NCBI RefSeq assembly: GCF_963921235.1
Contig: NC_086108.1
Span: 1,178,001-1,242,000 of the forward strand
Direction of reading: 5' to 3'
Source of the DNA: Mobula hypostoma
Lineage: Eukaryota
DNA: 64,000 nt
Shown: in pieces, positions 1 to 64,000 of the stretch
How the letters are laid out: every line of letters begins with the position of its first letter
Position numbering within the stretch: position 1 is the stretch's first letter
Made by a program: the position numbers and the translations under genes
Notes under the pieces: generated by a model
Seen by the model: the letters and a program-made list of their open reading frames with translations, nothing else
Told to the model about the DNA's origin: nothing
Database searches by the model: none

Positions 1-59
1 TAAGCTCCATGTACCGATCCAAAAGTCTGTTAAAAGACCCTATCGTATCCGCCTCCACC

Positions 60-2860
60 ACCATTGCCGTCAGCCCATTCTATGCATTCACCACTCTCTG
101 AGTAAAACACTTATCCCTGACATCACCTCTGTACCTACTTCCAAGCACCTTAAAACTGTCACCTCTCGTGTCAGCCATTTCAGCCCTGGGGATAAACCTC
201 CGACTATCGACATGATCAATGCCTCACATTATCTTATACACCTCTATCAGGCCATCTCCCATCCTCCGTCGTTCCAAGGAGAAAAGGCCAAGTTTACTCA
301 ACCTAGTCATGCATGCTAAGGCATGCTCCCCAATCCAGGCAACATCCTTGTAAATCTCCTCTGCACCCTTTCTATGGCTTCTACATCCTTCCTGTAGTGA
401 GGCAACCAGAACTGAGCACAGTACTCCATGTGGGGTCTGACCAGGATCCTATATAGCTGTAACATTACCTCTCGGCTCTTAAACGCAATCCAAGGTGATG
501 AAGGCCAATGCACCATATGCCTTGTTAACCACAGAGTCAACCTGTACAGCAGCTTTCACTGTCCTATGGACTAGGACCCCAAGATCCCTCTGATCCTCCA
601 CACTGCCAAGAGTCTTACCATTAATACTATGTTCTGCCATCATATTTGACCTACCAAAATGAACAACTTCACACTTATCTGGGTTGGACTCCATTTGCCA
701 CTTCTCAGCCCAGTTTTGCATCCTATCAATGTCCCGCTGTAACCTCTGACAGCCCTCCACACTATCCATAACACCCCCAACCTTTGTGTCATCAGCAAAT
801 TTACTCACCCATCCCTCCACTTCCTCATCCAGGTCATTTATAAAAATCACAAAGAGAAGGAGTCCCAGAACAGATCCCTGAGGCACACCACTGGTCACCG
901 ACCTCCATGCAGAATATGACCTGTCTACAACCACTCTTTGCCTTTTGTGGGCAAGCCAATACTGGATCCAAAAGCAAGGTCCCCTTCTATCCCATGCCTC
1001 CTTACTTTCTCCATAAGCCTTGCATGGGGTACCTTATCAAATGCCTTGCTGAAATCCATCTACACTACATCTACTGCTCTACCCTCATCAATGTGTTTAT
1101 GCACATCCTCAAAAAATTCAATCAGGCTCGTAAGGCACGACCTGACTTTGACAAAGCCATGCTGACTATTCCTAATCATATTATACCTCTCCAAATGTTC
1201 ATAAATCCTGCCTCTCAGGATCTTCTTCATTAACTTACCAACCACTGAAGTAAGACTCACTAGTCTATAATTTCCTGGGCTATCTCTACTCCCTTTCTTG
1301 AATAAGGGAACAACATCTGCAACCCTCCAATCCTCCAGAATCTCTCCCATCCCCATTGATGATGCAAGGATAATTAACGGAGGCTCAGCAATCTTCTTCC
1401 TTTCCTCCCACAGTAGCCTGAGGTATATCTCGTCTGGTCCCAGAGACTTATCCAACTTGGTGCTTTTCAAAAGCTCCAGCACATCCTCTTTCTTAATGTC
1501 TATATGCTCAAGCTTTTCAGTCCACTGTAAATCATCTCTACAATCGCCAAGGTCCTTTTAGACAGTGAATACTGAAGCAAAGTATTCATTAAGTACCTCC
1601 ACTGCCTACTCCAGTTCCATACACACTTTTCCACTGTCACACTTGATTGGTCCTATTGTCTCATGTCTTATCCTCTTTCTCTTCACATACTTGTAGAATG
1701 CCTTGGGGTTTTCCTTAATCCTGCTCGCCAAGGCCTTCCCATGGCTCCTTCTGGCTCTCTTAATTTCATTCCTAAACTCCTTCCTGCTAGCCTTATAATT
1801 TTCTAGATCTCTATCATTACCTAGTTTTTTTGAACCTTTCGTAAGCTTTTCTTTTCTTCTTGACTAGATTTTCAACAGCCTTTGTTTCCTATACCTTACC
1901 ATCCTTTCTCTGTCTCATTGGAACGAACCTATGCAGAATGCCACATAAATATCCCCTGAACATTTGCCACATTTCTGCCGTACGTTTCCCTGAGAACATC
2001 TGTTCCCAATTTATACTTCCAATTTCCTGCATGATAGCTTCATATTTCCCCTTACTCCAAATAAACACTTTCCTAACTTGTCTGCTCCTATCCCTCTCCA
2101 ACGCTATAATAAAGAAGATAGAATTGTGATCACTATCTCCAAAATGCTCTCCCACTGAGAGACCTGACACCTGACTAGGTTCACATCCTAATACCAGATC
2201 AAGTACAGTCTTTTGTCTTGTAGGCTTATCTAGATATTGTGTCAGGAAACCTTCCTGAACACACCTAACAAACTCCACCCCATCTAAACCCCTTGCCCTA
2301 GGGAGATTCTAATCCATATTGGGGAAATTAAAATCTCCCATCACGCCAACCCTGTTATTATTGCTCCTTTCCAGAATCTGTCTCCCTATCTGCTCCTTGA
2401 TGTCCCTGTTACTATTGGGTGGTCTTTAAAAAACACCCAGTAGAGTTACTGACCCCTTCCTATTCCTAACTTCCACCCACAGAGACTCTGTAGACAACCC
2501 CTCCATGACTTCCTCCTTTTCTGTAGCTGAGACACTATCCCTAATCAGCATGCTACACACCCCTCCCCGTCCTTTCTGAAACATCTGAAGCCTGGCACTC
2601 GAAGTAACCATTCCTGTTCCTGAGCCATTCAAGTCTCTGTAATGGCCACAACATCATAGCTCCAAGAACTGATCGATGCTCTAAGCTCATCGACTTTGTT
2701 CATGATACTCCTTGCATTAAAATACACATCTCAAGCTACCAGTCAGAGCGCATCCCTTCTTTATTACATGCCTATCTCCCTCTCACACTGCCTACAAGCT
2801 TTCTCTATTTATCAACCAACTGTCCCTCCTCCGTCTCTTCAGTTCGGTTTCCACCCCCCC
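60..2860 (-). pseudogene. CR1 ORF2 (endonuclease-RT), disrupted
   Basis: ORF fragments 2426-2632, 1889-2278, 1060-1482, 479-934 and 316-540 all carry CR1 ORF2 motifs. Confidence 0.85.
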
Positions 2861-2867
2861 AGCAATT

Positions 2868-3793
2868 CTAGTTTAAACTCTCCCCAATAGCCTTAGAAAA
2901 CCTCCCTGCCAGGATATTGGTCCCTCTCAGATTCAAGTACAACCCATCCTTTTTGTACAAGTCACTCCTGCCCCAAAGGAGGTCCCAATGATCCAGAAAT
3001 TTGAATCCCTGCCCCCTGCTCCAATCCCTCAGCCACGCATTTATCCTCCACTTCACTCTATTCCCATACTCACTGTCACGTGGCACAGGCAGCAATCCTG
3101 AGATTACTACCTTTGTGGTTCTACTTCTCAGCTTCTTTCCTAACTCCCTGTAGTCTGTTTTCAGGACCTCTTCCCTTTTCCTCCCTATGTCGTTGGTACC
3201 TATATGTACCACGATCTCTGGTTGTTCACCTTCCCACATCAGGATATCATGGACGCAATCAGAAACTTCCCAGATCCTGGCACCTGGGAGGCAAACTACC
3301 ATCCGTGTTTCTTTCCTGTGTCCACAGAATCGCCTGTCTGACCCCCTAACTATAGAGTCCCCTATCACTGCTGCCATCCTCTTCCTTTCCCTATCCTTCT
3401 GAGCCACAGGGCCAGACTCTATTGCGGCCACTGTTGCTTCCTCCAGGTAGGTCAACCCTTCCAACAGTACTCAAGCTGAAGTACTTATTGTCAAGGGTAC
3501 AGCCACAGGGGTCTCTCCAGTATCTGACTCTTGCCCTTCTCTCTCCTGACTGTTACCCATTTACCTGTGTCCCAAGGCCCCGGTGTGACTACCTGCCTAT
3601 AGCTCCTCTCTATCACCTCCTCACTCTCCCTGACCAGACGAAGGTCATCGAGCTGCATCTCCAGTTCCCTAACACGGTCCCTGAGGAGCTGCAGCTCTAT
3701 GTACCTGGTGCAGATGTGGCCATCCAGGAGGCTGGGAGTCTCCCGGACATCCCACATCTGACACCCAGTACAGAATACCGGTCTCACAGACAT
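2868..3793 (-). pseudogene. CR1 ORF1 (zinc finger/coiled coil + SGNH esterase), frameshifted
   Basis: CTGCQMW..HICTRY, then the coiled coil LRDRVRELEMQL, then SGNH blocks VIGDSIVRG, CLPGAR, VVHIGTND and DGLYLN, split over two frames. Confidence 0.85.
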
Positions 3794-4427
3794 ACTTCCT
3801 ATTCCTATTCTTCACAAGTAACTTACCTCGCCTCCACCCATTAACGCTGAGGCCCTGTTGAGCCAAAGCCCTCCTACTCTGACTCCCTCTACTCGAATGC
3901 CCGCTCTATAAAGTTGTCTTCTTTTTAAATTCTTCTTGACGGTCTAACTCACTGATGTCCACACACCTGCTCAGTCATGCCTCGATCAAACCGCTGAAGA
4001 AAAAATGCTCTCCTTTTAAATTCTTCCCAGTGGTCTAACTCGCTGAGGTCCACTTTAAACCAAGACTTGAACAAGGCTTTAAACCAGGTTCTTAGAGCTT
4101 GCTGTGAGCCAACCTTGTGTGTGTGTTTCCGAAACAAGGGCAACACGCATTGGGCACCTCAAAGAATTGGAGAGACACCCATCAACATTGTCCCTGCAAA
4201 ATCTTCCAAATTCATTGGCAAGATAAGTGAACCACGAACATTTATTTAGTTATTTTATTTAGAGATCTAGCGCAGGACAGGCTCTTCTGGCCCTACAAGC
4301 CCCACAGCCCAACCACCCACCAATTTAACCCTAGCCCAATCACAGGACAATTTACAGACACCAATTAACCTACTAACCGGTACGCCTTTGGACTGTGGGA
4401 GGAAACCAAACTACCCGGAGGAAACCC

Positions 4428-5018
4428 ACATGGCTATATTTCATTAGGAGTTTGAGAAGATTTGGTATTGTCACCAAAAACATTCAAAAATTTCTACAGA
4501 TATACCGTGGAGAGCATTCTGACAGGCTGCGTCACTGTCTGGTATGGGGGCATTGGGGGGCGGGGGGGCTTCTGCACAGGACTGAAATTACCTGCAGAGA
4601 GTTGTAAACTTTGGCAGCTCGTCATGGGCACTAGCCTCCGTAATATCTAGAACACCTTCAAGGAGTGATGCTTCAGAAAGGCAGCATCCATCATTAAGGA
4701 CTCTCATCACCCAGGTCATGCCCTCTTCTCATTGCTACCATTAGGAAAGAGGTACAGAAGCCTAAAGACACAGCTTGTTGATTCAGGAACAGCTTCTTCC
4801 CCTCTGGCATCTGAGTTCTGAATGGACATTAAACCCATGAACACTATCTCATTAGTTTTTATTTCTATTTTTGCACTACTTAATTAATTTAACTATTTAA
4901 TATATACAAATTTACTGTAATTCAGGTACTCTATTATTATGTATTGCATTGTACTTCTGCCACAAAGTCAATAAATTTCACGACATATGCCAGTAATATT
5001 AAACCAGATACTAATTCT
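4428..5018 (+). mobile_element. Rex1/Babar-type LINE 3' fragment inserted in a V-SINE
   Basis: FYRYTVESILTGCVTVWYG motif, then 3' UTR and ATTCTGA tail. The host SINE (about 4255-4427 and 5019-5140, minus) resumes after it. Confidence 0.7.
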
Positions 5019-5224
5019 GAACCCCACGCTCATGGGAAAAACACACAAGCTTTCTTAGAGAGGACGCTGGAATTGAGCTCCGAACTCTGGCGCCCCAAGC
5101 AGTAACAGCGTTGTGCTAACTGTTACGCTACTGTGGCACCCATAGAACAATTCGGCGCAGGAACAGGTCCTTCGGCCCACTATGTTGCAGGGGTCAAATC
5201 AAACTGATCCTTTCTACCTACATA

Positions 5225-5835
5225 ATAAATTTGCCGATGACACAACTATTATTGGCATAATCTCAGAGGGTGATGAGGAGGCGCACAGTAGAGAGACAGA
5301 TCAGCTGGTTAAGTGGTGTCTCAACATCAGCCTTGTACTCAATGGCTAGTAAGACAAAGGAATCAATTGTTGGCTTCAGGAAGGGAAAATGAAGAGATTT
5401 CATCTTGATACAATTATAAAGAAGGCATGAAGATGCTATATTTCATTAGGAGTTTGGGGAGATTTGGTATGTCACCAAAGACCCTAATAATTTTTTTTAG
5501 ATCTACTGTGGAGGGCATTCTAACTGGCTGCAACACCGTATGGTATGGGTGGGGGCCACTGCACAGGGTCGAAGTAATCTGCAGAGAGTTGTAAACTCAA
5601 TCAGCCCCATCATGGGCACTAGCCTCCCCAGCAAACAGGACATCTTCAGAAGGTGTTGCCTCAAGAAAGAGGCTTCCATCATTAAAGACCCTCACCACCC
5701 AGGGCATACCCTTTTCTCATTATTACCATCAGGGAGGAGGTGTAGGAGGTTGAAGGCACAAACTCAATATTTTGGGAACAGCTTCTTCCCCTCCACCATC
5801 AGGCTTCTGAACAGTCCATGAATCCATGAATATTC
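5225..5835 (+). mobile_element. Rex1/Babar-type LINE 3' fragment
   Basis: KFADD remnant followed by DPHHPGHTLFSLLPSGRR..NSFFPSTIRLLN. Confidence 0.75.
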
Positions 5836-6650
5836 CGTTACTATAGTGCAATCTTATTGCATGACCTTTAAACTATAGTAATTAAACATAGAAATGTTTT
5901 ATATGTGCCCCTTCCACCACCAATATCATCTCCCCAGGCCCAGCTCCCTCACTTGGTTCCTTGCTCCACTTTCCTCTCTTATCAGATTCCACCATCTTCA
6001 GCCCTTTGATACTTCCAGCCATCATCTCCCTATTCCCATTCTCACCCCTCTTCACCAGGATCCAGCCATCACCTGCCAGCCTTGCTTCACCCCTTCCCCT
6101 CGCCTCATTATACCTGCTGTGTCCTCTCTATCTTTCAGTCCTGGTGAAGGTTGGCCACCTGAAATGTTGACTGTCTATTTTCCTCCACAGACGCTGCCTG
6201 ACACACAGAGCCTCCTCCAGGAGCTTGTTATTTTTTTTTACACAGTCTACTTGGCTTATTATTCACATTAGTGATTCGCACCAGATTTCCTTCATTATCT
6301 AAATTGAATTCCTTAGTCACTGTGTTCGGATTGGCACTGCTGTCTCCAAGTCAACAGTCCAAGCTTGAAGAATGCAAACAAAACCTGCAGATACTGGACA
6401 TATGAAATAAATCCAAAAACTCTGCAAATACTCAGCAGGTCAGTCAGCAGCCATGGAGAGAGAATGAGGGGGGCTGTCCGGCACAGTCCTCACTGATTTC
6501 ATTTGAGGAGGAAAAAGAATGCATTTACTGTATGTTTTGATGTAGAAATGACAAATAAAGCTAATCTTTAAGTGCTGGACATTTTTTGTATGATGACACT
6601 AAGGAAAATGATCAGAAGACAGAGTAAGTTCTGATGTTAAACATGAAATA

Positions 6651-7209
6651 CAGTCAGTGGCTACTTTATTCGATACTTCCTATACCTAATAAAGTGGCCA
6701 CTGAGTGTATGTTCATGGTCTTCTGCTGCTGTAGCCCATCCACTTGAAGGTTCAATGTGTTGTGTGTCAGAGATGCTCTTCTGCACACCACTGTTCCAAC
6801 ATTTGGTTATCTACATTACTGTCACCTTCCCGGTCAGCTTAAACCAGTCTCTCCACTTTCCTCTGGCCTCTCTCATTACCAAGGTGTTTTCGTCCACAGA
6901 ACTACCACTCACCAGATGATTTTTATTTTGTTTCTCACACCATTTTCTGTAAGCTCTAGAGCCATGTGTGAAAACCTCAGAAGATCAGCAGTTTCTGAGA
7001 TACTTAAACCATACCATCTGGCACCAACAATCATTCATAGTCAAAGTCACTTAGGTTATATTTCCTTCCCATTCTGATGTTTGGTCTGAACAACTGAACC
7101 TCTTGACCATGTCCACATGCTTTTTATGCATTGAGTTGCTGCCATGTGATTGGTTGATTAGATATTTGCATTAATAAGCAGGTGTACCTAATTAAGTGAC
7201 TACTGAGTG
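6651..7209 (-). mobile_element. Non-autonomous Tc1/mariner element with TIRs and TA TSD
   Basis: TA|CAGTCAGTGGCTACTTTATT ... TAATTAAGTGACTACTGAGTG|TA, with a transposase HTH remnant on the minus strand. Confidence 0.8.
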
Positions 7210-7681
7210 TAGATTACTCTAGTTCATCCTTACCATTGATTACAACATAAAAATTACAGCTCCTACTTGGTATTATATGATATTTGCTTCCCTGGAAGCC
7301 TTTACCCACTGTTGATTTTCATCCCGTACTTTTAATGATGCATTAGGAGCCATTTGGCCTGTCAAATCCATGCTGACCCCCCCCCCCATGAGGGCAATAC
7401 TGGTTGTTGACTCACTCTCTCCTCTGATACATCCCCATACCATTCCAACAGCGAGGATGCCCAGGCTAGAAGTCAGCCTTAAACTGGTAAGAGTGCAGTG
7501 AAGATTTGCCAGGAAACAAGGGCCCGAGAGGTTGGGGAGCCTGGGACTTCATTGATATTACTGAGGGCTGATCTTACTGAGGTATATAAAATCATGAGGG
7601 GCACAGATAGGGTGAAACTACTCAATCTTTTTCCCCAGGGAAGGAAATTCAAAAAAAAAACTAGAGGGCATAGGTTTAAGG

Positions 7682-7875
7682 TTGCTGTTCCTTTCCGTAC
7701 CTTGTGGTGTGCGGGCAGCGACTTTGCTGTTTCCTTCACATTTTCTTGGTCTGTTTTTTATGAGGCTGAGTTGCTAGCTTAACACTCAACCCAGCAGAGA
7801 TGGAACGTGTGCAAGGAGCTGGCCGATTCGAAGCTGGGACCACTTGCCTGGAAGCCCACTACACCAGCGGCCAGC
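7682..7875 (-). mobile_element. tRNA-derived SINE with the same head as 22948-23209 but a different tail
   Basis: Shared head (ACCCAGCA..GATGGAA..CAAGGAGCTGGCCGATTCGAA on +); inserted in a CR1 3' fragment. Confidence 0.6.
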
Positions 7876-8149
7876 ATGGGTTTAAGGTGAACTACTTAAA
7901 AGATACAATACGAGATGTTGCCGATGATCTGCATTCTGTGGATTGCAGACAATAGCTCTCTACTCATCTCACACTCGTGATATTTATTTATTTATTTTTA
8001 TTTCATTCATTCTGTACTTGCACAGTTTGTTGTCTTCTGCACTCTGGTTGAACGTCCGAGCTGGACTGGCTTTCATTGATCCTGTTATGGTTATGATTCT
8101 ATAGGTTTATTAAGTACACCTGCATCTCAGGGTTGTATATGGATGGGGT

Positions 8150-8540
8150 TGGTGTGGGATCTCTCTGAAACCTACCGAATATTGAAATGCCTAGATAAAG
8201 TGCACGTGGGGAGGATGTTACCTCTAGTGGGGAGTCCAGGACCAAGACGGCAAGCCTCAGAATAGAGGGACGTTCATTTAGAAGAGAGAGGAGCAGGAAT
8301 TCCTTTAGCCAGAGGGTGGAGAATTTGAGGAATTCATTGCCACAGACAGTTGTTACAGTTGTGGAGGCCAAGTCATTAGGTATATTAAAAACAGAGATTG
8401 ATAGGGTTTTGATTAGTCAGGGCATCAAAGGTTATGGGGAAGAGGCAGGGGCGTGGGATTGAGAGGTGTATTAGATCAGCCATGACTCAAGCGGACTCAC
8501 TGGACCAAATTCTGCTCCTAGGTCTTATGGTCTTATAGTC
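8150..8540 (+). mobile_element. CR1 3' end fragment
   Basis: AGGAATTCCTTTAGCCAGAGGGTGG..AATTC core and TCTTATGG tail typical of the CR1 3' ends in this window. Confidence 0.65.
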
Positions 8541-8944
8541 CAAGTTGCCTTTACTCCTAATTTTGCTGCACAGTCCCAGGCTTGAACTATGGATCTGGAT
8601 TATGAGTTTGAATCCCGTTGCAGGAGTTGGTAAATTTAAGTCAAAAGTTAAATACAAAATGGACAGTAACTACAGAACGAACAGGCTGTTGCCAAAATTT
8701 TTTTTTAAAGGTGGTTCACTGAGGTTTTCCAGAGAAGAAAACTTGCTGTCCTTACCTGAGCTGGTCCAAGTCAATCCCTGGAATTACCATCAGGGAGGAG
8801 GCACAGGGCCTCTGCAGGCCCACATTCAGGAAAGGCTTCTTCCCATCCGCCATCCACTTTCTGAATGGACCATGAACACTACCTTCACCTTTCCACTACT
8901 TGTTGATTTTTGATACTTCTTCTTGTAACATAGTAATTTTCTGC

Positions 8945-9375
8945 AGCTTGTTGGAACCGTTTCTACTGACAGGAGAAGGGGCAAAGGCGAGTTACTGACG
9001 CCTTAAAACCAGTCGCTTTGGGCAGATGGGGTTTGTCAGTCATGGTTGGCAGTTCATCTAGGAGAAGGGATACTCTGAGCTCAAACCTCTGCTGCCTTGC
9101 GGCTACACCCACTCATAGGGAAGGTTTCAGGAGTAAACCCTGAGGGAAAAGTCCAGAGGTGGAGTCCCCAAGGCAGTCCTAAATTGAGTTTAATGTTGAC
9201 TGGCAACTCTTGCAACACTTTAGGTGCCAAACTGTATCAGTCTGTGCTGTTCCTCTGGGTTCATCAGCTTGTTACATGGGCACCAGCTCGCTCTCCAAAT
9301 CGTACCGCCCTGGCTTCTATATCTAGACAGCTAGATGCAACATCCACGGTCGACCCTGAACTACGGAAGCCTACT
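8945..9375 (+). mobile_element. Non-autonomous RTE-like element (family B, partial copy)
   Basis: Homologous to 53765-54346 (minus); RTE 5'-UTR-like CATCTAGGAGAAGG..ACTCTGA..AAACC. Confidence 0.55.
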
Positions 9376-10144
9376 ATTTCTGACATGTACATCAGAACAT
9401 ACATTGAAACGTCTTGTTTGAGTCAACAACCAACACAGTCCAAGGTTGTGCCATGGTCCACATCTGCTGCCAAGCACCAACATAGCATGCCCACAACTTA
9501 CTAACCCTCATCTGTGTGTCTTTGGACTGTGGGAGGAAACAGGAGCACCCGCAGGAAGCAAATGCAGTCACAGGGAGATCGTACAACTCCTTACAGCAGG
9601 AACTGATCAGAAACCAGTACATGGCATAGGTCTAGACTTGAGTAGTAGCTTGGGTACTGACTGCACTGATTGGAGCACTGTGGGCTCGATTATCATTATC
9701 ACACTGCACAGAAACACCCACTCCTGCCTTTCCCCTCAGCTCTCCCCAGATGCACACTGCTCTCCTGGAGGCTGGAGGCATCTTACAGTGGAACAGTCAC
9801 AGGGACTATGTACGAACTCCACACAGACAGCACCCGAGGTCGGAATTGAACCCGGATCTCTGGTGCTGTGAGACAGCAGTACTACCCGCTGTGCCACTGA
9901 GCTACATTCATTGAAAACTGGGGCCTGGATGAAACGAAGTGTTGGGGGATAATACCTGGCCAGGGCAGCTGGAGACCTTCTTTGAACTTCACTGCACCAC
10001 CATTCTAAGAGACCCTCTGACAGAGAACATGGCAGAAGAATCACAGACGACTGGAGCCCCTTCAGCCCACTGGGTCCATGCTTGCCCTGTAGACAGGGAT
10101 CTGGCATTAAATATTCCCCCTTCACCTTTTAACACCAGCAATGG

Positions 10145-10375
10145 GCAGCAAGACAGCGTAGTGGTGAGCACAACGCTTCACAGCACAGGCAACCCAGGTT
10201 CAATTCCCGTCTCTGCCCGTAAGGAGTTTGTACGTTCTCCCTGTGACCGCGGTGGGTTTCCTCCGGGTGCTCTGGTTTCCTCCCACAGTGCAAAGTCATA
10301 CTGGTTGGTAAAATAACTGGTCATTGTAAATTGTCTCGTGATTAGGCCAGGATTAAATCTGGGCGTGGCTTGAAC
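10145..10375 (+). mobile_element. tRNA-derived V-SINE (HE1-like)
   Basis: A box, B box GGTTCAATTCC and V-domain GGGTTTCCTCCGGGTGCTCTGGTTTCCTCCCAC. Related copies near 9390-9600, 11915-12075, 21110-21320, 33700-33850, 40080-40670, 44480-44735, 45310-45600, 55230-55470 and 60700-60910. Confidence 0.75.
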
Positions 10376-11104
10376 TGCCAGTAATCCCCCAGTTTAATCA
10401 GAGACAATTTACAATCACCAGTTAACATACCAACCAGTATGTCTGACCCTTCCAGCCTTATTCTATGCTGTTTCTCAGCAATAAAAAAACATTCCCCCCT
10501 CCAACAGCACATATTAGTGAATCTCCTTGTACTTCTCAGGAAGGGTGACAGGGCCCTGGAGAGTGTTGTAGAGAAAAGAGAGAGCTAGGGATACAAGTCA
10601 ATGGTTCCTTGAAGGTGGAGACACAGTTAGACAGGGTGATGAAGGAGGTGTTTTACACGCATGGCTTCAGCAGTCAAGGTGCTGAGTACAGGAGTTGGAA
10701 TGACGTTACAACTGTTGAGTAGACCATGTTTGTGTGTAGTTCTGATCACCCAGCGATAGGAAGGATGTTATTAAGCTGGAAAGGGTGTCAAAAAGATTTA
10801 CAAAATTATTACTGAATCTGGGGGGCTTGAGGTACAAGGAGAAACTGAATAAGCTGGGGCCTGTCTCCCTGGAGCATCAGGAATTGACAAGTGACTTTCC
10901 AGGAGTTTATAAAACCATGAGGGGTGTAGATCAGATGAACAATGCTTCCCAGGGGACAGAAGTCTCAAACCAGAGGGAATAGGTTTAAGGTGAGAAGAGA
11001 AAGATTTAAAATGGACCCAAGGGACAACTATTTGAGAGCTGATGAGCTGCCAGAGGAAGTGGTAGAGTTGGGTCCAATTGTAATGTTTAAAATACATTTA
11101 GAGA

Positions 11105-11730
11105 GATCAGAATCCGATTTAATATCACCAACATATGTCGTGAAATTTGTTGTCTTTGTGGCAGCAGTATAATAATAGAGAAAAACTGAATCACAATAAA
11201 TATATATAAGTAAATTAAGTAATAGTGCAGAAAAAAGTAGTGAGGTAGTGTTCATGGGTTTAATGTCCATTCCGAAACTGGATGGCAGCGGAGAGGAAAC
11301 TGTTCCTGAATCATTGAGTGTGTGTCTTCAGGCTCCTGTACCTCCTCCCTGACAGTAGCAATGAGAAGAGGGCATGACCTGGGTGATGGGATCCTTAATT
11401 ATGGATGCCACCTTTTTGAAGCATCGCTCCTTGAAGATGTCCTGGATGCTGTGGAGGCTGGTGCCCATGATGGAGCTGACTGAGTTCATAACTTTCTGCA
11501 GCTTATTTCCGATCCTGTGCAGTGGCCCCACTCATACCAGACTGTGAGGCAGCTAGTTAAAATGCTGTCCGCCGTTATCTGCAGAAATTAGCTAGAGTCT
11601 TTGGTGACAAACCAAATTTCCTCAAACTCCTAGTGAAATATAGCCGCTGTCTTGCCTTCTTTATAACTGCATCGATGTGTTGGGTCCAGGTTAGATCCTC
11701 AGAGATGTCGACACCCAGGAACTTGAAAAC
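11105..11730 (-). mobile_element. Rex1/Babar-type LINE 3' fragment
   Basis: LQKVMNSVSSIMGTSLHSIQDIFKERCFKKVASIIKDP; ATCAGAATC tail. Confidence 0.7.
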
Positions 11731-12556
11731 TGATAGGAAAAGGTTTAGACTCTAAAAGGCTTAGACACTACTTAATTTAACTAGTTCCCAACCTGGGGGT
11801 CCATGGACCCCTCAGTTGATGGTAACAATGGTTGGGAACTCCTGGTTTACAAACACAGTCAAGTGGGATGGTCTCAGACCAGCAACTTTACCTGCATGAA
11901 CGTTAAGTGTGTCACGGCAGCATTGCGGTTAGCACAACATGTTACAGCGCCAGTGATAGAAAGGTCAGCGTGTAATTCCAACCGCTGTCTCTAAGGAGTT
12001 TGTACGTTCTCCCCATGACTGCGTGGGTGTCCTCCGAGTGCTCTGGTTTCCTCCTGCAGGCCAGAGACGTGCAGTGAATCTAAGGAATTTATGGCTGTGG
12101 AAGTCTGGTTATTGGGCATATTAAAGCAGAGGTTGATAATATCGTGATTAAGGCATGACAGATTATGGAGAGAAGACAGGAGAATGGGGTTGAGAGGGAT
12201 AATAAATCAGCCACAATGGAATAGCAGAGCAGACTTGATGGGCCAAATGGCCAAATTCTGCTCCTACAATTTGTGATCTTATGGGTTAGTAAGTTGTGGG
12301 CACGCTATGTTGGCACAGAAACACTGTTACCACTCCTCAACCATCAGGCTCTTGAAAGAAAGGGGATAACTTCACCCTGGTCATGCTCTATTCTTGCTCT
12401 TGTCATCAGGAAGGAGGCACAGGAGCCTCAGAACACACACCACCAGGTTCAGGAACAGTTATTATCCCTCAACCATTGGCCTCTTGAACCAAAGGTTATA
12501 ACCTCACTCAAATTCACTTGCCCCATCACTGAAATGTTCCCACAACCGATGGAGTC

Positions 12557-13045
12557 ACTGTCTGGTATGGAGGGGCACAGGACCGAAAGAAGCTGCAAAA
12601 GGTTGTAAATCTAGCCAACTCCATCTTGGGCACTAGTCTGCAAAGTACCCAGGACATCTTTAGGGAGTGGTATCTCAAAAAGGCAGCGTCCATTATTAAA
12701 GACCTCCAGCAGCCAGGGCTGCCCTTTTCTCACTGTTACCATCAAGCAGGAAATACAGACGCCTGAAGACACACACTCAGTGATTCAGGAACAGTTTCTT
12801 CCCCTCTGCCATCCGATTCTGAATGGACATTGAAGCTTTGGACACTACTTCACTTTTTTTTAATATACAGTATTTCTGTTTTTGCACATTTTTAAAAATC
12901 TAATCAATATACATAATTGATTTACTTGTTTGTTTATTGTTTTCTCCCTCTCTCTGCTAGACTATGTATTGCATGGAACTGCTGCTGCTAAGTTAACAAA
13001 TTTCATGTCACATGCCGGTGATAATAAACCTGATTCTGATTCTGA
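12557..13045 (+). mobile_element. Rex1/Babar-type 3' fragment nested in a related 3' UTR
   Basis: Same C-terminal region, ending AAACCTGATTCTGATTCTGA. Confidence 0.65.
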
Positions 13046-16000
13046 AGGACTCTTCATCTCATGTTCTCCATATTTATTGCTTATTTATTTATTATTTCTT
13101 TCTTTCTGTATTTGTACAGTTTTTTGTTTTGCACACTGGTTAAATGCCCAAGTTGGTACAGTCTTTCATTGATTCCATTATGGATTTATTGAGTATGCAC
13201 CCAAAAAAATTAAGCTCAGGGATGTATATGGTGACATATATGTATTTTGATAATAAATTTACTTTGAACTTGTGGGCTGCCTCGGCATGTCATCGGACTG
13301 TGTTGGGTGTCGATGCAAAGGATGCATTTCACTGTATGTTTCAACTGTATGAGAACAAGCCTCTCTAACTCTAACTCTACGACAGCTGATGATTTGTGAA
13401 CTGCCCGCAAAGCAAAAACAGGGAATATTACAGAGCTCGATTACACTCACGTCGGCTGAGGGTTCTGTCGCTCAGGCTGGGGTAGAATATTAGAAAGATC
13501 TCCGGCCAAGATTATCGGTGTCCTACTACAAAATGAGGCTCTGGGCAAGGACATTGGGACTGGGTGTTCAGCTTCCTGTATACAGCATACCCAGTCCCTG
13601 TACCTTGGCAGTGGTAGTGGGGGGGGCGGGGGTTATCAAGTGTACAATTTGTTGTTTTTCTCTTTCAGAAGCACTCGATAGCCTTGACTCAGGTGCAGTT
13701 TTCCAACCTGCAATGCTCTCAGGGTTTTAAGGGTAAGGACGTTACTCTTGCACCCCTCCCTTCTCCACCCCGAGGGAACTCTGACAAGATGATTTCAGAG
13801 GGAGTCCACCAAATGAATATTCAACAAATAATTAACCAGACTAATTAAAAAATGCAAATTTCTCCCCCCCCCCATGAACTGAAATCCTCATGCACTCCCC
13901 GAATGTTAATTTGAGCAAACAGAGGATCCCACAGGGAACTATCCCAGGATTCAGAGCAAGCAGGAATATTAATGAACAGACAATACTTTGGGGATTTGGA
14001 GACATATGTTAATATGCAAATTAACAAAAAGCTTGACTGAGAGCTTCAGTTTGCACAGTGGAGTCGCTCTGGGCCTGTGCAGTGTGAGATTACATCTAGG
14101 CCGGTAACCAAGGGCAACCACCATGGCGTGTAACCCAAGACTGGCCGTGGGATGCCAAATCAAGATTTTCCACCCCTTCCCTTGTGCTTTAGGAACAGTG
14201 GGCTTGTTTTGCCAGGCAGGGAAGTGTTGATCATAGGCAGGATATCTGGCTGTGGGCGCCATCATAATTCATGAAATGGACCCTGTTCTTTAGAGTCCAA
14301 ATTCATGTAAGGGGCGGTTTAGTGGACAGCATCTAACCACTGCTGTGTGGCTGAACTTGGCTGGTAGGGAGAGGGGAAACTGAACCTCATTGGTCACCTC
14401 CTTCACCAATTTAGCCTAGGCTAACATACGTTCAGTGGCCACTTTGTTAGGTAACTGCAAATATCTAATCAGCCAATCATGTGGCAGCAACTCAATGCAT
14501 CAAAGCATGCAGACATGGTCAAGAGATTCAGTTGTTGTACAGACCAAATATCAGAATGTGATCTAAGTGACTTTGATGGTGGAATGATGGTTGGTGCCAG
14601 ATGGGATGGTTTGAGTACCTCAGAAACAGCTGATCTCCTGGGGTTTTCATTCACAGCTGTCATGGAGGAGAACATCCATACTTCTTACAAACCACAGTGG
14701 GAAAAGAACCCACGCTGTTGCTGGGGCTGTGAAGCATTGAGCTAACCACTACACCATCTGCATTGGCCATCTCTAATTGTGACCACCTCCCCAAGATGAG
14801 AAGGTAGTTAAAAGTCACCTCCATTTAGGTTCAGACGTCATCTACAGGCCACACCAGGTAAAGACAGCACCTCTCCCCTCTCTAAAAGACATTATGGGGG
14901 TTTAACACCTTTTAAATTCTTATTTGCTGAACAGAGTTGCACCTAGGAATCCATGGTGGAATTTAAAACCAGAGCCTCTACCCTAGGCCTCAGCAGTGTA
15001 ACAAGAGGGCCTCTGCTGCCCACGGTCAGCAAGATTTTGAACCGAATCAAGCTGTCCCTTAAATAAGGAAGTGAGTTGATAGGTCACAATGAATATCAAT
15101 CAGAAAACTAAGGTAAATCATCACAAAACCCTGTATTAAATAAACAGAACTGAATTTCTAAAGCTCCTTTCACATCTCTTTTGTGTCCCGCCCCGCTAAG
15201 GGTGCTCTAGAGCTGACGCTGCAGATTGTAATGGGAAATTGGGGAGTTAATTTTGAACGTCGCAATATTCCGCTGTCAGTAAGGGTGGACATTACTGGCA
15301 TTGAGGTGTTAGGTATGTCTGAGCCTTAGGGCATGCAACAGGCTGCAGTGTCACCCAACAACCCACCTACTTAACCCTAGTCGAATCACAGGACAGCTTA
15401 CAGTGACTAATTAACCAACTGGTTTGTCTTTGGACCGTGGGAGGAGGCCGAATCACCTGGAGGAACGACAGTGGCTGTATTTCATTTGAAAAGATTTGGT
15501 ACGTCACCAAAAGCATTAAAAAATTTCGACAGATGTACCGTGGAGAGCATCCTAACTGGTTGTACCACTGCCCAGTATGGTGGGGGGCCACCGCACAGGA
15601 TGAAAGTAGCTGCAGGGCATTGTAAGCTCAGTCAGCTCCAACATGGCATGAGCCTCTCCAGCATCCAGCTTTCAAGGAGTGGTACTTCAGAGAGGTGATG
15701 TCGGTCATTAACGACCCCGGTCACATAGCTCATGCCTTCTTCACTTTGTCACCATCAGGGAGGTTTACGGAGCCTGAAGGCACACACTCAGTGATTCAGG
15801 AACAGCTCCTTCCCTCTGCCCTCCGACTTCTGAATGGACATTGAACCCATGAATAGCACCTCACCACTTTTTTATTTCTATCTTTGCACTACTTATTTAA
15901 TTTAACTTTTTAAAATGTATTTAATTAATTTATCTATTTAATTATACTCAATTCATGGTTTTTTCTACATCATGTATTGGCATTGTACTGCAACAAGTCA

Positions 16001-16403
16001 ACAAATCTCATGACATATGCCAGTAATATTACAGTTGACTCTGATCCTGTAGTCTTATAGCAGCAGTGCCTTACGGTCCTGCCTGTACACTTGAATGTGG
16101 GGCACTGCCCGTCACCACATCCCAGACATGCAGGTTCATTGTGCATTGCAACTTTCCTCCCCCACCACACCCCCAGCGTGTAGGTGAGGGGCAAGAGGCA
16201 GGTGATCAGAATCAAAATTAGGTTCTATATCACTGGCATATGTCGTGAAATTTGTAATCTTTGCACCAGTTTTACAATGCAATTCATGATAATAGGAAAA
16301 ATGTGAATTACAGTAGGTATGTATATATATTAAATAGTTAAATTAAAGAAGCATTGCAAAAGTAGAAATAAAAAGGTAGTGAGGTAGTTTTCATGGGTTC
16401 AAT

Positions 16404-16930
16404 CTATCTACGGGTTTGTCTATCCATGGCCTCCTCTACTGTAAAGATGAAGCCACATTCAGGTTGGAAGAACAACACCTTATATTCCGTCTGGGTAGCC
16501 TCCAGCCTGATGGCATGAACATTGACTTCTCTAACTTCCGCTAATGCCCCACCTCCTCTTCATACCCCATCCGTTATTTATATACACACATCCTTTTTCT
16601 CTCTCTCCTTTTTCTCCCTCTGTCCCTCTGACTATACCCCTTGCCCATCCTCTGGTTCCCCCCCACCCCTTGTCTTTCTTCCCGGACCTCCCGTCCCATG
16701 ATCCTCTCATATCCCCTTTGCCAATCACCTGTCCAGCTCTTGGCTCCATCCCTCCCCCTCCTGTCTTCTCCTATCATTTCAGATCTCCCCCTCCCCCTCC
16801 CACTTTCAAATCTCTTACTAGCTCTTCCTTCAGTTAGTCCTGATGAAGGGTCTCGGCCTGAAACGTCGACTGTACCTCTTCCTAGAGATGCTGCCTGGCC
16901 TGCTGCGTTCACCAGCAACTTTGATGTGTG
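16404..16930 (+). mobile_element. Penelope-like element 3' fragment with a 15-bp TSD
   Basis: End of ORF (RLEEQHLIFRLGSLQPDGMNIDFSNFR*), pyrimidine tract and hammerhead. TSD TTTCATGGGTTCAAT at 16389-16403 and 16931-16945. Confidence 0.8.
16835..16872 (+). ncRNA. Minimal type I hammerhead ribozyme (Penelope-associated)
   Basis: AGTC-CTGATGA-AGG(GTCTCGG)CCT-GAAA-CG-TC^GACT: core boxes, stems I and II, GUC cleavage triplet and palindromic ACGU minimal stem III. Confidence 0.75.
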
Positions 16931-19900
16931 TTTCATGGGTTCAATGTCCATTTAGGAATCAGAAGCTGTTCTGAATCGTTGAGTCTGTGCCTTCAGGCTC
17001 CCGTGCCTCCTCCCCATCAGTAACAATGAGAAGAGGACATGTCCTTGGTGATGGGGGCACTTAATGTTGGATATCACCTTTCTGAGGCATAGTTCCTTGA
17101 ATATGTCCTGGATGCTGAGGAGGCCAGTGTCCATGATGGAGCTGACAGAGTTTACAACTCCGTGCTACTTGCTTTGATCCTTTACAGTATCCCCCTCCTC
17201 CTTACTGGATGACGATGGGAGTATGGGAGGAATGTTTCAATAAGTTGTAGGGGGCTGTGGACCCACTGAGGTAAAGGGCCTGTAACCACTCTGTACAGGT
17301 TTAGAAGCACAAAGAACTCCTCACACCCTGCGGGCTTTTAATACCCCCACAGAAAGCACCCAATTACCCCATTAATACCCCTCATATAGAACAGTGCGCT
17401 TTCCCCTGGTCCTCAAGTGGGTTCAGACCAGCAGTTTCCTGAAGGCAAGGTGACAACACTGCCCACTGGCAGTCACCAAACAAATGGGGGTTCCTGCACA
17501 GCTTGGGGGTTCAGCAGGGGTCCAGAGTGAGGAGCCTCGTTTTCTCACTGGCAGAAGGAAGAGCATTCAGGCCTTTGTGTTTCGCAAGAAGCACACGAAC
17601 GCGTACAGTCCTGCCCTTCAGAGTCTTGGCACACACACACACGTCTCTCAGTGCCCGCCCTCGAATGAGGCTTCTTCTAGTAAACCTGTTCAGTTTTATC
17701 TCGCAGTCTGCCCTGGCCCAGCTCCAGGAGCCCTAAGGTTAAAGGCGTGTCGGCCAGGGACCGGTTCGGACAGGTTTGTCTCAGCCAGGAAAACCCACAA
17801 GGAAACCAGTGCCAATGTTCCTGGCAACGTCACTTCGAGAGGCACCCCAGGGCCTTGGCGCCTAGGAGGGGCCCTCAGAGAACAAACACCCACCTCACCT
17901 CCTGTATCTCTCTCTCTCTCTCTCACTCACACACACACACACAGGGCCATGGGCCGACAGGGAAGGAGAACTTCGTGAGCCAATTCCAACACGTACTCTC
18001 TTATTCTTCCTTTCTAACCTCAAGCACTTCCCTCCCCAAAAACAACCACCATCACCGGTGAGCCCAACAGCCTGTTACTATGGTGATCACTGGCCTTCTC
18101 CTGAGGAAGCAGTGATCAGCCCAACGAGGGTTAATGAGGCTGGCAGCTCAAGGGAAAAGCAGAAGTTTTCTTTCTGCAGATGTGCAATTTGAATATGCAC
18201 TTCCTCCTTTAGGCTAAAGGGTTTTTTTTTCTCCTCTCTCTCTCCCTCTCTCTCTCTCCAATACACACACTCTGTTTTGTTTTTCTCGGTCCCAGAGCAA
18301 CCATAGGCCACTGGCCAACCAACTGTGCAAAAGAACGGAGGGTGCAGATGTAGTCAGGAGATTGAATCTGCTGGCAAGCCGAGGAGGAGGGGGCTGCATC
18401 AGAAAGGGGGTGGCGATGGTGGGAGAGAGTTGGCCACGCACCCACCTAAAGGTGTTGGGTACAGGAGAGGTTGAGGCGGGGAAGAGGAGGCTGGAGGTAG
18501 ATACACAGAAGAGTCCCACAGGAAAAGGAGTCACAATACTAGACCTCGTGACAGACCAAGGCAGCTGAAAAACCTGCATTTCTATGGCGCCTTGCATGTC
18601 CGTTTATTGACGAGGGTGCTACAGCTAAAGTTCTATGAAGCTGATGGATGAAAGGGGCACAGGCAGTTAGGGAGGACAAGGGGTGAGCTCGTCTCTCTCC
18701 CCCACTTCCCTCCAAGGAGAGGTAACCGCTTGCCTTCCCTCTACCTCCACTAAATTGCTGTAAGATCGCTATTATATAGAGGACACCCCAGAGTAAAATA
18801 TTTCAGTATTATCCCCTCTCCCCATGTTGTCAACTGCCCTGAATTCTGAAATCCACCCCCGCCCCCGCAACTAAACCTCTTGGCCTTTCTCTCTTCCATT
18901 TAAAGGGCTCCTTAAGAACCAACTCCATTGGCTGAGCTTTGGGTTGCCTGCACTATGATCCGTGACCCATTAGCTCTCTGGTGAAGCTAGGAGCCAGACA
19001 AATGCAAGTTGTCAGTACGGAGGAACTGAGGTTAAACGGAGGCACCCCCCCACCCCGGACTCAGTTTCAGATCATGAGGGTGCAGGCAGGAGAGAATTTT
19101 ATTCCGGTGGAATTAATGGTCCACTTGAGAAGGCAGGTGTGATGAAAGTTGAGGCATGGGGAGCCCTTTCCCTGCATCCACTCTTCCCCCTTCCTCCCAA
19201 CTGCCTCCTTGATTCTCAACTGGACCCAACTCCAATTTGTGGAGATTCTCCCCCTCCCCCCACTACATTCACTGGACAGGAGCGGGGCCAGGTGGGTGGA
19301 GAGACCCCCTCCCCACCAGTCGAAGAACACTGAAGTGATCGGGGATGTTTGGTCTGAAAGTATTCAAGGTCTTGACCAGAATTGTTTTTGGCACATTTTC
19401 CCACAGAAGCGGTTTGCCATTATAAACACAAAATACTCTGCAGAGGCTGGGGTCAAAGCAACACTCACAACACGCTGGAGGAACTCAAGTGTTGTGGATG
19501 CTTAGCCATTGCCTTCCTCTGGGCAGCGTCTTTACAAGACGGGTGACCCCAGCCCTTATCAATGCTCTTCAAAGGCTGTCTGCCTGGCATCGGTGGTCCC
19601 ATTACCAGGATTGTGATGTGCACCAGCGGCTCATACAACCATCCACCACCTGCTCCCTTGACTTCATGTGACTCTGATCGGTAGGCTAAGCAGGTGCTAT
19701 TCCTTGCCTAAGGGTGACCTGCAGGCTAGCAGAGGGAAGGAGCCTTTGGCAGAGAGGTATCTCCACCCCACCAACACAAAAGTGTAGAGGGCTTTAAAAC
19801 TGGCAAGGTTAGTAGAGAAGAAATTTGGTTTGGGGGATGGGGGAGAGAGCAAGACAGAGATCGATACACCATTGGACATGACATGAACTGAGAGACAAGG

Positions 19901-20929
19901 AGCCACTGTGGGGAAAATGGCACCAAGATACATTAACGAAGAAGATAAAATCTGCAGACGCTGGGAATCCGAGCAACACACACAAAATGCTGAAGGATCT
20001 CAGCAGGCCGGGCAGCATCTACGAAAAAGAGCGCAGTTGACATTTTGGGCCGAGACCCTTCAGGGCTGAAATGTCCACGCACTTTTTTCCAGGAATGCCA
20101 CCTGGCCTGTTGCGTTCTTCCAGAATTTTGTGTGTACCAAGACACAGTGGCTGCAGTCCTTACTGAATGACAGAATCTGAGGGATGAATACACTCCTCCG
20201 GCTTTGATTTATGATCTTAATGGGACCGGCAACACAAGTCAGTCTCAAATAACTCCAGAAAAGGACACAGTTCATAAACTCATGCTTATATTGCACAGGA
20301 ACAGGCCCTTCAGCCCATCAAAGCCATGCCAACCACCAGGCACTCATTTACACTAGTTATATTTGGTTCATATTCATATTCCCTCCCTCCACCGATTCTA
20401 CTCCTCAACCACACACTAGGAGCAACTAACCTACCGAGCCGCCTGCCATTGAAATGTGGGAGGAAACTGGAGTGCGGCGGGGGAATACAATGACAGGGAG
20501 AGGGTGAAAACTCCATGCACAGTGACCGGGAGATCATGCAATCTCACACAGAGACAGCACCGGAGACTCGGCAGCTAACCTGGATCGCCACGGCAGCGGG
20601 GCCAGTGGCCACACAAGCTACGCTGACCCTCAGAGATTCACCAGACTAAACGGAGAGACGCAGACCCTTTGGCCCATCGTGTCATTATGGGAAGGGGGCA
20701 GGGAGAGGGGAATCATGGCTGGGAAAAGGGGAAGGGCGAGGGGAGGGAGCACGAAGCAGCAGGGAGACAGTCTGTAATGGGTTGTTCACAATTGAACGAC
20801 CTTGCCTGGTATCTGAGGGCTGGGTGTGCCTGCACCTGTGCCATTCTCCACACTCCCCACCCCCAGCATCTGTCCCACAGCCCTCCCGTGGTGCTCCCAC
20901 TGCACCCTTCCCAACGTCCTTTGCTTCCA

Positions 20930-21013
20930 TAAGACTTCTGCAGAGTACTGTGTTTCTCAATCTGGAGACTCTCCGCTCCAGATTGAGAAACACAGTACTC
21001 TGCAGAAGTCTTA
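20930..21013. repeat. Perfect inverted repeat with 38-bp arms and an 8-nt loop
   Basis: 20930-20967 is the exact reverse complement of 20976-21013. Confidence 0.95.
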
Positions 21014-21064
21014 GGCACCCTAGTTATATACTATACATGTGTCTTAGACTTTTGCACAATACTG
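20993..21064. mobile_element. Tiny Tc1-type MITE
   Basis: Imperfect TIRs CAGTACTCTGCAGAAGTCTTAGGCAC / GTGTCTTAGACTTTTGCACAATACTG. Confidence 0.6.
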
Positions 21065-21734
21065 CATTTGTTTGTTTGGAAATACAACATGGTCATAGGC
21101 CTTCCTGGGCCAGTGAGGCCATACCAGTTGATTAAACCTACGTAACCAATTAAACGACTAAACGGTGCACCTTTGGTCTGCAGGAGGAAACCAGAGCACC
21201 CAGAGGAAACCTCTGTGATCACAGGGAGAACGTACAAGAATTTCTTACAGTCAGCGGGAGGAACAGAACCCAGGTTACCGGTGCTGTAATAGTCTTACCC
21301 TAACCACTACACAGAGGTGCCGCCCTACAGTGAGGGGTTTGGGCGCACTCAGCAGCCGAACCTCTCACTGGTGCCTGCCCCTAACCCTAAAGCCATCGTC
21401 TTCCCTCCATCTATACCTGCACCTCCCCCTCAAGTCTGCTGGCTCCCCTGGATTGAAATTCTCACCATGGTTTCCAAAACCCTCTGCAGCATCCCTATCT
21501 CATAACCTCCTGTGGCCCCACCTACCTCGGACAGCTGGGATTGTCCTAGCTCATCCTAGAGCATAAGACCGTAAGCCATAGGAGCAGAATTAGGCCATTT
21601 GGCCCAGCGAGTCTGCTCTGCCATTCAATCACGGCTGATCCTTTTGCCTTTCCCCTCCTCAGCCCCACCTCCCGGTCTTCTCCCTGACATCCCTAAAAAG
21701 ACAATTGACCTTAGGAGAGGGGCGAAGGAGGGAC

Positions 21735-22222
21735 ATCAGCCAATCATGAGGCAGCAACTCAAAGCATAAAAGCATGCTGACATGGTCAAGAAGTTCAGTT
21801 GTTGTTCAGACCAAGTGTCAAAATGGGGAAGAAATGTGATCATGGTGACTTTGACTGTGAAATGATTGTTGGTACCTACAGGGCAGATTAAGCTTCTCAG
21901 AAACTGCTGTTCTCCTGGGATTTTCACTCACAACAGTCTCTAGAGTTTACAGAGAACGGTGCGAAAAACAAAAAAACATCCAGTGAGCACCAGTCCGTGG
22001 GGGAAAGTGCTCTGTTAATGAGAAAGTTCAGAAGAGAATGGCCAGACCGGTTCAAGCTGACAGGAAGGCGACAGTAACTCAAATAATCACTCATTACAAC
22101 AGTGGTGTGCAGAAGAGCATCTCCAGACGTACAACACGTCAAATCTTGAAATGGTTGGGCTACAGCAGCAGAAGATCACGAACATACAGAAATGCACTCA
22201 GTGGCCACTTTATTAGGTACCT
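21735..22222 (+). mobile_element. Non-autonomous Tc1 family copy
   Basis: Same family as 6651-7209. Other copies at about 14430-14660, 42708-43130, 45640-46155 (+) and 51510-52045 (-), with HTH remnant CDLSDFDRG.IVGARR..LSIS.TADLL. Confidence 0.75.
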
Positions 22223-22810
22223 TTTGCATATAATAACCTCCCCCCCTTTACAAAAGGCATGTCCTCTAGGGGTACCACAAACTTGTCATGGGATTAGGAG
22301 GCTTATGTGACTCAATAACCCAGAGAGCTACGTTGGCTGGAGTTAGGGCCTTGTGCTTTGCTCCTGATAGGATCAACCATGCCAAACAGGTCAAAGGGTA
22401 GAGGTCAAACTGAGAGTGATCCACCGGTCCACCAGCATCAGGGACTGATCAGGGATCAGGTATAAAACCCATAATTACAAATGGTGTTCATAAAGCCTTA
22501 ATGGGTCAGTGGGGCAGTGGGTAAAATGACTGCTGTAAATTGACCCTTGTGTGCGGGGGAGAGGAGTGTTAAAAATGTAAATTTTTAACTAAATTTGGGA
22601 GTCTGGGAATGTGTGGAGAATAAGTCAGCATCAGTGTAAATAAGTGCAGCAGGGGGCATGTGGAGGAGATTCATAAGGTATTGTTTTGCCTTGTCATACC
22701 TCACTGCACTATGTAATGATCTGATCTATATGAAAAGTATGCAGGACAAGCTTGTCACTGTGACAATAACAAACCAATACTTCACTGAAGATATCACATC
22801 ACTGCTTGAG

Positions 22811-22894
22811 CAGGGGTTCCCAACCTGGGGTCCACGGACCCCTCGGTAAAAAACGGGTAAGACTATGTGGCATAAAAAAGGTTGGGATCCCCTG
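22811..22894. mobile_element. Tiny hAT-like MITE
   Basis: TIRs CAGGGGTTCCCAAC / GTTGGGATCCCCTG. Relatives at about 11783-11844, 44749-44828 and 58198-58693. Confidence 0.65.
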
Positions 22895-22947
22895 ACTTAA
22901 AGGGAGTTCCCAACTGTGGGCCAGTCCAACTTGCCAACTAACGAGTG

Positions 22948-23209
22948 AGGAAAAGGAAAGTTACGTCACATCTGGAGTTTCTCCAGTTAGCGGACGATTT
23001 CTCTCCACACCTCTCTGACGTAGTGGGGAACCGCGTACAAGACAAGTTACAGCAGTGGTTTGCCATTGCCTTCTGCCGGGTGAGTTTTCAAAGAGATCAC
23101 CAGCTCGTAACCCAGCATGGATGGAAAGCGCGCAGGGGAGCCGGCTGGATTCGAACCCGGGACCTGTTGTCCCAAAGTCCGGCGCTGATGCCACTACGCC
23201 ACCAGCCGG
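22948..23209 (-). mobile_element. Bipartite tRNA-derived SINE carrying RTE 5' UTR and RTE 3' end segments
   Basis: Head with A box TGGCGTAGTGG and B box GGTTCGAATCC. The body matches the RTE at about 24789-24874 and 27787-27845. CTTTC-like tail. Confidence 0.8.
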
Positions 23210-24133
23210 GTCAATGAGTGAGACAGATACTAAATCACGTTGCAGGAACCAGTCTCCCCTCCACAGACTCTGTCTACACTTCTCACTGTCTCAGGAAGGC
23301 AGCCAGCAGAATCACAGACCACACCCAGGCTGGATATTCTCTCTTCCCCCCGCCCCTCACATCAGGCAGAAGATACAAAAGTCTGAAATACCGCCAGGCT
23401 TTAGGGCAGCTTCTCCCCCACTGTTACCGAGTCTTGGACAGAGCTCTTGTACAAGACTGACTTTTAGCCTCACAGTCTACCTGGCAATGACCTTGCACCT
23501 TATTGCTTACCTGCACTGCACTTTCTCTGGAGCTGTTACACTTTATTCTGCACTCTGTTATCGTTTTACCTTGTTCTACCTCAGTGCACTGTGTGGTTTC
23601 CTCTGGATGCTCTGGTTTCCTCCCACAGTCCAAAGACTTTCAAATTAGTCAGTGTTAGTAAGTTGTGGGCGAGCTACGTTGGTGCTGGAATCACAGCGAC
23701 ACTTGTGAGCTCTCCACAGCACGTCCTTGGGCTCTGTTAGTCATTGATACAAATGACATATTTCACTGTATACTTCGATATACATGCAACAGACGAAGCT
23801 AATCTGGAAGAAATTATTCTCCATCGCAGAGGGATATGTTAGCAGAGGATGTGGGTCTAAAGTGAGGAGTGGAGGTCATAGAGTCATAGATAAGTGCAGC
23901 ACAAAAACAGGCCCTTTGGCCCATCTAGTCCATGGCAAACCACTTCGACTGCTTGCTTTCATCCAACTGCACTTGGATCATATCCCTCCATACCCCTTCC
24001 CATCCGTGTACCCAGCCCCGCCATCACCCCGCAACGGATGGAGCGCTCCCTCGGCAGTCGGCCCGATCTGCGGAGTCTCTGCCAGCCGCATCGCCGCCTT
24101 GACTGCGTCCACGCGGCTCTCGTATCTTCTCCC

Positions 24134-24240
24134 ATGCCTTCCGGGCCGGCTTACAACGATGAGAAGGGCTCGTCTCTGGGGGAACCCCAGTACGGACGTG
24201 ACCCGGCCAGCGGCGGCATCTTCTCCAGCGACTACAAACG
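24134..24240 (+). pseudogene. AP3B2: Transduced copy of AP3B2 (AP-3 complex beta-2) coding exon 1
   Basis: ATG at 24134 gives [36 protein letters not shown], matching the recalled human AP3B2 N-terminus [38 protein letters not shown]. Ends at donor CG|GTAACG (phase 2). Lies within the TSD-bounded RTE insertion; no exon 2 recognised. Confidence 0.85.
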
Positions 24241-24854
24241 GTAACGAACAGCGACCAACCACAAAATATAATAAAGCAGTTAAAGGGAAAGCCAAGGTGG
24301 CCACCGTGCTACGGGTGAAGTCGAAGCGCGGCGCCGAGGTTGCGGAGGCCCCGCCTATGCTTGGCCTAAGGCCGCGGGTGTCTCTGTGTGCCAGGGCCGG
24401 GCTTCGGCTCCCTCTGGGCCGGAGAGAGGCCTCTCCAGTGTCCGGGCGGAGACAGACTGCCGCCGGACAAGCCCGAACTCGAGCAGAAGGCTACATCAAT
24501 TCCTCATTAATGAAGTTTTATGTGTCATTTTAATTTTTCGTATTTGTATCAAGTAAACCTGTGTAGCACGACCTTAAGTTGGCCTAAGGGGTGTGGTCGA
24601 CCCTGCCCTTGTGATTCGCCCCAGGTCCAGCTGACCCGGCTGGTAGCACCTGGTAAGGGTCCCTTGCTCAGGGTTACGAGTGATGGCCTACGGCGGAGCC
24701 AGCAGGAGACTGGCGGGGAAGGCAGAAGAGCTACGACCTTGGAAGACAATGGTTGCTTTGCAAGCAGACGATCTACCGAGAAGAGAGGTGGTGATCTCTT
24801 TAAACTCACCTGGCAGAAGGCAAAAGCAAACCACTGCTGTAACCTGCCAAGTAC

Positions 24855-27844
24855 GTGATTTCCCAAAATGTCAGTCTCAATAAGGATCAAAACAATGACG
24901 TTAACGCAGCCACGAATAACAGTAGAGGAGTCGCGTCCGGCAACGGTAGGAATGAGACTACCAGGGTCATCATCAAGCGAAAACTTCATGTCAGGATAGC
25001 TACGTGGAATATTAGACCTCTTCTTACACGAGGTAAACTAGAAAATGTTGTTATGGAAATGAAAAGACTGAAGATGAACATACTCGGACTATGTGAAATG
25101 AGATGGACGGGGGGGGGTGGCTCAAAAGGGATGACGGATACCAACTGATCTATTCAGGAGGAAGTGAACGTAAGCATGGAGTTGGAATTTTGGTAGACAA
25201 GGAAACAGCAAGAACTATCAAAGGCAGTGTATCCATTAAGAGTGATGATGATTAAAATCTCAGCTAAACCATTTGACATTAACGTCATACAGGCCTATAT
25301 GCCAACCACAGACTATGACGATGATGAAGTCGATATGGTCTATGGAGAAGTTAAAAAGCTAATGAAAAAGACTAAAAACAACGAAGTAACTGTGATTCTT
25401 GGTGATTTTAATACCAAAGTTGGCAGCGTAGGAGAAGTTTTGACTGTAGGACCCTTCGGACTTGGGGAAAGAAATGACCGCGGAGAAAGACTGGTTGAAT
25501 TTGCAAAAACTAACAAACTAGTGATTGCAAACACCTGGTACAGTCTGCCAAAACGGAGACTGTACACGTGCACCAGTCCTGATGGCTCAGTAAAAAACCA
25601 AGCTGACTATATTTTAGTACCCAATCGGTTCAGGAATGGAGTGAAGCAGGTGAAAACGTACCCTGGTGCTGACTATTATACAGATCACAACCCTGGGGTA
25701 TTGGACATGAGTGTGCGTTTGAAGAAGGTGAGAAAGGCCAAACCATCAAATAAGAAAGACCTTGATTTACGCATTACCGATGAAGCAAAAAAGATCAAAT
25801 ATTTGGTCAAAACAGAGACTGGATTTTCGGTCTTAGATAACGGGAGTAGCAACATGGCAGTGGAGAACATCTGGGAAGAGTTTAAAACAACAGTAACAGA
25901 AATTGCGGAAAAGACTTTGGGTTGTCGGAAAAAGAGCAAAAGACATAAGCCTTGGTTCAGCGATGAGTTGAGAAAGTTAAGTGAAGAATGAAGAAAGGCA
26001 AAACATCAGGATAATGAACGCTACAAAGCCCTACACCGCTTGATTCAAAGAAAGTGCAAGGAAGTGAAGAGAATTGGATGAGTGAGCAGTGCGAAGAAAT
26101 TGAGCAGTATGAACCAAGTCATGATTATAGAGGCCTTCACCAGAAGGTAAAGGGTATGATGAAATTAAAGAGGACCGTGCCATCAACTGGGTGTATCGAG
26201 TACAGTGCTGGTAATCCATGCTATGAAAAAGAAGAGATCATGGACAGATGGGTTGAGTACATCTCGGAATTATTTGAAGACAGCAGGATTGAGGATTTAC
26301 CAGAATTAAATCAAATGACTAATCAACCTAAAATATTGATGTCAGAGATGGAAAGTTCGATTCGGAGTCTAAAAGTCAGAAAGGCAGCCGGTGAAGATAA
26401 GATTCCTACTGAAATTCTGAAATCGCTTGGTCCGAAGGGAAAAACGAATCTTTTAGTGATATTAAACAACAGTTATATGACAGGAAATCTTCCGGAGGAC
26501 TTTCTCAAATCAGTATTTATCGCCTTACCAAAAAGCCAAGGATGATAAAATGTAACGAACACAGGATGATAAGCATAATGTCTCACTGCGTCAAGCTACT
26601 GTTGAAAATAGTGTTCGGCAGAATGAAAGGAACAATCAGGAATGAAATTGGAGAAACACAATTTGGTTTTTGTAAAGTCTCAGGAATAAGGGAAGGAATA
26701 TTCGCGTTGAGAAACATCATGGAGAGATGCTTTGAGGCGCAAAAGACCATCTACTTATGCTTTATTGACTATGAAAAGGCTTTTGATAAAGTAAGACAGG
26801 AGAAAGTAATAGAGGTGCTGAACAAGTACGATCTGGGATGGGAGAATGCGCAGATAATAAGGAACTTGTATTGGAAACAGAAAGCGGCGGTCAGGGTAGA
26901 AAATGAGCTATCACCATGGGCATGTATTAAACGAGGCGTAAGGCGAGGCTGTGTTGGATCGCCAGATTTGTTCAACCTCTACGGAGAATGGATTTTTCGG
27001 GAATGTGACCATCAGGAGACAGGTATTCCAATCGGAGGCCAGAAGGTAGATAACATCAGATAAGTGGACGATACCGCTTTGTTAGCCGACAGCGAATGAG
27101 AACTGCAAATTATGCTGAATAAACTGAACAAGAAAAGCCTTGACTAAAACTAAAAATCAACCCTAAGAAAACAAAATCGATGGTGGTAAGCAAACCAAAC
27201 ACTAAAGACTCATTCATGATGGTATCGTTACAAGTGAAGGGACAAGACATTGAACAGGTGCGAAAGTTTGAATATCTTGGCAGTTGTCTGACAGATGATG
27301 GGAGATGTGAGTTGAGATCAGAAGGAGAATAGGTATGGCTTAGACCCAGTTCATGAAGCTAAAAGATCTACTACGCAATCGGAAGGTAGACATCCAAAGT
27401 AGAATCCGCTTCCTTGAGTGTTACGTATGGTCAGTGCTGAGGTCTGGATCAGAAACATGGACCCTGAAGAAGGATGACATGAAACAAATTAATGCTTTTG
27501 AAATGGTGTGCTATCAACGAATGTTGAAGATTAGCTGGGTAGAGAAAGTTTCAAATGAAAGGGTTTTGTCCGAAGTTGATAGACCATGGATGTTGCTGGA
27601 GAAGATTATGAAGTTAAAAGTTGCTTATTGTGGACACGTTATGCGGAGAGATAACATCTTGTTGGACTTGCTATATGGAAAGGTGGAGGGAAGGAAAGGA
27701 AGAGGAAGGCAAGGAACAACGTGGCTGGACAACATCAAGGATTGGTCCAAGCTGGACGAGACTAGGGATGCTCTGGACAAGTGTCGGGACAGAGCGGCGT
27801 GGAGGGAAATCGTCCGCCAACTGGAAATTCCACATGCGACCTAA
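24855..27844 (+). pseudogene. RTE LINE ORF (APE endonuclease + reverse transcriptase), disrupted
   Basis: Motifs: IATWNIR, LGLCEMRW, ILGDFN, NQADYIL, TDHN, KAAGEDKI, QFGF, FIDYEKAFD, RGVRRGCVGSP. The catalytic motif reads *VDD at 27061. RTE-type C-terminus GKVEGRKGRGRQ..W. Several stops and frameshifts. Confidence 0.9.
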
Positions 27845-28362
27845 TGACGATCCATGTACCTATCCAAACTTCTCTTAAACATTAAAATTGAGCTCGCACA
27901 CATCACTTGTGCTGGAAGCTCATTCCACACTCTGAATGAAAAGGTTTCCCCTCATGTTCCCCTTAAAGTTTTCATCTTTCACCATTTAACTTATGACCTC
28001 TGATCGCAGTCCCACCCAACCTCAGTGGAAAAAGCCTGCTTGCGTTTACCCTACCTATACCCCTCATGATCTTTTGTGCCTCTATCATATCTCAGAGGTT
28101 TAGAGGGAGTCTTTGGAAGAATAGTTGGGCCTGAAGGGAAGGGTGGGGGGGTGATGGGGGCAGAGAGCCTCATAACGTTTACCACCGCCAATTAGCCCAC
28201 TGACCCTGCTCATGGCTGAAATACGGAAAGCCGACAGCTCACAGGGAGAGCATACAAACCCCACACAGACAGACGGCGCTGACTGTCAGGTCACTGGTGC
28301 TGGAAGGCAGCAGCACTACCTGCCGCAGTCACAGGGCAAAAAGTGAAAAGAGTAGTACTTGC

Positions 28363-28629
28363 CTCCAGTGGGGGCTCCTCCTCCCACAACGTCCGACACG
28401 CCCAGTGGCTGCACGTCCCCCCGTTGGGCCAGCGGGGAGTGCGGACCCCCGTGGGGGGCTCCCCGGAGACGGGCCGGCCAGGTGCAATCACTCCGCTTGT
28501 GCTCGATGAAGTCGAGGATATGGCAGAGCTGGAAGCTTCGCCCGCACTGGCCGCAGGTCAGCAGGTCCGGGCTGGGGGCGGTGGCCGGCCGCGAGGGCAC
28601 CGGCAGCTCCTCCATCTTCTCGTCCTCAC
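28363..28629 (-). CDS. znf296: Coding exon 2 of the same BCL11/ZNF296-like gene, N-terminal C2HC zinc finger
   Basis: Acceptor CCTTTCCTCACAG|GT is phase-compatible with exon 1 (C+GT=Arg, then EDEKMEE). Encodes [28 protein letters not shown], matching BCL11A [28 protein letters not shown]. The 3' end is placed at the GC donor GAG|GCAAGT (phase 1, 267 nt) and is less certain than the 5' end. Confidence 0.85.
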
Positions 28630-29499
28630 CTGTGAGGAAAGGTGGCACAGACCCCGTCACTGGCTGCACTCCACTCTCATCCCCAGCCCCCTGCCTCATT
28701 GTCCCTTTCCAAACCTCCTCCACACATGACCCCCTCCTCCAGCCCCCATTCCTTTCCTCCCCACTTACCTCAAGCACACCCCTCCCCACACCTTCTCTCC
28801 CGTCCCTTCAACAACCCCTATCCTCCCCTCTCTGTCCCTCAGCCCTCCCTGTACACATTCTCCTCCCTGCACCCTCCCCTCAATTCCCCACCCCTTCCTC
28901 TGCCTCCTCTCCACGTCGCACAAGAGGGTAAGAAAACTGTACACAGCAAGATCCCGGGCACCGGGTGAGGTGGGGTGCTGTGTGTGGGGGAATCCATAAC
29001 CTCTGTGGCTAGTGTGGTGCGTGGGACATTTTTATGTCTCTGCTTTGACCTCTCAACCGTCAGGCACGAAGATCAGAAGTCAGGGCCGTATGAGGCTCCT
29101 TGGGGTCTTTGTCAAACGGGGCTTGAAGCCCCACCTCTGGGTACTGCGGTGGGAGCTGAACCTGCCTATGCCACATCGCTACGTTGAGAGACAGATAGTA
29201 ATCAGCGAGTCGGTTTATTATTGTCACGCATGCTGAGGTACGGTGAAAACGTTTGTTTTACGAGCCATCCATAAAGATCACATCAGTAAAATCAAGAACA
29301 GAATGCAGAATAAAGTGTTACATTTTCAGAGGAACCGCAGTGCAGCTGGGCGAGGTCCATGAGAAGGTAGAGCGTGAGGTCAAGAGTCACCTGATCATTA
29401 TAGGGAACCATTCAATAGTCCCATATCAGTGGGGTGGGCGTCATCCTGGAGCCCGGTGGGGCCTGCTTTCAGACATTCCTGTTTTCTGCCCCATGGCAG

Positions 29500-29850
29500 G
29501 GTGGATGTGTGTCACTACCAACGGAGGTGTAAGGCACCCCTTCCCTCTACTAGCCTGCAGGTCACTCTGGGCAGGGTGTAGCACCTGCTCAGCCCCCCGA
29601 TCGTGGTCAGGCAAAGCCACGGGAGCAGATGGTGGATGGCCGTAAGAGCAGCCAGTGTATCTCACAAGTCCTGGTTATGCCCCCACTGACACCAGGCAGA
29701 CAACCTCTGAAGAGTATTGATAATGGCTGGGGTCACTCTCTTGTAAAGACGCAGCCCAGAGAAGGCAATGGCAAACCACTTCTGTAGAAAAATTTGCCAA
29801 GAGCAATCACAGATTTGGAAAGACCACGATCGCCCACATCATAATGATGG
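29500..29850 (+). mobile_element. Non-autonomous RTE-derived element (family A)
   Basis: Contains the BovB/RTE 5' motif GAAGGCAATGGCAAACCACT. Homologous minus-strand copies at about 19340-19770, 43800-44130 and 58985-59370. Confidence 0.65.
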
Positions 29851-30369
29851 GAGAGACGAGAGAATACCTGGGTTTGGCGGGGTCTTTGATGAGGCTGACT
29901 TCTTTACTGAGGCAGTGAGAAGTACAGACAGGGCCCATGGTGAGGAGGGTGGAGCCCATGATGTGTCCATAGCACTACAGTTTTTCAGGGTCTGAGGCAC
30001 AGCAGTGTTGTATCCAGACAGGATCCTTTCCGGAAGGCATCTCTACAAATTGGTGAAGGTCAATGGGGTCATGGCAAATCTCTGGGTTGGGGGGGGCGGG
30101 GTCTTTGATGCACTGGCAGCAAGATGTGCAGACAGAACCCATTGCCTGTAACATTTGGTATCTGAGTCAGCACTGTCAAGGATCTGCCTTCTGCTCAGCC
30201 TTCCCCCGCCCACCCGTTCACTTCTATTCCTTGTTGGGATCCATTCCCCTGTTTCTGCTCAGACACTGGACAGATTCAGGCCCCAGGACAGTCCCATCGA
30301 CCCAAGCTCAAAATGACCAGCACCCCTGAATCAAAGCACACCCCTTGGTCCAATCTCCACAAGACATTT

Positions 30370-31475
30370 GAAACTAATCAGTAAACTCCAAGACCTGGGC
30401 CTCCATACCCCCAGTGCAATTAGATCCTGGATTTTCTCACTTGTTGACTCCAGTCAATTCAGACTGGCAAAAACATCTCCTCCACAGTCTCCACGAGCAC
30501 AGGAGCACCACAGGGATGTGTACTTAGCCTCCTGCTCTATTCGCTTTACACCTGTGACTGTGTGGCCAAACACCATATACAAGTTTGCTGATGACACCGC
30601 TGTTGTGGGTGGTGATGAATCAGCCCACTGGAGGGAGATTGAAAACTCGGCTGAGGGGTGTAATAACAACAACCTCTCACTCAATGTCAATGAGACCAGG
30701 GAACTGACTGCGGACTTCAGTAGAGGGAAACCAGAGGTCCATGAGCCAGTCCTCATCAGAGGATCAGAGGTGGAGAGGGTCAGTAACTTTAAATTCCGGG
30801 TGTCACTATCTCAGAGGAGCTGTCCTGGACCCGTCATATAAATGTAATTGCAAAGAAAGCACGCCAGTGCCTCTACTCCTCAGGAATCTGTGGAGATTTA
30901 GCATGTCATCAAAAAGCTTGGCAAACTTCTATAGATGTGTGGTGGAAAGTGTATTGACTGGCTGAATTACAGCCTGGTGTGGGAAGAGTGCCTTTCAGTG
31001 GAAAATCCTACAAAAGGTAGTGAATGTGGGCCCAGTACATCACGGGTAAAACCTCCCAACCACTGAGCACGTCGACATGTACTGGATTGTAGAAAAGCAG
31101 CATCCATCATCAAAGATCCTCACCACCCAGGCCACCAGGCCATGCTCTTGTCTCACTGTTGCCATCAGGCAGAAGGTACGGGAGCCTCAGGACAAACGCC
31201 ACCAGGTTCAGGAACAGTTACTAACCCTCAACCATCAGGCTCTTGAACAAAAGGGGAAAGCTATACTCATTTAAGGACTCTGTTATATTGTTACTTCATG
31301 TTTGTTATTTATTTATATTTGCATTTGCAGTTTATTTACACTTTACCGTTCCTGATGTTTACAGTTTACAGTTACTGCTCTGTAAATCTGCTAAGTATGC
31401 CTGCAGGAAAAGAATCTCAGGGTTGTATGTGGTGACATGTATGAACTCTGATAATAAATTTTACTTCGAACTTTG
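30370..31475 (+). mobile_element. Rex1/Babar LINE 3' fragment including the RT end
   Basis: GAPQGCVLS region, YKFADD, NLSLNVNETREL and FYRCVVESVLTG. Confidence 0.75.
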
Positions 31476-31789
31476 ACACCACTTTCCCAAAAAATCTCCC
31501 AAAAATATTGAAATCTGTATTCTAAGAGCCAAATACTAAACACCCAGCCATTAGATTTCTGAACGGTCCACAAACCCACAACATTACCTCACTACTTTTT
31601 ACTCTTTTTGCCCTATTTATTTATTAATCTGAGCAGTACAGTCGCATACCAGTTAGTGTAATGGTATTTATTGTGATATGGCATGGAACAGGCCCTTCTT
31701 CCAGCCACACCACCCAGTAATGCTCCGATTTAATCCTAGCCTAATCACAGGAGAACTTACAATGACCAATTAACCCACCAACTGGTACA

Positions 31790-32665
31790 TCTTCTCGCTG
31801 CCTTAACAGGGATAGAGTTCCTCTCGTCCTCACCTACCATGAGTCTTCACATTCAACACATCATCCTCCGCTACTGCCAAATTCAACAGGATCCTAACAT
31901 CAGACACATTTTTACCTTTCTCCCACTGTCCAATTTCCGCAAGGATCGCTCACTCGCTGATTACCTTGTCGATTCGTCCCTCCAAACTCATCTCTCTGCT
32001 TGTACATATCCCTGCAAACGACCATAATGCTATGGCTGCCCATTCACCTGCTTCCTTACCATCTTTCAAAGCCCCAGACAGTCCTTCCAGATGAGGCAAT
32101 ACTTCAACTGGGAATCTATTAGGGACGACTACCGTATCCTGCACTCCCATTGCAGACTCATCTACACTGGTGAGACCTGACGCAGACTGGGGACTGCTTT
32201 GTTGAGCACCTCTGCTCCACCCACCAAGAGCAGAATTTCCCTGTGGCCAAGCGTTTTAATTCTTATCTGCATTCCCATTCTAACATGTCAGTCCACGGCC
32301 TCCTCTTTCGCCAGGATGAGGCCACCCTCAGCGTGAAGGAGCAACACCTTATACTCTGGGTGATCTTCAACCTGGTGGCATGAATATCGATGTCTCCTTT
32401 TCATTACAATTATTTCCCTCCCCCTTCTCTGTTCTTCTGTTCCTCACTCTCACCTGGCTATCACCTCTCCCCCGGTTCCCCTCCTACCCTTTCTCCCATG
32501 GTCCACTCTCCTCTCACCCCACCTTTTTTTTTAATTTTGGCATCTTCCCCCTTCCTCCTCAGTCCGGAAGAAGGGTCTCGGCCCAAAACATCGTCTCTAC
32601 TCTTTTCCATAGATGCTGGCTGACCTGGATTCTCCAGCATTTTTTATGTGTTGCTCTGGATTTCC
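31790..32665 (+). mobile_element. Older Penelope-like fragment
   Basis: Degenerate GIY-YIG (ATCTACACTGGTGAGACC..CGCAGACTGGGG) and a degenerate hammerhead near 32560-32597. Confidence 0.7.
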
Positions 32666-33109
32666 AGTATGTTGCAATATGTAACTTTTTTAAGTAACTA
32701 TAAATTACAATAAGCAATATATATATGAAATAAATAAGTGGAGCAAAAATAGAGTGAAAAAAGAAAAAAAGGATTAAAAATAGTGAGGATGCGTACATGA
32801 GTTCATTGCCCATTCAGAAATCTGATAATCTGAAATCTGAAGTGTCTGTTCCTAAAACATCGAGTTGCAGATAATAAACCTGTTTCTGATTCTGATCGTG
32901 TAATCAGTGCCTGCGTCTGTGTTCCATCTTCGAGCAGGAACCTCACTTTCCTATCTCGGCTGGCCCCCACTCCCTCCCAGTTTCCAGCTTCATCAATCCC
33001 CTCCCCACTAGAGGCAATTAAACCTTTTCCCCCAGACATTTCCAGCACACCACCAGCTCTAGGGAGGCTGCAAAGGACACCAGGAACAATAAACCTCACT
33101 ACAGTGGGA

Positions 33110-33610
33110 CACACGGAGAGCTGGAGGAACTCAGCAGGTCAGGCAGCATCTCTGGAAATAAACAGACAGTCGATGTTTCAGGCCAAGACCCTTCTTCAGG
33201 ACTGGAAAAGCAGGGGGCAGACGCCAGAATAAAAAGGTGTGGGGGGGGGAGGGAGGAGACTAGCTGGAAGGTGATGGGTGAAGCCAGGTTGGGGGGGCGG
33301 GGGTAAAGGGCTGGAGAAGAAGCAATCTGATAGGAGAGGAGAGTGGATCATGGGAGAAAGGGAAGGCGGAGAAGACCCCGGGGAATGTGATAGGCAGGTG
33401 AGAAGTGAAAGGTCAGAGTGGGGAATAGAGAAAGCAGGGGGGTGGGGGGGGGATTTGTTTCCTGGAAGAAGAAATCAATACTTATGCCATCAGGTTGGAG
33501 GTTAGCCAGATCAAATACAAGGTGTTGCTCCTCCACCATGAGGGTAGCCTCATCTTGTCAGAGGAGGCGGCCATGGACCAACACGTCGGAATGGGAATGG
33601 GGATTAAAAT
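33110..33610 (-). mobile_element. Penelope-like 3' fragment with hammerhead at 33167-33204
   Basis: VEEQHLVFDLANLQPDGISIDF; the reverse complement reads CAGTC-CTGAAGA-AGGGTCTTGGCCT-GAAA-CATC-GACTG. Confidence 0.7.
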
Positions 33611-34264
33611 GGTGGGTGCCTGAAATGCGCTTGCGGAGATGGTGATGTGGGCAGACACGATGGCGGTGTGCGGCGAATGTAGGGCGAAGGACATTATGTG
33701 GGCAGGTTAGGGCAGCAGTTAGTCCAGCACGTTATAGCACCAGACAGCCCCGATCAGAAGCAATGATTCCTAACGCTGTCAGTATGGTATTTGTGCACTT
33801 CCCCCCCCATGAGTGTGCAGGTTCCCTCAGGGTGTTCTATGCAGTCCGACCCTACGTCCCCGTCCAGAGAGGTGGAAATGGGTACGGCTGGCCAACAGGG
33901 CTCTGGTGAAGCTATACAGACCAATTCCCTGTACTGTGGATGCAGAAATGTTGATGAACTCCAACAATACCATCAACTTTGGACAAGGGAGATGACAGGT
34001 CATCAATCCCCTATGCTCTACTGGGAGCCAAGGGCCCAAGTGCGTAAGTCACAAACACACACACACACACAACCATCAGCTCCCCTTTGACCCTTCTGCC
34101 ATTTATCTACACCAGGACAGCTGTGAACGTCTTTGGGATGTGAGAGTGGAAAATGGTTTGAGGGAGGATGTACAAACTAGACACATCGCCAGGGATCGGG
34201 ATTGAACCTGGGTTGCTGGAACCGTGAGACTGAGCCAAACCCGACCCCCACCCCCCACCACTAT

Positions 34265-35125
34265 AGGCAGGATCTCAGATGGTGATGAGAGGGCGTACAG
34301 GAGTGAGATAAATCAGCTGTTTGATTAGTGTCACAGCAACAACCTTGCAATGTCAGTAAGACAAGAGATTTGATTGTGATCTCCAGAAAGAGTAAGACAA
34401 GGGAACACACACCAGTCCTCACTGAGAGATCAGAAGTGGAAAGGGTGAGCAATTTCAAGTTCCTGGTGTCAACATCTCTGAGGACCTGTCCTGATCCCAA
34501 AATATCAATGAAGCTACAAAGAAGGCATGACAGCAGCTACATTTCATGAAGAGTTTGAGGAGATTTGGTATGTCACCAAAAACACTCAAAATTTTCCACA
34601 GATGTACCATGGAGAGCATTCTAATTGGCTGCATCGCTGGTATGGTGGGGGGGGGGGCTATTGCAGAGGATTGAAATAAGCTGCAGAGTTGTAAACTTAG
34701 TCATCTGCATCAGGAGTACTAGCCTCCATAGTATCTGGCACATCTTCAAGCAGCGGTGCCTCAGGAAGGTGGTGTCTGTCATTGAGGACCCCCACCACCC
34801 AGGACGTGCCCTCTTCACATTGCTACCATCAGGAAGCAGGTACAGGAGCCTGAAGGCACACACTTAATACGATTCAGGAACAGCTTCTTCCCCTCTGTTA
34901 TCAGATTTCTGAATAGACACTGAACCCCTGAACACTACCTCACTACTTTTTTTTTGTTTTTGCATGACTATTCTTAATTTTTCTATTTAACATACATACA
35001 TATACTTATTGTAATTCATTCATTTATGTTTTTCCTCTATTTACCATGTGTTGGATTGGACTGCCGCTGCAAAGTTAACTAATTTCACGTCATATGCTGG
35101 TGATATTAAACCTAATTCTGATTCT
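34265..35125 (+). mobile_element. Rex1/Babar LINE 3' fragment
   Basis: NVSKTRDLIV..VERVSNFKFL; DPHHPGRALFTLLPSGSRYRSL. Confidence 0.75.
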
Positions 35126-35754
35126 TTATAAACCCCCCGTTAGGGTGTATCTACAACACTACATTCAACCCTGTGCTACCTGGCTTTGGAAATTACCTCT
35201 TGCAGGAGTCATCAGTTGCTACAGAGATTGGGGTTCTTCTCACAATGGAGAGGGTTTAGGGAGGGGGTGGAGTGTGCTCAAAAATCACGAGGACCTTTGA
35301 GCAGGTGAACCCAAACAACTGATCATCGACTATGGGAGGAAGAAACCAGACAGGTCCATGGGCTGGACCTCACTCAGGGATCAAGGTGGAAAAGGGTGAG
35401 AAGCTTTAAATTCCTTGGTGTTATCATAACAGAGAGTCTGTCCTGGAACCATCATAAAGAAGGCAGGGCAGCACCTCAGAAAATCACCTAAAACTCTGAC
35501 AAACTTCTATAGATACACAGTGGAGAGTGTCTTGACTGGTTGCATCACAGCCTACTGTGGAAATACAATATCCAGGAATGGAAAAGACTACAGAGAGTGG
35601 TAGATGTAAGCTTCATCCGTCACAGGAAAAGCCCTCCCCGCCATTGAGCATATCGAAACAGAGCACTGCCGCAAGGAAGGAGAATCCATTATCAATCACC
35701 CTACCATCCAGGCCACGCCCTCTTCTCACTATGACTATCGAGCAGGAGGTGCAG

Positions 35755-38700
35755 GAGCCTCAGGTCCCACACCACCAGGTTCAGGAACAGTTATTACCCC
35801 ACAACCATCAGGCTCCTGAACCAGTGTGGATAACTTCACTCACCACAATGAGCCTCAGGTCCCACACCACTAGGTTCAGGAACAGTTATTACCCCTCAAC
35901 CATCAGGCTCCTGAACCAGTGTGGATAACTTCACTCACCACAATTAGCCTCAGGTCCCACACCACCAGGTTCAGGAACAGTTATTACCCCACAACCATCA
36001 GGCTCCTGAACCAGTGTGGATAACTTCACTCACCACAATGAGCCTCAGGTCCCACACCACTAGGTTCAGGAACAGTTATTACCCCTCAACCATCAGGCTC
36101 CTGAACCAGTGTGGATAACATCACTCACCACAATGAGCCTCAGGTCCCACACCACCAGGTTCAGGAACAGTTATTACCCCTCAACCATCAGGCTCCTGAA
36201 CCAGTGTGGATAACTTCACTCACCACAATGAGCCTCAGGTCCCACACCACCAGGTTCAGGAACAGTTATTACCCCACAACCATCAGGCTCCTGAACCAGT
36301 GTGGATAACTTCACTCACCACAATGAGCCTCAGGTCCCACACCACCAGGTTCAGGAACAGTTATTACCCCACAACCATCAGGCTCCTGAACCAGTGTGGA
36401 TAACTTCACTCACCACAATGAGCCTCAGGTCCCACACCACTAGGTTCAGGAACAGTTATTACCCCTCAACCATCAGGCTCCTGAACCAGTGTGGATAACT
36501 TCACTCACCACAATGAGCCTCCGGGCCCACACCACCAGGTTCAGGAACAGTTATTACCCCACAACCATCAGGCTCCTGAACCAGTGTGGATAACTTCACT
36601 CACCACAATGAGCCTCCGGGCCCACACCACCAGGTTCAGGAACAGTTATTACCCCACAACCATCAGGCTCCTGAACCAGTGTGGATAACTTCACTCACCA
36701 CAATGAGCCTCAGGTCCCACACCACTAGGTTCAGGAACAGTTATTACCCCACAACCATCAGGCTCCTGAACCAGTGTGGATAACATCACTCACCACAATG
36801 AGCCTCAGGTCCCACACCACCAGGTTCAGGAACAGTTATTACCCCTCAACCATCAGGCTCCTGAACCAGTGTGGATAACTTCACTCACCACAATGAGCCT
36901 CAGGTCCCACACCACCAGGTTCAGGAACAGTTATTACCCCACAACCATCAGGCTCCTGAGCCAGTGTGGATAACTTCACTCACCACAATGAGCCTCAGGT
37001 CCCACACCACCAGGTTCAGGAATAGTTATTACCCCACAACCATCAGGCTCCTGAACCAGTGTGGATAACTTCACTCACCACAATGAGCCTCAGGTCCCAC
37101 ACCACCAGGTTCAGGAACAGTTGTTACCCCACAACTATCAGGCTACTGAACCAGTGTGGATAACTTCACTCACCACAATGAGCCTCAGGTCCCACACCAC
37201 CAGGTTCAGGAGCAGTTATTACCGCACAACCATCAGGCTCCTGAACCAGTGTGGATAACTTCACTCACCACAATGAGCCTCAGGTCCCACACCACCAGGT
37301 TCAGGAACAGTTATTACCCCACAACCATCAGGCTCCTGAACCAGTGTGGATAACTTCACTCACCACAATGAGCCTCAGGTCCCACACCACTAGGTTCAGG
37401 AACAGTTATTACCCCTCAACCATCAGGCTCCTGAACCAGTGTGGATAACTTCACTCACCACAATGAGCCTCCGGGCCCACACCACCAGGTTCAGGAACAG
37501 TTATTACCCCACAACCATCAGGCTCCTGAACCAGTGTGGATAACTTCACTCACCACAATGAGCCTCCGGGCCCACACCACCAGGTTCAGGAACAGTTATT
37601 ACCCCACAACCATCAGGCTCCTGAACCAGTGTGGATAACTTCACTCACCACAATGAGCCTCAGGTCCCACACCACTAGGTTCAGGAACAGTTATTACCCC
37701 ACAACCATCAGGCTCCTGAACCAGTGTGGATAACATCACTCACCACAATGAGCCTCAGGTCCCACACCACCAGGTTCAGGAACAGTTATTACCCCTCAAC
37801 CATCAGGCTCCTGAACCAGTGTGGATAACTTCACTCACCACAATGAGCCTCAGGTCCCACACCACCAGGTTCAGGAACAGTTATTACCCCACAACCATCA
37901 GGCTCCTGAGCCAGTGTGGATAACTTCACTCACCACAATGAGCCTCAGGTCCCACACCACCAGGTTCAGGAATAGTTATTACCCCACAACCATCAGGCTC
38001 CTGAACCAGTGTGGATAACTTCACTCACCACAATGAGCCTCAGGTCCCACACCACCAGGTTCAGGAACAGTTGTTACCCCACAACTATCAGGCTACTGAA
38101 CCAGTGTGGATAACTTCACTCACCACAATGAGCCTCAGGTCCCACACCACCAGGTTCAGGAGCAGTTATTACCGCACAACCATCAGGCTCCTGAACCAGT
38201 GTGGATAACTTCACTCACCACAATGAGCCTCAGGTCCCACACCACCAGGTTCAGGAACAGTTATTACCCCACAACCATCAGGCTCCTGAACCAGTGTGGA
38301 TAACTTCACTCACCACAATGAGCCTCAGGTCCCACACCACCAGGTTCAGGAACAGTTATTACCCCACAACCATCAGGCTCCTGAACCAGTGTGGATAACT
38401 TCACTCACCACAATGAGCCTCAGGTCCCACACCACCAGGTTCAGGAATAGTTATTACCCCACAACCATCAGGCTCCTGAACCAGTGTGAATAACTTCACT
38501 CACCACAATGAGCCTCAGGTCCCACACCACCAGGTTCAGGAACAGTTGTTACCCCACAACTATCAGGCTCCTGAACCAGTGTGGATAACTTCACTCACCA
38601 CAATGAGCCTCAGGTCCCACACCACCAGGTTCAGGAACTGTTATTACCCCACAACCATCAGGCTCCTGAACCAGTGTGGATAACTTCACTCGCCACAATG

Positions 38701-39743
38701 AGCTTCAGGTCCCACACCACCAGGTTCAGGAACAGTTATTACCCCACAACCATCAGGCTCCTGAACCAGTGTGGATAACTTCACTCGCCACAATGAGCCT
38801 CAGGTCCCACACCACCAGGTTCAGGAATAGTTATTACCCCACAACCAACAGGCTCCTGAACCAGTGTGGATAACTTCACTCACCACAATGAGCCTCAGGT
38901 CCCACACCACCAGGTTCAGGAACAGTTGTTACCCCACAACCATCAGGCTCCTGAACCAGTGTGGATAACTTCACTCACCACAATGAGCCTCAGGTCCCAC
39001 ACCACCAGGTTCAGGAACAGTTATTACCCCACAACCATCAGGCTCCTGAACCAGTGTGGATAACTTCACTCACCACAATGAGCCTCAGGTCCCACACCAC
39101 CAGGTTCAGGAACAGTTATTACCCCACAACCATCAGGCTCCTGAACCAGTGTGGATAACTTCACTCACCACAATGAGCCTCAGGTCCCACACCACCAGGT
39201 TCAGGAACAGTTGTTACCCCACAACCATCAGGCTCCTGAACCAGTGTGAATAACTTCACTCACCACAATGAGCCTCAGGTCCCACACCACCAGGTTCAGG
39301 AACAGTTGTTACCCCACAACTATCAGGCTCCTGAACCAGTGTGGATAACTTCACTCACCACAATGAGCCTCAGGTCCCACACCACCAGGTTCAGGAACTG
39401 TTATTACCCCACAACCATCAGGCTCCTGAACCAGTGTGGATAACTTCACTCGCCACAATGAGCTTCAGGTCCCACACCACCAGGTTCAGGAACAGTTATT
39501 ACCCCACAACCATCAGGCTCCTGAACCAGTGTGGATAACTTCACTCGCCACAATGAGCCTCAGGTCCCACACCACCAGGTTCAGGAATAGTTATTACCCC
39601 ACAACCATCAGGCTCCTGAACCAGTGTGGATAACTTCACTCACCACAATGAGCCTCAGGTCCCACACCACCAGGTTCAGGAACTGTTGTTACCCCACAAC
39701 CATCAGGCTCCTGAACCAGTGTGGATAACTTCACTCACCACAA
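35755..39743 (+). repeat. Tandem array of 42 x 95 bp derived from a Rex1/Babar ORF end
   Basis: Unit GAGCCTCAGGTCCCACACCACCAGGTTCAGGAACAGTTATTACCCCACAACCATCAGGCTCCTGAACCAGTGTGGATAACTTCACTCACCACAAT; 3989 bp / 95 = 42. The host element runs about 35310-40000. Confidence 0.95.
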
Positions 39744-40194
39744 CACTGAACTGTTCTCACAACCTATGGACTCACTTTCAAGGACTCTATAACTTATGTC
39801 TTTAATATTAATAAATAATAATATTATTTTTTAAAATTTGCACAATTTACATTATTTGCACATTGGTTGTTTGTCAGTCTCTATGTACAGATTTTCATAA
39901 ACTCTGCTGTATTTCTCTTTATCTCTGTGAAGGCCTGCAAAACCATGAACCTCAGGTAGTATAAGGTAACATATACGTACTTTGAGAGTAAGTTTACTTT
40001 GCAATAGAGTTGTGTAGGAACATTGGTGAATCTCTGCATTTCTCATCCCCAGAGAGCTATGGAGGAAAGATTTGCTTTATTTGTCACAAGCTTAGTGAAA
40101 CGTACAGTGAAATGCATCGTTTGTGTCAACGACCAACACAGTCCGAGGATGTGCTGGGAGCAGCCCACAGTATCACTACGTCTCTAGCGCCAAC

Positions 40195-40493
40195 CAATGT
40201 ACTCCTTAAGGTGTGCGTTGCTTCTAGTGCACAAAGGAATTTAAAATGCGCACAAAAGGTTGTCACCCTCCACCTCGTTGGCATACTAAGTATATTTCAT
40301 GATCGTACACAACCACATTTCCTTTTCTGGTTGACAACGTGGAGTTTGCGATGATTTGTCCGCAGATTTTAGAAATGGCTCATTTATACTGTTTTTATTG
40401 AAGAAATTATTCAATGTTGTCGTCAACGGGCAAAATATTGCACAGTGCAAGATTTTTATGCACTCTGGTCATTACAAATTAGAGGGAACATTG
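40195..40493. mobile_element. hAT-type MITE with 8-bp TSD, inserted in a V-SINE
   Basis: Ends CAATGTACTCCTTAA / TTAGAGGGAACATTG. TSD GCGCCAAC (40187-40194) / GCACCAAC (40494-40501). Confidence 0.75.
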
Positions 40494-43400
40494 GCACCAA
40501 CATGCCCATGACTCGCTAACGCTAACCCGTACGTCTTTTGAATGTGGCATGAAACTGGAGCACCCTAAGGAAATCTACATGGTGACGGGGAGAGCGTACA
40601 AACTCCTTACAGAGGGTGGTGGGAGTTGAACCTGATCACTGTGGCAGTAAAGTCGTACACTGGCTGCACTGCTATCAGGTTGTCCTTCAATATCTGAAGA
40701 GGGGGTAGACATGGTTTTAAAAGCTGAGGGAATTGAGAGCTGCAGAGAACTAGGACAGAGGAGAGGCCCGAGGAAGGGCAGGCATGGTTGTTTTGAATAG
40801 TAGGGTATACCTGAGGGGCCAAATGGCCTGCTTCGGCAACTATTTCCTCACATTTACATGTAATTGAATGGATTTAAGGCAATTGTACAAAAAAAGGAAT
40901 GGAGCAAAATTGTTCTTTTTTAAATAGAGCACAGCCAGTTCTAGAATTAGGTGTACACAATGTTAACAGGCATAATTCAAGTGGAAAGCGAAAGATCTTT
41001 TTCCCAGGGCAGAAAAGGCTAATACAAAGGGGCATAACTTTAAGGTGATCGGAGGAAAGTATCAGGGGGATGTCAGAGGCAAGCTTTTTCACACAGACAG
41101 CGGTGGGTGTGTGAAATGTGACGCCTGATAGAGGCAGGTACGCTCGGGACTTCGAAGAATCTCTCAGATGGGCACAAGGGTGATAGAAGAATATGTGGGA
41201 GGGAAGGGTTACATTAATTTTAGCGTCGGTGAAATCAATTGTGGGCTGAAGGAGTTGTACACTGCTGTAATGTTCTATATGCTGCTTCAAGATGCCGCAC
41301 AAGGAGGGTTAACAGGAATTTTTAAAGCTGAATAAAACCTCGAAGGAGAAAAAGAGTATCAGGATTGAGAGGATGGGGCTGATTGGAAAGACCTTTGAAA
41401 GAACTAGCACTTTTACAATGGGTTGAATGGTCTTATGTTACCCTGGACCCCGGTTCTATGGGATTACATCCACACAGATGCCTCACTCCGCACCCTTAGG
41501 CCCCCAGGCCATCTGAGGCTGTGCCTGAAGACGCAGGGATTCAATAATCCGGGCCTTTGTCCCCCGAGGAGCCGCCAACGATTAGAATCCAGAATACACC
41601 ACAACACACGGGCATCAGGTGAATGGCCCCAGGCCATGCTTTAGTCAAAACGTCCTGGGGGACGATTACCAAGCCACATCTGCCCACCTTCGTGTGTGGA
41701 CAAGGTCTGCAAATGGGACAGGTGTGAGGGAGTGGGGGTGGAGAGAGTGAAAAGGGGGGGGAAGAGAGCGAGGGAGGTGGGGGAGAGAGCCAGGGAGAGG
41801 GGAGAGGGGAGGTGGGGGAGACAGATGGGGAGAGGGGGCAATGGGTGAATGGGGTCCTCACTTTTTGAAGATGTCCTTGATGCTGAGAAGGCTACCTGCT
41901 CTGCAAGATGCAAAGCACTCCAACTTTTACAGCGCCAAATAAACAATAGTTATGGAGAAGCAGAACACAGGGGTGGGAGGAAAGGCCATTCTGTCTTTCA
42001 GGACCGTTCTACACCTCAATACAGATATGGCTGTGCTTCCCTCACTTGAACCTCTTAATATCTGTGTGTGAACCTCAGGACTCACACCACCAGGTTCCGG
42101 AATTGCTATAACCTCTCAGCAATCTTGAACCAAAGGGGATAATGTCACTCCACTCCACTGAAATGTTCCAACAGCCTATGGACTCACTTTCAAGAACTCC
42201 TCATCTCATTTTCTCAATTTCATTGCTTATTTATTTATTATTTCCTTTTTTTTCCTCCTACTTGCAGTTTGTTGGTTTTGATGTTCGACATGTAGACTGG
42301 TTGTTTGCCCACCCTGAATTTATGAATTTTTGAATTTTTTGTACTTTATAATTTATCGATTAAATGTACTAAGCATCTTGGCCTCTATGGTCCTGTGTCT
42401 CTCAGCCATCACCACCCTCTAACGGAAGTGATGTCTTACCTCTCGCTCCTTATCCTGTACTGCAGGACTGTGTACACAGATCACCCACTCAGTACAGAGC
42501 CCACGCACCAACCAACACCCAACACACCTCACTGTGGGGCACTGGAAGCCCCGCCAGTCCCTTTGTCGGACTTGTCCCCTCCAAACCACCACCTCATATT
42601 TATTGCAGGAGCAGGCTCCTTCCAATCACCCCGCTGAGGCATTAACCCCACTCCCCTCCCTACAGATGCTGACTGCCCTGCTGAGATTTCTTAATTAACT
42701 TCATTTACACTCAGTGGCCACTTTATTAGGTACATCTGCTCATTAAATGCAAATTAATCAGCCATTCACGTGTCAGGAACTCAAGGCACAAAAGCGCGCA
42801 GACGTGGTCAAGAGGTTCAGTTACTGTTCAGACCGAACATCAGAATGGGGGAAGAAATGTGACCTCAGTGACTTTGACCGTGAAATGATTGTTGGTGACA
42901 GGCGGAGTATCTCAGAAACTGCTGATCTCCTGGGATTTTTCTGCACAACAGTCTCTGGAGTTTACAGAGAACGGTGTGAAAAACAAAAAGCATCCAGCAA
43001 GTGGCAGTTCTGTGGATGAAAATGCCTTGTTAATGACAGAGATCAGAGGAGAATGGCCAAACTGGTTCAGGCTGACAGGAAGGTACCAATAACTCAAATA
43101 ACCACACGTTACAACATTGGTGTACATTAAACCATCTCTGCTGCACAGCACACCCAGGCTTGAAGTGGATGCGTTACAGCAAAGACCACACCACTCCTGT
43201 GCTCGGTGGCCACGGAGTGTGCAGTTATATAACACTTCTGAACTGCAGAGAGTTGAGCACACAGCTCAGCACATCATGGAAAGCAGCCTCTCCTCCATGC
43301 ATTCTGCCTCAAAGACCCACCAACCCCAGATATTCTCTCTTCTCCCCCTCCCATCGGGCAGAAGATAAAGAAAAGCCTGAAAGCACATCCCACCAGGCTG

Positions 43401-46400
43401 AAGGACAGCTTCTACCCCTCTGTTGTAAGATTAATGCCCGTACATTAAGATGAATGCTTGACCTGGCGATCTACTGTGTCATGACTTGTACCCTTACTGT
43501 TTACCTGCTCTGCACTTTCTCTGGAGTTGTTACACATTACTCTGAATTACACCTTCTACTACCTCAATGCACTGTGTAATGAACAGTACACAGGACAAGC
43601 TTTTCACTCTATCTCAGTACTTGTGACAATAACAGACCAATTCCAATTCCACCCTCAGACTTGGCTGCAATGGATAGTCCCTCTGCCCCCTTCCTCCCAG
43701 CTGGTGAACCTTCATTGTCACACAGAGAGGAGAGAGCTCTACCCACTCGCTGCTCCAGCATCTGCTAGGTACGGTACAGCCCAACACACATTCCTACAGT
43801 CGCCGCCATCATTATGTGCTGCGATCATGGTCCATGATTGTTCTTGGCACATTTTTCTACAGAAGTGGTTTGTCACTGCCTTCTTCTGGGCAGTGTCTTT
43901 ACCAGCTGGGTGACCCCAGCCATTATCAATACTCTTCAGAGATTGTCTGCCTGGGGTCAATGATCGTATAACCGGGACTTGCGATATGCACCACCTGCTC
44001 ATATGACCATCCACCACCTGTTCCCCATGGATTCACATGATCCCGATCGGGGGGTGGTTAGCCTTGCCCAAGGCTAGCGGAGAGAAGGAGCGCCTTGCAC
44101 CTCCTTTAGTAGAGACGTATCTCCACCTGGTCATTCCTACAGTACTTTCCCTGATCATAAGACTTGGCTGCCAGTTAATTGTTTCTTGAGGTTTACACAC
44201 TGCCTTAAGTCAGGGATACATCTGCTAACTTGTGCACAACGAGGTGCTAATGAACAGACAAGATCTTCTTTCCGCCGGGGAAGAGCTCCCTCCTGCCAGG
44301 AGTCTTGGACACACCCGTCCGAGAGGACAAACAAGACCTCATCCAAAGGGTCTCACTTCCAGCTGGGAGAGTCAGCCTAAGTCTCTCTCGGACAGCCTTG
44401 GGCCGTCTGCCCCAGTCCCACCCCACCCCCACCCTTAACAGCCCAGAACCCTAGAATATGGTTGACGTTAAAGATTAGCTTTGTGTGTCACATCCTTATG
44501 AAAAATACAGTGCCAAGTATTGTTCGCATCGAATTAAATCATTTGGGGCAAGCCACAAGTGTCGCCATGTTTCTGGCACCCACAGCTCACCAACCCATCC
44601 GGTATGTGGGAGGAAACCCATGTGGTCACAGGAAGAGTGTACAAACTCCTAACAGAGAGCGGTGGGAATCGAACCACGGTCGGTGATCGCTGGCACTATG
44701 AAATAACTACACTAACCGCTACGCTACCGTGCTGCCCACCCAGCTACCTCAGGGGCTCCTAACCTTTTTTATGCCATGGATCAATACCAGTAAGGTACTG
44801 TCTGCGGAGCCCATGTTGGGAACCCCTGTGGCTTAGGCCAAGATCTCTGAGGGGAGGCAGCATTGTTAGGGAAGGGGGTGGAACAGAAAGATTTAGGGGT
44901 ACAAGGTTCGAGGGTGGGGAAGATGGGGAGAATATCATTGTGAGGCATCTCCCACTTTCTCTTCCCCCCCCATCCTCCTCCCCAAAAACGTCGCCTCCCC
45001 TTGTAGTTCTTCGCCAATGGGCATCTGTCTGGGCTTCTTCAGTCCCTTACCTCACCTCCAAGCTCTGGCACCCCTCTGCTCACCCAACAAAAAAATGCCC
45101 CCTGAACTTCTTTATTCTTATAGTCAACTTGAATTATTTGAATTGAAATAATCCCACCCCCACCACCAGAACAATTGTTTAAATCCGAGCATAATATACA
45201 AAATGCTGGAGGAACTCGGTAGGTCAGGCAGCATCTATGGCGGGGAATAAACGGTTGGCGGCTTGGATCAGACCCCTCATCAGTACTCACATTACAGTAG
45301 TTTAAAGTGGAGCAGCACGGTAGTGTATTCGTTAGCACAGCACTTCACAGTATCAGAGACCCGGGTTCAATTCCCGCCCTTGCTTGTAAGTAGTTTGTAC
45401 GTTCTCCCCACGAGTGAGATGGGGACAAACCCACTGCATGAGTTTCCTCCGGGTGCTCCAGTTTCCTCCCACAGTCCAAAGACAGTCCCGGTTAATGGTA
45501 GGGTAACTGGTCATTGTAAATTGTCTCATGATTAGGCACGGTTAGAGGATTGCTGGGTGGCGCAGCAGAAAGGGCCAGAAGGGCCTATTCCACACCGTAT
45601 ATAAATATACGAAGAAGTTTATTCTAATACACATACAGTGTCACCCAGTGGGCACCTTATTAGGCCCACCTGCTCGTTAATGCAAATACCTAGTCAACCA
45701 ATCATGAGGTAGCACCTCAGTGCATAAAAGCATGCAGACATGGTCAAGAGATTCAGTTGTTCAGACCAAACATCAGAATGGGGGAAGAAATGTGAGTGTA
45801 GTGACTTTGACTGTGGAATGATTGTTGGTGTCAGACAGGACGGTTTGAGTATATCAGGAACTGCTGGTCTCCTGGGATTTTCATACAAACATTCTCTAGA
45901 GCTTACAAAGAATGGTGCGGAAAAAAAAACAAGCGAGCTGCTGTTCTGTGGGTGAAAATGCCTTGAGAGGTCAGAGGAGAATGGCCAGACTGGTTCAAGC
46001 TGGCAGGAAGGTGACAGTAACTCAAATAACCACGTGTTACAACAGTGGTGTGTGGAAGAGCATCTCTGAATGCACATGTTCAGTCTCGAAGTGGACGGGC
46101 TACTGCAGCAGCAGATCACAAGCAAACACTCAGCGGCCACTTTATTAGGTACAGGAAGTACTGAGTGTTATCAAGGTTGGCACATATCACCATATATTAC
46201 TTTCAGATTGTTTTTCTTACTGGTACTTGCAAGAAAAATAAATACTTTATAATCTTCATTAGATTTAATTTCCCCCATTGTTGAGTTTGTCCAGCATTGT
46301 GTGTATGTGTGTGTGTGTGTTGCTTAAGATTTCCAGCATCTGCAGAATCTCTTGAGTTTAAATCCAAGGCAGGCTGCTGGATATCTCCGTGAGAGGGTAT

Positions 46401-46599
46401 GGAATTGATTGACAGGTCACATGACGTAACATGTTGGGTCAAGTGTCCTGATTGGGCGAGGTGCTCGAGGTCTAGATGCCACCTCCAATCTTAATATCTT
46501 TTATTACAGTGTTATAAAGGCACAGAATCACACAGCAAGGCCCAATCGAACGGCAGCTACTGTGTGGCATTGACCAACTCCCTCTCCCCCCAGTCAAAA

Positions 46600-47935
46600 G
46601 GCTAAAGGTCACACCGGTGACAACCCCCTGCATTTGCCTGGCGCCTTCACGGAGGCAGCATCCACCCGGGGCTGATTCAGTCAAATATCACTCCAGACGG
46701 TTAGGTGAATCCTGGCACCACAGCGCCCTAAGGTCTCGCCGAAATCTTCCACCCCACATCTCCCCACCAACTTGGGCCGCCAGCTCTACAGTCACCCCAC
46801 GCAACTCCTGACCCGCTGCCCCGGTCCGGGCTTCCCTGCCCAGAGCCCCAGCTTTCCCCTCCATCCCCAGCTTCTCGTCAGGCCTCCGGGAAGGGGGGAG
46901 CATTGAGGGGAAGTAGGGGAGAACTCCGGAGTGTGAGCACACTCTCGCCTGCCGGGGAGGGGTGGGCAGCGTCTGCCACCGCTGGGTACCAACACATCTG
47001 GCCCCCAGTGCTGCAAGTGAGACAGAGAGGACCCCTGGATCCCATGTGTGGGACTGACACTGTTCAACACGGCCGGGAGGGGAGGTCGAGCCAGACGCCA
47101 AACTGGGGTCGGCTCCACAATGGGCATCGGCAAAGCGTTCATTCCCCCCTCCCTCCCTCCCTCCCGTCCTAGGAGCCACAAGCTCCCCTGCCCCTGCCCC
47201 CCCCCCCCACACTTCGCCACACGAGTTAAGAGTCGCTCTCTGACAATTAGCTGCAACCTTTCTCATTTTGACTTGAGTATTTTTTTGCGCGCGGCTGCCT
47301 TATTGACAGTCATTACGTTATTCTCTAACTGAAAACGTGTGGTTTGCGAACTGAAATCCCCCCTTTCTTTCTCTGTGCCCAACGACAAAAAAAACAGTCA
47401 GGCGAGGGATCCGACCCCGCTGAAGCTGAACGCCGTGCACCAGTTTCTCTGCGAAGCTCGTTTCTCCAACCTGCTCTTGCGGCTCAGAGCGCTGGCGGGG
47501 CGGAGAGGGTTAAAACACGCACTAGACCTGTTTATCCGCACATTTCGCTTCCCTCGCTCTCCTCCAGTCCGTTTCTTTTCGCTTCTGCCCCAGATTCTTT
47601 AACTCTGTCCCCTCCGGCCAATAGTTCGGCCACAGGATCCCGGCATCTCGCAAATTGGACCCTTTCTCGCCGCCTCCCCGCTCGGGGCTGAGTTAATACT
47701 CACGGCTCAGTTCGCTGCGGTGCTGCGGTTTGCTGCCTTGTTTGCGGCGGGACATGGTGGGGCGGCGGGGGCTGTGAAACCCCCACCCCGGTGCCCGGCA
47801 CTGTTCCTCCCCGGCCGCCCCCTCCTCCTCCTCCTCCTCCAAGTCCGCCCGCCTCTCGCAGATCCGGGCAGAGACTGCCCCGCACTCGGCCGCTCCGCTT
47901 AGACACACCGACACCGAGGGACAAGTTCAAGGCGG
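46600..47935. promoter_or_regulatory. CpG-rich promoter / 5' UTR / intron 1 start of the BCL11/ZNF296-like gene
   Basis: High CpG density against a CpG-poor background; spans exon 1; no recognisable TE. Confidence 0.65.
47704..47755 (-). CDS. znf296: Coding exon 1 of a BCL11-family zinc-finger transcription factor (probably ZNF296; otherwise a divergent BCL11A/B-like paralogue)
   Basis: CCACC-ATG Kozak context. Encodes MSRRKQGSKPQHRSELS, with the NuRD-binding MSRRK motif of BCL11/ZNF296/SALL/FOG. Followed by donor C|GTGAGT in phase 1. Lies in a CpG-rich region. The symbol is tentative; the family call is firm. Confidence 0.85.
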
Positions 47936-48560
47936 GGAGAGAGAGAGAGAGAGAGGGAGGGGGGAGGAGACAGAGAGAGAGAGGGGAGGAGACAGGGAGG
48001 GAGGGGAGGAGAGAAGGCAGGGCAGAGAGAGAGGGAGGGGGGGAAGCGGGAAGGGTAGGGGAGGAAGGGAAGGAATGAGGGGGGAGGGTGGGTGAGAAGG
48101 GGCAGAGAGAGGGAAGGGGAAGGAACAAGTGAGAGGGGACAGGGAGAAGGGAGTGGGAAAGAGGCAAGGAGGGAGGGGTGAGGGAGGAGGGGGAGCAGGG
48201 ACTGGGAAAAAGGGAAGTGTGGAGGGAGGGGTAAGGGGGAGCAGGGACAGGGGAAAGGGGAGTAGGAAGGAGAGAGAGGGAGGTAAGCGGGGGAAGGAGG
48301 GTGGGCAAGTTGGAAGGAGGGGAGAGGGATGGGAGAGGGTGACTGGAACAGAGGGAAAGAAAGTTGAGGGAGGGGAATGGGAAAGTGGAGATGGATGAAG
48401 AGTGAGGGGGTTGGAGTGAAAGCTGGAAGTGGGTCTGTGAGGGCGGAGAGAGAGGGGACTGGAGAGAGAGATGGTGGCGGTGGGAATGGAGGAGAGAGGG
48501 TGAAGGAATGGGTTGAGTGAGGAGGGACACATGAGGAAGGAATGATGAAATGATGGAGAA
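47935..48560. repeat. Polypurine (G/A-rich) low-complexity tract upstream of exon 1
   Basis: About 620 bp made mostly of G and A on the + strand, with (GA)n and GGG runs. Confidence 0.85.
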
Positions 48561-48829
48561 AACTTGATGGGCCAATTGCCTAATTCTGCCCTCATATCTG
48601 GTGGTCTTATGATATTCTACGACTTCCTAGCTCCAGTGACTCAGGTTTGGATTCTGCTTTGGACACTGGCACACGGATAGTTGGCCTTCGACCCCACAGT
48701 GAACTCACAGAGATCTGCAGACCCGAGGATCTGGCCAGTGGTCCCCGACTTCCCGGTGACCCTTGGGCCTCGGTCCACGGCATTAACCACAGGGCCTGCC
48801 GGTTACAGAACACCAGGCCTCAAGCTCCA

Positions 48830-49655
48830 GACTCTACTCCCATGACTGTGTGGCTAGGCATAGCTCAAATGCCATCGATAAATTTGCTGACAACGCAGCT
48901 ATTGTCGGCAGGACTTGCGATGGTGGCAAGAAGGCACAGAGGAGTGTTGCAGTACATACCTTTCACCCAACATCACCAAGACCAAAGAAGGGGTAAGACG
49001 AGGGAAGATGCACCAGTCCTCATCGAGGGATGAGAAGTGGAAAGAGTCAGCAATTTCAAGTTCCAGGATACAATTAAAAAGAAGGCACGATAGTGGCTAT
49101 ATTTCATTAGGAGTTTGAGGAGATTTGGTATGTCACCAAAGACGCTTGCAAATTCTATAGTTGTATCTTGGAAAGCATTCTAGCTGGCTGTTTCACTGCC
49201 TGGCATGGGGGTGGGGGCACCACACAGGATCGAAATAAGTTGCAGGAAGTTATGAACTCAGTCAGCTCCATCATGGGCACTAGCCTCCCCAGCATCCACG
49301 ACATCTTCAAGGAGCGATGCCTCAAAGAGGCAGCATCCATCATTAGGACCCCATCACCCAGGCCATGCCTTGTTCTCATTGTTACCGATAGGAAAGAGGT
49401 ACAGGAGCCTGAAAACACACGCTCAGTGATTCAGGAACGGCTTCTTCCCCTCTGCCATCCGATTCCTGAATGGACACTGAACCATGAACACCACCTCACT
49501 GCTTTCTTTCTCTTTTTGTACTGCTTATTTACAACTAATTACTTAAATTAACTTTTTACAAAAAAAAGTCATTTTATTACATATTGCAATGTACTGCTGC
49601 CTCATAACAGCAAGTTTTACGACAAAAGCCAGTGAGATTAATTCTGATTCTGGCA
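48830..49655 (+). mobile_element. Rex1/Babar LINE 3' fragment
   Basis: KFAD remnant; ESILAGCFTAW..IHDIFKERCLKEAASII. Confidence 0.75.
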
Positions 49656-49969
49656 ACAGAACACCGAAAACTAGGTCTGGAACTCTGGTCTCACCCATCG
49701 GCAACCTGAGCGTCATGGGAGCTCATTCCTTCTGCCCACGTGCAAAGTAACAACAACCTGTGGGTTAACAAGGGTCAATGGAGGTTAAACAAGCAAGTAG
49801 AGGGATGAAAGGAAAGGGCGAACAAAAGCAACAGAAGAAAAAGGTTGAACAAGAACAGGGAAAGAAAGACAGTGGAAATTCACAATAGAAACATGGAGAA
49901 AAGAGGAGGGGAGCAGGATAGACTAGAGGGGCTGAATGGCCTTTGGTTGTAATTGAAAGTCAGTCAGAA

Positions 49970-50351
49970 CCTCGTTGTAGGGTTTGGAGGCTTGCGTGCC
50001 TCAATGACCCGGAGAGCTATGCTGGCTGGAGTCAGGACTCTCCTCCTTGGTTTGTGGTAAGGTCATCTATTCCAAATAGGTCAGAGGGTAGAAGCCAGAC
50101 TAAAAGTGGTCCACCGGTCCTCCAGGTTCAGGGGTTCAGCTCAAGGCTAACAACTCTGGCTGGTAAGTCAAAACATCAATGAAGAATTCTTCTACATCTG
50201 AGTGTGACAGTATTCCTGAGTCTCCACCTGGGACTTGCGTGACTGACAGTGGTGAAAACTGAGAGGAAGCTACTGACACGATGAAGGAAGCCCTGAACAC
50301 CACCAGAGATGGACGACCTTCAATGCTGCACTGAACAGGCAGTAAGTAAGT
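49970..50351 (+). mobile_element. Bipartite non-autonomous RTE (Expander/Rex3-like; family C)
   Basis: 5'-UTR-like GTGCCTCAATGACCCGGAGAGCTATG, RTE-like 3' end CAGAGATGGACGACCTTC and (TAAG)n tail. Partial copy at about 22265-22440. Confidence 0.55.
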
Positions 50352-50634
50352 ATTTGAAAACTCCCCTGTATTTTCCCCAGATGCTTTTCTGTGGGCTGTC
50401 CATTAACACAGATCCAAAAATTGAACATAATCTGAAAAAACCTTATTGAATACAGAGGACAATGTTTACTACACAAACTAAAGAATATAAATTTTTTTAA
50501 AGAGATTTCTTTAATTTGTTACATATACATTGAAACATACCAACAAAGTCCAAGGGTGTGCTGGGGGGCAGCCTGCAAGTGTCACCATGCTTCTGGCACT
50601 AACATAGCATCCCCACAATTTACTAACCCTTTTA

Positions 50635-51278
50635 TATATTGGTGAGACCCGACGCAGACTGGGAGACCGCTTTGCTGAACATCTACGCTCTGTCCGCCAG
50701 AGAAAGCAGGATCTCTCAGTGGCCACACATTTTAATTCCACATCCCATTCCCATTCTGACATGTCTATCCACGGCCTCCTCTACTGTAAAGATGAAGCCA
50801 CACTCAGGTTGGAGGAACAACACCTTATATTCCGTCTGAGTAGCCCCCAACCTGATGGCATGAACATCGACTTCTCTAACTTCCGCTAAGGCCCCACCTC
50901 CCCCTCGTACCCCATCTGTTACTCATTTTTATGCACACATTCTTTCTCTCACTCTCCTTTTTCTCCCTCTGTCCCTCTGAATATACCTCTTGCCCATCCT
51001 CTGGGTCACCCCCCCCATCTTTCTCCCTAGGCCTCCTGTCCCATGATCCTCTCGTATCCCCTTTTGCCTATCACCTGTCCAGCTCTCGGCTCTATCCCTC
51101 CCCCTCCTGTCTTCTCCTATCATTTTGCATCTCCCCCTCCCCCTCCAGCTTTCAAATCCCTTACTCACTCTTCCTTCAGTTAGTCCTGACGAAGGGTCCC
51201 GGCCTGAAACGTCGACTGCGCCTCTTCCTATAGATGCTGCCTGGCCTGCTGCGTTCACCAGCAACTTTGATGTGTGTT
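50635..51278 (+). mobile_element. Penelope-like element 3' part with GIY-YIG endonuclease remnant
   Basis: YIGETRRRLGDRFAEHLRSVR...RLEEQHLIFRL; near-identical to 16404-16930. Confidence 0.85.
51181..51218 (+). ncRNA. Minimal hammerhead ribozyme
   Basis: TAGTC-CTGACGA-AGGGTCCCGGCCT-GAAA-CGTC-GACTG. Confidence 0.75.
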
Positions 51279-52164
51279 GATCATACATCTTTGGACTGTG
51301 GAAGGAAACCGGAGCACCCGCAGAAAATCCACACGGTCCTCAGGGAGAAGGTATAAACTTCTTACAGACAGTACTGACCTATGGAACTCAGTCCATTGTC
51401 TCGAAATAAGTTTTGTATGTATTTAGAACACCATATTATTGCATGTGGATAGACTGACTTGGACATAAGTACTAGTCGGTCTGCAGAAAACAAAAAAATA
51501 GGTGGAATTGTGGACACTTTATTAGGTACAAGAGTGGAACCCAGTGTGATCTTCTGCTGCTGTGGCCCATCCACTTCAAGGTTGACGTGTTGTGTGTTCA
51601 CAGACGCTCTTCGCTCCACCAGTTTTGTAACGTGTGGTTATTTGAGTTACTGTTGTCTTCCTGTCAGCTTGAACCAGTCTGGCCTTTCTCTTCTGACCTC
51701 TCTCGTTAATCAGATATTTTCGCTCACAGAATGCCGCACACTGGGTGTTTTTTGTTTCTTGTACCATTCTCTGTAAACTCTAGACGCTATTGTGTATGAA
51801 AATCTCAGGAGATCAGCAGTTCCGGAGATACTCAAATCACCCCTTCTGGCACCAACAATTATTCCACGGTCAAAGTCACTTAGATCACATTTCTTCCCCC
51901 ATTCTGATGTTTGGGCCAAGCAACATCTGAGTCGCTTGGCCATGCCTGCATGCTTTTATGTATTGAGTCGCTGTTAAAGAATTGGCTGATTAGGTATTGC
52001 ATTAATGAGCAGGTGTAACTAATAAAGTAGCCACTGAGTGTGTAGTTAATGGTAGTACCCTTAAAAGCATTAATGTACAGAGAAATTTAGGAGTCAAGGT
52101 GTTCCCTGAAACACAGGTAAAACGAAAAACAGGAGATTCTGCAGCGCATTAGTCCAGTTCAAAG

Positions 52165-53630
52165 TAACAGTTATTATCAAAGTGCATCTATATCACCATG
52201 TACACCCTGAGATTTTTTTTCCTGCGGGCATACTCAGCAAATCCATAGGGTTGTAACTGGATCAATGAAAGATCAACCAGAGTGCAGAAGACAACAAACT
52301 GTGCAGATGGAAATATTAATAATTAATAAATAAATAAATAAATAAATAGATAGATAGATAGATAGATAGCTAGGCAAGAAGTTGAAAATGAGTCCACTGG
52401 TTGTGACGTTTCAGTGAGAGGGTGAGTGAATCTGAGTGAACATCTCCTTTTGTTCAAGAACCTAATTGCTGAGGGGTCGTAACCGTTCTTGAACCTGGTG
52501 GTGAGAGTCCTGAGGCCCTTGTACCTTCTACCTGAGGGCAGCAACGGGAAGAGAGCATGGTCTGGGTGGTGGGGATGTCTGATGATAGTTGCTGCTTTCC
52601 CACAACAGCATTTCATGTGAAATGAGCTCAATGGTTGGGAGAGCTTTACCCATGATGAACGGGGCTAAATGCACTACTTTTTGTAAGATTTTCCATTCAA
52701 GGGCATTGGTGTTCTCGTACCAGCCCATGATGGAGCCAATCAATGTACTCTCCAAGACAAATCTATAGAAGTTTGTCAAAGTTTTAGATGTCATGCCAAA
52801 TCTGCACGATCTCCTCAGGAAGTAAAGGAGCTGACATGCTTTCTTTGCAATTGCACTTGTGTGCTGGGCCTAGGTCAGGTCCTCTGAAATAACACCTAGG
52901 AATTTAAAGTTGATGACCATTTCCACTTCAAATCCCCCAGTGAGGACTGGCTCATGGACCGCTGGTTTCCTTCTCCTACAGTCTATAATTAATTAATTCC
53001 CTGGTCTTGTTAATATTGAGTACAAGGTTATTGTTACGGCACCAGTCAGCCAGATTTTCAGTCTCCCTCCTATGTGCTGATTCATCACCACCTTTGGTTC
53101 AGCCAGCAACAGTGATATCATCAGCAAACTTGAATATGTCGTTGGAGCTGTGCTTAGCCACAGTCACAGGTGAAGTGAGTAGTGCAGGCGTGAAGCACAC
53201 AGCCTTGTGGTGCACCTGTGCCGATGGAGATTGGAGGCGGTATTGTTGCCAATCCGAACTGACTATGATCTGAAAGTGAGGATATTGAGGATCCAATTGC
53301 ACAAGGAAGTAATGGAGGCCAAGGTCTGAGAGCTTATTTATTAGTTTTGAGGGGATGATGGTGTTGAATGCTGAGCTGTAGTCAATGGAGCACATCCTGA
53401 TGTATGTATCTTTGCTGTCCAGATGTCCCAGTGCTGAGTGAAGAGCCAAGGAAATGGCATCTGCTGTGGACCTGTTGCTCCAGTAGACAAATTGGAGCAG
53501 ATCCAAGTTGCTTCTCAAGCAGGAGTTGATATGTTTCATTACCAGCTTCATCAGTGTGGATGCAAGTGCTACTGGATGATAGTAATTGAGGGAGGCCACC
53601 TCACTCTTCCTGGGAAGTGGTATATTTGAA
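52165..53630 (-). mobile_element. Longer Rex1/Babar LINE fragment (RT and 3' end)
   Basis: [39 protein letters not shown], then the C-terminal motif. A (TAAA)n(GATA)n microsatellite lies at about 52320-52370. Confidence 0.8.
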
Positions 53631-53764
53631 GCTGTATATAACTTTATTCAGGCTAAACGTGTATGCAGTTTTGATCGCTCTGTTACAGGAAGGATCTGCA
53701 GGTTTCAGCGAGGGTGCAGATGAGGTTTACTAGATGCTGATTTGATTCAAGGCTACCATTATGT

Positions 53765-54346
53765 CTGAGGCCTCTGTTGGTCAGGATTGACCACGGACGT
53801 TGCGTCCTAGCTGTCTAGATACGCAAGCCAGGGCAGTACGATATGGAGAGCAAGCTGTTGCCCGTGTAGCAGACTCCCCCTCTCCATGTTTCTGTTGAAC
53901 CCAAAGGAAAGGCAATGACTGATATGGTTTGGTACCAGCGACATCACAGGACTTGCCAGTCTGCACGTAGGACTGCCTAAGGGACCCCAGCTCCAGATTT
54001 ATCCCTCAGGGTTTAATCCCGAAGCCTTGCCTGTGAGTCGGTATAGCAGCAGGGCAGTGGAGATTTGAGATCATAGCTTTCCTTCCCCTAGATGAATGAC
54101 CAATCATGACCGGCAAGCCCCATCTGCCCAAAGCAACTGGTTTCAATGTGCCAGTAACCTGCCTTTGCCCCTTCTCCTGTCAGTAGAAATGGTTCTACTG
54201 GGTTTAGTAGCTCAGCCACACATGAAGGCCAGGAGCTGGACTTGGTCATCAGAGGCTGTTTAAGGTGCACACCATTGTGAGCATGAATAGGTAGTGGAAG
54301 CTTGTCCCCATTACCACCCCCTGACTATAACAACATTAAGGAACCA
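53765..54346 (-). mobile_element. Non-autonomous RTE-like element (family B)
   Basis: Reverse-complement homologue of 8945-9375 that extends further 5'. Confidence 0.55.
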
Positions 54347-54604
54347 TTGATATGAGGTTGGATAAATTGGGTTGTTTTTGCTGGAGTTGGTGGAGACCAA
54401 AAGGAGATCCGACTGAAATTTATAAAACTCTGAGAGGCATAGAGAGGGCAGGCAAAGGCTCTTTGTCCAGGGTGGAGATGTCAGACACTAGAGGGTCTTT
54501 TTTTTAAGGTGGAAGTTTTTTTGCACAAGGGTGGTGCTAGAAGCAGATGATGTTCAAATGGCTTTTAGCTTGCCACATGAATATGCAGGGTATGGAGGGA
54601 ATTT

Positions 54605-55172
54605 AAGGTGATTTGGTATGTCACTTAAAACACTGGCAAATTTCTACAGATGCACCCTGGAGAGCATTCGAATTGGCTGTATCAGGTGTTGGTGGTGGGG
54701 GGGGGCAGGGGGGTGCTATTGCACAGAAACGAAATAAGCTGCAGAGAGTTGTAAACTTACTCATCTCCATCATGGGTACCAGTCCCAAAGGTACCCAGGT
54801 CACCTTCAAGGAGCAAGGACTCAAAAAGGCGGTACAGCATCCATCATTAAGGATGCCCATCACATAGGATATAACCTCTTCTCATTGCTACCATTCGGGA
54901 GGAGGTACAGGAGCCTGAAGACACACACACAATGATTCAGGTACAGCCTCTTCCCTCTGCCATCCGATTTCTGAATGGCCATTGAGCCCATCAACACTAA
55001 CTCACTACTTTTTTTATTTCTGTTTTTGACTAATTATTTAATTTAACTGTTTAATTTATATACTTACTGTAATTCTTGGTTTTTCTTTACTATTATGTAT
55101 TCCATTATACTGCGGTCTCAAAGTCAACAAATTTCACAACATATGCCAGTGATATTAAACCTGATTCTGATT
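54605..55172 (+). mobile_element. Rex1/Babar LINE 3' fragment
   Basis: NKLQRVVN..IMGTS; tail CCTGATTCTGA. Confidence 0.7.
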
Positions 55173-56344
55173 ATGATATAAATTATTTAACATATTTTTT
55201 AAATTTATTGTCATACAGTATGGAGTAGGCTTTTCTGGCCCTTTGAGCCATGCTACCCAGCAGTCCCCCGATTTAATTCTACCTAATCACGGGAGAAGTT
55301 ACAATGACCAATTAACCTGCCAACCAGTTCGTCTTTGGACTGTGGGAGGAAACTGGAGCACCCGGAGGAAACCCACGCAGTCATGGGGTGAATGTCCAGA
55401 CTCCTTACAGGCAGCAGTGGGAATTGAACCCGGTTTGTCTGTATTGTAAAGTGTTATGCTAAGCACTACACTATCCAGGAGAAATAAGCAGTTTGGCCTT
55501 GTGCCCAGAACAGATACGGTAGAGCAAGGATGTGTCCCTGTAGTTCCTGTACTGCACTGTTCTATGTTCCCTGTCAGGGGGCAAGACTCCAACTCGTGCA
55601 CTGTGCTTGGGAATCCGCTCCAATAGTTGTCGGTGGTTGACTTTATTGTCACCTGCCCAAGTACTTATATGTACAGGTCCAATGAAAAACTTCTTGCAGC
55701 AGCATCTCAGGCACACAGGATCAGATAAGCAGCTTTCACAAGAAAAGCATAAATTATACCCAAGGAAGAACTCAACTAGAACTAAAAAAGAATGAGAAAA
55801 TCCTTTCTAGTACAGTGATCAAAGTGGTCATAGCGTTGGAGTGAAGAGGTCTGTGCAGTTCGGTTTAAGAACCGAATGGTTGAAGGGAAGTATCTGTTCT
55901 TGGCCATGAGGGTTGTGTGACCTTTGTCAAAGGGACGTTGGGAGGTGATGGCCATTGTGACCACATGTAAACTGCTAGAGGAACTCAGGGAGTCAGGCAG
56001 CAGTAAGACCATAAGATATCAGAGCAGAATTAGGCTATTTGGCCCATCAAGTCTGCTCTGCCATTTCATCATGGCTGATGCATTTCCCTCTCGGCCCCAG
56101 TCTCCCACCGCCTTCCTCTATTCTTTCATGTCCCGACTAGCAAGAATCTATTAACCTCTGCCTTAAATATACCCAATGACTCAGCCACCTGTGGCAATGA
56201 ATTCCACAGATTCACCACTGTCTGGCTGAAGAGATTCCTCTTCATCTTCATTCTAAATGTACATCCCTCTATTCTGAAACTGTGTCCTCTCGTATTAGAC
56301 ACCCCCAACATAGAAAACTCTTGGTTTTAGGTTAAGGCACTTAC

Positions 56345-57310
56345 AGTATCAGGACCGGAAGGTAGTTGGGGAGATGGCCGGAATAAGGAGGTGGGGGAGG
56401 AGTAAGAGCTGGCAGGTGATGGGCGGACCCAGGTGAGGAGGAGCGTTAGATGGTGGGGGGAGAATGGGAATAGACACAGAGGCTAAGGTGATGGGTGGAT
56501 CCAGGTGAGGAGGAGCGTTAGATGGGGGGGGGGTGGAGAATGGGAATAGACACAGAGGCTGAGGTGATGGGCGGATCCAGGTGAGGAGGAGCGTTAGATG
56601 GTGGGGGGAGAATGGGAATAGACACAGAGGCTGAGGTGATGGGCGGATCCAGGTGAGGAGGAGCATTAGATGGTGGGGGGAGAATGGGAATAGACACAGA
56701 GGCTGAGGTGATGGGCGGATCCAGGTGAGGAGGAGCATTAGATGGGGGGGGGGTGGAGAATGGGAATAGACACAGAGGCTGAGGTGATGGGCGGATCCAG
56801 GTGAGGAGGAGCGTTAGATGGCGGGGGGGGGGGAGAATGGGAATAGACACAGAGGCTGGGAGGTGATGGGTGGCAGTGACAAAGGGCTGAAGATGGTGGA
56901 TCTGACGGGAGAGGAAGGTGGAGCATGGAACCAAGTAAGGGAGGTGGGAAGGAGACCCAGTGAAAGAAGTGTGTGGATGATAGGCCAATGGAATGTGGTA
57001 GAGGAAGGGGAAGAAGCTGGGGAATGGGAGCTGGGGTGGGTGTAGGAGGAACGGGCTAGATCAGGAGGAGAGAGAGAAGGGACAGAGGAGGAGTAGGTTA
57101 CCAGAAGCTGGAGAGCTCAACTTTCACACCATCAGTTCGCAGCCCACCTTGAGAGAATGCGAGGGGCTGTTCCTCTGCTCTGTGCTCATCATCACTCTGA
57201 CAGTGAGGGAAGTCAAGGACAGATAGGGAACGCAGAGGAGAATTAAGATAGTTGGCTACTGGGAACTCCAGAAGGCCGAAACAGACAGAGCGCAGGTGGT
57301 CAGCCAAGCT
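56345..57310 (-). mobile_element. Penelope-like 3' fragment containing an internal tandem repeat
   Basis: ORF-end remnant ADHLRSVC...AEEQPLAFSQGGLRTDG followed by the pyrimidine-rich 3' region. Confidence 0.6.
56414..56858. repeat. Minisatellite, 6 copies of about 72-77 bp
   Basis: Unit AGGTGATGGGCGGATCCAGGTGAGGAGGAGCGTTAGATG(G)nAGAATGGGAATAGACACAGAGGCTG. Confidence 0.9.
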
Positions 57311-58211
57311 GTGTAGAGCAGGACTGAAGGGCACATGGAGGAGGAGAATGGAGATAGCATTAATGGTAGAGAGGTGATGGGTGGGGGCAACAAAGGGTTG
57401 AAGATAGGGGGATGATTGGAGGAAAGTAAAGTGGGGGATATCAGATGTAAGTTCTTTACACATGGATGCCAGGGATAGTGGCAGAGGCAGATACATTAAG
57501 AGCATTTAAGAACGCACTGCCAGGGCTGGTGGTAGGCAGATGCAGTGGGGGAATTTAAGAAACTCTTCGAGAAGAACATGGATGACAGAATAATGGAGGG
57601 CTATGTGGAGGGAGGGGTTTGATTGATCTTAGAGTAGGTTAAAATTTCAGCACAACAGCACGGGTCAAAGGGCATCGACTGGTCCATATACAGTATTGAT
57701 GCACTTACCCTGAAAGATAAAATTTATATCAGTTGGGTGAACAGGAAAGTGTTAATCTATTTCTTGTTCAACTTGGAAGCATTGTGTCCTTTTAATTGAA
57801 TAGTTAGTACACTGAACGAGGCCATTTGACCCATCAGACCTATACTAGCCCTCAGCCAGAGTAATTCTTCAGCTGTGCTTTGTAACTTTCCAAATTTTTC
57901 TCCATGATATATCTATCCGGTTCCTGGTTAAGCAAATTACACTAAATGCTGTTCATTAGACCATAGGACATAGGAGCAGAATTAGCCCATTTGGAACATC
58001 GAGACAGCTTAGCCATTCCACCATGACTGATATATTATCCCTCTCTACCCCTTTTTCCTGCTTTCTCCCCATAACCTTTGACACCCTGACTAATCAAGAA
58101 CCTCTCAATGTCTGCTTTAAATATACCCAAGCTACCTGTGACAATGAATTCCAGAAACTCACTACCCTCTGGCTAAAGAAATTCCTTCTCATTTCAGCAG
58201 GGCTTCCCAAC

Positions 58212-58678
58212 TGTTTTTATACCATGGACACCCCCCCCCTTACCATTAACTGAGTACCCCCCCACCATCAACTTTTTTATACCATGGACCCCCCCACCAT
58301 TAACTGAGTACCCCCCCACCATTAACTTTTTTATACCATGGACCCCCCCCACCATTAACATTTTTATACCATGGACCCCCGCCCACCATTAACTGAGTAC
58401 CCCCCCACCATTAACTTTTTTATACCATGGACCCCCGCCCACCATTAACTGATTACCCCCCCACCATTAACTTTTTTATACCATGGACCCCCCTGCCATT
58501 AACTGAGTACCCCCCCACCATTAACTTTTTTATACCATGGACCCCCCCTGCCATTAACTGAGTACCCCCCCACCATTAACTTTTTTATACCATGGACCCC
58601 CCTGCCATTAACTGAGTACCCCCCCACCATTAACTTTTTTATACCATGGACCCCCCCCTGCCATTAACTGAGTACCCC
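58212..58678. repeat. Minisatellite, about 9 copies of about 55 bp, inside a hAT-like MITE
   Basis: ATACCATGGAC(C)n..CCATTAACTGAGTA(C)nACCATTAAC(T)n recurs 9 times, with one short unit. Confidence 0.9.
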
Positions 58679-59574
58679 AGGGTGTGAACCCTGTTCTGAA
58701 AGGACATCTTTCTATTCTGAAGCTGTGCCCTCTGGTCCAAGACTTCCCCAATTAAATTCTGATATGTTAACGCCCAGGGATTTAAGTCTGCTGACTCTCT
58801 CCATCATTGATCCCCACAAAGTAGACTGGTACATCTTCACACCTATTACCATACTGAAGCCAACGATTAGCTCCCGAGTTTTTGCTGACGTTGTGTTAGT
58901 GGCACCACTCAAGCTGGTGTCCTGTCTCACTTCAGTAAACTGACCTGTCACCGTGTGATAATCCAACCAACAACGATGGTAATCATCATTGTTCTGTGCC
59001 GTGTCGTATGACGTGGGTGATCATGGGCTATCCATGACTATGATTGCTTTTGGCTAATTTTTCTTCAGAAATGGTTTGTCATTGCCTTCTTTTGGGCAGT
59101 GTCTTTACAAGACGGGTGACCCCAGCCATTATCAATGCTCTTCAGGGATTGTCTGCCCGGCATCAGCAGTCGCATAACCAGAACTTGTGATCTGCACCGG
59201 CTGCTCATACGACCATCCACCACCTGCTCCCATGGCTTCACATGACCCTGACTGGCGGTGGGCGGGGGGGGCGGGGGGGGCGGGGGGCGGCTAGGCAGGT
59301 GATACACCTTTCCCAAGGGTGACCTGCAGGCCAGCAGAGGGAAGGAGCACCTTACACTTCCTCTGGATATCCACTGCACCATCCAAACAACAATAATGTC
59401 ATCAGTAAATTTGAAGAAGGCGTTGGAGCTGTGCTTCACCATTCAGTCATACATGTACTGACAGAACAAAGCAGGAGGCTGAGCAGGGTGCACCTGTGTT
59501 GATGGTCAGCGAGGAGGAAATGTTGGTCTGCTGATGAGGTTGAGTTCTCTGCAGTTCCTTGAAATCATCGGCAG

Positions 59575-60255
59575 AGCAGCTTAGCACTTAACATCAATAA
59601 GACCAAGAAATTGAGTGTACATTTCGGGAAGAAGTTAGGAGAACGCCCACCAGTCTTCATCAAGGGATGGGCAGTGGAAAGGGTGAGTGGCTTCAGTTCC
59701 TGCAGGTCAATATCTCTGAAGACCCATCCTCGGCCCGACATACTGATGTTATTATGAAGAAAGCACACCAGAAGCTACATTTCATCAGGAGTTTGAGGAG
59801 AATTGGTACATCACCAAAGGCACTCACAAATTTCTGTGCAGATGTACCGTGGAGAGCATTCTAACTGGTTGCATCAACGATCGGTCCAGTGCACAGCTGT
59901 CGAGGGTTGTAGACTCAGCTCCATCACGGGTGCTAGCCTTCCCACCACCGAGGTAACCTTGACAAGGTGTTGCCTCATGAAAGTGGCATCCGTTATTAAT
60001 GACCCTTGCCATCCAAGACATGCCATCTTCTCATTACTATCATCAGGGAGGAGGTACAGGAGCCTGAAGACCCCCATTCAACATTTTAGGAACAGTTTCT
60101 TCCCCTCCACCATCAGATTTTTGAACAGACCCATAAACCTGTGAATACTACCTCACTTCCTGCTCTCTTTTCTGCAATGCTTTATTTTCATGTATATCTT
60201 ATACCATCTTCAACGTCATGCACCATAATGCTGCCACTAATCAACAAATTTCCCA
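59575..60255 (+). mobile_element. Rex1/Babar LINE 3' fragment
   Basis: KKAHQKLHFIRSLRRIG; DPCHPRHAIFSLLSSGRRYRSL..FRNSFFPSTIRFLN. Confidence 0.75.
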
Positions 60256-61653
60256 GCAACACACAAAATGCTGGAGGAACTTGCCTCTATGGAAGAGAAT
60301 AGAGAGTCAGAGTAGAGAGTAGAGACTAGAGAGTGGCACTTCAGGCTGAGACCCTTCATCTTTGCCATCGCCTCCCAGCTTCTCACTTCACCCTCCTCCC
60401 CCAGCTACCTATCTGCCCCCTCATCTAATTTAACCAATCATCTACCAGCTTGTACTCCTCCCACCTTCTGACTCTGCCTTCTTCCTTCTTCCTCTCCAGT
60501 CCTGAAGAAGGGTCTCAGCCCAAGACATCGACTGTGATCCCCTTTCCATAGGTGCTGCCTGACCTGCCGAGTTCCTCCACCATTCTGGGTATTTGTTCCT
60601 CTGGAGTTCCAGCACCTGTAGATTTTCTCATGTTTGTGAAATTTCCCAGCATCCATACAAAACAGTAAACCAGATTCTGATCCCGGTCCTTTGATCTGCG
60701 CCACCCAGCCACCCCTGATAAAATATAGCCCAATCACAGGACTATTTACAATGACCAAATAACCTACTATGTCTTTGGAAACTGGAGCACCCGGAGGAAA
60801 CCCATGCGATCACAGGGAGAGCGTACAAACTCCTTACTGGCAGCAACGGGATTGAACCCGGGTTGCTGGTACTGTAAAGCGCTGTGTTAACCACTACCCC
60901 ACCGTGCCACTGTACTGAGCCACGATGCATCCTCCTCCTGTACCACTCCAGGTATCACAGTATTCAGACTGGGAGATACTTCACCTTTCCTTCAATGTCA
61001 CTGGTTCAAAATCTTGGAAATCCCTCCCCAGCAACCCTGGGGTCACCTTTCTCCATAAACACTGTAAGGTGCCCACTGACACCTCTACTAGCAGCATCTA
61101 GATCTTATAAGAACAGTAAAAAATTAACAGAGCAACACACACAAAATGCTGGAGGAACTCAGTAGGTCAGGCAGATCCCACGGAAATGAATAAACACCCG
61201 CCCTTCACCAAAGCACTCATCCCTGTGGGTATCCTCTACCCGATGTTCCTATTTGCCCTCTCCACCTCCCCTATTTGGTTCTGTGCCTCACCTTCCTGTC
61301 CTATCAGATTGCACCAGCTGTAGCCCCTGTCACCTCACCTCCCGTTCTCTGTCACTATTCCCATGCCTGTCTATCACTCCTCCTCACCTAGATCCACCCA
61401 TCACCTCCCAGACTCAGGCATCATCTCTTCCTTCTCTCTCTGTTGATCACTCCTCTTCACCTGAATCCACCCATCACCTCCCAGTCTCAGCCATTACTCC
61501 CGCTCTGTCTTTTCCACCTGCCTATCGCCCCTCCTCACCTGGATCCAACCATTACCTCCCAGTGCACAGTCCAGTGCCAACGTGGAAGCTTTCATGGCCA
61601 TGGGCGGGCTGAAGTGGTCGGAAGGAAACCTTTCAAGTAGAGGACACTATTGT

Positions 61654-62718
61654 TGTCATAACGGGGGGCGTTGGTGGCAGACCCAGGTGCAAGACACAGA
61701 CACTGAAGTACTAGGAACAGGACCTGGAGTGTAAAGAAAGCAAGGGAAGAGGGGAAGAATGGACACTGGACATTGACACAGGCCCTGGACGAGACTAGGA
61801 TACAGGGCCTGGGCTAGGACATTGACAAGAAACATGGAACCCAGACAAGGAACTAGGAACAAGGAGCCTGGACTAGTGACTCAGAACTCCGAAACCAGAG
61901 TCTGGACAAGGACCCGGTCTAGGCTAGGACTCTGGACTAGGATCTTGGCAAGGACAGGACATGTCTACAGAACAGGACATGGAACTCCTGCACAGGACGA
62001 GGCACATGGACAGGACGAGAACACAAAGCCTTGACTTGGACAGATCAAGGTTCTTGGAGGTGGCTTGGACAGGACAAAATTCTTGGATGTGGCTTGGACA
62101 GGACAAGAGACTCCTGGACAGGACGAGGGAACCCCAGCACAGGACAAGGGAACCCCAGCACCCGGCTGGGTGGACAGGACGAGAACACGAAGGCTTGACT
62201 TGGTTGAGGGAGACAGGAACGCAGAGCCTTGGTCTTAGGAGACAGGAACACAGAGCCAGGACCCCTCCTTGGGAACAGGATGCAGGGCCGGGACTCATAC
62301 ACAGAACACAGAGAGACAGTTCCCAACAGAAGGTAGCAGCAAATGGCCGGACCTACCTAGCGATGGCGTGGACACAGAGACAGTTCCCAACACAAGGTAG
62401 CGGCAAACGGCCGGACCTACCTAGTGAAGGCGTGGACACAGAGACAGTTCCAAACAATGATAGACAGTTCCTTATCTAGACACAGCAAGGCTCTGGTCTT
62501 GCTCCGGCGGTAGAACTTGACAGTGATACAGGCGAGGACGCAGGCAAGGCTTCAGGAGGAAGGTGAAGGGAAAGGAAGGGAACAGTCCAGCCCAAAATGC
62601 GAATCAGGTGCCTCAATTAGAGCATCGAACAGAACAAGGGAAAACCGGAAAACCTGGAATAAGGAACATGGACTGGACTGTGAACCGGAATGCTGACTTT
62701 ACGGACTGGACCATGACA
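61654..62718. mobile_element. Solo LTR of an LTR retrotransposon (probably Gypsy-type)
   Basis: Inverted termini TGTCAT...ATGACA; perfect 5-bp TSD ATTGT (61649-61653, 62719-62723); internal tandem duplications. Confidence 0.8.
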
Positions 62719-64000
62719 ATTGTGTATTTCATATTTGAGTAATATTGTAAATATGTTGTTGATAAAGCATTCTCTGTCTAAATAATTACGAGTTGTATGT
62801 AAAAATACATGAGTTCCATATGTTACCATTTGATACATGAATACCTCACCTAAAATAAACTCGGTTAGGCCCACATTCCTGGACTCCTGTGTCTTCCTTT
62901 GAATTGTCCATGACTCATGACTGTGTAGGTCTGATCTTAGACGCCCTTTGTGGATCCGGGGGTGGCGAGGGAGCACCTCTGGTGAGGGGGCTTGTCTTGT
63001 CCGTTCCAGGGCAGCTCACTCACCTTTGCTCCCCACCAGACTCTCAGCTCTGACCTGCGGCTCCAAGTAGCCGTCTGCATGCGACAATGGCCATGCTCGG
63101 GTACACCACCTTGACGGGTGTGCTGAACCACATGAGGGTAGCTGGCGAATCTCATTCCCCAGCATACAACCTGAGCTCTGGTGGACTGGGCAGATGAGAT
63201 CTACAGTGAAACCAACAACCGGGAAGGTGGTGCTGAAATGCTCCGTGGAGAGCGAGGGACATGGCAAGACACAGGAGGTGTCACGGTCATCCACTGCAAC
63301 CAAGGAAGGCCCCAGTTTTATGGCACTTGTTCACACCACTGGACCCCAACTTCTGAGATCGCGAGAGTGGAACTGTCCCAGTGTGCCAGATTTTCCACTT
63401 TAAAAACTCTCCTGCATAGGTTTCCTGTCATGGTCAGACGTGACGGACAATCACCATACAGGAACAATGATGGACCATTCAGAAATCTGATGGCAGAAGG
63501 GAAGAAGCTTCTCTTGAAACACTGAGCATGGGTCATCAGTTCCCTGCGCGAGAAGAGGGGAAACGTGCAAACTCCACACAGACAGCATTGAACGCAGAAC
63601 TCTGCTTGGACTCACACAGCAGAGGAACAGGCGTACAGTCCACAATCTCCGTGAACCCGTGGTCTGGCCCTCCAGAGCCCATATGGACGGTACAGTGCAC
63701 ACCATTCTGCACAGTATCAGAAAAAGCTTGTAGGGGTTTGGTAAGCACAACCAGGTCCCTCACCAGCTGAGGCATGCCCTCAACTTGTTACTAGCATTGG
63801 GGAGGAGGTACAGGAGCCCAAAGACCCATGCTCAACCATAAGAGCTTAAAACCAGCATTTTAGTAACAGACTGTTCATCTCCACCATCAGATTTCTGAAC
63901 GGTCCATGAACATTTTGCTTTCTTTTGACACTATCAATCCAGTCATAGTCATACTTCATTGATCCCGAGGGAAATTGGTTTTCATTACAGTTGCACCATA

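Follow-up and report, generated by a model that had tools for sequence, protein, structure and literature searches.

The window analyzed here, a 64,000-nucleotide stretch of Mobula hypostoma DNA, holds a single insertion that is bounded by an 11-bp target site duplication (TSD) and splits an interspersed repeat in two. Between the two TSD copies lie pieces of two host genes, ABTB3-B (BTBD11-B) and AP3B2, and a near full-length LINE, all on the plus strand. The features of the locus are as follows.

23880–24012, plus strand: left half of the split interspersed repeat, found by genome search; its final 11 bp are the left TSD copy
24002–24012, no strand assigned: left TSD copy, ATCCGTGTACC, from the sequence and paralogous repeat copies
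24013–24122, plus strand: copy of ABTB3-B coding exon 1, 5'-truncated to its last 110 bp, from a genome match
24123–24133, plus strand: 11-nt linker, TATCTTCTCCC, between the ABTB3-B and AP3B2 pieces, fitting neither source significantly
24134–24240, plus strand: coding part of AP3B2 exon 1, from the ATG to the final exon base, from a genome match and the peptide
24241–24290, plus strand: start of AP3B2 intron 1 with the GT donor intact, from BLAST to contig C63 until 24266 and a gapped alignment until about 24289
24291–27849, plus strand: degenerate RTE-like LINE, near full-length (3559 bp), from the open reading frame list, domains, and other copies
24291–24868, plus strand: CpG-rich 5' UTR of the RTE family itself, common to other genomic RTE loci
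25197–25991, plus strand: Exo_endo_phos_2 domain (E = 2.1e-6)
26413–27063, plus strand: RVT_1 domain (E = 2.8e-18)
27850–27860, no strand assigned: right TSD copy, ATCCATGTACC, from the sequence and paralogous repeat copies
27850–28010, plus strand: right half of the split interspersed repeat, from paralogous copies
28319–28807, minus strand: open frame with a BCL-11A-like CCHC zinc finger (Pfam PF25491, E = 1.1e-11)

The boundaries of the insertion can be read from other copies of the repeat that it interrupts. The genome search with the left half gave 1707 first-look candidates, 40 of which were scored, and continuity of the flanks was tested in 29 other genomic copies. The left and right flanks overlap by exactly 11 bp in 17 of these 29 and by 12 bp (offset −11) in 2, while 6 give other offsets, which are projected from partial alignments, and in the remaining 4 the right flank found no match. 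The original prediction that one 11-bp TSD encloses the whole insert, with the interrupted repeat resuming on the far side, is thus borne out, the flanks being two halves of one interspersed repeat. At the 5' junction the last 3 nt of the left TSD (ACC) are also present in the ABTB3-B source, giving a 3-nt microhomology. Judging from its Pfam match, the open frame at 28319–28807 probably represents an exon of a BCL11-like gene, antisense to the insertion and some 0.5–0.9 kb away from it, and the antisense placement at a BCL11-type gene that had been proposed fits with this adjoining minus-strand exon.

The LINE is classed as RTE-like on its domains and size. An apurinic-type endonuclease (EEP) domain is followed on the same strand by a reverse transcriptase, as in the RTE clade. 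RTE-clade LINEs are compact (about 3.2–3.6 kb), have hardly any 3' UTR, and lack a poly(A) tail; the window element shares the compact size, the short 3' end, and the lack of a poly(A) or any A-run at its 3' end. The earlier recognition of a near-complete RTE LINE agrees with an element that carries both domains in 3559 bp; it is degenerate, its reading frame now split into six pieces or more, and the final open stretch stops 5 nt short of the TSD. Identity to other copies is 86–92%, and the 3' terminus recurs in 3 of them. Only 2 of 20 homologues are named, both as “craniofacial development protein 2-like,” which we take to be a marker of RTE/BovB-derived endonucleases; a literature search for a link of CFDP2 with RTE or BovB found nothing.

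The CpG-rich 5' UTR is common to at least 10 other genomic RTE loci. In other copies the match begins at 24291 or shortly after, at 5 loci exactly at 24291, and the mutual similarity of those 5 loci upstream of this point extends at most 20 nt more. The approximately 300 bp of intron-like sequence that had been placed between the host exon and the element is mostly this family 5' UTR, with AP3B2 intron making up only about 26–50 bp.

The AP3B2 exon itself was correctly recognized, including its intact donor. Positions 24134–24240 encode 35 residues plus (R), followed by GT at 24241–24242, and the peptide is 92% identical over 36 aa to the N-terminus of elasmobranch AP-3 beta-2. The true AP3B2 gene lies on the minus strand of contig C63, with exon 1 at 54273920–54274027 and 11 further exon matches reaching 54107416, and the window copy is identical to its exon 1 at 102 of 107 positions (95%). 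The intron homology is firm over 26 nt (to 24266) and, from the gapped alignment, probably continues through the following 24 nt to about 24290, where there is an 8-nt gap and an A-rich composition. The window carries only aa 1–36 of AP3B2, with exons 2 onward on C63 and none in the 64 kb, which upholds the view that this is a retrotransposed copy and not the real gene.

Homology to AP3B2 reaches only 2–3 nt beyond the ATG on the 5' side, which leaves no room for a captured promoter, and the DNA further upstream is the coding exon of another gene; the proposed capture of the AP3B2 promoter is thus not supported. In the genome the exon-1 stretch is matched twice, once in the window and once at the true gene (21 of 21 candidates scored), which leaves no subfamily, and neither the additional copies of AP3B2 exon 1 joined to an RTE nor the promoter-driven family that had been envisaged are found.

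The roughly 120 bp of CpG-rich sequence that had been taken for the AP3B2 5' region is in fact the 3' end of ABTB3-B coding exon 1 (91% identity over 24010/24013–24122 to contig C36). Against C36:1286846–1286955 on the minus strand, 100 of 110 positions of 24013–24122 are identical and all 10 differences are transitions. The 3' end of the piece falls precisely on the boundary of the source exon with its GT donor, and the intron that follows in the source gene is 49,968 bp long. The open reading frame of the source exon on C36 is 97% identical to ABTB3-B of Mobula birostris, tblastn places ABTB3-B aa 239–271 on the window piece, and the genomic matches to this stretch are again two, the window and C36 (21 of 21 candidates scored).

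The linker has an edit distance of 4 to the start of ABTB3-B exon 2 and likewise of 4 to the AP3B2 5' UTR (null P ~0.06 each). Exon 2 of ABTB3-B was located and considered as the source, and its start is not a closer match than the AP3B2 5' UTR; the first ~20 kb of ABTB3-B intron 1 contain no near match to the linker after an AG.

Other contigs also contain parts of this structure, and contigs from two organism labels cross its junctions. A DNA contig under a second organism label (X6) spans 23913–24399 with 18 differences and 1 gap and so covers all four 5' junctions; the presence of the same chimera under a second species label means that the insertion is old. A contig labeled X5, which may derive from RNA, covers 23916–24240 and ends at the last exon base, though contigs as such cannot show ends. 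A contig from organism C covers 24323–24564 with 5 differences and may not come from the orthologous locus.

One insertion between TSDs thus contains sequence from three sources at three loci in a common orientation, with the junctions at the positions given above. On balance, it was probably one old RTE retrotransposition that made this tripartite chimera in trans, by template switching and possibly with RNA joining. The arrangement is that of an in-trans chimera, in which a single TSD encloses copies of transcripts from different loci, all facing the same way and with the LINE 3'-most. We infer that the joins were made by template switching of the reverse transcriptase and not by read-through from an upstream promoter, with RNA-level joining possibly helping. 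Target-primed reverse transcription would have copied the RTE RNA to within about 0–20 nt of its 5' end, after which synthesis would have moved to an unspliced AP3B2 transcript and copied it from about +49 of intron 1 back to 2–3 nt (at most about 11 nt) before the ATG. Synthesis would then have moved to an ABTB3-B transcript, the copied part of which has the final base of coding exon 1 as its 3' limit, and after 110 nt integration would have finished at the 3-nt microhomology with the target.

A trans origin is favored because the TSD and the split repeat are precise while the parts lie on different contigs and share one orientation, because no RTE lies beside exon 1 of AP3B2 or ABTB3-B and the AP3B2 exon-1 copy occurs only in the window and the true gene, and because the start of the RTE part coincides with that of other full-length copies. 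The ACC microhomology, the stop of the ABTB3-B piece at a splice donor, the match to published LINE chimeras, and the X6 contig across the junctions all point the same way.

Several observations sit less comfortably with this explanation. The mechanism at each junction cannot be assigned from sequence alone, and the linker fits neither source significantly. A random template-switch site is not expected at a splice donor; the ABTB3-B end at such a site points to RNA processing, be it a spliced mRNA, trans-splicing, or a free 5' exon. In the literature searched, no template-switch chimeras of RTE elements are reported.

The unspliced AP3B2 sequence running straight into the RTE 5' end is also what would be expected of read-through from an RTE in intron 1 that has since been lost. 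In this explanation, a full-length RTE about 49 bp into AP3B2 intron 1 was transcribed as an unspliced read-through from the AP3B2 promoter, which amounts to 5' transduction, and the ABTB3-B piece would stem either from one more template switch or from a chimeric transcript further upstream. In its favor, the order of exon, intact donor, and first intron bases is that of genomic AP3B2, and they adjoin the canonical RTE 5' end in one orientation; 5' transduction and promoter co-option by intronic LINEs have been described for L1 (bioRxiv 10.1101/2025.02.02.635956). We nevertheless regard it as unlikely. The original prediction had looked for an RTE about 300 bp into AP3B2 intron 1, but the joint is at about +49, and no RTE-like sequence is present there or anywhere in C63:54264000–54283999 (10 kb to each side of exon 1), an absence that rests on one reference genome. 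Siblings tagged with AP3B2 were not found, and what precedes the RTE is pieced together from two loci. The AP3B2 homology is lost 2–3 nt before the ATG with no promoter included, and the piece need not begin at the transcription start. Since the ABTB3-B piece is present, simple 5' transduction cannot explain the whole insert, and a second event in trans would still be required.

Less probable again is a joining of all three RNAs, or of two, through trans-splicing or RNA ligation, so that reverse transcription had a single chimeric molecule as its template. The end of the ABTB3-B piece exactly at the exon 1 donor, ahead of its very long intron, agrees with this, and trans-splicing has been proposed for such a pattern in L1/mRNA chimeras (bioRxiv 10.1101/2025.02.02.635956). 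However, in C63 an AG acceptor is not apparent at the corresponding position ahead of the AP3B2 ATG, the pyrimidine-rich stretch of 11 nt stands after the joint and not before it, and the joint between AP3B2 and the RTE lies inside an intron and at the first bases of the RTE, not at splice sites. That this is a real AP3B2 first exon, as the intact ATG, open frame, and GT donor and a CpG observed/expected of 1.1 might suggest, or an assembly artefact fusing unrelated sequences, can be practically dismissed, given that AP3B2 continues from exon 2 on C63 and not in the window, that a copy diverging 5–9% from its sources is not a mis-joined duplicate, and that the TSD and split repeat are precise and contigs of two organism labels cross the junctions.

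Six other copies of the RTE family were searched for TSDs. The full-length copy L002, on C36, has an 11-bp TSD and 146 bp of unique, non-family sequence before its 5' end, and this extra has no other match in the genome. In copy L009 a 10-bp repeat could be identified by eye; it lies no further than about 16 bp ahead of the nominal 5' end, and more bases separate it from the start of the RTE match. Two of the six are a duplicated pair with no TSD in the 700 bp searched, and the other two have a 3' end outside the stretch examined. A 135-bp stretch of the RTE 5' UTR is 92% identical to a single GC-rich locus on contig C76, and the match ends no more than 1 nt from a consensus splice donor that reads on the opposite strand. 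That this C76 locus holds a conserved coding exon (putative exon P0170) was considered and set aside: P0170 has 0 homologues at E ≤ 0.001 among 1.84 billion representatives, and its best Atlas score of 0.85 is under the lead level of 0.9. The window chimera with its two host first exons, the L002 extra, and the C76 match together hint, quite speculatively, that this RTE lineage may habitually extend its 5' end with RNA from host first exons or CpG islands and may have built its own 5' UTR in this way. In a bolder and equally speculative form of this idea, the acceptor RNAs would be short nuclear molecules that end naturally at their 3' side and were reached by end-to-end template jumping; a prematurely terminated AP3B2 transcript and, from a splicing intermediate, a free ABTB3-B 5' exon would be candidates.

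Comparable chimeras are known from human L1. Law and Burns (2025, bioRxiv 10.1101/2025.02.02.635956) describe 17 chimeras of host first exons with near-full-length L1, six of them ending at splice donors, and 15 gene loci without an intronic L1, with a median downstream intron of 48 kb. The window insertion resembles them in carrying sense host first-exon sequence 5' of a near-full-length LINE inside one TSD, with an exon piece that ends at a splice donor before a ~50-kb intron and a source gene without an intronic LINE; for ABTB3-B exon 1, no RTE-like sequence is found in C36:1266900–1296899. It differs in that the LINE is RTE-like and without poly(A), the host is a cartilaginous fish, two host genes stand in tandem, the AP3B2 piece retains about 49 nt of unspliced intron, and the outermost piece is 5'-truncated, with a start that is not that of a transcript. 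For LINE chimeras of three parts between TSDs, Gogvadze et al. (2007, PMC2104539) gave double template switching as the explanation, and, like those, the window insertion has three transcripts head to tail in one orientation, the LINE 3'-most, and short direct repeats as flanks. The partners described there are abundant non-coding RNAs or SINEs (WEIRD, Mg-SINE, U6, B2) with a 5'-truncated LINE, whereas here they are transcripts of two protein-coding genes and the LINE is essentially full-length.

For a LINE to carry first-exon sequence of two host genes is an accident of a kind that is rare but has been described before, and no promoter was captured with it. A host first exon on the 5' end of a retrotransposon is also seen in SVA_F1 with MAST2 exon 1 and in classical L1 5' transduction. 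SVA_F1 is a propagating subfamily driven by its captured CpG island, whereas the insertion in the window is a single copy that lacks promoter sequence, and the gene harbors no source element. Its product is a dead pseudo-copy, without the AP3B2 promoter and founder of no family, and the locus thus shows no promoter capture, no new gene, and no new element family.

What the locus does provide is a dated example, common to two species labels and with clean junctions, one of them at a splice donor by a 50-kb intron, which bears on the choice between template switching and trans-splicing as the origin of such chimeras. It illustrates that 5' extension with host first exons happens also with an RTE-like element in a cartilaginous fish. 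Since such extension has been described before for mammalian L1 and a fungal LINE, it may be general to target-primed reverse transcription.

The 11-bp direct repeat enclosing the insertion is a true target-site duplication (TSD), as originally predicted. The interspersed repeat in the left flank was searched for in the 3.48-Gb genome from which the window (G000:C50:1178001-1242000) is drawn (1707 first-look candidates, 40 scored), which gave 29 loci besides the window's own, and both flanks were sought in each. The overlap between left and right flank is exactly 11 bp in 17 of the 29 copies and a projected 12 bp in 2, with other offsets in 6 (partial alignments) and the right flank not found in 4. 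This overlap means that 24013-27849 is a single insertion into a once-continuous repeat. Its parts and surroundings are as follows.

Features of the insertion and its setting
24002-24012: left copy of the 11-bp direct repeat, ATCCGTGTACC
24010/24013-24122: ABTB3-B piece, 100 of 110 positions identical to C36:1286846-1286955 (minus strand)
24123-24133: linker of 11 pyrimidine-rich nt
24134-24240: coding copy of AP3B2 exon 1, 102 of 107 positions identical to contig C63
24291-27849 (3559 bp), + strand: RTE-like LINE with Exo_endo_phos_2 and RVT_1 domains
27850-27860: right copy of the direct repeat, ATCCATGTACC
28319-28807, - strand, opposite to the insertion: probable BCL11-type CCHC zinc-finger exon

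The foreign 5' sequence (24013-24290, 278 bp) is a mosaic of sources. The best protein matches come from rays and sharks. The ABTB3-B piece derives from the 3' end of a first coding exon on contig C36 that has 272 codons and shares 97% identity with Mobula birostris ABTB3-B (BTBD11-B), and the match stops exactly at the last base of that exon, before GTGAGT; exon 2 lies 49,968 bp downstream. The AP3B2 peptide shares 92% identity with the N-termini of elasmobranch AP-3 beta-2, with all 29 protein hits of AP-3 beta type. Downstream of the exon come its GT donor and intron sequence of at least 26 nt, probably about 49 nt. In the intron piece (24241-24290) 31 of 42 aligned positions are identical to the source, against 102 of 107 in the exon, and in 9 of the 11 substitutions the window copy has acquired A. 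The linker lies equally far, at edit distance 4, from the beginning of ABTB3-B exon 2 and from the AP3B2 5' UTR (null probability about 0.06 each). A single open frame of 76 codons (24014-24241) happens to run through ABTB3-B piece, linker and AP3B2 exon; it has one-in-three odds of arising by accident and is without evidence of use.

The LINE itself has a reading frame broken into at least 6 pieces, the last open stretch stopping 5 nt short of the TSD, and the element has no poly(A) at its 3' end, a terminus common to 3 other genomic copies. Identity to other copies is 86-92%, and among 20 homologues of the endonuclease part the 2 with a name are both "craniofacial development protein 2-like"; this name, the compact size and the tiny 3' UTR presumably fit an RTE-clade element. 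In a genome search with 24013-24560 and in local BLAST, the matches of other RTE copies lie from 24291 on, beginning exactly at this column in 5 loci, and similarity among copies extends at most about 20 nt further upstream. This argues that most of the 300 bp previously read as unspliced, intron-like sequence is the element's own CpG-rich 5' UTR. At 22961-23106 (- strand) lies a short element in which part of the RTE 5' region is fused to the RTE 3' tail, with about 82% identity (window parts 24785-24874 and 27790-27844). Contig depth is roughly 100-fold higher over 24757-24907 and the final 70 bp or so of the RTE, with contig joints running from 24865 to 27790, and the short element is apparently a SINE-like, non-autonomous derivative that is abundant and uses the RTE tail.

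The true genes lie elsewhere. On C63, AP3B2 exon 1 codes for amino acids 1-36, identical to a shark AP3B2, and the same strand carries 11 more exon matches beyond it, as far as 54107416. The window holds only amino acids 1-36 of AP3B2 and 239-271 of ABTB3-B. Each exon stretch has exactly one other genomic match, and no RTE-like sequence was found in the 10 kb on each flank of AP3B2 exon 1 or in C36:1266900-1296899 around ABTB3-B exon 1. This refutes both a real AP3B2 gene in the window and the proposed subfamily of RTE copies carrying AP3B2 exon 1. The capture of an AP3B2 promoter also falls, because AP3B2 homology begins only 2-3 nt before the ATG.

Structurally, the insertion matches two published kinds of chimera. 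One preprint describes human L1 insertions that carry first exons of host genes, 17 in number and 6 of them ending at splice donors, with 15 gene loci lacking an intronic L1 and a median downstream intron of 48 kb (bioRxiv 10.1101/2025.02.02.635956); TSD-flanked tripartite chimeras have been ascribed to double template switching (PMC2104539). The present case differs in its RTE-like LINE without poly(A), its cartilaginous fish host, its two protein-coding first exons in tandem and its one unspliced partner. A literature search, with most subscription journals and bioRxiv supplements outside its reach, turned up no published chimera of this kind involving an RTE element.

A single event of target-primed reverse transcription produced the whole insertion, fusing in sense orientation an essentially full-length LINE and two host transcripts from different chromosome-scale contigs. 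The ABTB3-B piece ends at a splice donor ahead of a 50-kb intron, the AP3B2 piece is unspliced, and ACC forms a 3-nt microhomology at the 5' end of the insertion. Given the structure shared with the human L1 and tripartite chimeras, we favor formation in trans as the probable route, although the window sequence could prove none of the three readings. An amended form of the 5' transduction originally proposed seems unlikely, as it requires a lost source element plus an extra event. Joining of the RNAs before reverse transcription is more doubtful still.

In a second near-full-length RTE copy (G000:C36:146250600-146256074), which has an exact 11-bp TSD (TGTCACCTAGT), 146 bp foreign to the family separate the 5' TSD copy from the RTE start; these 146 bp occur nowhere else in the genome and end in TAG preceded by a pyrimidine tract. 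Part of the RTE 5' UTR (24350-24484, 135 bp) shares 92% identity with a single locus of high GC content (G000:C76:16250342-16250476), which other RTE copies match over 24350-24447 only. The matching stretch stops no more than 1 nt from a consensus donor on the opposite strand, CGG|GTGAGT, which closes an ATG-started 75-codon ORF for which a homologue search returned none. These two cases leave a slim chance that acquiring 5' exon sequence from the host is a recurrent behavior of this RTE lineage.

One contig, from a DNA run under the same organism label, matches 23916-24229 with no difference and may derive from the assembly's own sample. Another, from a run under a second organism label, extends over 23913-24399 (18 differences, 1 gap) and spans all four 5' junctions, which places the chimera before the split of the two. 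CpG observed/expected is 1.10 in the 278 bp of foreign sequence vs. 0.27-0.37 in the flanks; over host pieces and RTE 5' UTR together (24013-24500) it is 0.8-1.1, the flanks being CpG-poor. The ABTB3-B piece keeps 10 of 11 source CpGs and has 15 in total, and 5 of its 10 differences are G in the window and A in the source gene. This retention suggests a germline-unmethylated setting close to the BCL11-type exon, and an unmethylated domain may cover the region. G+C is 61% in 28001-29000, the kilobase holding that exon.

Other transposon remains in the window are listed below; a GDSL-lipase/OSK-type domain occurs in some LINE ORFs.

Other transposon remains in the window
482-1033 and 1063-1557, - strand: RVT_1 fragments
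2871-3470, - strand: GDSL-lipase/OSK-type domain
21987-22307, + strand: Tc3-type transposase HTH
52531-52869, - strand: ALKBH8_N-like stretch
53102-53647, - strand: RVT_1 fragment

An Adaptin_N search returned many long intron-less matches on several contigs, covering 370-420 profile positions with internal stops (among others G000:C75:40347877-40349139, C52:2211327-2212538 and C91:56196573-56197694). These look like processed pseudogenes of adaptin genes, and retrocopying of host mRNAs thus seems common in this genome.
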